Shown: in pieces, positions 1 through 64,000 of the stretch | Layout of the letters: every line of letters begins with the position of its first letter | Numbering within the stretch: the first letter of the stretch is position 1 | Source of the DNA: Podarcis muralis | Lineage: Eukaryota | Length of the DNA: 64,000 nucleotides | NCBI RefSeq assembly: GCF_964188315.1 | Contig: NC_135655.1 | Coordinates: 41,292,001 to 41,356,000 of the forward strand | Direction: 5' to 3' | Notes under the pieces: model-generated | Database searches by the model: none | What the model was told of the DNA's origin: nothing | Seen by the model: the letters and a program-made list of their open reading frames with translations, nothing else | Made by a program: the position numbers and the translations under genes

Positions 1-11826: not shown

Positions 11827-11908
11827 AGAAGAAGAGGAGGAGTTTGGATTTGATATCCCGCTTTATCACTACCCGAAGGAGTCTCAAAGCGGCTAACATT
11901 CTCCTTTC
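11827..11908 (-). mobile_element. Squam3-like SINE 3' fragment
   Basis: Nearly identical to 880-960 (GAGTTTGGATTTGATATCCCGCTTTATCACTACC...GCGGCTAACATTCTCC). Confidence 0.85.
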
Positions 11909-12269
11909 TGATTTATTTTTTAAAACAGATGACTACCTTTAGGTTGAGCAGAAATGCTTGAAGCATGGATCTTTTGAACCCAGAAAATGAAATAAAATTC
12001 CTTACAGTGAAGGTTTTCTGGGTTCATTTGACTAAGAGGCAGAGAGAGCGATAGACTTATTTTGAACCTAGCAAAATACCTATTGTACAATAAAAATAGC
12101 AAAACTGCTCAACTGCACATTTGTGTGGAGGGAACAGGGGAAACACCCCCCCCCCCAAATAAAAATCTGTTTGGAGGAAAAAGCAACAAATGCAACACAA
12201 GAGAAAAGAAATGCTCATGCAGTCAAGTCGTGCTTGAAAAATAGAATCGCATGACTTTTACATCACACT

Positions 12270-13130
12270 TGCCTGTGACCCTGGCACAATGTCATGCCCT
12301 CCCTCCAGCTGTCATTGAAGGATGATACAGGAAGATTGCTTACTCAGAGGGACAATACCCCTGTGACCCTGGACAAATAGAAACAACAGAGCATGTGCTT
12401 CTCCAGTGCCTACACTATAGAGACATTTGTATAACCTCATCTCCCCACTACTCCCAAAGTACCCAGGGTGTACAGGACAATTCTATACCTCCCTGCTGCT
12501 GTCAGATACCAATCCTGCTGCAACACAGTGTTGCCAGATTCTGCACAGCTGCATTCAAAATTTTTCAGAGGATGACCTGTGCCACAAACTAGATCTAATG
12601 AACACTCACATCAGAGTGCTCTCTGAACTGATGGTTGTAGTCTTTTATATACTAACCTTTTATGCTCTTCCATATCCGTTTAATGTTCCTAACCCTTCTT
12701 TTAGATTCTTTTAGTTTCTTTTATATTCTTTTAGTTTCTTTTAGATTCTTATAGTCTTTTAGGTATACCTTCTGCTTTAATACTTTTAAGATTTCCAAAA
12801 CGTTTTAGAAGAAGAAGAAGAGGAGGAGGAGGAGTTTGGATTTGATATCCTGCTTTATCACTATCCTAAGGAGTCTCAAAGCGGCTAACAATCTCCTTTC
12901 CCTTCCTCCCCCACAACAAACACTCTGTGAGGTGAGTGGGGCTGAGAGACTTCAGAGAAGTGTGACTAGCCCAAGGTCACCCAGCAGCTGCATGTGGAGG
13001 AGCGGAGACGCGAACCCGGTTCCCCAGATTACGAGTCTACCGCTCTTAACCACTACACCACACTGGCTCTTACAGATTCTAAATGATTGTACCTCACTCT
13101 ACTTAAGCTGGTCTATGACCGTAATAAAGA

Positions 13131-13164
<34 letters not shown>
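12270..13164 (+). mobile_element. Degenerate non-LTR retrotransposon 3' end (RTEX-like) with CCHC knuckle and (GATT)n tail
   Basis: Frameshifted translation reads RKIAYSEGQYPCDPGQIETTEHVLLQC...CVARFCTAAFKI. Ends CTGGTCTATGACCGTAATAAAGA(TTGA)n. Interrupted by the SINE at 12808-13070. Clade assignment is inferred. Confidence 0.5.
12808..13070 (-). mobile_element. Full-length Squam3-like SINE
   Basis: Highly similar to 880-1127; A box TGGTGTAGTGG and B box GGTTCGCGTC on the minus strand. Confidence 0.85.
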
Positions 13165-13352
13165 ACATCACACTAGCCCAGGATGTTTTCTGAAAATAAA
13201 TCTTCAAAGATATCTGCCACTCCACTCTCTTATACAGAAACATACCTGATGCCCTATTGCTGCATCAATGCCTCATCTAACCTTCAAATAGGCTGGTAAA
13301 CCCAGGATCTGCCAGAGCAGCACCACTGCCCTCTAGAGAGCCACCTGCTTCC

Positions 13353-13354
<2 letters not shown>

Positions 13355-13387
<33 letters not shown>
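13355..13387. repeat. (GT)n microsatellite
   Basis: Direct reading. Confidence 0.95.
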
Positions 13388-13391
<4 letters not shown>

Positions 13392-14668
13392 AGATGGTGG
13401 AGCCTTGGTGGCGTTCACAGAGTTCATCATTCATAGGGTTGGTTATGTGTTCCTGCTCTCCACCAAGTTCACTGAAAATTAGACTGAATGCAAACCTGGC
13501 AAGAGTGGATTTCTTCTTCATGTGTGAAGAATGAGAAAATAAATATGAGAATTACAACCCAGCGTTGTTACTAGTGGGCACTGAATTTCCAGGACTTTAC
13601 AGCACAGTTTAATGTTGTTTTAAGGAGCCCAGCACCAGCTCGACTGCAACACTGCAGGTAACGAACAGGGGCGCATTGTCAGGGACATTAGTGCCAATTA
13701 CATTATTAACTGAGGAATCTGAGGCATGTGTTTGGATTACCTACTCATTTCATTCCTTTTCCTGTTGTTGATCCTTTCAAGCAGTAGCAATTTTTCCAAT
13801 TACAGGAATCGCTGGGGCCACGTCTGTGGACACTGGGCCTTCAGTCTTGGTAGGAAAAGATTCTGTAAGATGGTTTACATTGCCGTTTCCTCCGAGGGAG
13901 CCTGCAGCACACAGTATATGGCTTAAGGCTTAGCAGAGCACATACCACGGCTATAGGATGTAGTGCATCTCAAGGGGCTTTGTGGCTGTTGAATTCTTAA
14001 AATAAACGGTTCCTTCCAGCCTGAGACGAGCATTAAAAATATATGTTTGCTTGCCAAAGCTGTGCAAACACACTAATTCAAATAAACCTGATCAATTATG
14101 TAAAAAGACAAGGCTTTGGGGAAGCAAGTAAGGATGGATGGATGAAGGGAAGAGGTTTGATTCCAGCCCCCCACCCGCTCATCACTTTTTCCTCAGCTGC
14201 ACACATGCGAGGGAAAGCCAGCTGCTGTGGTCAGTATATTCTAACTATACAGAAGTAGGCAAGGTTCTTCTTTGCTTTGAGGTTTGCGAAGTATGACTTG
14301 AAATGTTGAAAAACAAATAGGATAGTCCCAGGAGCACATGTTTGCTTTCTGGAGATGGAGATGGAAGCACCGTTGTTTTTGCAACACCTTCACTTCTCCA
14401 ACATTGGCTGCAGATTGGGCCACCAGGGGTTTATTGAGATCAGTGTCTGGGTTCACAGTAAAGGGATCTTTTTGTACACATATCTGAATCCTAAATATAT
14501 TATTTGGAAGTAAGTCCCGTCGTGTGTGGGACTTATTTGGACATGCCCCAAAGAAATATTTGTTTCTCAGTAAAGTGTTTGGGGATTACACACTTTGTGT
14601 CTCTGAGCCATAGATGAGAGAAACCATCAGTGTCTTCAGAGGTAGAGGGTGAGTTAGTTATAACTCCA

Positions 14669-15099
14669 TGTCAGGGAACTGCCATCGGAGCTAGAGGCGG
14701 AGGGAAGGCTCCAGAGTGATGCTGGAGAGGGTCCCAGCAGGGAGAGAGGCAGCCCATCTGCTGGGGAAGGAAATCAGCGTAACACCAGTGGAGAAGGGGG
14801 GCAGATGGGGGAATCAGAGAGGAGGCTCCAGGACTCTTCGCCGGAGACCAGCGGAGAGAGTACGGGTCCTCCGCTGCCCACACCTTCCCTGCGCAGAAGA
14901 CTTCCACGCAGGGAGAGTAGGAGACTTGGCGTCAAACAGCTTTTATGCTGGAAAAGGTTCAAGAAACGCCCACTGACGGATTCTGCCAGCGACTGAGACA
15001 GTCACGATGCTGAAGGCTGTTCAGTCAGAAAGGGTTAACCAGGTAACCTAGCCAGGAGTGGCGGCAACTTACGCACGAGCAATCCCTAGACCCATTACA
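14669..15099. mobile_element. Solo LTR, GC/CpG-rich (Gypsy- or ERV-type)
   Basis: TGT...ACA ends; 5-bp TSD CTCCA at 14664-14668 and 15100-15104. Confidence 0.85.
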
Positions 15100-15693
15100 C
15101 TCCAGGACAGGGAAATGCAAGAGCACAGCATATTATGAGAAGGTTGCTGCATCTTTCTTTGTGGAGACCATCAGCAGATGAGGAGAACCAAGAAGAACCA
15201 CTTCTCTTCCCAGGAGCATTTTGCATGGTATTGTTATGTACACTCCAATCTATGAGTGGCAAGAGATTTCAGGGTTTTCAACATGCACCTTGGGTTTGGA
15301 TTCCTTGGAATGAAAGTCACTGGAGTCAGGTGATGTTTCTGGGATGCACAGTTTATCCACACATAGATACGGGTTGAGCAAGAGATGGAAGGCTCATAGC
15401 ATTAACACTCTTGTTCCCCATTACGTTTCTAGGTGCCACCAATTCTATAGCTTGGGTTCCCCACACAGAGCAAGTCAAGCCTCTGGCTTTCTTTTGGACA
15501 CAGTTCCATTTTTTTGATCTCTTTCATGCATGGAAAACCAGATCATATCACCCTTAGCCAGGGCATGGGTGGGGAGAAGAAAGATGTGCCCGCTTCCAGA
15601 AAGAACTCTAGCTTCTGCAGCAACAGTTTCTCTGTACTTGGTCATCTCTTTCATTATGCAAAGGCCCATTCTCCTAACAAAAGGGATTGTGCC

Positions 15694-15776
15694 AGAAGTG
15701 TGCATGCACACGAAAGCTCATACCAATAACAAACTTAGTTGGTTTCTAAGGTGCTACTGGAAGGAATTTTTTTTAT
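15694..15776 (+). mobile_element. Penelope-like pseudo-LTR (pLTR) fragment, truncated inside the hammerhead core
   Basis: AGAAGTGTGCATGCACACGAAAGCTCATACCAATAACAAACTTAGTTGG..TAAGGTGCTACTGGAAGGAATTTT; same family as 26424 and 51241. Confidence 0.75.
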
Positions 15777-15976
15777 CTTGATCACCCTGTTTGATCTTCG
15801 GGAGCCAGACTCAAAAGGTTGGGTGGGACCTCAAACACACATTTATTCTAACCCCAATCTCATTACAATATTTTACAGTATTAGAGCTGTTTTGGAAGCC
15901 TTTCCCCTCTATAAAGGCATACATGATTTTTTGACTAAAGAGGGTAAAATATTACACCTTAAAAAAGTCAATAAAG

Positions 15977-15978
<2 letters not shown>

Positions 15979-16025
<47 letters not shown>
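15979..16025. repeat. (AT)n microsatellite
   Basis: Direct reading. Confidence 0.95.
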
Positions 16026-16027
<2 letters not shown>

Positions 16028-17051
16028 CTACTACTCCTCCAGACCTCAAGGCTGCCCCAGAGCTTGACTGTAACCTTACAATAACTGGCTGGGATCCAAT
16101 TAGGCCCCGAATGTCCTGTAAAAGGCAATGGGATGTGGGCTGAGTTTGAAATGTCTATGACTTTTGAGTTGGACCAGCTAGCTAAGGATTCTGCTTCTAG
16201 CGATAGAAAGTTCTGGTTCTAGTATAGGAATCTATCCTTGAAACAAATAGAAGGGGAGCAGTAATTCACTTCAGCGAAAATATGGACAAACATTAGGAAC
16301 AAGTTCTCTTTTGGAGGAGATATGCTTTCTTGAGGCTCAGGAGAAAAGTTCATACCCCGAGTCTGTTTACCCAAGAACTGAATGTGGTTGGCACTTCATA
16401 TTTTTGGCTGTGCTTGGAGATATCTGAAGGGAAGTTTCTGACAGCTCCCACAAATTCAGTGTATAACAAGATCCATCAAAATGTATATATTCCAGATTTC
16501 CCCTCCCCCCCCCATGTATTTTAAACTGTAAAGTTAGCTGCAAACTGAAGTTAGCATTAAACATTGGATGGCTTTGGAGCTAGGCCATGAAGTCAACTTT
16601 GTTTTTAATCTGATGGTTTGCTTATCCTGTGATACTCTGAAATGAAAAGTGCAATAAAGGCAGTCTGTGGTAGGTGGTGATAAACCTGGAGTCATACAGA
16701 CTACAATGTTGTCTAGAGGGAACGGAAAGGTTTGGGACTCCTCAAAGAGTTGACGCTAGATGATATGTTTAGGATTATAGCCTTGTGCATAGTTTCCTTT
16801 TGGCTCCCTCCTGTTTCCATGGCACAAATTTGTGCCATTAACTTCTAGTTTATTACCACGGTGACTATATCCCAGTATTATTGTGTTTAGATTATTAACA
16901 TCCTAAAATATTAAAAGACACATTTAAAGATTCCACGTTAGTAACTTGAGGAAAATCCTTACCTTGCTAAATGTTGGCTGGAGGCTGTCAGCTAGGGGTA
17001 GGGATACGGAGCAAAATTTTGTTTACAAGTTCCCACTTGTAACTATATATA

Positions 17052-17468
17052 CTGTATTTTTCGCCCCATAGGGCGCACCTAGTTTTTTTTTTTGGGGGGG
17101 GGATAAAGAAAAAAATTTATTTCCCCCCCAGGCGCGGGGCTGGGGCGGGGGAAGACCAAGCTTCCCCCGACCCCAGCCCCCAGAACAGGCTGCTATCCAC
17201 AAGCCTTGGGAGCCCAGCGGGAGCTCCCCAGGCTTGCGGATATCTGCCCAAAGCCTGGGGCGCGCTGCTTCTGCAAGTCTAGGGAGCCCTGTGGGAACTT
17301 CCTGTGGATAGCTTCCTGAAGCCTGGAGAGCAAGAGGGGTCGGTGCGCACCAACCCCTCTCGCTCTCCAGGCTTCAGCGAAAGCCTGCATTCACCCCATA
17401 GGACACACACACATTTCCCCTTCATTTTTGGAGGGGAAAAAGTGCGTCCTATAGGGCAAAAAATACGG
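17052..17468. mobile_element. Tc1/mariner (Tc2-like) non-autonomous element
   Basis: TIR C(T/C)GTATTTTT.GCCC.ATAGG.CGCAC at both ends; TA TSD (17050-51, 17469-70); GC-rich interior. Confidence 0.8.
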
Positions 17469-17604
17469 TAAGTAATTAGGATCTTTAAGAAAAAAACAGA
17501 TTTGGTGAAAAAATCTGGCCAGAGATCAGAGATAAGGTTCTGTTCTTATCCTTTCCAATTAGTCTCTCCTGAGTATGGGGCAGATCACATAGCACAGGTC
17601 TGGG

Positions 17605-17761
17605 CAGGGCATTTTTTCAGCTGGAAATCACCAGAACTCAATTCCAGCACCTCTCAGGTGGGTTCCGACACCTCTCAGATGGGTGTATTGCCATTCTAAA
17701 GAGAACAAAGGAAGCATTCAGGGTGAGTTCTGGCACCTCTTTTTCTAGAAAAATAGCACTG
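17605..17761. mobile_element. hAT MITE
   Basis: Imperfect TIR CAGGGCATTTTTTCAG / CTAGAAAAATAGCACTG; 8-bp TSD GGTCTGGG/AGTCTGGG. Confidence 0.75.
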
Positions 17762-18545
17762 AGTCTGGGCAACTTCTCTCAGTCCAAAGGCCACATTCCT
17801 TCATAGGGAACTTTCTGAGGGCTACATGCCAGTGATTAGTGGGGACACAGGCAAAAGTGGGAAGGACCAGAGGCAACAGTATTTGGAACACAGGATGTAG
17901 CTCCTCATTTGTATAGTAGGTTATATTATTGCCACACAAAAGTGAGAGGTTTATATGTGCAGACCTCTCCGTTTGCCATCCAGGCAAGAAAGAGACTTTG
18001 TCACAGTTTCCTGTGGTTTCCTGTCCCTGCCACAGCACAAGGTTGCTGTGGATAAATGGCTTCCCCAATAAGCATTCCTATCCCAGCCATAATTTTTTAC
18101 AAGTGCTTATTACCGTATATGGCTTCTTCCAATTGTGTTGTGAGGCTCCATGTTCCTGCTGTCCGATATCAGCAGCCACAGGGAATGAGGCATGGAGACT
18201 TTACAAATACTTGCAGTTACAATGGCTTGGGTTTTACCAATGGAAAGAGGAAGGCCATTTCTAATAGCATCCCCATGCAAATATTATGTGTGCTGTCTCT
18301 CTTACTCAAGTCACTAATAGAGTTCCACAGGTGTCGAAGAGTTTGACACCTGTGAATTGCTTCTTAGAAGCAGCCTACACAACCCCAGCTTGACACGAAG
18401 GGCCCCTTCCTTCACCCAAATTCTCGACCTATTGTAAGAAGAAGGCCTCCCTTGGTTTGTGGTCGGTGGGAGAAGAACACACACAACCCTTCTGCATCCT
18501 TCTCCATGTTGAGATTTACAGGCACTTGGAAGCAGCAGGAGAACC

Positions 18546-18930
18546 TGTTGGCTATTTGCAGTATGGTAGCGCTGCAGATAGCTTGCTGGGGAGATCATGC
18601 ATTAAAAATGAAAAGGACTCAAAAATAACTTAAACAAGGTTTTAATAAGAAAAACAAAAACTCCATTTACACTAAATACATTAACAACCAAACCAGACCC
18701 AACCACCAACCCAAACCCCTGGGTAATGGGAGAGCTAGGTGCTGCTCCTTATATACTAAACCCAAATGCTGACACACCTTAATCAAATACAACTCAGCAG
18801 CACCTGCTATGTTTCACAGCTTTAAAGTTGGGTCTCGTTATCTTGCTCTGGCCCTTGCTCTGGCCCCTTTAAGATATACACATCGAGTGGAACAATGATG
18901 AACCTTTACATTTAAAGAAACCATTCAACA
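18546..18930 (-). mobile_element. Solo LTR
   Basis: TGTTG...CAACA ends; 5-bp TSD GAACC (18541-18545, 18931-18935). Minus-strand TATATAA (~18749-18755) is followed by ATTAAA (18641-18646). Confidence 0.8.
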
Positions 18931-19204
18931 GAACCTGCCTTCAAAGCCCAGTGAGTAAACATTGTACTGGTACTCCATCCCATGCTTTGAAGGCACTCAA
19001 TGGTGGTGGAAAGTTTTCTCTCCTTCCAACCACCCAAAAGTCCTGGTGGGAGGCAGATCTTTTCCTCCCTCTTCTCTTGAGTCCTATGCATATGCCAGAA
19101 GACTTAAGAGAGAGAGAAGAGGTAATTACAAATTATGGCTGACTGGCAAAACCAGATACAAATTTTGGACCCCTGATAACAGCTCATGCTCCTAGTTCAG
19201 GGTA

Positions 19205-19426
19205 CAGTGGTAACTCAGGTTATGTACGCTTCAGGTTACGCACGCTTCTGGTTACAGACTCCGCTAACCCAGAACTTTGCTTCAGGATGAGAACAGAAAT
19301 CGTGCTCCAGCGGCGCGGCAGCAGCAGGAGGCCCCATTAACTAAAGTGGTACCTCAGGTTAAGAACAGTTTCAGGTTAAGAACGGACCTCCTGAACGAAT
19401 TAAGTACTTAACCTGAGGTACCACTG
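19205..19426. mobile_element. Tigger-like MITE
   Basis: Same family as 9694; TA TSD. Confidence 0.9.
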
Positions 19427-20995
19427 TATATCATTGGCTGTAATTTGAGCTGGCTAAGGATCTCAGGGCAGCTGTGGGGTATGGCACAATGGAACTGCTT
19501 TGATCAAAAGGAAAACTGTACCTTGGGAGCATAACCTCTACTATTAGCTCACTGAAACTTTGTTTTCTCTGTGCTGTATTAACAAAAAAAATTGCCTTGT
19601 TGTTCTAATGTCCTCAAATCACCCCTTGGCACCTTCTTATTTTAGCAGCACCACACCCAGACTATGGACCTCCCCGGCTACCACATTTTCTCTACCAGAG
19701 GCAGCTGGATGCTCAGAGGTTGATCTCACTGCCCACTGTGGAGACTGTCAGTGTTCAATTGTCAGCTGGAAATAGAGTCACTGTGCCAACCATTCCAAAG
19801 GAATAGCACAGCACAATTAGTATGCTTCAAATATTTTACTGTGGGTAAGGGTTGGCCAACCTCCATAAAAATCCAGTGTTTTAAGAGGTGTTTGGTGACT
19901 CACTTGATTGTTAGAGGCCAGTGGTGGCTAGTCGCATCTTCCCCCTGAATTTTTTTGTTATTTTGTTACGTAACACTCTAAAATTCAAAAATGTCAAGTT
20001 TGAGTAAGAACGGAAGTGGATGAAATGTGTGTGTGGTCTTATCACAAAACGGCTGCATTGCTCACATGCAGGAACACTTGGCAGCTTGCCATTTGCATCA
20101 AATAGTAGAAGGAGGGAAAAGGAGCCGAGTGCTGCAATTTTCTCAGACTGTCATTGTGAAAGCTTGCCAAGAAGATAACGACGTGCTAATTGTTCTTATT
20201 TCTCCCATCTCTGAATCCCTAGGGACAATAAAATAAATAGAGACAGGAATGTACGTTCACAGGAAAAGCAATCCAAAATTTACAGCCAGACAGTACATAA
20301 TGACTCTGTTTTGTGACACTTTAGTTCCTCTCAATACAAGCATTTCTGTAGATTACAGACATTTAGCTCCTAAAGGAAAGATAATTTTCTTGCACACCAT
20401 CCCAACCCATGAGGAGTGCGAGATTCCAGGAGTTCTGGCACTTACCCAGGTTTCATGTTTCCTTTGGAATAAAGGACAACGTAGACTGTGGGGTCTTTAT
20501 GATGCATGGTTTATTTGCACATATATACAACCTGAGCCTACGATGGAGGGGTTCACAGCATTAACATCCTAAGAGAGTCCTGCTTCTTCCATAGCCACCG
20601 CCTTGGAATCTGTCTGGCACAGAGCCACTTCCTTTCTTACCAGAATGGCCCATACATACTTAGAGCGTCATCACCTCACCAGGAAGCTAGCTTGGCTATT
20701 TGAGGAAGTGAATCTGTGCCAGACAGATTCAAGGCTGTGGCTCCACCTCACCAAACATAGAGAAAGGCAGCCAGAGCCCCAATTTCTCTGCCTTGAATCT
20801 CCTCCAGCATCCTCTGACCTTATCTGGGGAAGCTTCAGAATTTCCAGTGCTCAGAAGCCCATCCAAGTATTCAGCTCATTCATGTGAGGGGGGAGAGGGG
20901 AGTTGTGCACGTCCAGTGTGTCCCTCTTGCCATCCTCTGCGTATTGGAGGTGGAGCTTGCTCTAGGTATGGCAAGCCAATGTGGGGAGCTTCTCT

Positions 20996-21881
20996 CTCTC
21001 TTTTTTAAAAAAATATTTTTTATTCATTTTCCAAACAAGTTTTATACAGACAACAAATTATTTTACACTCATGCTTCAATTTTTGACTTCCCTCAGTTTC
21101 TCTGTCAATCTTTCGAAAAATTTCTATTTATTGACGCATTTCTAAACATAATATTGCCTTTCCCCACTCCTTTTCCTCTTACTCTCTTTTTTGCAGTATT
21201 TCTTACTATTTCACAGAGTCTCTTCAAAACCAACAAGCGTTGTATGTGCATCACATATATTTTTCAGATATTCTGTAAATTTTCCCCACTCCTCGATAAA
21301 CTTTTGGTCTTTCTGGTATCGAATCTTCCCAGTCAATTTGTCCAATTCTGCATATTCGGTCAGTTTCCTTCTCCATTCTTCCACTGTTGGAATTTCTTCC
21401 TGTTTCCATCTTTGGGCCAGAAGTAACCTTGCGGCAGTCACTGCATATTGAAACAGTTTACAGTCTCTCTTATTGATTTCGTTTCCTACCATTCCTAATA
21501 GAAAGGCTTCTAGTTTTTTAACGAACGTATATTTCAACATCTTTTTCAATTCATTGTATATCATTTCCCAGAAGTCTTTCACCTTTTTACACTCCCACCA
21601 CATATGATAGAAAGTACCTTCTTTTTCTTTACATTTCCAACACTTATTGCATGTTTTATACATTTTGGCCAGTTTAACTGGCGTTATATACCATCTGTAA
21701 AACATTTTCATTACATTTTCTTTCAACGCAGTACATGCCGTAAATTTTAGCCTTTCATTCCATAATTTCATCCAATCATCATACTGTATATTGTAACCAA
21801 AGTCTCTTGCCCAGTGTATCATTACTACTTTTACCTCTTCATCTTTTGTATGCCACTCCAGCAACATTTTGTACATTTTAG
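20996..21881 (-). mobile_element. L1-clade LINE, 5'-truncated, open ORF2 C-terminus
   Basis: ORF 21211..21900 carries CWKC...HMWWEC (CCHC knuckle). A-rich tail; 15-bp TSD GTGGGGAGCTTCTCT (20981-20995, 21882-21896). Confidence 0.9.
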
Positions 21882-22214
21882 GTGGGGAGCTTCTCTGCAT
21901 TGGACAGACTCCTCAATTGCCCTTTAGTGTGGACACAAGAAGGGAGTGGGGGAAGCAAGTAAGGCCCTACTTATCCCTCTTACACAGTAGGAATCATGTG
22001 ATGCTGAGGTTTCAGCTAAGACTAGAGGCTGAGCAATGCTTACATGTGGCTGCTGATGCCCCTCCGCCTTGATATTTGAAAGTGACATTGCCACTTCCAC
22101 AGGGGCCTAATAAAGAAGCATTTATTACAGTGCTGTGTCCAGCAGTAAAGTTTACATCCATAAAAGCAACTTTTCAAAACCTTGCAAAGCAAGATTGTAC
22201 ATTTAGATATAGTA

Positions 22215-22458
22215 CAGTGGTACCTCGAGTTACAAATGCCTCAGGTTACAAACGCTATAGGTTACAAACTCCGCTAATCTGGAAGAGTTACCTCGAGTTG
22301 AGAACTTTGCCCCAGGACGAGAATGGAAATTGTGTGCTGGCGGCGCAGCAGCAGCAGCGGGAGGCCCCATTGGCAAAAGCACGCCTCTAGTTAAGAACAG
22401 TTTCAGGTTAAGAAGGGACCTCCGGAATGAATGAAGTTCATAACTAGAGGTACCACTG
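22215..22458. mobile_element. Tigger-like MITE (divergent subfamily)
   Basis: TIR CAGTGGTACCTC/GAGGTACCACTG; left TA intact, right reads CA. Confidence 0.85.
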
Positions 22459-22533
22459 CAAATCATTTTTACAATATTCCACTTTCCAGTTCATATGAAA
22501 TCATGACTTGTCACTGTCTCTTTCTTTTCATAG

Positions 22534-22554
22534 TGAGTTGTTTTAGCTATCAAG
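22534..22554 (+). other. Candidate 21-nt microexon
   Basis: Acceptor CTGTCTCTTTCTTTTCATAG, donor AAG|GTAAGC. Only one frame is open (xSCFSYQx). Supported by splice signals only. Confidence 0.3.
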
Positions 22555-24588
22555 GTAAGCTTCCAGAGTTTGTCCGCCTGTTCTTTTGTTGAAGCTCAAA
22601 TTAGTAATCTCTAAAACATTTTTACATTTATATCCAATGAGTTCAGTGTGTTGTACGTAGTTCTCCTCCTCGCCAATTAAATTCTTGCAACAACTCAATA
22701 ACAATCTCATTGATCCACCCAAAATGACCTCCTTGTGATGTCTGATTTTGATTGTAGGTTGGCAGATACACACCCAGTGGACTGGACCACCATACTTTGA
22801 ATATAAAAAAGAGAGCATGGATGCTCAAAGTATTAACAGAACATCATCTTGGCTCATTCCACAATAACCTCCTGAAATCCTCAGCCGCTTCCTACTCTGA
22901 CTTATGCTGAGGATATTAGCCTGATGCAAAATTGGCCTGAGATAATAAATACAAATGTAGCCTCCTATATTTGTGCATGGAGTATTAAGTCTTTTGCTCC
23001 GTTCAAATAGATTTTGGTATTAATAAACAACAAATACAAGTACAACCACAGTGGTTGAGCAATCAGCAGATTTCATTTAATTCCAAAAAGGTCTGCTCAA
23101 GTGTCATTGTCAATTTATTACAGTAGCTTTGATTCTTCTCACTTCTATACCAACTGGCACTCAGCAAAATGTGGATCTAGTAAATGTGATTGATGCTTGG
23201 TATCCCTGCATGAAATTGGAAAGATACAACTTTTTCATTTCATTGTTTGATTAGCTTTGGCAATTTCCTCCAAAGGCTTGAGGCACATAAGATAGTCCCA
23301 TAGTCACGAAGTACGATTGTGTGACTCATGGTAGCAGAAATTATTGTAGCGTCTCGCAGGAGAAACACAGCTGCAACGCATTTCAATCTGTTTAAATGGT
23401 TGAGAAACAGACTGGAAGCAGCAGTTCAGTTTTTAGCCGCTCCATGTCCCTGGTGTGTTGATGGAGTCATACTTACTTAATGATGTTAGTTATGAGTATT
23501 TCATCTGCTTTAATTCCAGTGGCTTTGATTCTCTGGGTTGCCAACCTGGAGAAGCTATCAAGCTGCCTGAGGCTGCATATTGATTTTACAGGGCAATACA
23601 AAATGAAAGATTCTGTATTTATTATTATTTTTATTTATCTGCTGTAGTTCAGTGCCACATGCTTAACTGTCAAGGGAGCAAAGAGTGGATGGTTGGCATT
23701 CATATTTCAATTGCTTGAGCTTCAGTTACAAATCAGCGACACTCTGGAGACTACGCTTACCCTCTAACACCCATCCTGCAGCATTCTGTCCTACTGCTCC
23801 TGGAAGTTCCTGACATAGACTTGTTTATCTGTGCCCTTGTTAGGCTGGGGGAAGTTTTCCATCCCAGGCAGTCTAAAAATGCAATGGATTACACACGTGC
23901 AGGTTCTTCCTTCTAATTTTGATTTTGATTTGGCTCAATGCTCTGTGTGGTTTTCCTTATTTCTCAAAGGCAGATCAGTACCCTGTGATCATCCCAAGTT
24001 GCTGCACGGAGAGATTCGGTTAGGTTTCCTCTGCGGCTGTCTTTGTAGCAAATTCAGCATTGCTGAAAGCAGTTTCCTTAAAAAAATGTAAAGAATAGTG
24101 GTAATCAGACCTAACTTCTGCATATGAGCTGTTGACTGTCTGCCACACCAGACACTCACGTGGTGGCTTGGTAGAAGAACTTCTTGTACTAGTCTTGCAT
24201 GGAGGAACATGTGGAAGGAGTATCTGATAATACTTCTAGTTGTCTTGATTTGCTCCATCTTGTTTTGTTTGGGGCCAGTCCAGATCAAGGTAACTATTCA
24301 CAAGGTGGAAGATTCTGTATTTTATTGTTGGTTCTTTCTTTGCTCTACATGCTGCTTTTTAGGGCCATTTCACACACTAAATTATGAAAGTAATGCCTCT
24401 TGATGGAGACTAGTTGCAGCACTAATGGGAGGTAAAGAAATTTTGGTGTTTTTCCCATACCTTCATCTGGTGGGAAGTGGGAACGTCCATGTTAAGAGCA
24501 TTACAACCATAAGGATGTTGAATTCTTAAAGAATAGAAACCTTTCCTAGTGAACACAACCTGAAAAAACACAACCTGAAGCGGCTATA

Positions 24589-24718
24589 NNNNNNNNNNNN
24601 NNNNNNNNNNNNNNNNNNNNNNNNNNNNNNNNNNNNNNNNNNNNNNNNNNNNNNNNNNNNNNNNNNNNNNNNNNNNNNNNNNNNNNNNNNNNNNNNNNNN
24701 NNNNNNNNNNNNNNNNNN
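24589..24718. other. Assembly gap (130 N)
   Basis: Run of N. Confidence 0.99.
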
Positions 24719-25182
24719 GGCACTAAATAACATCTATTAGGCATTCAACCAGAGTTCACTTCCCTCATCCTCATAAGGAGAGTTGGATACTATCATTACT
24801 TTTAGTGGGCCATTTGATCTGTCATTGCTCGCTCACACTTGCAGCTCATTATTTTACACAATATATAATTAACTTCTGAAATGTGCTGCAACAAGATGTG
24901 CTGATGACTCTTGGTTTAGTTAGTATTAAAGGAAGATTAGGCAAAATTCGTGGAGGATAGCTCCATCTGTCAATTGCCATCAGCTACAATAGGTACGTGA
25001 AAGCTCCATGCTCAGAAGCAATGTACTTCTGAATACCAATTAAGGGGGGAGGGAGACAAACAACTAATGGGGTTCCTGTGTTCATGCCCCACATGTGGTC
25101 CTCCTGTACGCACCCAACTGGCCTCCATGGGCAACAGAATGGTGCCCTTGTCCTTATTCTGATGTTATTCTCTGTAAAACAG

Positions 25183-25274
25183 GTGCCTGTTGTAACTTTG
25201 CTGCGTTGGCAAGCTGGCAGTCAGCTATGCGTTACAAGAAAAAGAAAACAGCACTGGTAATAACAGATTTGGTG
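25183..25274 (+). other. Candidate 92-nt exon
   Basis: Acceptor TTATTCTCTGTAAAACAG, donor GTG|GTAAGG. One open frame, GACCNFAALASWQSAMRYKKKKTALVITDLV; no homology recognised. Confidence 0.25.
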
Positions 25275-26423
25275 GTAAGGATTGCCCTTTTTTAAGGTTA
25301 AAGGAGGAACCAAATTTCAGTGTATATCAACCACATATATAATTATCATTCCAGCTGCAAATAAATATATCCCCATGGTGGTTAGAAAAGGGTGTCTCTT
25401 TGTTAGGGTCTCATTTCTTCATATGAGACTACAGACAATAATAATGCTGGCATTTTTGCCATCAGCTGTCACATTTCCAGAAAACGATATAAATATGCAA
25501 CCGTTTTCAAGGCAGTTACTTTGTGTGCACAGCTCAGTGATTTCCAAATCCTTTGGTTGGTTTACTCATTTGAAGCCAACGCTTTTAGCTGAAATTCTTC
25601 CATCTCTCTGTCTCCCCAATTGCAGACGTCAATACCAATTTGAATTCTTGAACACCCACAATGATGGAACTTCATCTTATTCCAAACAGTGTGTGACTGA
25701 AGACACAGGTCACCTCCAAAGGATGTACTTATTGAGCATTCATCCTGATTTCTTCCCAAAGAGCTTGCACAGAAATTATACAACCCACTGTTTTACAGAG
25801 CATTCATCATGATTGGTTTGTGTTAGGGTTGTACATTTGTTATACTACTCTAGTGCATTTTCCCGTCACCTCCCTTATCATATTGTACAACGAGTGCTTC
25901 AATTCTCTTTAAATGGGCAAACCCGAATTTTCTGATATGCGATTGAATCCCTCCTGCAAAATAGTAGCAGTCTGAAGGTAACCTAGGACACAATGTTCCA
26001 GATGTCGTGCACAGGTATTAAAAATGTTGAAAACCAAAATTGAGAACCCGTGTGTAAGGGGCACTTAATGACCTCTGCATCGAATAATGAATTGCAAGGT
26101 TTAGTAAGGAGAGAGCATAAGAATTAGTCTCATGAACATGATAACAGCAGGCCGCTATTATATGCTGGGAAGTGGTATTTCTAAACCAAACCAAAAGTAA
26201 GTGAATGGATGGGAAATTCTGGTAAGTAATTGTTGTGACAAAAGGGAAAAAGGCAACAACAAGGTCATTTTACAGCAAGTTAGAATCCACTTACTGAATA
26301 TTGTAGAAAGAAAAAATTGTTCCCTCTTTCCTTTTTTTTTAAAAAAAATAATCTCCGGAGATATCAGGTATTTTAATGACATTTGTTATGTGGTGTATGA
26401 TGATGATAAGTGTCCTATAGGAT

Positions 26424-26638
26424 AAAAAATTCCTTCCAGTAGCACCTTAGAGACCAACTAAGTTTATTATTAGTATGAGCTTTCGTGTGCATGCACACTT
26501 CTTCAGATCTGAAGAAGTGTGCATTCACACAAAAGCTCATACCAATAACAAACTTAGTTGGTCTCTAAGGTGCTACTGGAAGGAATTTTGTTTGTTTGTT
26601 TTGACTACGGCAGACTAACACAGCTACCTACCTACAAC
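26424..26638. mobile_element. Penelope-like insertion with inverted (head-to-head) pLTR pair
   Basis: ~80-bp arms with no spacer, centred on CAGA|TCTG (26507/26508); 13-bp TSD TGTCCTATAGGAT (26411-26423, 26639-26651). Confidence 0.85.
26473..26510 (-). ncRNA. Minimal type-I hammerhead motif, stem I truncated
   Basis: Minus strand AGAT-CTGAAGA-A-GTGTGCATGCACAC-GAAA-GC-TC-ATAC; only 2 bp of stem I remain. Confidence 0.55.
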
Positions 26639-26755
26639 TGTCCTATAGGATGTTAGCTAAAATAACTGGCAGACAGATTTTACCCAGATGCTCCTTTTTG
26701 CTCTATTTTCCATTTTCCTCATATGGCATGATTGTTGTTTTCTTTTTGTAAATGA

Positions 26756-27011
26756 NNNNNNNNNNNNNNNNNNNNNNNNNNNNNNNNNNNNNNNNNNNNN
26801 NNNNNNNNNNNNNNNNNNNNNNNNNNNNNNNNNNNNNNNNNNNNNNNNNNNNNNNNNNNNNNNNNNNNNNNNNNNNNNNNNNNNNNNNNNNNNNNNNNNN
26901 NNNNNNNNNNNNNNNNNNNNNNNNNNNNNNNNNNNNNNNNNNNNNNNNNNNNNNNNNNNNNNNNNNNNNNNNNNNNNNNNNNNNNNNNNNNNNNNNNNNN
27001 NNNNNNNNNNN
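26756..27011. other. Assembly gap (256 N)
   Basis: Run of N. Confidence 0.99.
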
Positions 27012-27996
27012 AATGCATGAGCTATTATGGGTCAAATACCACTGAGACCTTTTAGGTCATCTTCTCAAAGCATCTCAAATGCAGTGCCATTTAGTGGGGG
27101 GTAGGGCACACAGTCAGAGCTAATCTACATACCATATTTTGGCTGGGGAAACTCAACCTGATGGTTGGGAAATAAATAAATAAATAAAATTAATATTATT
27201 TTAAATCAGTACTTTACCAACTACTGTCCTTCTTAACGCTGCAACACACAAATCATGCAAACTGGTATTACCACACTGCAAAACTAAGTTTTGAAGAATT
27301 TGTACAGCTTGGCCTGTTCTTTCCTTGGGAGAACTGAAAGCCAAATGTTGCCAGTGGTCATGAAGCAATGCACCATTAGAACCACCCAGTATATAAGTTC
27401 ATGCTGAGAGTAGGTTGGCTGCCAAAAATTAAGCAGCTATATTATTGCTGCGTATTAAGCCAACTGCCCATTGGTTACCTGAATGAAAGAACTTTGTTTT
27501 CTCTCTCTCCTGTATTTTCCTTAAACTGGTATTGCAGCAAAAATGGGGGGAAATCCAAGTACAATATATCCTTGAGAGTGGACACTCAAAGGAGCACACT
27601 GTGCACCTTCATAAAACATACTGAAATAATTAGTTTTATTTATCAGAGAACAAATACATACCCCAAAGAAGTTGACTGCTGCAATGATTGCCAAGAACAT
27701 CTGAACTTGGATTTTCCATACCTCAGGCCTACCTTAAACAAAAGCTACCAAACAAGGTTCAGCCAGAATTTTACAGAGCATGCAATACTAGAAGACAAAT
27801 AACAATAAAAAATAATCCAATTTTCAAAATAATAATTAATTGATGCACCATCAAGGACTGGTGGATCACTTTCTTTGTTTTTAAGGTATGCTCAAGCCTT
27901 CTAAAAGTAACATTAGATTTTAGCAATGATTTTTTTTTGGGAGGGGCAGTATGAAAGCCGTATTAAAAATGCTTTGCTGGTGTGGAGAGCATAATG

Positions 27997-28086
27997 CATA
28001 GCTGTCAACTTTTCCCTTTTCTTGCGAGGAATCCCATTTGGAATAAGGGAATTTCCCTTAAAAAAAGGGAAAAGTTGACAGCTATG
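27997..28086. mobile_element. 90-bp MITE with CATA...TATG ends and 6-bp TSD
   Basis: Perfect 20-bp TIR CATAGCTGTCAACTTTTCCC; ATAATG at 27991-27996 and 28087-28092. Confidence 0.9.
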
Positions 28087-28596
28087 ATAATGGGAAAAAT
28101 ATGTGTTGAATGAAAAAAGAAAATGATGTTTCTATGTCCATGAAAAAATCTATTTATTTCTATCAGCTCTGTTTCATGTGGATTGTTTGAGTTTTAACCA
28201 ACTTGAAAGGCTTGGACGCAGCAAACATAAAAAGTAGTTCTTCCCCTGTGGCCTATCTCATGTCTTATCATGGCCTCTGTGAACGGCTAGGTAAATAAGC
28301 CTCTTTCAGGCTATTTCCTATGAACCTCTGATCCTTAATCATGCAAAAGAGAAAGAAAGCAGAGGAAAGGCACTTGTAATAGGAATAGAAAGGAATACTC
28401 TGGAAAATGGTGAAACTTCACACTTGCATTGAAGGCAACTGAAGCAAGAGCTGCTTTGAGCTTCATACTTGGATATACCCTTGCCATATGCTCTTTGTTT
28501 GGCGATAGGCAAGCCTAGAAGGGAAGTTTCAAAAGCTTTGGCAAGGCTGGCCACTCTAGAGGCTTATGAAAACACAAATAACTTGAGGGTTAAGTG

Positions 28597-28842
28597 CATG
28601 AGTAGGCAAACTAAGGCCCAGGGGCCGAATGTGGTCCAATCGCCTTCTAAATCCAGCCGTGGATGCACCGGCCCACAGCGTGTTTTTACATGAGTAGAAT
28701 GTGTTCTTTTATTTAAAATGCATCTCTGGGTTATTTGTGGGGCATAGGAATTCGTTCACCCCCCCAAAAAAAATATAGTCGCCCCCCCAAGGTCTGAGGG
28801 ACAGTGGACCAGCCCCCTGCTGAAAAAGTTTGCTGACCCCTG
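28597..28842. mobile_element. hAT-Charlie-like non-autonomous element
   Basis: Ends CATGAGTAGGCAAACT / AGTTTGCTGACCCCTG; 8-bp TSD GTTAAGTG/GTTGAGTG. Confidence 0.8.
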
Positions 28843-28974
28843 GTTGAGTGCTTCAAAACAGATTCAGGCTGTTTTGTGTGGGTTGTGGGGTGGGGGCTTC
28901 TAGCATTTCTGCACTTGTTACCTGCCTTGCAATGCAATCATCTGCAGATTTTCACAGAAGTAAGCTCCTCTATA

Positions 28975-29308
28975 GGGATGCGGGTGGCGCTGTGGGTTAA
29001 ACCACAGAGCCTAGGACTTGCCAATCAGAAGGTCGGCGGTTCAAATCCCCACGACGGGGTGAGCTCCCGTTGCTCGGTCCCTGCTCCTGCCTACCTAGAA
29101 GTTCGAAAGCACATCAAAGTGCATATAGATACCTTCTGGCGGGAAGGTAAACGGCGTTTCCGTGCACTGCTCTGGTTCGCCAGAAGTGGCTTAGTCATGC
29201 TGGCCACATGACCCGGAAGCTGTACGCTGGCTCCCTCGGCCAATAAAGTGAGATGAGCGCTGCAACCCCAGAGGCCTAATGGTCAGGGGTCCCTTTACCT
29301 TAACCTTT
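28975..29308 (+). mobile_element. Sauria SINE
   Basis: GGGATGCGGGTGGCGCTGTGG head, B box, CCTTTACCTT tail; small internal deletions. Confidence 0.9.
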
Positions 29309-29367
29309 ATGCTTCTTTATGTTCTGTGGACCTTACTCCTTAGTGTCTTTGGGATTGCAGCTTGAAT

Positions 29368-29600
29368 GTGGTACCTCGGGTTAAGAACTTAATTCGTTCT
29401 GGAGGTCCGTTTTTAACCTGAAACTGTTCTTAACCGGAGGTACCACTTTAGCTAATGGGGGCCTCCCGCTGCCGCCACCGCACGATTTCTCTTCTCATCC
29501 TGAAGCAAAGTTCTTAACCCAAGGTACTATTTCTGGGTTAGCGGAGTCTGTAACCCAAAGTGTCTGTAACCTGAAGCGTCTGTAACCTGAGGCACCGCTG
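29368..29600. mobile_element. Tigger-like MITE, opposite orientation to 9694
   Basis: Reverse complement of the 9694/19205 family; left TIR lacks its first bases. Confidence 0.85.
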
Positions 29601-30234
29601 TATCTGTATGCGGTAATCAAAAACCAGATTTGTCATTGACCTTGCCAGAGCTAGCATGACAGTGTATGCTACCTCAGGTGGGTTGTAGTCACTGCCCCTC
29701 CCCCGCTTTCCCCTCCTCATCTGGTCCTTGCTGCAGAGGCAGACTTTGGTTATAGGGTGCACTGAGCGAGGACAAAATTTGGCACTCCCTAACTTTGAGC
29801 AGGTGCCTATATAAATATAGGTGGTGGTGGTTATTTTGCATGGCCTTGGCTCGGCACCTTATGCAGGGAAACTTCCTGCCCCACCCTAACTCTGGCGCTG
29901 CTTCCACCACCACTTTCCCCCACCTTCTCCATTCCCTGCTGCCTCTCCCTCAGTCATCCTCCTTCCAGCTGTGCATCCCTGCTGTGTCATCCTCACCCCC
30001 ATAGGCACCCCCAAATTTTCAACGAAGGGGCCGGGCCCAACAAAGTTCTATGCGGCAGGGCATGCATGCCATGGGGCATGCCGACCCCAACTGCGCACAT
30101 GTGCATGCCACGGTGATGTCAGCATGCCCCGGGCCCCCTCTGTTGCGGTGGTAAGCCAGTGCGCCTGCTCACCACTCAATACCACAATGGTGGGAAATAC
30201 TGTGTAAAGTTTAACAGCATCTATTAAGCGTAAG

Positions 30235-30575
30235 TAAAGGTAAAGGGACCCCTGACCATTAGGTCCAGTCGTGGCTGACTCTGGGGTTGTGGCGCTTATC
30301 TCGCTTTATTGGCTGAGGGAGCCAGCGTACAGCTTCTGGGTCATGTGGCCAGCATGACTAAGCCGCTTCTGGCGAACCAGAGCAGTGCACGGAAAAGCCG
30401 TTTACTTTCCCACCGGAGCGGTACCTATTTATCTACTTGCACTTTGATGTGCTTTCGAACTGCTAGGTTGGCAGGAGCTGGGACTGACCAATGGGAGCTC
30501 ATTCCGTCACGGGGATTCGAACCGCCGACCTTCTGATCGGCAAGTCCTAGGCTCTGTGGTTTAACCCACAGTCCC
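30235..30575 (-). mobile_element. Sauria SINE
   Basis: Reverse complement matches the other copies; tail TAAAGGTAAAGG on the plus strand. Confidence 0.9.
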
Positions 30576-33500
30576 TTCTATTAAGCATAGTAAAGTGCAT
30601 TAGACTGCTAACCTGTCTTTGCTGCAGGTGGTGATGCTTTGGCAGTGATGCAGGCATTCTCTGTTTCCACCTTGACCACAATGTTTCCCTTTGAGGAAGG
30701 GCTCCTACCTCGAAGTGAGGAGTATTGGACCTGGAGACGTCTTTAGGACCACTGCAGACTGCATCCCTGCAGCAGCAGCAGTGGTGTTCCATAGTAAGCA
30801 CACAAGCAGTGGAGGCAACAGGTGACGGGGTGGCGGTTGGCTGACAGCCATGGTGTTGGCAGCAGTGGCAGGCAGACAAGACCATGGGAGCCTCATCCGC
30901 CACCCTGTGTCACATGCCTCACCTGACCTTGCAGCAGAGAAAAAGGGCACAATATTTTATTTAAGTGCTTCAATGCTGTATGTTTTTTTTGTATTGCGTC
31001 AAAATTTCTTCTGAAAGCCAGTGTCTTCGAGTATAAAAAGGCTATACTGAGCTACTTGGCCACATGGCAGTTTTGGAACAAATCCGTTATGCTGGATGAC
31101 TCATGACTCTAGCTCTTTTCTTTGGGGGGTGGGAGTCCTAATTCAGTAAAAAAAAAAAATACTCAATTTCATCTTATCCCAAGAGTACTAGTAAAAATGA
31201 AAGTTTTTACATGAACAAAATGGCCACTTTCAAACACTTGCTCTAAGAACTAATTACTTTAAAAAAAAAAAAAGATTCCTGTTTAGCTGACTGCAGATTG
31301 TCTCATTTTCCATTTTTAGAGATTTTTCTCCCCCTTAGATTTATGCTGGAAACAAACAATTATGCAAGGCTCCCCTTGCCCTGCAGTATCTGCCTCATTG
31401 CCAGTGAAAGTCCAGCAACATATTATTTCAACTTAACACTCCAACATAATTGCATGTAGGGTTCTTGCGTGTGGACGCCCTAATGTTGTTTCCCCACTGC
31501 CTTGTTGCATTTGCATATTGAACATGCAAGTTTGAAAAAGCTATTAAAAAATGCCTTGACATCGGTCCTCTTCTAGATGCTTATTCTGGAGGACTCTGGG
31601 GAACACGGCTCAAACGACTGGCAGGCTAAGGAGAGAATGATGGATTACTCTTCAGCTGTCCACACAAAATATGACCTCCATTGAAATAGCCAGCTTTGGT
31701 TTCTGTCACTGACATAACCCTCACCACACTTTTCTTCCAAGCTCTTAAAAATAATGGGAAAGATTATTCTAGTCTGATCCCATTAGGTAGATATTACACT
31801 TTTCATAACGTTCTGAGATCATTGATATGAGGTGTTTTGTTTCTTTATTTTTATATAAAAAAATATCTCTCCCATAGAAAAAAAATGGGATGCAGTTTCA
31901 GGCCCTTGGTGCTCTGAATGCTTTGGTTTGGCAAGTCTCACTGTGGTGCATTCCAATTGCTTTCTGTTTTCTTCTTGGCTGCATTGTTCTTGGAAAAGTA
32001 TGAGTTTGACATTAGTAATACAACCAAAACAGAACTTTTCCATGTGGCTTTTACATTGTTGAGCCGGCGTGCTGTGGCTTTGAAAGCCCAATAAAAGAGG
32101 TTGCGTAACAGGGATTACAGATTAATCGGTGGCATGAAATACTGAGATTGAAGAGTATGATTATTATTTTTTATAGTGGTCATTTATGTTGTCAATGTGT
32201 CTGCCGCAGACTCCCAAGTATTATTTTTTTCAATTTCACCTTGGGTCGTAATGTTCTTTGTGGGATCATTTAGGTAAATGGTTGCTGCAGGGTGCTGATG
32301 TCACTTTATTCAGTACTTCAGAATAAATTGACGTAGCAGGGGGGAAAATGTGTAATCTATTCATTGCACAGATGCATTGTGTTGGCATTTTGCCTAGTGA
32401 CACTTGCACAATTTTAAACAAATTGGCAATATGTGAAATGTAACAATATTTCAATATTGGTGAAATGCAACAATATGATATGCAGAATGGGGCATTCCCC
32501 CATGTGCCACGCCCCTGAAATTGGTTTTGGAGAGGTCAAGAGAGCCCCCAGAGCAGTGGCCGGGGGGGGGGGGGAAGGGAGGGGGAAAGTGTTCTGACCG
32601 GCAAAGTGATATGGTTTCTCCGTCAGAACATTTGCAATCGTGCATCACTGAATTCCATCTGTTTATTTCAGGCACCCACTTAATGCTTGGATGGTAGGGG
32701 CAGGAGCCAGATGAGCCAGATGTCATCAGGGCAGGGCCAGAGTTGCAGCCCCTTAGCAGCTTTCTATATGCTTTGCTCCCACACAAGGTAATATTTGAAG
32801 GGGTCCATACAGTGAATGGGAAAGGCAGGAGTCAAGCAATTGCCTTGGCAAATAAATATTGTTATAAGTTTGTGTGTGCCAGATTCTTTTAAATTCCTGG
32901 ATTCAGTAAATGTTAGAATTTAATCAAGGCTTGCAGTGTTTAGCTGAGTGCTAGACTGCTCTAATCTCTGGATCTAAGTGTTAAAAGCTAATTAAGCTTT
33001 TCCTCTAGTAAGCTCTGGGTGATGGGGCAAATGCGATGAGCATCAAAGGAGCTTGCTGAGAGAAGGCGGGTAGGGCCCTTCCCTTCTAGATGTGACCTAA
33101 TCGAAAGACACTGAATAACATCTTATCTTTTGAGAGTAAACTAATGATACCGTATATGCATGATGTATGATATATGAATGTAAGGGGTTCACTAAATTTT
33201 GCTACATCATTTTCAGCTGTTTATCCCTTTTGTTCATCTGTATGCGGCTTTAAAGGAAATGAGGATCATAAATTGGAGGATACGCCCCACGCTGTCCTCT
33301 GGTAACATTTGGATTCCATCTGTTGGGTTCCATTAACAGAACGCCATACCTGATAATTAGTCACAGAACATTTGTTCTTCTTGTGTTCTGCAAGAGAAAA
33401 CTGAGAAGAGAGATCTGGGAGAAACAGTTTCAGGTTTTGTAGCCAAAGACACATTGAGCGGTTGGGCTTTTAGAATCTCCCCTGGATCATGAAGAGTTTT

Positions 33501-33900
33501 AAGCCTAGATGACCAAGCAATTGAAGGCAGTTAAGATCGACTGCATTTGTTGTCTCCCCAGTCTTTGTTTTCTGCCCTTGACCTTATTGGTGAAATAAAC
33601 AGAAGAAGGTAACAGCCATTCCTGGCTAGCAGACATGACTAGCTTTAAGCAGTCCCTCTGGCCCATTAACTTTCTCCTGTCCAAACCTCCACAAATTTAG
33701 AACAATATCAGCATAATACTTCATTTTGGGTCTTCTGTTCTGTAAGAAAAGCAATTTTTAACAGCCTGACATGTCAAAAATCTCCAAAGGAAACTTCTAC
33801 TGCCATGGACCATGTTGAAGCTAGTTCAGGCCTCTTTTTAAAGCTCAAGTTAACTCCTGAAATTTTGAGTCTTCCAAGGGACCCCTTTGAACCTTTTAAA

Positions 33901-34233
33901 GGCGCTGCGGGTTAAACCACAGAGCCCAGGACTTGCTGATCAGAAGGTTGGCGGTTCGAATCCCCGCTACAGGGTGAGCTCCCGTTGCTCAGTCCCTGCT
34001 CCTGCCAACCTAGCAGTTCAAAAGCACGAAGTGCAAGTAGATAAACAGGTACCACTCTGGCAGGAAGGTAAACGGCGTTTCTGTGTGCTGCTCTGGTTCA
34101 CCAGAAGTGGCTTAGTCATGCTGGCCACATGACCCGGAAGCTGTACGCTGGCTCCCTCGGCCAATAAAGCGAGATGAGCGCCGCAACCCCAGAGTCGGTC
34201 ACGACTGGACCTATTGGTCAGGGGTCCCTTTAC
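33901..34233 (+). mobile_element. Sauria SINE
   Basis: B box GGTTCGAATCC; body and tail as in the other copies. Confidence 0.9.
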
Positions 34234-34276
34234 TATTGCAAATATGTGCATATTATTATCTTCCACAGTCTTCATG

Positions 34277-34410
34277 GCAGGGATGGGGAATTTGTGGGCC
34301 TCCAGACGTTGCTGGACTCCAGCTCCCATCAGCGGCAGCCAGCATGGCCAATGGTTACAGATGATGGGGGTTATAGATCAACAATACCTGGAGGGCCACA
34401 AGAGAAGAAA
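34277..34410. mobile_element. Degenerate palindromic hAT-like MITE
   Basis: CAGGGATGGGGAA..GGCCTCCAGA...CTCCCATCA ... TGATGGGG...CTGGAGGGCCAC. Confidence 0.6.
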
Positions 34411-35096
34411 ACTGTGAATGGGCACCACTGTTCTTAAGCTGAGCACTCTGGATTCTAAAACGACATTTCATAATAATGTGAACTGCTCAGTTTGTCAAAT
34501 GTCTTGTTTCTGAGGTCACTGACTTGAAACTTGACACCACTGATGAGATTAGCCTGTCATGCAGGGCGCTGAGCACCAAATGTCTGGGTTTTGCTTCCAC
34601 TGGCAGTGGCTCCAGAGACAGGAGAAAAAAAACAGCTCATAAATTTTTCTGAAATCTAACATTTCTCAAAGCTCAGAGCAGTTTTTTGGCTACTTTTTCA
34701 AGCAACCTTGTTTAAAGTCTTTTGCAGGGTATGAGTGTAAATAGGTAGCAAAAATAACATGAAATATTCAGTGGAATCAAGGTTAAATTGTCTGTCAGGC
34801 AGCATCCTCTGTCAGCAGCATATATTCACAACTAGTACTTTCACAACAATATGCATTCACAATTAACTTTATAAAAAAACTTAAGAACCATGATGAAGTT
34901 CAACTTCAAGTCATCTGTCAGGCAGACCATGTATTGCTGTGTTTTCGTTCAGAGCTTTTATTTTTCCTTTTTAAAAAAATTCACTTTGGAGACTACCATT
35001 AACAAAGCCTAACTATTGCTGTGTATGGTAAGGTGTTTGTTTGTTTGTTTGTTTGTTTGTTTTTTGTTTTTACCAAGTTATGCAGTTAAGAATAGA

Positions 35097-35216
35097 GGGC
35101 CCTCTTCAGCTAACATTTACTTGGAGTAAACCTATTGAAATTTATGGGCCAAAGTTAGCCATGACCATTAATTTCAGTGGGGCTACTCTTGAGTAAAAGT
35201 TAGTTGACTACAACCC
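35097..35216. mobile_element. Short palindromic MITE-like repeat (GGGTTGTA...TACAACCC family)
   Basis: Inverted arms TTACTTGGAGTAAACCTATTGAAATT / AATTTCAGTGGGGCTACTCTTGAGTAA; related to 41017-41123. Confidence 0.55.
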
Positions 35217-35509
35217 AGATAATGCTGTGTTGGCAAGAGGAGGAGCACGTTACAGTCCCAATATTGCCTATTTCAGTCAAAAAAATACTGGGATGATTTG
35301 TACTGCTGCTGGATGTAGAATTCTACTGTAGTGTTTTATTCAAAAATGTAAGACTAGCATCTCTAGAGGCCTTGCAAAATCTTGCACCAAAACATTGTAA
35401 AATGAATGTGTAGAGGGCACAGGATTGTACACATTGACTCTGCCCTGAATGCCATACAATCAACTCAAAGGTCGGAAGAGAACAGATATGCATACAACTT
35501 GTAGTCAAA

Positions 35510-35586
35510 ATGGTGCCTTTCAGATGTTTTTGGACTACAGGTCCCAGCACCCTAGACCATTGGCCATGCTGGCTAAGGCTGATAAG
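35510..35586. mobile_element. Partial palindromic hAT-like MITE, cut by the adjacent SINE
   Basis: CAGATGTTTTTGGACTACA..CCCAGCA..GACCATTGGCCATGCTGGCT..GCTGAT. Confidence 0.55.
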
Positions 35587-35718
35587 GGTTGGAAGGGACC
35601 CTGAGGATCATCGGTTCCAACCTCCTGCAATGGAGGAATATGCAGCTGTCCCTTACAAGGGATCAAACCTGCAACCTTGGCATTATCAGCACCACACTCG
35701 AACCAACTGAGCTATCCA
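35587..35718 (-). mobile_element. tRNA-derived SINE with CR1-like 3' tail
   Basis: Minus strand TAGCTCAGTTGGTTCGAG (A box), GCAGGTTTGATCCC (B box), then ATTGCAGG..GTTGG..GATGATCCTCAGGGTCCCTTCCAACC resembling the CR1 end at 7130-7185. Confidence 0.75.
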
Positions 35719-38700
35719 AGGGGAAATAAATGCAAGGTGGAGTCTGGCATTGTGAGCTACGTATGCCTGATGTTTAGGATCTGTAGGCAGACTTTGGAAC
35801 TCTGCAAATGCAGTCTTTCTGGCAGCCTATGAACAGGGTGGCAGGGGGTGGGCTAACAATCCCAGGGCCCTATAAGGCTGAGGATCTCCTGATGCAGATG
35901 AAGAAGCCATTTCATTCAGCAAAATCTTTCAAACAGATTGGGACTATGGAATAAAGTATAAAGAGCTTAGACATTTGATAAAACCAAGAATGACTTAGGA
36001 GTGTGTGACAGCTGTGGCAGAAACTGCGCATTGATTGCTTGTACCAAATGTATGCCAAGGCCTGGGGAAAAATGCAACTATGCATGTATTCAGTTGCACC
36101 CCCATATCGTCTGCGTCAGGTGAGTGTATATTTACATTGCCCTGTCTGTCAATGGGGTAGTGTCAGGTGACCCATTTTTCATTTGTAGTGCAGTTTGAGT
36201 TCAAGCTATGCTGCAAAGGAAGATTCAGGTCAATCTATGTGGGGCTATAAGTCACCACTGAACCATGAATAGGCCTTTGAGCCTTGCATTTAACAGGGGT
36301 CCACCACACTACAGAATTCCTCATCATGAACTCTGTAGCACAGACAGTCCCAACCATTTTAGGATTATTCCATAGGATTATTCCATAGTGTAGACCAGCA
36401 CTTGCACTAATTCAACATAGTGATCATATCACCACCTAATGGTCTTTTCTGCATAGCCAACTCTTTAATGAAATTAGTACCTGAATGTGTTAAATTGTGT
36501 CTGGGGAGAAAACAGGGGTTGACATGAATGGACCTGGGAATTTCACCCATTCTCCTCACTTATTCACTAATATTTAAATCTGAAGCAGCATTGCAAGGTT
36601 TGGCAGGGAACAGAGCAGTCTGAAGTAGGTTTTGTGGATTCACAGCTTAAGTGAGGACAAAGATGGGAATCCTATACATACATCAATGGGGATTACCTCT
36701 GAGTAGGCATGTAGAGGATTGCATTAGAAAACAGGAAGACCCTTAATAGTTGACTTAAAGCTTCAACTAAAACTTCATTCTAGCTGAACAGAAGGCAACT
36801 GATGCCTCTGTCAGTTGTGATTATGTATGGATAGTTGCAGGCTAGACTACCCTTGGTTAAGCTGATTATTTGGTAATAAAGATGATTAGTTGATAATTCT
36901 TCAGTGGGCTCTTTAGGGGCTGGTGTGAAATAATGTTGCACAATGATTGGATATTCTCCCTTTACTGTTTTTATAAAAGTGGCATCCTACAGCTCAGGGG
37001 AGGGATATAAAAACAGTTTGGAAGCAGTTTGCAGTTTCAACTGGGAAATAGAGAGATGTGAGTTGGCTGTATATAAAATGCCTTAGGATTTAGGGGTTCT
37101 CTTTGGAAACCTGGTGCAGGAACAATGACACTGCTGCCTGCTTCAGGGTCTGCTTCCTTCCTCTGTACTTGTATATTTGTTACAAAGAGGTCTTACGTCT
37201 CTTATCCAAAGAAAGCACTGTTGTGTTTCTGTGAGAACTTACTACGGTTTGTGGATCTGAGGAGCATAACAAGTAACCATGGTTTTCCATGCAAAAATTG
37301 ATTTGACCACTGCATGAACTGGAGTCCAAAAGAGCTTCCCAGTATTTAGTCTGAAGCAAGAGACAAGGTCAGGTTGGGGGAGAGACTGTGCGTCTACTTT
37401 AATACAGAAAAGTTTTGTTGCAAAATTTTAGGAACAGCAAATTCATGGTGGGGGGAGGGGAGCAAAGGCTTTTCTTGTGCTGTCTGGAGTCTTGCCTCCA
37501 TCACACTTAACCAGTTCTGCCCTAGCTATAAATCCGTGTTTTGGTCTTCCTTACTCAAGATGCTTCAACTGATGGTACAAAGCTCCTCTTTATCCAGGCT
37601 AGCAGCTATATGATACTTCCAGACATACCTTTCTTACCCACATGACACATTTGCCATTTCAAGCACTGAAAGGCTGTATATTTCTCTTTCCTGTTATTTC
37701 AAATTCCAGGCAAAATCCAAACTTTTAGAAGTGCGGCGAGATGTTTACCGAAGATTTGAACCTGAGAGGGCAGGCCTTTGTGAGCTCGTGGCAAGAAACC
37801 TGGGCCTCGCTTGCTCCCGTTCATTCAGAAGAGCCCCGTGGAACATAAAAGCTTTTGCACTCAGAGGAGGCAGAGGGTGGCAGCCTCTGTACTAGGCAGT
37901 GACCTGAGGTGGCTTGTGCAAACTGATGTAAAGGAAAGAGTCAACAAAGCAACCTGACTGTATCAGAGTGGGATCCCAAGCAAACACAGTAGGAAGCAAC
38001 TTCTACTGGAACCAGTGAGGTTTACCTAAGAGTAAGTATAACTGGAATCAGGCTGTTAATTAGCAGAGGAAGTAGCAGAAGCACCTAAACTCTACTAGAT
38101 ACAAGGCAAGAAGTGGGAAAGAAAGAAGTGTCACATGGACAGAACTTTGCTCAGGGGAGCAAACTCGGAATCCAAGTTTATAAACCTATTTCTCAAAAGG
38201 ATTACCTTCTTAAAGGGGTTTATATCTGCCCTAGGCATCTTCAGGAGGAAGAGTGGGTTATAAATTCAATAAATAATACATAATGCTATTCAGTAGCTTC
38301 ATAAATGTTCTGTGTGTCTCTTCAAGCCACTGGACATCATAGGTTTTACCTCTGAGTAAACATGCACAGAACTGGACTACATATGTCCTTGTGGAGTATT
38401 TGTAGGAAGGGGATAATGTGATTGCATACCTAGAACACTTCGAAGTTGTATCTGTATAAATTGTGTTCAGAAAGATATGTCAATTACCATGAGAGAAACA
38501 AAAAATGTTGAGGTTGGAACTGAGCCTGATACATCAAGCAAAGCTGAAGTTGAAGTCTTCCACCTGCATACATGGCATGCCATAAATTAAGTTACAAAGC
38601 TTTTGTGAAGCATATTTATTCTGTTCTACTCCAAAAGTCCATGTGATAATTTACCTAAGCTTTATATGTACTTTTTAAAACCAGGGAGTAGGGCTACACT

Positions 38701-39099
38701 GCTAGTCCACCCCTAGTATCAGGTGTGTCTCTGACCTCTTCCCCTGGACATCCACATGTTGGTGTGAACATCAACACTATTGAAACTCTCATGTGTTCAT
38801 TCACAGACTTTCACAGTGCAGACGTCCATGCTCATGAGCAGGTGTTTCTCTGTCCCATGTGATTGGACCCCGTTATTACTGAGTTCCTGCTTTTATAATA
38901 CTGTTGTATTGGGTTAGGGTTTGTTTGTTTTTTAAAAAGTCATATCTGTTTTCAAGATGCTGTTTTGTTGTTTTCATGCTGCATTTTTGAATACCACTTC
39001 CAGAATTCTAAGTAGCTTATAAATGCTTTAAAATAAAACAATGCACAGGGGGCAGGCCAGATACAGAGCCTCACTCCATGCTAATTATACAGAGCACTA

Positions 39100-39459
39100 A
39101 AGGTAAGGTAAAGGTAAAGGTACCCCTGCCCGTACGGGCCAGTCTTGACAGACTCTAGGGTTGTGCGCCCATCTCACTCCAGAGGCCAGGGGCCAGCGCT
39201 GTCCGGAGACACTTCCGGGTCACGTGGCCAGCGTGACAAGCTGCATCTGGCGAGCCAGCGCAGCACACGGAAACGCCGTTTACCTTCCCGCCAGTAAGCG
39301 GTCCCTATTTATCTACTTGCACCCGCGGGTGCTTTCGAACTGCTAGGTTGGCAGGCACTGGGACCGAGCAACAGGAGCGCACCCCGCCGCGGGGATTCGA
39401 ACCGCCAACCTTTCGATCGGCAAGCCCTAGGCGCTGAGGCTTTTACCCACAGCGCCACC
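39100..39459 (-). mobile_element. Sauria SINE, variant subfamily
   Basis: 9-bp TSD AGAGCACTA (39091-39099, 39460-39468); variant tail CCCGTACGGGCAGGGGTACC; CpG-rich, so probably young. Confidence 0.9.
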
Positions 39460-39550
39460 AGAGCACTAGTTTACACAATTGACACATCAAGGGAGTGACA
39501 GTTAAAATTACATGAGAATTCATTCTCTCTATAATAGGTACTTCATAGTA

Positions 39551-39738
39551 TAGGCTGTGGCCATTTTAGGCCCAATTGAGTTGTGGCCGCTCACGCACGG
39601 GTCCTTTTGAACCTGGAAGAGGGAGGAATGGGGGCAGGATGCGGCATAATGGACTTATGTGTGCTCTGCCAACCCGCCTGGGGGCCAGGAATGGAACCTC
39701 CTGCAAAATGGAACCCTCTGCAAAATGGTCACAGCCTG
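39551..39738. mobile_element. Putative TA-flanked MITE
   Basis: TIR TAGGCTGTGGCCATTTT vs AAAATGGTCACAGCCTG, with TA on both sides. Confidence 0.55.
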
Positions 39739-39790
39739 TACTGGCCTTAAGTGCCCTAAAACCTAAGTTACTACATACAGTAGCAGTGAT

Positions 39791-40008
39791 GGGTCAGTGG
39801 TGATTACCTGACCTCCCAATAGCAATGTCCCTGCACTTAGGGACAAGGGAGGGTTGAGATAGTGGGGACAGTTGGGTGGTGTGAACACACTGGCAGAAGC
39901 GTCAGATTGGTTCTGCCAATATGTTTGCACCGCAACGATCTCCCCACCAGCTCATGATGGTAAGTGCCACAACACCAGTGTTGGGAGGTCAGGTAAGTGC
40001 CCCCACCC
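39791..40008. mobile_element. Putative old MITE with 16-bp inverted repeat
   Basis: TTACCTGACCTCCCAA (39804-39819) is the exact reverse complement of 39981-39996; no TSD found. Confidence 0.45.
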
Positions 40009-41016
40009 TCCCTTGCCAACCACTACTGACTACCTGATAGAGTTAAGAATTAGCTGTGCAAAGAATGATCTAACTCCATTTCCAATTTCATATATTTTTA
40101 TTCTGTTATTTCACCCGTTATTTCACAGGAACAAACCGGATGCTTGTTGCTTAAGCTGACCATGGAAAAGCATAGAAGCAACTCTGTCGAGTGATGTTCA
40201 CGGCCTCATCATTTCCACTTTCTAATGTTATCTCCTTGCTTTCAGCTCTCTCTCAGCAAACTCAGGCTTTTCTTGAACCCCATGGGTTTTTGTGTGTTTT
40301 CCCAAGCCATCTGCAGCTGTTTGCTTTGCAAACATCTTTTGCTTTCACCAGCTCCTTATGCATGGCAATCTGTAGGCTAATCCATGAGAGGGCAGTTGGT
40401 GGATTAGCTTGTCTCCCAGAATATGCATGGGAGCATGCATTTAGCATGCCACAAGGCTCCCATTGTGCTAGGCAATGTGCAAATGCAGGAAGAGAAAGTC
40501 CCTGCCTACATCAAAGATATTACACTGTTCATTAAATAGCTATAAGCCTTCGTTCTTTCTGTAATATTTGGAAACACTTGACAGCCAGTACTGCAGCTGC
40601 TAATGTCAACAGACGTGAACTTAATGAATAACTTCACTGAGTGCAGTCAGCACTTCTAAATGGGCAGTGTGATTTCTGCAGTCTTAAGCATGAACAAAAA
40701 GGAAGTTATAAAACCCTTATCTCCCTATTTGTTATTTATTTCTAGTTTTTTATTATGCACGAAAGAAAAGACAAAATGCACTATGGGAAAACACATACAA
40801 AATGTGTATATTAGTGAATATATACAAAAAATGTATGATATTAGGGCAAATTACTTGCAAAGAAATGTATCTGTAAGCCAGAGTTGCAAGCAAAAATGTG
40901 TACATTAGAAGAAATGTACCCTAAAATGCTGGCAGATTCTGGTGAGGATTTTTTTAAAAATTGCAAGCTGATGTGGAAATGCAGCAAATGGATCTTCATA
41001 CTGGAAAAATGACGGA

Positions 41017-41123
41017 GGGTTGTATCCAGCTAAGATGTATTCAGAGTTGACCCACTGAAATCAATAGACTTTAGTCATATCCATTAATTTCAAAGGCTCT
41101 ACTGACATAGCTGGATCCAACTC
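41017..41123. mobile_element. Short palindromic MITE-like repeat
   Basis: GGGTTGTATCCAGCTA ... TAGCTGGATCCAACTC ends; same family as 35097. Confidence 0.55.
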
Positions 41124-42100
41124 TGATAGAAACCACAGTTGACAAAGGTTTGACGACGACCGGGGAGTGGAGTTGAGCTGTTGGCCCCACCCCAGCATAT
41201 AGCATATGTAGGCTCTTTTCATATTTAGTTAAGGGTATGAAAAGACCTTCCAAACCTGCAAACTGAACATGTGTTGGCTGTCTCCCTTTGACTGAACAGT
41301 CTGCAGAAGACAATGTCTTTGACTGCACATGCAGAGCCTGATGTGTATACAAGTAGCATGCATGTAGGTTGTTGAATATGCAGAGGTTTGGGAGTGGGAA
41401 CAGCAGCCGTGATCTCATTCCTGCTCCAGACATTCAGTGAATGCAGGGCTAATATACCATCAGGGTTTGCAACAGAAGTCAGCATTCTCAGGCATCTCCC
41501 AAGGCCCACACTTCCACAGTGGGAGCACTGTTGACACCCAGAGTCCCCTTGCCTTGCTACTCCTGCTTTTTGCTGTCACTACATGGTTCCCTCTCCTCTA
41601 TGAGAGAGAGAGCAATGACAGGAGCAAGCAGAAGGAGCAGTGACCTCTCCTTGCCTTGACTTCTCCCTCCAGACAATGCCTCTGATAGAAGACAAGCAAT
41701 TGGGCAGTAGCCGTAGCTTGGAGGAAGAGGAGATGGGGCTACTCAAGCATCTTTGTCCAAGGGTGCCTGAAAACTTGGAGTCAACCCTGTATCACATCCT
41801 AGTTTGTAAAATTGGAGATGTGTTTGTGAACCTTTCTTAAATTTGTAGTTTTCTCATAATCTAATCTCACTAGACTCCAAAGTCAGGAAGTCAAAAGTAT
41901 TTGAGATACACCACTGTTCAACCTGCACTTCCATGGAAAATATATTGATAACGAAATAAATGCAAAATGCTTTTCATTTCTTCAGATATGAAAAGCAGGA
42001 AGCGGAGCCTGCATTAATTTCATGAGATTATTTTCATCTTTTTTATTGGGGTAGAGTAAGTCAGACCTAAATAAATAACATTGTTTGAAATCCTATTGAG

Positions 42101-42136
<36 letters not shown>

Positions 42137-43281
42137 TCTAATTGGTCCTGAGGACAGACGTCATGAAGGGACAAGATGTAATAATGAATGCCTTGCCTTA
42201 ATCCTAAACACATCATGGGGAAGTAAATTCTAATAAAATAGTGTAAGTTATTTTCAGGCTATATATTTTGCCTCAGGGTGTAACTGTGGATTTAGCACTA
42301 CTGGTTTTTTGTTTTTTAAAAAGGCATTTCCCTGTATGCAATCCTTTTTACAGCTTTTAATAACAATGGCATCTGGAAGCTTCATCTTTCAAAAATAATC
42401 ATAGTAATGAGTTCCCCAATGAGGCATACTAAGGCATGTGCATACTTTTTACTGTATAGGGCATTTCCTGCCTAAAACAAAATATGATATTGTGAATATT
42501 AAATAAATACTATTTTAGAACAAGAGACAAGCTGTTCATATACCATGGGAAAGAACTCCCATGTTTGTTTCCATTTCTGCTCTGTACCCTGGCTATGGTT
42601 GAGAGAGGTTACATTTGAACATCCTGTTTATGGAGAGCTGCAGGAAATGTTGGTATGGAAAAGCAAGTGTCATTGATAACTGGCACCAAGTTGCTAAATA
42701 TTTGCACTGGCATATCTGCCCCCCCTTGGCATTGTAGTGTGGTTCGTTGGGATAACCAGCCCCTTCCTAAGAACACATGCTGGTGCATGCTGTCAGCTGG
42801 TTTTGAAGTTTGTCATGGCCACTTCAGGGCTGGAAAAAACATTTTATATAACAGGAAGAGATGGCATGGCTAGCTTGAGAACTGAGTGAGCCTGCATTTT
42901 TGGGATCCATTTTTCACACCATGTTTTTACTCCATCAATACCGGGACATCATTCTAGAGTTACATGCCCCTCCATGGTACTGACTCCAGAAAAGGCCAGT
43001 GTCCTTAATTCACACAATCATTTTATTTCTTTTATTTCTTTTAAATATTGCATGCCACCTTTCCTATCAGTTCAAGGTGACTAGTAATAATAATAAGCAA
43101 ATAATAGTAAAATAAAAAAATGGAAGCCACTTAAAATGCTCACCTTAAAAACATTTAGATATATTCAGACTGTAATGCAAATATTTAAGAATCTTTTTTC
43201 TAGCATCGCATTCCTAAAGTGCCTACTCAGAAGTAAGTAACAAGTTAGCTGAAGAGGTGCAGGAATAATTTTACACTTCTC

Positions 43282-43348
43282 TGTTGTTGTTGTTTAGTTG
43301 TTTAGTCATGTCCGACTCTTCGTGACCCCATGGACCAGAGCATGCCAG
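43282..43348 (-). mobile_element. BovB (RTE) 3' tail fragment
   Basis: (TGT)n-TTAGT..GTCCGACTCTTCGTGACCCCATGGACCAGAGCA, matching 48314-48380. Confidence 0.8.
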
Positions 43349-44016
43349 TAATCCCCATTGACTTCAATAGGATTTATTACCATGTGTGTTTGTATAAGGT
43401 TTCTAGGTCGTCTCCTTTACAGGTGGTGCCTTAAGAGCACATGTTCAACTATGTTCAACTACTGAGATTGGAGGATCAACTGGAGAAATTTGTACAATTA
43501 CTTGCAAAGTTCTTTATCACTGGAAATGAGGGTACATTTCCAGCCATAAACATTTCATTGTAGTAGCAGCCTTTTGCAAAAATAGTGGTCAGTAACATTT
43601 CACATCTCCTGGTTGAGAATTGGAAGTTGCTCACTCAAGGGATTCCTTCCCATTATATTTCCATACTTCTACACTGTTCTCTAATTACTGAGCTATATGC
43701 ATGCTCATCCTCAGACAAACAATGGCCCTGGAAGTTTTTGTGGTGTGGAATCACTGTCTCTTGAATGCCACTGTCTACTATTTTGCCTACTATTGTGAAG
43801 GGTGCCGTGATGGGATGGGGAAGAGAACAACACTGCTTGCTCATGCGCTAGATACAAGGCAAGCTTCTCAGTCCATTGTAACAATTTTCCAAGATAAAAA
43901 TGAGTCTTTGGGCACCTTAAGACTAAAAAAAATAAAAAATAAAAAATAATAAAAATCATGGCCCAAGCCTTTGTGGACTAGAGTCCAGTCCATGAAGGCT
44001 TACCCCACAATATATT

Positions 44017-44189
44017 CAGTGCTTTTTTTCTTGGGGTACACAAGGGTATGCATACCCCTAAACATTTTGTGAATCTTTGTACTTTTGTCCATTTACTGTC
44101 TTTATTTTCCACAATTTGAACTATAAAATTGCGATTTTCTTGAGTCAAAATGAGAGTAGCCCTAAACATTTTTTTAGAAAAAAGCACTG
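44017..44189. mobile_element. hAT MITE
   Basis: TIR CAGTGCTTTTTTTCT/AGAAAAAAGCACTG; 8-bp TSD AATATATT/AGTATATT. Confidence 0.8.
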
Positions 44190-45924
44190 AGTATATTTGT
44201 TAGTCTATAGCCACAGGAGTCTTTGTTGTTTTGCTCTACTCATAAAGCTGCAATGGCAACAATGATCCAGAGTAGCTCCCAGCTCCTTACTTCCTGCTTG
44301 TCCAAATTGGTCAAATCAAGTCCACCTGCACTAACTATGTCTGCACCTCCAGCAAACATAGTAGTTTGTCCAATTCAGAGGGCAGTGGATTTTGCCATTC
44401 TTTGCCACCTTTCACACTGGATTTCAATAAGCAGACTCGTACTTCTGTGCATCGTACAAATATGGGGAATTCCTGAGCAGATGTGCTCTGCCTCAGTAGA
44501 TTTTGCTTCAATCTGTTTGCAATGCATGTAGATAGTAGTAAGATTGGATGTCAAATAAGTATTCAGAAGCTATCTTTAAAACATTGCCATTGATATCTGG
44601 CAAAAAATGCTTATAAAAGGATAGATTGCTCAGTTGTGAACCTGGTCCTAATGAAGGGGAAGTTTCTGAAATATATCATATGTCAGAAAAAGAGGGGGCA
44701 TGGTGTACATGCTATATTATTTTGAGAAATAAAAGAAAATAAGACTATCTGGATTTTTGTTTTCATTTTCTGGCCAGCCTACCCATGGAGCCCCCCCCCA
44801 TTAATGTGAAATCAATCAAGTTCTCATTAATGCTTTCATATCCTCTGATATTTTGTCTATATATTCATCTTGCAGCCAATGTAACATGCCTTGGTTTCAT
44901 TTCTCTAATTTTTCTGACCCCAAAATATTTGGCAGAATTTCCCCCCTAGCAGTTTTCTTTCTGCTTGCCATTTTTTTTTTTTTGAGTTCCACGAATTTTG
45001 ATCACTGCTCTCTTTGTGTCTTGAGGAACATTGAAGGAAAGTTGATGAACCATGGGTATTAAAAACAACAAGAGCTTGTGCATTACATTTTCTTCCTTGG
45101 GTTGGGCTGAGCAAATGAGCTCGCTGCTTCCATGACAAGTAGGCAAACTTAAAACAGTTAATGCTTTCATCAGGTGAGCAAGCCTTTGAAATGCCTTTGA
45201 TGTGGCATGGCAAATTTGCCACAGCAACTGCAAGCTGGCCGTATAAACACCCTGCCCTGGAGAATGTTGTTTTGTTTTCCAGACAGACTTCAGTTGCTGA
45301 GAGGAAGTATGCCACTGTGCCAGCAACCAGAAGTCAAACCAATTTACTCTGAATTGGAAATGAAAACACGCACACGTGTGTGAACACCACAAAACAAACA
45401 CATTTCAGGGGCAAATAGAAAGCACTAAAAAGCAAACTGTAATCACATCTGGGACTTATCACTGTTTTATGGTGAGATAAATCTTGAATAGTGCTAGAGA
45501 TTTCTTTCACGAAGGGACTGGAGCGGGGAAAAGGCTTTGACAAAATGTCAGAGCCTTTAATGGTTGCCACTGTTAAGAACATTAGGCACTGCAAATATCG
45601 CAAGGAAATGTGTGCAGTTATTACAGTTGGCCCCAGTCCAATGGTGTGTACATGCGAAAGCTGGGGATGTATGAGTTTAGACCTGCCGGATCAGCGACCA
45701 ATCAGCTATTTTGCATGGACCCAGCCATAAACCTTCCTGCTCCAAACAGCCAATCAGTGCTTGTGCTGGTTATCTGATATGGCCTTGCATTCACAGCCCC
45801 AGCTGCTGGGACATATGTACAGTTTGTGTGCTCTTGGTGCATATTTATGCATAGGATTGGCTCCGCTAGGTATGCAAATGGAAGCCGGCTTCCCTGCATG
45901 TATAGCCTCCAGATGGATTAGAAG

Positions 45925-46152
45925 CAATAATGGTACTTAATATTTGTATAGCACTTCCAAGTATGGTGTTTAACATGCATTATCTCCTTGCAGTCCTCAC
46001 AACAAGGTTTGTTGGTATTATTGCCTCTCATATTGTAGGTGGGGCAAATGAGAGTGACTTGCCCAAGGCTACCTAATGAGTTCATTGCAGAGGTACATTT
46101 GACTCGGGGACTCTCTGATGTGTAGTGCAGTCTCTTGGCCACTACGCTGCAC
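45925..46152 (-). mobile_element. Old MIR/Ther1-like CORE SINE
   Basis: Plus strand CATTATCTCCTTGCAGTCCTCACAACAA...GTGACTTGCCCAAGG...CCACTACGCTGCACCA (reverse CORE and tRNA head). Confidence 0.7.
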
Positions 46153-46637
46153 CATATCCAAAATTATCATTCTTTATTTTCATTTCTTTTTTAAAGTCTT
46201 CAGTCTTCCATCAAGCATGAAGCTTAAACAGCCAACAATAAAATGAATAACAAACCAGCAATTCAGTTCCATTGTAGCATACCAAAATAACTTGACAACA
46301 TATTTCTCAGAACAAAACCACGTTGACCGCTATGATGAAACAATGCTTAAAATTATTCCAGCTCTTCTAAAGCACTTCAGGCTGCAGTCCTTTACACCAG
46401 AGGAGAGGAACCTCAGGCCTGGGGTGGTGTTGAATGTGGACCAACAGGTAGGTCTCTCATTCAGGCCCTTACAATTCTCAGCAGGCCATACCCCTCATTT
46501 GACCTGCTTCACCCCCTGACTGTTTTTGCCTGGCTGGAATGTACGTTCCCTGGTAAGGTCTCTGGCATGTCTGGATGGAGGGATGTGTGAGTGTGCATAG
46601 AAACTAGGCTACTGTACAAAGGTAAAATGTACATTAG

Positions 46638-46775
46638 CAGACCCTCCAAGTATCCCTATTTTCCAGGGACAGTCCCGGAGTAATCGAAGCCATTCTGGTT
46701 TCTGATTTGATCCTGGAATGTCCTGCTTTTCCTTAGGACATCCCCGTTCCCATCGGAAAAATGTTGGAGGGCATG
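46638..46775. mobile_element. 138-bp MITE with 6-bp TSD (short form of the 3446 element)
   Basis: TIR CAGACCCTCCAA/TTGGAGGGCATG; CATTAG at 46632-46637 and 46776-46781. Confidence 0.85.
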
Positions 46776-48313
46776 CATTAGTTGCTCCAGCCACTTTTGC
46801 ATCTGGCTCTGCTCACCTCTCTCTTGTGACCCTCAGGAGATGGAATGAGCTCCCCTTGGACTCACACTTAGCTGGGAGCTGGTTAAAACACAATGATGCT
46901 TCCCACTAGACATGGGCTGGATTGTTATCTAGCATTATTTTCAGTCACAGATCTTGGTCATAAGGAAAAATAGTGGGGTGGGGGAGGAGAACAGAGGAAG
47001 GTTTAGTGCCTCTTCTGCTGCCCACTAAATCACCCTGCCTATGTTGCCCAACCCAAGGTTAACGTTGTCAAATTTGGGATATATGGCTCAGGCAATTCTT
47101 AAGCCGTTCTGGACTCAGGTAGTTCAGGACTTTGTGTATCAGGGTAGGGTATAGATAAATAAATAATGTCAATCCTAATTTTTTGGGGGGTACTTAGATT
47201 ACAGGCCTCATTGAATGCCTAGTAACAAAAAACTGCCCCCAACTCTTGGAATTCTTGGTGATATATTTGACACTGGAATAAAATGGCTACCAATATTCCT
47301 AATTGTACACAAAATTATATCCACAGAATTCGATATCCATAGTATTTTTGTCCATAATCTTTTTTATTACTTTCACTCTAAATGTACTCATAATTGAATG
47401 AAAAGGTGCCAGTCAACCAAAGATTTAAAGAGAAGTGGGAAATGGTGTATGGACTGGCTATACATAGGCTCTTTGTAACTTTAGCCACTATAACATAAGC
47501 AGCCATGTGTGTCTGGCAAAAGGGTAAGGGTAAGTGAAAGAATACAATGAAGTGTTAAATTAGCCTGTATGGGGTTAGTAAGGACAGAGGATAAATTTTA
47601 TTTAAAGAAAGTAACATTGTACCTCATGCCAAACTGAGGTAATTTCCTTCCCCTTTCTTTATTTCCTAGGTTCCCAGATTTACAATTTTAATGGCGCTTG
47701 CCAGAGCTCACCTGAAGAAAGCATTATTCAAATGAAATCTTAAGAAAATATTTTTGTACAGGGCCTAGACCCATAAAGAAATACTACTGTATGCTGACAC
47801 CCCCCCCCCCCGTATAATTATACTACTAATTGCATCCATAAATAGCCCAGTGTTGCTGTAGTGCAGAGTGAAGATTCTGGGACCATTAAACACTCCATAG
47901 GCAGTTCTTTAAAGAAAAAGATTTACAACTTTGCTACTTACTATTACTCAGAATAGGTGGCAGGGGCAGGGGCGGCGGGGGTATTCATGCAGCCATTTTG
48001 TGTAGGAAAGTACGTTTTCTGAATGCCCCAAATACGGTAAATAAACTTTTACAATTTGCAAAGAAGAGAAAATCCCACCACTGTCCACTGCTAAAGATGT
48101 GAGGACCCATCCTTTACATTCATGGCTCAGTGGTTCAGTGTTCCCTCCCATTGGCCATGCTGAGAGACTTGTAGTGCAAGTCTGTATATGCCTCCTCACA
48201 AAGTAAGCATCATTGAGTTCAGCGGAATTTACTCTCCCAGGTAAGTGGGTACAGGAATGCAGGTTGAGGCTATGCTTGTACACATTATGTATTTTATTTT
48301 ATTTGCAATATTT

Positions 48314-48755
48314 GTTGTTGTTGTTTAGTCGTTTAGTTGTGTCCGACTCTTTGTGACCCCATGGACCAGAGCACACCAGGCACTTCTGTCTTCCACTGCC
48401 TCCCGCAGTTTGGTCAAACTCATGCTGGTAGCTTTGAGAACACTGCCCAACCATCTCGTCCTCTGCCGTCCCCTTCTCCTTGTGCCCTCCATCTTTCTCA
48501 ACATCAGGGTCTTTTCCAGGGAGTCTTGCCTGGAAGACACCCCCTTCATGGATCACTCCCCTTCATGGATCACTGCCTTGCCGTGGCGAAGGGGCTTGAA
48601 TAACTCAGAGAAGCTATGAACTATGCTGAGCAGGGCACCCAAGATGGACAGGTCATAGTGGAGAGTTTTGACCAAACGTGATCCACCTGGAGCAGGAACT
48701 GGCAAGCCACTCCAGTATCCCTGCCAAGAAAACTCCATGGACAAAGACAACAGGC
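48314..48755. mobile_element. BovB (RTE) rearranged insertion: 3' end on minus strand (48314-48527) joined to 5'-region segment on plus strand (48528-48755)
   Basis: Minus-strand ORF SLEKTLMLRKMEGTRRRGRQRTRWL...AWCALVHGVTKSRTQLND plus (CAA)n tail. The plus segment matches my recollection of the BovB 5' region. 13-bp TSD ATTTGCAATATTT (48301-48313, 48756-48768). Confidence 0.85.
48558..48684 (+). ncRNA. Predicted HDV-like self-cleaving ribozyme
   Basis: P1 CCCCTTC/GAAGGGG, J1/2 AT, P2 GGATCAC/GTGATCC, P3 GCC/GGC around L3 TTGCCGT, long P4 and J4/2 CCAAA, in HDV nested-pseudoknot order. Confidence 0.6.
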
Positions 48756-49246
48756 ATTTGCAATATTTACAAGATGATAAATATGAAACAATTTCATAGT
48801 AGTATACAGCATCAAAGTGAAATGAAATAAAACAAATAACATGCAGTACCTGAAAATGACCAACATAAATGCTGCCAGAGGAAAAACTCTGAAAAGGTCT
48901 GCAAAAATGGAAAGGTTGTTAGGTATCTGGTGAAAAGCACAGTGCATTGTTGCCTGCTTAATTTCTATGGAAAGTGTGTTCCACATGACCATTGATGCAG
49001 CGGGACTTGCTTTCAAGTAAATATATAGGAAACATGTATGTGGTGGTGAAAAGGATATTGGTATCGTCAGTCTGGCAGCTTAGTTCTATGGGTGAATTTG
49101 CCTTACTTGCCTTGCCCAGGATTTATTGAACTCCTTCTCTTCCTTTGTTCTCCTTCCTTGGTTTACTTCATGCCCCACTACAGCTGTGGGGCAGGAACAA
49201 CAAGCTGCCTTGGATACAAGGGTTAGACTAACAATAAGACCAAAAG

Positions 49247-49247
<1 letters not shown>

Positions 49248-49282
<35 letters not shown>
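49248..49282. repeat. (TG)n microsatellite
   Basis: Direct reading. Confidence 0.95.
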
Positions 49283-49283
<1 letters not shown>

Positions 49284-51240
49284 GAAATGGGCCACAACTT
49301 TATTGATTGCAGAAGGCAAGCAGGGTTGGCATGGCATTGTTGCCCTAATCTGCTTTCCGTTTCGAACTCTGGTGTTTTGTTCAAACGAAATCATCTCAGC
49401 ATGCTTGCTGAGGAATGGCCACAGGAGTTGACCAGCAAAGTCCCAATGGCCATGCAACTAGGATCATGCTGGCAACTTGAGGTGACTGATGTCAGGTCCA
49501 CCTCTACCCAAGCTGTGGGCAGGAGCTGATGCATCACCTCAGAACCCCATATGGGAGTCCCCCCTGTCATATTTTAGATCCTGCCCAATGCCATTTCCAC
49601 CTCTGGAAGGGGGCACATGGTCCATTCACTGACAATCCCTACCTGTGTAGGTTAGTGCCAACAGTTCCCAATTGCGAGGGGGCAGTGGCTGGAGAGCATC
49701 TACCTTCCAGTTGAAACACCATATCACTAGGCTTCCTTTCCTCTCAGACCTCGCTACTCCATCTGTAGACCTGGTCCAGCTTTATCTCCTGGCATGCACC
49801 TATCCAGCCAAACCATCAAATTAAATGTCTGTGACCTAGCACTTGGAAATGTGAGTCATATTTACATATGATTGAGATATGATTGCTTTCAGTTAAAGGA
49901 TTGGTCTCTGTTTATTTGGTACAGAAAGGAATGATCTACATAGACCTAGTGAATGTAGCTATAAATTACCCTTGACATCTACCAAAGAGATACCTAACGA
50001 AGTAATCACATTCAGGTAAATTGTGAGCAACTCTGTATATTATTTTCCACAATTTATCTGAAGATTCACATCATTGTGAAGAAGAGTGGTGAGAAAGGGA
50101 AGAAAAGGAGTGGTTTGTGTGTTTAAACTTCTGCTCCATTCCAGAGCAGAGGTTTTGATGACCAAGAGACATGTTTGCACAACTGGCTGTAGAAAAGAGA
50201 TTAAGTTGGTAGGACAGAACACCGTTTTACCTGTAACCAAAGAGGGAGGGAAGGGGGAGCTGGGGTGCTTTCTAAAACATACTGAAGAGATTAGCCATAT
50301 GGTTGCATATATTTTTCCTGAGGAAAACCCACAAAACCTCTTTTATATTCTATTAGGCAGCTCAGGGCCTGGGAGGCTTCAAGTGCAGAAATAAAAAGTC
50401 ATGACAAAATACAGTGCAGCCTAGATGGGTAAACCATCTTAATGTTTCTTGGACCCGATGAGTTTCTGTAATGCATCTAGCATTTGAGTTACGATTAAGT
50501 CTGTTCTCCTTCTTGCAATAAAATTTCATACTAGATATTATATTACACTATACTAAACAGTCTTCCTTCCAATGGCCTGTCTCTCTACATTTTTTTAAAA
50601 TGAGAACAAAGGAGATGCATTAAAAAAAAACGCTTCTACTACTTCTTTACTTCATTTTGCATTTATCAGTGCTCTGAGTACTGGGAATATGCTTCTTTCC
50701 TATATCATGCAGTGATCTCTATTGATGTAAAATGAAGTGATAGTAGAATCCATGGAAGACAACATCTGGCGGGCCACAGGATTTCCATCCCTGTCTTAGG
50801 GTCTCCTCTTGCATTGACGTGCAGGCGAGGAAAGCCTGATCTTCAACCTTCTCTCTAGTGGCACCGTCCTTTTGGGATTTCTTCACTTAACAAGGTTTAT
50901 ATGTTAAGTTTCTGCGCGCCTCACCTTGAAAAGGATATGATAGAGTTGGGAAAGGTTCAGAATAGGGCAACCAAAATGATCAAGGGGATGGAGCGACTTC
51001 CCTTTCAGGAAAGCTTGCAGAGTTGGGGACTTCTTAGTTTAGAAAAAAGACAAGTAAGAGGTGACATGGTAGAAACTGGTAAAACAATGCACGGCATGGA
51101 GAAAGTGGACAGGGAGCAGTTTTCCCCCCTCATACCACTAGAACTTGTGGACTTCCAATGAAGCTGAATGCTGGAAGATTCGGGACAGGTGGAAGAAAGC
51201 TCTTTTTCACGTACTGCATAGTTAAACTAGGGAATTTGCT

Positions 51241-51375
51241 GTTACAGATAGGTAGCCGTGTTGGTCTGCCATAGTCAAAACAAAAAAAAAATTCCTTCCA
51301 GTAGCACCTTAAAGACCAACTAAGTTAGTTCTTGGTATGAGCTTTCGTGTGCATGCACACTTCTTCAGATACACT
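51241..51375 (-). mobile_element. Penelope-like pLTR fragment
   Basis: Same family as 26424; flanked by GAATTTGCT (51232-51240) and GAATTCGCT (51376-51384). Confidence 0.8.
51335..51372 (-). ncRNA. Minimal type-I hammerhead ribozyme, core intact
   Basis: GUAU-CUGAAGA-A-GUGUG(CAUG)CACAC-GAAA-GC-UC^AUAC: stem I GUAU/AUAC, palindromic stem II, loopless palindromic stem III AGCU. Confidence 0.75.
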
Positions 51376-52392
51376 GAATTCGCTGCCACTGGTCACCAAC
51401 CGAGATGGCTTGAAAAGAAGACAAATTCATGGAGCAGAGGGCTACCAGTGGCTCCTAGCCGTGATGGCTTTGCTCTGCCTTCACAGTTGGAGGCAGCAAT
51501 GCTTCTGAATGGCTGTTGCTGGAAACCACAGGAGGGAAGAGGGCTCTTGTGCTTTGATCCCGATTGTGGTTTCCCATGGGGATCTGGTTGGCCTCTGTGA
51601 GAACAGGGTGCTGGACTTGAAGGGCCATTGGCCTGACCCAGCAGGCTCTTTTTATGTTCATGTCTAGCATTCTTTCATAGCTTGGTTAAAAAACTTCCTG
51701 TTTAAGAAATGTTATGGATTGTTTGATATCTTTCTCTCTGTGCTTACTGCGCTTTTTATTCGCTTGGGTTGATTTAACTCTTCTTGTTTTGTTTTAAATG
51801 TGTTTTTATGTTTGCAAGCTGCTGTGAGTGCCTGTGTGAGACCAAAATATATTAAATCAAAATTTCTCATCACTAAATTGAATGGAGAGTACGAAAGGGG
51901 CATTCTTGAAACTGAAGCTACAGCTTATTGGTTCGGTCTGGAGAACATCAAGAGCGAAAGAAGGCTGCTGTACTTTTGTGACAAAGTGCCCAGTGTACAC
52001 ATGAGGGATGTAATGCGTATAGTTGGGATATGGACTGTTGTTTACACAGCAGGCTCAGGCATGGCAAACTTAATTCCACAGGAGAAATTGACTTGCTGGA
52101 TCAGGCTCTTTCTCCCTTTTTAGCACTTGTATGGTATGTTGAGACCAAAGAAAGCATATAGTTGAGGCCCATATGGTTGCTCCCATCACTCATCTTGCAC
52201 AGGTTGTGTTGAAAAGACACCAGTGACTAATGAATTTTTTTAAATCAAAAGCTCACATAGTCACTGGTAGATTCTTAGTGTTACAACTGGGTGAAACTCA
52301 GTGCCCATTTTGGTTTACAGAAGATGAAAAATCTACAGGTTTTTTTGTTTGTTTTTTACTCCATTTCAATTTGAGCATTGTATGCTGAACCA

Positions 52393-52750
52393 GGGACGCG
52401 GGTGGCGCTGTGGGTAAAAGCCTCAGTGCCTAGGGCTTGCCGATCGAAAGGTTGGCGGTTCGAATCCCCGTGGCGGGGTGCGCTCCCGTTGTTCGGTCCC
52501 AGCACCTGCCAACCTAGCAGTTCGAAAGCACCCCCGGGTGCAAGTAGATAAATAGGGACCGCTTACTAGCGGGAAGGTAAACGGTGTTCCGTGTGCGGCT
52601 CTGGCTCGCCAGAGCAGCGATGTCACGCTGGCCACGTGACCCGGAAGTGTCTCCGGACAGCGCTGGCCCCCGGCCTCTAGAGTGAGATGGGCGCACAACC
52701 CTAGAGTCTGTCAAGACTGGCCCGTACGGGCAGGGGTACCTTTAACTTTT
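52393..52750 (+). mobile_element. Sauria SINE, variant subfamily (as 39100)
   Basis: 12-bp TSD TATGCTGAACCA (52381-52392, 52751-52762). Confidence 0.92.
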
Positions 52751-54346
52751 TATGCTGAACCAACAGGAGGAATGGATCTGCTTTTTATGGAGCCGATGAA
52801 GGCTTTAGATATCAGGGCAATTTTCTAATTTTTGTAGGGAAAAGAGAAACGTAGAGTGGCATCCAATGAATATGTAGCCTAGCCAGCAAACTCCTTCTTG
52901 GCCAGAATCTGAATTCAACAGTTTTAGATGTCAAAACCAATCGTAATTCAACGTTAAAAGCTTTGGGCACTATGTCCTCCAGGTACTTATTTCTTAGCTA
53001 AAAACCAGATCTTCCAAAAGATAATAAAAACATTTGTTGCTTTGGAAAGTACTTGATGGGCCCTCCAAAATCTTGAACTGTGGTGCAATCATAAACTTTA
53101 TCTAATACACAGCTACTTACTCAGTTTCCAAAACCACAAAACAAAATCTATTAATTATACAGTCACATTTTGTTCACACAATACTTATAAGCCTGGTGCT
53201 ATTTAGAAATTTGCTTTAAAAAATTAGTTAAGGCTGCTTGTCTCGGTGAGCTATTTGGGTTGCAGATTATTGTGAGAGATGCTTTCGATTAGTGTGAAAC
53301 ATGATGTGGCAAGTGTATATAATTCAGCGAAACACCTTAAAACCCTGAAGGAAAAGGTTTCCTAAATACACCATAAATATATCAGGGACACAGACTGAGA
53401 AAATCTTGTGGTTATGCAAGAGGAAATTTCATGTACTTTTACATGGTCATTAAAATCCATCTCCTCTTGCTCATTTCTTGAACTATTCCTTTTACCAGTA
53501 TGATGGGTTTGAGTTACCAGACAGGTATCCTCTTGCTTCTTGTGGAAGTAGAGCTCCCCTAGTTCCAGCAAATTTAATTCAGTCTGAAAGCTCTCAACTG
53601 CTCACAGCAGGTGCTTGGCTCCTCTCTAGATCCCTCATTGGCTTTCTTTTCATGAGATGATGGAAACCAGGTAAAAGAAGAACATTAATTCACACACTGA
53701 CTAAGCTGAGTAAATAACTGAAGGGAAGGTCTTCATGGTTCAGTCAGCTGCTAGAGGAAGTGATGAAACTAATTCCACAAGCACCACTTCCTCTGGCTGA
53801 AGAGACCCAACAAAATATATAGGAAGGACTATGTTTTGTAAGCTCAGGTGCATGCGGAGTTTAGCACATGGCAAAGACGTTGTATGATAATTTTACTTTA
53901 TTGCTGTAAATTTAGCTCACAACTTTGTTACTGCGTAGTTACAGCGCAGTAAACATGGTGCAGTTTGATATGAACAAGAAATGAAGCAACATCATGTCAC
54001 ATTCACAATATGCTAGTATTTCTTCCATATACTAATCTTGCCCCTCTTTAATGGCATTCTTCTTTCAGTGGGTCATGAGTACACTAGGCTGAGGCTTTAA
54101 GAGTGCAACTATGGGGGGAAATATTATATAGAAAAAACATGACTCTCCCCATCCTTGACACCTTACTGTTGAACTACCTTGTGTTTTGACAGTCTCCATA
54201 TTGCATTCATTGAACTTCTGCCTTTTGCAGTGCAATACGTTGACGTAGGAAGCTTTAAGCAGACAATTTTCTGCTCAGGAACACTCCATTGTACTATGAC
54301 TACTAATTTTCCTATATTGTCAGTGCAGCTGGTTAAATTTTTATTT

Positions 54347-54944
54347 TTATTTTTTTCCAAAAATTTTTATTGCAGTTTCAATTACAAAGTCAGAAATATA
54401 AGAAATATAAAAAAAGAAAAGAAGCAAAGAAAGAAAAGAGAAACAATCCAACTTTCGAAAACATTTTTACATTATCAACTGGACTTCCCCACATCTCCCA
54501 CACCCTGCGTTCTTAACAATAAACATATCAGCAAATTATCACCTTGTCTCATACCTTATTTGTATCTTTCAAATGTTATGCTTCTGGATTTAAAATACTT
54601 TTTATCAATTACTTATACCTTAAAATAAACATATTGTAGTTTTAAATTTCAACTTTTTCTTGCTTGTAACTTAATTTCCTGTTCGCTAAATCTAGTTGCC
54701 GAAGCTAGAATTTCCAAATCATGCAGATTCTTAACATTCATACAACTTATAATGTTTTTGTAAATAGTCCTTAAACTTTTTCCAGTCCTCTTCCGTTATT
54801 TCTTCGCCCAAATCCCGAATTCTGCCCGTAATTTCAGCCAGTTCCATATAGTCCATCAGTTGCGTCTGCCACTCTTCCAGTGTGGGAAGATCTTGTGTCT
54901 TCCAATATTTTGCAATGAGTATTCTTGCTGCTGTAGTTGCATAC
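54347..54944 (-). mobile_element. L1-clade LINE short 3' fragment
   Basis: Minus translation YATTAARILIAKYWKTQDLPTLEEWQTQLMDYMELAEITGRIRD...EC* is homologous to the other two L1 ends. 16-bp TSD GGTTAAATTTTTATTT (54331-54346, 54945-54960). Confidence 0.88.
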
Positions 54945-55200
54945 GGTTAAATTTTTATTTATTTATGCTATTTCTAGATTGTCCATCAACTAAAGTCCAC
55001 TCAGTGGTTTACAGAAGGAAATAAAATTCACAGATACACACACTGTACACTCATGGAACATTACATGTGAGTAACCGTATCAGTGTACAGCTCAACTATT
55101 TGTGTATATAGGTACGCAGACTGTATACTCATTAAATGTAATGTGTGACACCCCTATTACCAGAACCAGGCCTTGTTAAATGTAGAAAGAACACAAATTG

Positions 55201-55377
55201 GCAGGGGAATCCTGTGCAGGTTTACTCATAAGTAAGTTCCACTGTATTCCATGAGACTTACTCCCAGACTAGTGTGAATTGCAGCCATGCAATGCAACCC
55301 TCTGGAGGTTTACTCAAAAGTAAGTCTCAATCTGTTCAATGGTGCTTACTCCCAGGAAAGTGTGCCTAGAATTACAA
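55201..55377. mobile_element. Two tandem old palindromic MITE-like units (TTTACTCA.AAGTAAG family)
   Basis: AATCCT..CAGGTTTACTCATAAGTAAG...CTTACTCCCAG occurs twice; single relics near 1513, 48200 and 58590. Confidence 0.55.
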
Positions 55378-56262
55378 AAAGTGAAAAGATCATAAAATTA
55401 CTTACAGCCAAATTCAGTCAGTCAGATTTTTATTGTTTATAACCAACAGCTAATCAACAAGTAATCAACTCTTTCATACAAGTAATCAACTCTTTCATAC
55501 AAACCCCTGTACATGTGTCGTCATAACACGCACCTGTGTTCATTGTAATTTGTGAACAAACCTAGTGTTTCTTCTAAGTTGGGGCAGTTTCATGGAAAAT
55601 TTGCCTTCATTAGTCCTGCTGTATTGTGCAAGAGCACAATTCAAAAGGACTTGCATAGAAGAACTTTCCAGGGAATTGTACTCATCACGAAGGTTAAGAT
55701 TTGTGCCAGGAAAAGCATGTAAAATGTCAAAAGAGGACAGCCTGCCTCTGCTTCTGATTTTTCTTCTTCTTGATACACACACCCTGAAGCTGTTTTTAAT
55801 TATCTTACGTGTAAAGCGCCTTGAGATGGTTGTTTAGAAGGTGATTAATAAATGATAATAACAATAAATGTGTAAATATCAGAAAGGCAAACCGAAGAGA
55901 TGGGTTAATTCTCACATTATGAGGTTCATTATTTAAGATGTTGTCTTGGTTAATTCTATCTGCTTCCCATCAGTCATGTGGATCCAGAAAAAGCAAGAAG
56001 CGCTCCAGGATAGCCCAGAGAAAATGAAAAGTTGGAATGAGCTTTGCACTTCATTCAACAGTTTTTTGTTTGTTTGTTTGTTTTTGCAGTCAGTATCTAA
56101 GTTCATTGACCAATGGAGGGGGAAATCAGACTCTCTTTCTGTAGTGTCTTTGGCTCCCGAGTGATAATGAGAATTTTAAGAAAGGGAAGGAAAAACCCTA
56201 CAATTTGTTTATGCCAGTAAAATAAATGATAACAGCTTGTGGAAATAAGGGAGCAGAGATGA

Positions 56263-56325
56263 AAGAGAAAAGAAAAGAAAAGAAGAGAAAAGAAAAGAAA
56301 AGAAAATAAAAGAAAATAAAAGAAC
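56263..56325. repeat. (GAAAA)n simple repeat
   Basis: Direct reading. Confidence 0.9.
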
Positions 56326-56864
56326 AATCCTTTCCATGAGTTATATCTATTCTGGGGTTTTAAAAAGCATTTTCAAGGGCTCTCCAGAAATCATTCTTAC
56401 TGGGTTTTTGGTGTGATGACAAATACAGAACATAGTAATTCTGAAACACCTGCCCCTCCTTACACCCGATTAGTGATATCAGGTACTACTTTAACAAAAA
56501 TGTCTCTTTTCAGTCAATACAGGAAAGCAGAGTGTACGAAATGTAATGTCCCACGAATGCCATGAATGACCATCTTATCCCTTTTCAGTATATCCAGCAT
56601 GGACAGGAAGCATTTTATCTTATCTTTAAGTCCAGTTTCATTAGTGTATTAAATAAATGGCAACCACACCATATAGAATTTCCCTGGCTTCTCTTTTCCT
56701 TTTTTCACTTTCAAATCATGAGTTTTTTTCTCCGCAATGGCTAATCACAATTCATACCAGAAAGCCAACAGGAATAGGATCAGTAAGCCTTTAGCTTAAT
56801 GTCAACATTGGATTGCACTGAGACAGACAATATGGACAATTGGAATGAGAAAACCATGGGTTCC

Positions 56865-57908
56865 GCTGCAATATCGCCAACTACATGAGGTATTCAAAGA
56901 AGATAATAAGAAAGGATTCAGTTATACAACATCTAGATTTCAAAGAGAAATTATAGGTGATAATACCAAACTTTTGAAGAAAGTGTATAATATATTATTA
57001 GAATGGGAAACCAAAAATGAGCTTAAATGTGTAATGATAAGTGGGCACAAGATTTAGGACATAATATACAACTGGAAGATTGGGAAAAATTATGGAAAGT
57101 GAATTTAAAATTTACTGATTGTGTATTGTTAAAAGAGAACTACATGAAAATGATGTACAGATGGTATATTACACCTGCAAAAATAGCCGAAATGTACGGA
57201 ACAGCCTCCTATAAGTGTTGGAAGTGTAAAGAAAAAGAAGGCACGTTTTTTCATATGTGGTGGAATTGCAAAACGATTAAAAATTATTGGGATATGATTT
57301 ATAATTGATCAAAAAATGTTTAAGATCACTTTTGTAAAAAGACCAAAAGCTTTCTTACTAGGCACTGTAGGTCAAGATTTGCCAAAAGAGAAGAAGAAAC
57401 TTCTCACGTATGCTACAACTGCGGTGAGGATATTGTTAGCCCAAAAATGGAAAAGCGACGAAATTCCAACTAAAGAAGAATGGCAAGGAAAGCTGATGGA
57501 ATATGCTGAAATGGCAAAACTGATGGGAAGACTTAGAGATAAAGACAACACAGACTTTAAAAAAGAATGGGAACCATTCATGTTGTATATACAGAAACAA
57601 TGTGAAGAGATGGACTCACTAGCAGGGTTTGAGTAAACACTCACAATCAACTAAAACAAATGTAGAAACTGCAAAGAGGATGTTAAATAAGACAAGAGTA
57701 TAACAACAAGTAATATAGAGAACTCAGTATTAAGATAAAACAAAGGAAGAAGGAGAAGTTATTATGCAAAAAACCAGAAAAGGAAGTTGAGCGAAGGCAT
57801 GGGGGAGGGGGGAAAGGGGGGGGTCTGTATTTTGTTTGTTATGTGATATATTGTCAGTATGATAAAAATGTAAAATTCAATAAAAACTATTTTAAAAAGA
57901 AAGAAAGA
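56865..57908 (+). mobile_element. L1-clade LINE, 5'-truncated, frameshifted ORF2 C-terminus
   Basis: ORFs 56845, 57027 and 57316 join into an ORF2 end with CWKC..HMWWNC. AATAAA and A-rich tail; 18-bp TSD GAGAAAACCATG(G/A)GTTCC (56847-56864, 57909-57926). Confidence 0.9.
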
Positions 57909-58911
57909 GAGAAAACCATGAGTTCCAGAATTATTTTAGATATATCAGAGAGTACCAGCCTTCGGAAGGCCTGTGCTACTGGGAAGCCCCAATAAAGATG
58001 ATGATAACTCCGCTTACTTCCACATCTTCACCAACCACAATGCTTTGATCCCATATGACATATGAGCAAGTTGGTCTGGTGTCCAACATCACTTGCGTGC
58101 TACCTTTATAGTGTTCTCTCTAATACATGAAGAAATTTCAAAATCTTTGATACATGATCATGTGAGCCATACATTAGCCAAAAACAAATAATAAACACGA
58201 CAGTTGGGCTGAACTTTTTTTGAGAATTTAAACCAGATAAACAGCCGTACCATAATTGGAATCAAAGAAGCTAAACTGCTGAACCCATTTAATAAGAGAT
58301 TTAATAAGAGATTAGGGCATTAAGTACTTCAAGGAACACACAGGATGTCAATAATAGCCCTGCTAACCTATTCACTCAAACATTTTTAAGCTCTTACTAA
58401 ACGTTTTCAAGAATGCGAGGGCTGCATGACTGCAAGAATCTGGAAATAAGTTTGACATTTTTACTGGCTCATGCTCTGAAATGTTGGCTTTTTAGGTTTC
58501 TAAAGTTCATTCGCTTTTGGTAAGCAGAGTGGAACAGAACAATAAACTATAAACTGCTCATATAAAGTTATTGTGTCTCAGTTCAATCTTACACACGTCT
58601 GTTCAAAAGTAAGTCCCATTGAGTTTACTGAGGTTACTGGTCACTCCCTGGAAACTGGGTACAGGATTACAACCTCAATGGAGTTTGGTTTCAAAGAAAG
58701 GACAGAAGAGAGATGCTATGGAACAGTTTGTTATTTTAAAAAATGTTGTAGGTAGGGTAGCCAATTATGCATCACCAGAAAATAAGACATGTATGTACAT
58801 AAACTTTGCACATACCAATTTAGATCTATAAATGCACATTTAGAATTAATAAAACTTTATTGTTTAAAGTCATTGGCCACCACATTTGGAAATAATTGCT
58901 ATCATTTAAAT

Positions 58912-59044
58912 CAGGGTAGCCCAGGTACCAAGTGGGTCACAAGAATACTTCAACATGGAACCCACGGGCCACACACAGCTGCTTACCTGACTTTGGGAAG
59001 GCAGTGTGAAGGCTGGGGGTGGGCCACACTTTGGACCCCCCCTG
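58912..59044. mobile_element. Degenerate hAT MITE
   Basis: CAGGG...CCCTG ends; perfect 8-bp TSD ATTTAAAT (58904-58911, 59045-59052). Confidence 0.65.
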
Positions 59045-59460
59045 ATTTAAATGGAAGTGCAGAACATCTCACCAAAGTAAAGAAGGCTCTGACGGGGTAC
59101 ACTTTTTATAGATCTCGTGACTGAGCAGTGACAAGGCTTGGATAGACCTTGCCTTTGAAAAACTTGTATTGTTTTACAGGTCTATGCCTCTGTTAGTGTT
59201 CAGTGGATAAACATGTGGTCTGTCTACAACTGAACCTGTCATGCAGACATATTTCTGCTCACCATTGAAATCCTCAATTCTTTCCTTGGCTTCCTTCATC
59301 TCTTCTAGACCTTAATTAATTACACCACTGCTACGTTTAAGTTCACAGCTCCCTCCTCACTATACCCCCCTTCCTATAAGCAAAATAAGTATTACAACAT
59401 TGCGTTACTTTGCCAAGCTTTTGTAACTCACAATCTCTCAGCCCCTCAAATATGGGTATA

Positions 59461-59798
59461 AGGTAAAGGGACCCCTGACCATTAGGTCCAGTTGTGGCCG
59501 ACTCTGGGATTGCGGCACTCATCTCACTTTATTGGTCGAGGGAGCCGGCGTACAGCTACTGGGTCATGTGGTCAGCATGACCAAGCCACTTCTGGGGAAC
59601 CAGAGAAGCGCACGGAAACACCTTTTACCTTCCTGCCAGAGTGGTACCTATTTATCTACTTGCACTTTGACGTGCTTTCAAACTGCTAGGTTGGCAGGAG
59701 CAGACACCGAGCAACAGGAGCTCACCCCGTCATGGGGATTCAAACCGCCGACCTTCTGATCGGCAAGTCCTAGGCTTTGTGGTTTAACCCACAGAGCC
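59461..59798 (-). mobile_element. Sauria SINE
   Basis: Reverse complement matches the other copies. Confidence 0.9.
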
Positions 59799-59849
59799 AA
59801 GTGACTTTAATTGCATTGGCATTAACAAAGCAATTAAAACAAATAATCT

Positions 59850-59931
59850 GTGATCATTGGCCATGCTGGCTGGGGCTGATGGGAACTGACTTCCAACAAC
59901 TTTTGAAATACTACAGGTTCCCCATGCCTGG
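59850..59931. mobile_element. Right half of a palindromic hAT-like MITE
   Basis: CATTGGCCATGCTGGCTGGGGCTGATGGGA...CAGGTTCCCCATGCCTG. Confidence 0.55.
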
Positions 59932-60024
59932 TCTAGTTAATAGTATTTCACTCAAGCCTTCTCCCTTTTCTAACTGGCTAGGTCAGCTTTACGAAATGTC
60001 AGTCACTGCTGTGACAAAGCGTGT

Positions 60025-60754
60025 TCTCCTTCATGGAGAGCACTTTTTTGGTCCCAGTTGCTGCAGAGGCGCACCTGGCGTGGCAGTCGCTGTCCAGCTG
60101 CCACTGAAGGAGCCAGAAAGTGCGCTAATAAGGTGGCAATGAAAACAGTCATTGCTCATGGTGGTTCCGTGATTGCGCACCCCAATATCACCTTCAAGGA
60201 GGCCGTCCTTTTCAGGGACGATGGTGTGCATCTTTCCCCGTTGGGAAATGACACATGGTTCAATTCTGTTGTGTTGGGTTTGAAGGTGGGGTTGCAGTTG
60301 TGAGTGGTTGGCGGCGAGCTTGAGTGCTCGGTGGCGGTTAGGCATTGGTTTATGGTTTGGTTGGTTGAGGGGCATGGATTGGCTGTGCCTGCCCCTCTAA
60401 TGCTGCTGCTGCAAGGGATTCCATTAAAGGAATTGGGAGCTAACTATTGCTTGTCCACTCTGTCGAGGGGGCTCGGGCCATAGCAATGAGCTCCTGGTTG
60501 CATTTGGGGTGAGGGCAGGTTCCCTGCTCCGCGTAATCCCCAAGTGTATTCCCCTATTCTGACTTTCGCATCGTGCGGAATGTCAGTCTGTCCCCCATGG
60601 TGGGGGCAGATAGTCGCAACCAATGCCTACGCAACCACTCACAAATTTGTATTTTAATAAAGTTGTGGCCAAAATTATGCCAAAAATCTTAAACAAAAAT
60701 TTATGTGTGATGTGTGAGTTATTGGGGTGGACCTGGGGACCTCGACACGCAACA
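60025..60754 (+). mobile_element. Ngaro/DIRS-like (tyrosine-recombinase) retrotransposon 3' fragment with SGNH-hydrolase C-terminus
   Basis: Frame reads LFWSQLLQRRTWRG...GGSVIAHPNI...LFRDDGVHLSPLGND (SGNH block V DxxH). A structured non-coding end follows, with AATAAAAGTTGTGGCC. No RT or YR in the window, so the family is inferred. Confidence 0.65.
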
Positions 60755-62966
60755 TTCATTGGCTAAAAACAGTGAAAGGAGGGAACAGGATGGTCTCTCA
60801 GAAAACAAATGAAAATATTGCCTTCATATTTTGCCTCAAAACTCAGATTCTACAATTTCTAGAAATGAAAGCTGGGTTTATGGTTCATTGGGGGCAAGTT
60901 GCCCCCTTGCCCTCCCTGCGCTGTGCTATGCTGTGTGCCAAACCTGGTTGCTAACTGCTAACATCAAGAGCTCTTACTCTCCCTTCCTTCTTATGGTCCT
61001 TTACCAGACTTGGACCAGACAGCCCTTAAACTAGAGAAGTGCCCTCTATAAAGTATTACTGTGGCCACCCTAGTCATTGTTATTCTACCTCAAAAAGATG
61101 AAAACCAGCTTTCTTGTGGCATATGCTTTTGTAGGCCAAATCATACCACGTTAGACATATGGGATGCTGTGAGTTGATTGCAGTATTGCACAAAGAAAAC
61201 ATGTTTTTAGACATTGGGAGCCAAAGTCACAAAGCATACAAGAAATTAGGGCACCATTGAATTGGGAAGGAGAATGATATGTGGTGGTCAAAAAAATCCC
61301 TCAATCAGTAACAATGTTCACCTTTCCCCTCTGCTTGCTGACATTCATTTCAGAGCCCTCAACCCTGGATAGGACTTATTTCGAGCCATAGGTCAATATT
61401 GCCTATTCTGACACGCAGCAGTTTTCCAAGATGTCAGGCAGATAAAGACCTTTCCTGTCCCTGCTACCAGAGATATTTTTCTTTAAAAAACAACAACTGG
61501 AGACAACTAGGATTTCACCTGAGATCTTCTGCTGTCAAAGCATGTTCTCTACCCATTATGGTCCCTCAGTTCATGAACTGGCTGGCCATTATTTTTCTCT
61601 TATTGACATGTACTTTTGTATTTAACTTTCTGCAACTCTTCAGATGCATATATGAATGGAATTGTACTTACCTGGCTTCTTGTCAGTCACAGAATGTTTT
61701 TGTAATTAACTTCACTAGCAGATTGCATTTTTTCATTTAGTCCCAGGTACTCCCCCCCCCCACTTTTTTCTGCCTCTTTGTCCTAGTTTCTAATGCCAAT
61801 AAATATAAATATGTCACATAAATATGCCTATGAACAATAAACCAGCAACCTGCCTCTCAGTGCTACAAAATATGACACATGTCTCCAGTTAATTTCAAAG
61901 TCCAAAATATGGTGGGGCAAATCATAATGCAGCACAGTTATTTACCGCTAATCATTTGAGATTGCTATATGTGTTTGTTGGTTTGTTGTTTGTTGGTTTG
62001 TTGGTTTGTTGGTCTAGCATAAGGCGGATAAATTTAGTTCTGAAATTTAGTCCTACTTCAAGTTGTCTCTTGGAAAAGAGAAGGATAGGTAAAGGAACAG
62101 ATGCATCAGTAAAGGCAGGAGGTAAGTTTGCTGCCTACGGTACTTTCTTTCCACTTGAACTCTAAAGGAATGGGCATTAACCTAAGTTACCTGACAGTCC
62201 TAAACATAGTAAAGATCTAAAAATACCCTAGGCAGAATGTGCATCAGTTTTTCTTAATGGTTTGAAAAGAATTATTTTAATAAACATGACTTATTCCAAA
62301 TTTCCCTTGTCATATACAAAGTCTACTGGGCAAATAGATTATTGCAAAGGATGATAAGCTCACATCTGGGCTTCAAATTATGGTTAATTTATTGCAGACC
62401 TACTGGCCTGAGAGACAATCTGAGTAAGGTATTGTGCAATAACTCATGACTTGTCTCATGCAGGAATTTCTCTCTCTTAATATTAAAAAGAGAAAACAGG
62501 CCAAAGAAATCAGTTTCTAATATCTAGGTATTAATATTGCTACATTCCATTCCTTTGTACCAAAGAAGGACAAAAATTGGCTCTGATTGTGGGTGTAGCA
62601 CACCTGCTTGTGTCTCTTTGTAGAAAAAGTTGCTCCATCACTAAATAATGCCTGGATGGCAGACCACCTGGAAAGCATATGCGCAGTGCTAGGAACTCTT
62701 TGGAAGTACAAACATTAATTACAAACATTGGAAAGCAGTGGAAACAAAAGTCTCTTATGGCTCTGATCAGCAACTGGCCACGTGAATTTCATCAGTGCAG
62801 TGATCTGTTGTGTGTACATCTCTCTCGTGTTTTTGTTGTTGGGGGGAGGTATTGAAATTGTGCTTGACAGTTTTGCAGCAAGCTCATCAGCACTAACAAT
62901 CCCCAGCATCCTAGAAGGTGGACTGAAGAGAGGGCACATGTGTTGTGGCCAGGCTAGATGATGCAA

Positions 62967-63352
62967 GGGATACTGGTGGCGCTGTGGTCTAAACCACTGA
63001 GCCTCTTGGGCTTGCCGATCAGAAGGTTGGAGGTTCAAATCTGTGTGAGGGAGTGAGCACCCGTTGCTCTGTCCCAGCTCCTGCCAACCTAGCAGTTCAA
63101 AAGCACACCAGTGCAAGTAGATAAATAGGTACCACTGCGGTGGGAAGGTAAACGGCATTTCCATGCGCTCTGGTTTCCATCATGGTGCCCTGTTGTGCCA
63201 GAAGCGGTTTAGTCATGCTGGCTACATGACCCGGAAAAGCTGTCTGTGGACAAACACTGGCTCCCTTGGCCTGAAAGCGAGATGAGCACCATACCCCATA
63301 GTCAACTTTGACTTGAATTAACCGTCCAGGGGTCCTTTACCTTTACCTTACC
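62967..63352 (+). mobile_element. Sauria SINE, third (more diverged) subfamily
   Basis: Head GGGATACTGGTGGCGCTGTGGTCTAAACCACTGAGCC; tail CCTTTACCTTTACC; CpGs largely decayed. Confidence 0.88.
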
Positions 63353-64000
63353 TCAATGATGCACCAGTGAGGCACTGATAACCAGACCTGTTGAGTTCAC
63401 AAGCAGGTTCTCCTGCTTTTTCCTAAACTGGGCTGGGCTCAAAAGTCCCCCTGATACCAAGTCAGGAACACTGGCACCTATGTTTTTCTTCTCCCAGCCT
63501 CCCTCTGCAGTTCCTTTCTATGCAAATTGTATACTTCCCACCATAGATCTGCCATTAGACTCTGGAGATTTTGCTTGAGGGGGACTGATAGTGCCATAGC
63601 AACTTATGATTATGAAAGCTTAGGGCAGACTCTCAGTGTGGCTTTGACACACAGCTTTTTCATGACAACTGTTTCATCTGAATAATCTTTTGCATGAATG
63701 TAGGTTGGGAATTACCAAACTAATGGCAGCTGCCATCACATACATGGGTGTTCAAATGAAACACCACACAAACCTAATAAAATCATTTTGTTGTGACTTC
63801 ACTCAAAGAGTAAATTAGGATTTGGACCAATATGTTGTGTTATGTCTCTCAGGAACATTGTTGATAACAATCAGCATAGCTATAGTGTCTTCTTTTCCTG
63901 CTAACCCAGGGATGATGCTTCTTCAGTCTGGAGCACTGGGAGAAAATAAAGGGCTACTTAGGTGAATCTGCAATTTTGGGTTTTTCCAATTTCCTATTTT

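What the first reader, a model, noticed from the sequence alone, without database searches (positions are those of the whole stretch)
48558..48684. Predicted HDV-like ribozyme at the 5' end of a lizard BovB element
Seen: pairings fall in HDV nested-double-pseudoknot order. P1 48558-64 pairs with 48588-94; J1/2 is AT; P2 48567-73 pairs with 48678-84; P3 GCC 48575-77 pairs with GGC 48585-87 around a 7-nt L3 (TTGCCGT); P4 has AACTC/GAGTT and CTATGA/TCATAG helices; J4/2 is C-C-A-A-A. HDV itself has J1/2 AU and P3 GCC/GGC. Established: HDV-like ribozymes occur in 5' UTRs of R2, L1Tc and some RTE-clade elements. Inference: squamate BovB may self-process its 5' end this way; I do not know whether this has been shown for BovB. 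Caveats: +1 is a pyrimidine rather than G, P1.1 has at most 1 bp, and the P2/P3 junction has a T.C mismatch, so this copy may be dead.
Basis: partly seen in the sequence, partly recalled or inferred. Interest (0 to 1): 0.8.

Follow-up and report, generated by a model that had tools for sequence, protein, structure and literature searches.

The report
Candidate HDV-like ribozyme, BovB 5' end
The first 127 bases of a lizard BovB jumping gene can fold like the self-cutting RNA of hepatitis delta virus, starting at the exact first base of about 3,000 genomic copies; the case is good but cutting has not been shown.

Summary
P1, P2, P3 and both P4 helices are perfect Watson-Crick pairings at the stated coordinates. 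A strict motif of this kind occurs once in the window, against about 0.1 expected per strand. It arose at the 5' end in 0 of 20,000 shuffles.

The context needs correcting. The segment 48558-48755 is an inverted BovB 5' end inside a 442-bp "ends-only" insertion (48314-48755) on the minus strand, bounded by a 13-bp target-site duplication.

Whole-genome reads show about 3,000 copies of this segment, and their common 5' boundary falls at 48558, the proposed cleavage site. Two old mammalian copies start at the same CCCC.

P2 shows stepwise compensatory change (T-A, T.G, C-G) across lineages. P1 and P3 show no covariation. A long-leader mammalian BovB type lacks P1' and P3' altogether.

The best of 4,227 Rfam models is an HDV ribozyme in the same register, but far below threshold (15 vs 44 bits). 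RNA-seq showed no pile-up of read starts at 48558, but sensitivity was low.

Verdict: a plausible new member of the known RTE-clade ribozymes, about 50% likely to cleave. The scan flagged the same idea on other pieces of this genome.

The parts
48301..48313 (.). Left copy of the 13-bp target-site duplication ATTTGCAATATTT
   Evidence: Perfect direct repeat with 48756-48768 (family D4)
48314..48540 (-). BovB 3' end on the minus strand: last part of the ORF (...DSLEKTLML...HGVTKSRTQLND, stop) followed by an AAC-type tail at 48314
   Evidence: Translation. 58,737 protein relatives, the closest 75-83% identical and ending ...HGVTKSRTRLND. L001 and L002 are 89-90% identical at the DNA level
48541..48557 (+). 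Extra copy of the first 17 nt of the BovB RNA (CCCCTTCATGGATCACT) at the inversion junction
   Evidence: Exact tandem repeat of 48558-74 (family D1). It is not a family feature: DNA depth is about 50 here against about 3,000 in the segment
48558..48755 (+). BovB 5'-terminal segment (RNA positions about 1-198), inverted relative to the 3' end
   Evidence: DNA depth about 3,000 at roughly 1x sampling. Sharp left boundary with unrelated flanks. To the right the family continues into the BovB body, ATGACGCTGGAAGATGAGCCC. Homologous to the 5' ends of L006 and L028, which run on into the BovB coding region
48558..48564 (+). P1 5' strand; predicted cleavage site lies immediately 5' of C48558
   Evidence: 7/7 Watson-Crick with 48588-94. 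Rfam RF02682 pairs these same columns
48566..48573 (+). P2 5' strand (TGGATCAC), preceded by J1/2 (A48565, and T48566 if P2 is taken as 7 bp)
   Evidence: 8 bp with 48678-85. The pair 48570:48681 covaries across lineages as T-A, T.G and C-G. P2 is present in the MFE and centroid folds
48575..48587 (+). P3 (GCC/GGC) enclosing L3 (TTGCCGT). L3 has U at position 1 and C-G at positions 5-6, as in HDV
   Evidence: L3 position 4 (48581) is C/T polymorphic within the family at 22% and is T in the mammalian copies
48588..48596 (+). P1 3' strand (GAAGGGG) followed by C48595 and T48596. C48595 can pair with G48580, giving a one-pair P1.1
   Evidence: Within 48588-48594, one search lists only G>A at 48588 (14%, CpG decay) and a rare G>C at 48593 (about 0.5% of DNA reads)
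48602..48667 (+). P4: long imperfect hairpin (AACTC/GAGTT and CTATGA/TCATAG)
   Evidence: Not unusually stable (z = +0.37). No covariation seen. This copy differs from the family majority at 48620, 48627 and 48629
48672..48677 (+). J4/2: C-C-A-A-A-C. C48672 is the conserved candidate for the catalytic cytosine, in a C-N-A-A pattern
   Evidence: 48673 is C>T in 16% of copies and 48677 is C>T in 19%. 48673 is A in the mammalian copies, while 48672 is C in every copy compared except the internally deleted L035. HDV has C-G-A-A and the RF02682 consensus has C-U-A-A
48678..48685 (+). P2 3' strand (GTGATCCA)
48756..48768 (.). Right copy of the target-site duplication
   Evidence: family D4

Best explanation
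The first roughly 127 nt of the squamate BovB (RTE-clade LINE) RNA encode an HDV-like nested double-pseudoknot ribozyme of the 'L1Tc type', with C at +1 paired to G37 and a one-pair P1.1.

Inferred mechanism: BovB copies are transcribed as part of longer host transcripts. The RNA folds (P1, P2, P3, P4) and cuts itself just 5' of C48558, with C48672 in J4/2 as the likely general acid. This leaves a 5'-OH RNA that begins at the element's first base. That RNA is the template for target-primed reverse transcription, so new copies all start at the same nucleotide.

The copy in this window is not a working element. It is a 442-bp dead-on-arrival insertion in which RNA positions about 1-198 were copied in inverted orientation (a twin-priming-type event) against the last 230 nt or so of the element. 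The reverse transcriptase ran to the RNA's first base, re-copied the first 17 nt, and was then joined to the other cDNA.

Shown: the pairings, the family-wide 5' boundary, the P2 covariation, and the architecture of the insertion. Inferred: catalysis, the identity of the catalytic C, and the role in 5'-end definition.
For: 1. Perfect P1, P2 and P3 in HDV order. The strict motif is found once in the window against about 0.1 expected per strand, and in 0 of 20,000 shuffles at the 5' end.
2. WGS reads from two runs give about 3,000x depth over 48566-48752. Depth collapses at 48557-48560. Left loose ends have only 0.35 consensus agreement, meaning unrelated flanks, so P1 starts at the family's 5' terminus.
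3. Two old mammalian BovB copies, L006 and L028, begin at the same CCCC with unrelated flanks.
4. The P2 pair 48570:48681 is T-A (lizard, L006), T.G (L028, L032, L033) and C-G (L018, L020, L021, L024, L035).
5. The layout matches the printed HDV genomic ribozyme: P1 7 nt, J1/2 AU, P2 7 nt, P3 GCC/GGC, P1' at nt 31-37.
6. Positions that vary between lineages (L3 position 4, J4/2 position 2, nt 17) differ between HDV and the RF02682 consensus too, or lie in a spacer between P2 and P3 that HDV lacks. C48672-N-A-A is kept.
7. Of 4,227 Rfam models, the best on 48550-48695 is RF02682 (HDV ribozyme, F. prausnitzii). It starts at 48558 with the same P1 and P3.
8. Precedent: RTE elements carry HDV-like ribozymes and lack their own promoters (PMC6765202; PMC5786205). 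The active L1Tc ribozymes have C1, G37 and a one-pair P1.1.
9. This copy carries the family-majority base at every core position.
Against: - No cleavage data exist.
- The Rfam score is 15 bits against a gathering score of 44, with E = 0.92 even in a 146-nt search. There was nothing at gathering threshold, and nothing at E <= 10 in the 801-nt search.
- P1 and P3 show no compensatory change. L006 and L028 carry only mismatches there.
- G1.U37, the hallmark of classical HDV-like ribozymes, is replaced by C1-G37. P1.1 has one pair.
- There are two extra nucleotides (A48676, C48677) between C-N-A-A and P2', facing a single nucleotide (T48574).
- A long-leader mammalian BovB type lacks 18 nt covering P3', P1' and J1/4. 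It has a different upstream leader and no shared HDV-like motif from -900 to +200. BovB can therefore do without this fold.
- RNA-seq gave no pile-up of molecule starts at 48558. In X23, about as many reads carried loose ends into flanking sequence at 48557-48560 (74) as the mean depth there (about 64).
- Thermodynamic stability is ordinary (z = -0.5).
Confidence: 0.5

Rival explanations
1. The segment is a non-catalytic structured leader. It forms a long hairpin closed by P2, with P4 inside, and serves some other purpose such as binding the element's protein, acting as an internal promoter, or controlling translation. The sharp 5' end comes from transcription initiation at C48558 (a pyrimidine-tract, TCT/TOP-like start), not from cleavage. 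On this view the P1 and P3 complementarity is incidental or has another role.
For: - Only P2 has covariation, and P2 is kept in the BovB type that has lost P1' and P3'.
- P2 is in the MFE and centroid folds without any pseudoknot.
- No RNA start pile-up was seen.
- Rfam is sub-threshold.
- In L1Tc the same 77 nt act as both promoter and ribozyme, with the transcription start coinciding with the cleavage site. A defined start therefore does not by itself imply cleavage.
Against: - A perfect 7-bp P1 placed directly after a 3-bp P3, at HDV's exact spacing, never arose in 20,000 shuffles.
- From general knowledge, Pol II and Pol III usually start at a purine. A start at C with random upstream flanks in thousands of copies is unusual.
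- The review literature says RTEs lack their own promoters.
Confidence: 0.3
2. The segment is a relic ribozyme. An ancestral RTE HDV-like ribozyme left its fold in the BovB leader, but the present sequence (C1-G37, one-pair P1.1, lengthened P2/J4-2 junction) cleaves too slowly to matter. The element now relies on something else.
For: - The deviations from the classical core listed above.
- The module was lost outright in the long-leader mammalian type without loss of the element.
- Junction-spanning RNA reads are plentiful.
Against: - About 3,000 copies keep the family-majority core, with variation confined to tolerant positions.
- The L1Tc-type ribozymes with the same 'defects' are active.
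- The junction-spanning RNA reads come mostly from one mutated copy, and possibly from its antisense strand.
Confidence: 0.13
3. The resemblance is chance, picked out of a very large scan.
For: - Loose versions of the motif are frequent: 33-54 per 64 kb and 4% of shuffles.
- About 250,000 windows were read in the scan.
Against: - The strict version is rare.
- It sits on an independently defined 5' terminus, in a clade known to carry such ribozymes.
- It shares spacing and sequence with HDV.
- It is the top Rfam family.
- P2 covaries.
Confidence: 0.05

Closest known systems
L1TcRz / Pr77 HDV-like ribozymes of the trypanosomatid L1Tc/ingi clade (PMC3185411, PMC4035085)
   Same: - It occupies the first nucleotides of a non-LTR retrotransposon that inserts at many sites.
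- +1 is C, paired to G37 in a C/G-rich base of P1.
- P1.1 has a single pair.
- P3' and P1' are at nt 28-37.
- J4/2 has the form C-N-A-A.
- Non-autonomous derivatives keep the 5' module.
   Different: - L1TcRz is 77 nt with a short P4; here P4 is about 70-80 nt.
- The host clade differs (RTE vs Ingi) and there is no sequence homology.
- L1TcRz activity is proven; here it is not.
- This candidate has a 1x2-nt irregularity between P2 and J4/2.
HDV-like ribozymes at the 5' ends of RTE-clade elements (Ruminski et al. 2011, as cited in PMC5786205, PMC3774820 and PMC6765202)
   Same: - Same LINE clade and the same position at the 5' terminus.
- Same proposed role: release from co-transcripts of elements without their own promoter.
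   Different: - I could not read that paper, so I cannot say whether any BovB or vertebrate RTE was included.
- No paper in the searchable library links BovB or Bov-B to such a ribozyme.
- The Rfam models for mosquito ribozymes (drz-Agam) gave no match.
HDV genomic ribozyme and Rfam RF02682 (HDV-like ribozyme of F. prausnitzii)
   Same: - Identical 37-nt layout up to the end of P1', with J1/2 AU and P3 GCC/GGC.
- L3 has U at position 1 and C-G at positions 5-6.
- J4/2 is C-N-A-A.
   Different: - C1-G37 in place of G1.U37.
- L3 positions 2-3 are U,G rather than C,C, so P1.1 has one pair of reversed polarity.
- P4 is much longer.
- Score is 15 bits against a threshold of 44.
Bipartite non-autonomous RTE derivatives such as Bov-A2 (PMC5786205)
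   Same: RNA reads show lizard copies in which the 5' segment is joined directly to the BovB 3' end. This is the 5'+3' architecture described for Bov-A2.
   Different: The insertion in this window is not such an element. Its 5' piece is inverted, which points to a twin-priming-type accident.

Membership tests
HDV-like self-cleaving ribozymes | Nested double pseudoknot: P1 crossing P2, P3 nested between them, P4 after P1', in that order and spacing | tested here: met
   Perfect Watson-Crick P1 (7 bp), P2 (7-8 bp) and P3 (3 bp), and P4 helices present. Rare by chance. Same spacing as HDV
HDV-like self-cleaving ribozymes | Cytosine in J4/2 (the C75 equivalent) followed by N-A-A | tested here: met
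   C48672-C-A-A. C48672 is kept in lizard reads and in all other copies compared except the internally deleted L035, while position 2 varies. Its catalytic role is untested. Two extra nucleotides precede P2'
HDV-like self-cleaving ribozymes | G at +1 forming a G.U wobble at the base of P1 | tested here: not met
   C48558 pairs with G48594. Active L1Tc-clade members also have C1 with G37, so this defines the classical subgroup only
HDV-like self-cleaving ribozymes | Two-pair P1.1 between L3 and the nucleotides after P1' | tested here: not met
   Only G48580:C48595 can pair; T48579/T48596 cannot. L1TcRz has a single pair
HDV-like self-cleaving ribozymes | Conserved L3 nucleotides (U at position 1; C-G near the 3' side, forming the reverse wobble) | tested here: met
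   L3 TTGCCGT against HDV TCCTCGC(T) and the RF02682 consensus UCUaCGU
HDV-like self-cleaving ribozymes | Match to a curated covariance model at its gathering score | tested here: not met
   RF02682 scores 15 bits against 44, E = 0.92. No hit. The models do not score P2 and they penalise the long P4
HDV-like self-cleaving ribozymes | Helices supported by compensatory changes | tested here: inconclusive
   P2: one pair passes through T-A, T.G and C-G in 10 copies. P1, P3 and P4: only conservation or decay mismatches, and only three copies have the complete 5' end
HDV-like self-cleaving ribozymes | Mg2+-dependent self-cleavage 5' of P1, giving a 5'-OH product | not testable with these tools
   RNA-seq showed no start pile-up at 48558.
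BovB (RTE clade) 5' untranslated region | Continuity with the BovB body and homology to other BovB 5' ends | tested here: met
1,294 reads continue past 48756 into ...ATGACGCTGGAAGATGAGCCC. L006 aligns from nt 1 at 79% and runs on into a coding piece with 7,692 relatives.
Twin-priming-type 5' inversion of a LINE insertion | One target-site duplication enclosing a 3' part in sense orientation with a tail, and an upstream part of the same RNA in the opposite orientation | tested here: met
   13-bp TSD. Minus-strand ORF end plus tail, and plus-strand 5' segment. Single-copy junction

The most novel reading that the evidence does not exclude
The ancestral BovB leader is an active L1Tc-type (C at +1) HDV-like ribozyme. 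It would give this horizontally transferred LINE a promoter-independent, nucleotide-exact 5' end in any host. One mammalian lineage then replaced it, through an 18-nt deletion of P3'/P1' and the gain of a new, longer leader, while keeping the P2-closed hairpin for another function.
Probability: 0.35. Interest if true: 0.75.

Novelty: new member of a known kind. Interest (0 to 1): 0.6.

Why it matters
BovB is the textbook case of a LINE that has moved horizontally among squamates, ruminants and other animals. How its RNA gets a defined 5' end in a new host is not known. A self-cleaving leader would explain three things seen here. First, about 3,000 copies, and copies in distant hosts, start at the same base. 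Second, non-autonomous derivatives keep the 5' end. Third, such a leader would free the element from needing a host-compatible promoter.

It would also place thousands of potential RNA cleavage sites inside lizard transcripts. And it would extend the C+1 variant of the HDV fold, so far documented in trypanosomatids, to vertebrates. The claim can be tested directly with a short in vitro transcription assay.

Tried and rejected
- Rfam at gathering threshold on the whole window and at E <= 10 on 801 nt: no ribozyme family. Only the 146-nt search gave the sub-threshold RF02682 hit.
- Other copies in the window: none of the 5' segment. One 66-nt BovB 3'-end fragment at 43283-43348.
- Translation of the antisense strand of the 5' segment (open for 66 codons): no protein relatives, so it is not a gene.
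- Search with the ORF C-terminus: 58,737 relatives, but the top hits are all short fragments. Their contigs are too short to reach a 5' end.
- Pattern scans of viral contigs and bacterial/archaeal genome contigs: chance matches only. The metagenome scan gave one useful copy, L006.
- The last contig look-ups added long-leader copies and repeats of one 5'-truncated locus, but no further complete ancestral-type 5' ends.
- Thermodynamics: the MFE z-score is -0.5 for the whole segment and +0.37 for P4, which is uninformative.
- P4 covariation: none.
- An HDV-like motif further upstream in the long-leader type: none shared.
- MAFFT misaligned the two leader types, so I tabulated P2 by anchoring on the ATGGAYCAC and GTGRTCCA motifs.
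- Host names for the mammalian copies: none on record. 'Ruminant-like' is only my recollection of cattle BovB. Pfam gave no significant match on the short pieces.
- Ruminski et al. 2011 could not be read.
- My remembered CPEB3 core string was not found in any paper, so I do not rely on the CPEB3 comparison.

Full report
**What is in the sequence**

- P1: CCCCTTC (48558-64) with GAAGGGG (48588-94).
- P2: GGATCAC (48567-73) with GTGATCC (48678-84), extendable to 8 bp.
- P3: GCC with GGC, around the 7-nt loop TTGCCGT.
- Two P4 helices.
- A J4/2 that reads C-C-A-A-A-C.

I wrote a descriptor for the HDV topology and scanned both strands of the window.
- With Watson-Crick pairs only (P1 7 bp, P3 3 bp, P2 at least 7 bp) there is a single hit, at 48558. 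Shuffled sequence gives about 0.1 per 64-kb strand.
- When the motif is required to start within the first three bases of the 133-nt segment, it never arose in 20,000 dinucleotide-preserving shuffles.
- Loosely defined versions (G.U pairs or a mismatch allowed) are common. The weight rests on the perfect pairings and on where they sit.

**Context: a dead-on-arrival 'ends-only' insertion**

A perfect 13-bp direct repeat (48301-13 and 48756-68) brackets a 442-bp insertion.
- Its left part, read on the minus strand, is the end of the BovB ORF (…DSLEKTLML…HGVTKSRTQLND, stop) plus an AAC-type tail. It has tens of thousands of protein relatives.
- Its right part (48558-48755, plus strand) is the segment in question, so it is inverted relative to the 3' end.
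- At the junction, the first 17 nt of the segment occur twice in tandem.

This is what a twin-priming-type event would leave. A second cDNA was primed inside the RNA at about position 198, ran to the RNA's first base, re-copied the first 17 nt, and was joined to the first cDNA. An earlier scan note (s1-181839) read the insertion the same way.

**The segment is the true 5' terminus of a large family**

I laid about 1x of raw WGS reads from two runs on 48500-48800.
- Depth is about 3,000 over 48566-48752. It is about 10-50 just left of 48558 and zero right of 48764.
- Reads that cross the left edge break at 48557, 48558 or 48560 (374, 647 and 345 reads in X35). Their loose ends have only 0.35 consensus agreement, meaning unrelated A/T-rich flanks.
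- On the right, 1,294 reads continue into a common sequence containing ATGACGCTGGAAGATGAGCCC, which is the BovB body.

So there are roughly 3,000 genomic copies, and their common first base is the first base of P1. The extra 17-mer is not a family feature.

This copy carries the family-majority base at every core position. It differs from the majority only in P4 (48620, 48627, 48629) and further downstream at 48700. An extra C after 48635, carried by 42% of reads, is also absent here.

**Comparison with other lineages**

A pattern scan of metagenome contigs found L006. Protein look-ups found L028 and many others. All are host-derived mammalian DNA in metagenome assemblies.

L006 and L028 are old copies, 78-79% identical to the lizard segment. 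Their homology begins at the same CCCC, next to unrelated flanks. The 5' terminus is therefore conserved to the nucleotide across a deep split.

A second mammalian type (L017/18, L020-22, L024, L032, L033) resembles what I recall of cattle BovB, but the host is unverified.
- It keeps ATGGAYCAC-AGCCTTGTC.
- It then lacks 18 nt that in the lizard are P3', P1' and J1/4.
- In place of CCCCTTC it has a different, longer leader.
- No HDV-like motif is shared by those copies between -900 and +200.

P2 behaves like a real helix. The pair 48570:48681 is:

| State | Copies |
|---|---|
| T-A | lizard, L006 |
| T.G | L028, L032, L033 |
| C-G | L018, L020, L021, L024, L035 |

The other seven pairs are kept apart from scattered decay.

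P1, P3 and P4 show only conservation or single-copy decay mismatches. With just three complete 5' ends, this neither supports nor refutes them.

Positions that vary between master lineages are L3 position 4 (C/T), J4/2 position 2 (C/T/A) and the spacer nt 17 (T/G/A). C48672 and the two following As are constant in every copy that retains this region. The likely catalytic base is therefore C48672, in a C-N-A-A context, not 48673.

**Comparison with known ribozymes**

A printed HDV genomic ribozyme sequence (the same string occurs in 14 papers) has exactly the same layout up to nt 37: P1 7 nt, J1/2 AU, P2 7 nt, P3 GCC, L3, GGC, P1'. L3 shares U at position 1 and C-G at positions 5-6. J4/2 is C-G-A-A.

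Rfam gave nothing at gathering thresholds and nothing at E <= 10 on 801 nt. On the 146-nt stretch, the best of 4,227 families is RF02682, an HDV-like ribozyme. It starts at 48558 with the same P1 and P3 pairs, but at 15 bits against a threshold of 44 (E = 0.92). That is a lead, not a match.

The L1Tc ribozyme cleaves in vitro 5' of its C1, has G37, and has a single-pair P1.1 (PMC3185411). Several relatives also start at C1. Their authors state that the descriptor used in the original genome-wide searches was too restrictive (PMC4035085).

Reviews state that RTE elements carry HDV-like ribozymes and lack their own promoters (PMC6765202; PMC5786205). I found no paper linking BovB to such a ribozyme. 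I could not read Ruminski et al. 2011.

**RNA evidence**

Two stranded RNA-seq runs gave only 285 and 368 reads on the stretch.
- No place passed the tool's criterion for many molecules beginning there.
- In X23, the reads with loose ends into flanking sequence at 48557-48560 (74) are about as many as the mean depth there (about 64).
- They come mainly from one expressed, mutated copy with a single flank. If the library is dUTP-type, that copy is transcribed antisense.
- In the other read direction, depth relative to DNA falls about 3.5-fold towards 48558. This would fit RNAs that begin there, but it does not distinguish cleavage from initiation.
- Some RNA reads join the 5' segment directly to the BovB 3' end. 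This is a bipartite non-autonomous derivative of the Bov-A2 kind.

**Folding energies** are unremarkable (z = -0.5 and +0.37). P2 appears in the minimum-energy and centroid folds.

**Verdict**

The best reading is an HDV-like ribozyme of the L1Tc type at the 5' terminus of the squamate (and ancestral) BovB leader, about 50% likely to cleave.

The main rival, at about 30%, is a non-catalytic P2-closed leader with the 5' end set by transcription initiation. A relic ribozyme (about 13%) and chance (about 5%) follow.

It would be a new member of a known kind. The scan's first readers noted the same idea on other pieces of this genome (s1-181855, s1-152548, s1-152552). Those are copies of the same family, not independent evidence.

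I built no consensus of the element. All comparisons are between natural copies and read counts.

Noticed in passing
window 48541-48574: The first 17 nt of the BovB RNA occur twice in tandem at the inversion junction, with no extra base between them. This suggests the reverse transcriptase ran off the RNA's 5' end at the same nucleotide twice (template re-copying). No added G, of the kind seen with capped templates, is present.
   Followed up: partly
window 48756 onward, as seen in reads (table 7): In the RNA runs a sizeable share of reads continue from the 5' segment directly into the BovB 3' end (...GTGCTCTGGTC). This is a bipartite non-autonomous BovB derivative, analogous to cattle Bov-A2, and it is expressed in this lizard.
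   Followed up: no
window 48558 boundary, RNA runs X23 and X24: One particular BovB 5'-end copy, with upstream flank TGATTTTTATCTGCTGTCTACTCTGGGAAG and variants at 48579, 48587, 48593 and elsewhere, dominates the RNA reads in one read direction. It presumably lies inside a well-expressed host transcript.
   Followed up: no
L017/L018, L020-L022, L024, L032, L033 (about 40 nt either side of ATGGAYCAC): A mammalian BovB type has an 18-nt deletion relative to the lizard leader (removing P3', P1' and J1/4). It also has a new, longer upstream leader containing a GATCAC-ATG-GAYCAC duplication.
   Followed up: partly
L035:85-135: A mammalian copy in which the two P2 strands (GGACCAC and ATGGTCC) are separated by only about 13 nt. 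Everything from P3 to J4/2 is deleted, while the CCCTCC-type 5' end is kept.
   Followed up: no
window 48556-48753, minus strand: The antisense strand of the 5' segment is open for 66 codons (…MEFSWQGYWSGLPVPAPGG…), recalling the peptide often seen in cattle Bov-A-derived predictions. No protein relatives were found.
   Followed up: yes
window 43283-43348: A 66-nt fragment 91% identical to the BovB 3' tail region: another truncated BovB or a BovB-tailed SINE.
   Followed up: no
window 24589-24718 and 26756-27011: Two runs of N (assembly gaps or masked stretches); left untouched.
   Followed up: no
L025-L027, L029, L030, L037-L041: The same 5'-truncated BovB insertion, starting inside L3 and with the same flank, was recovered from many different metagenome samples. 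It is an orthologous or fixed host locus, so these contigs count as one observation.
   Followed up: yes
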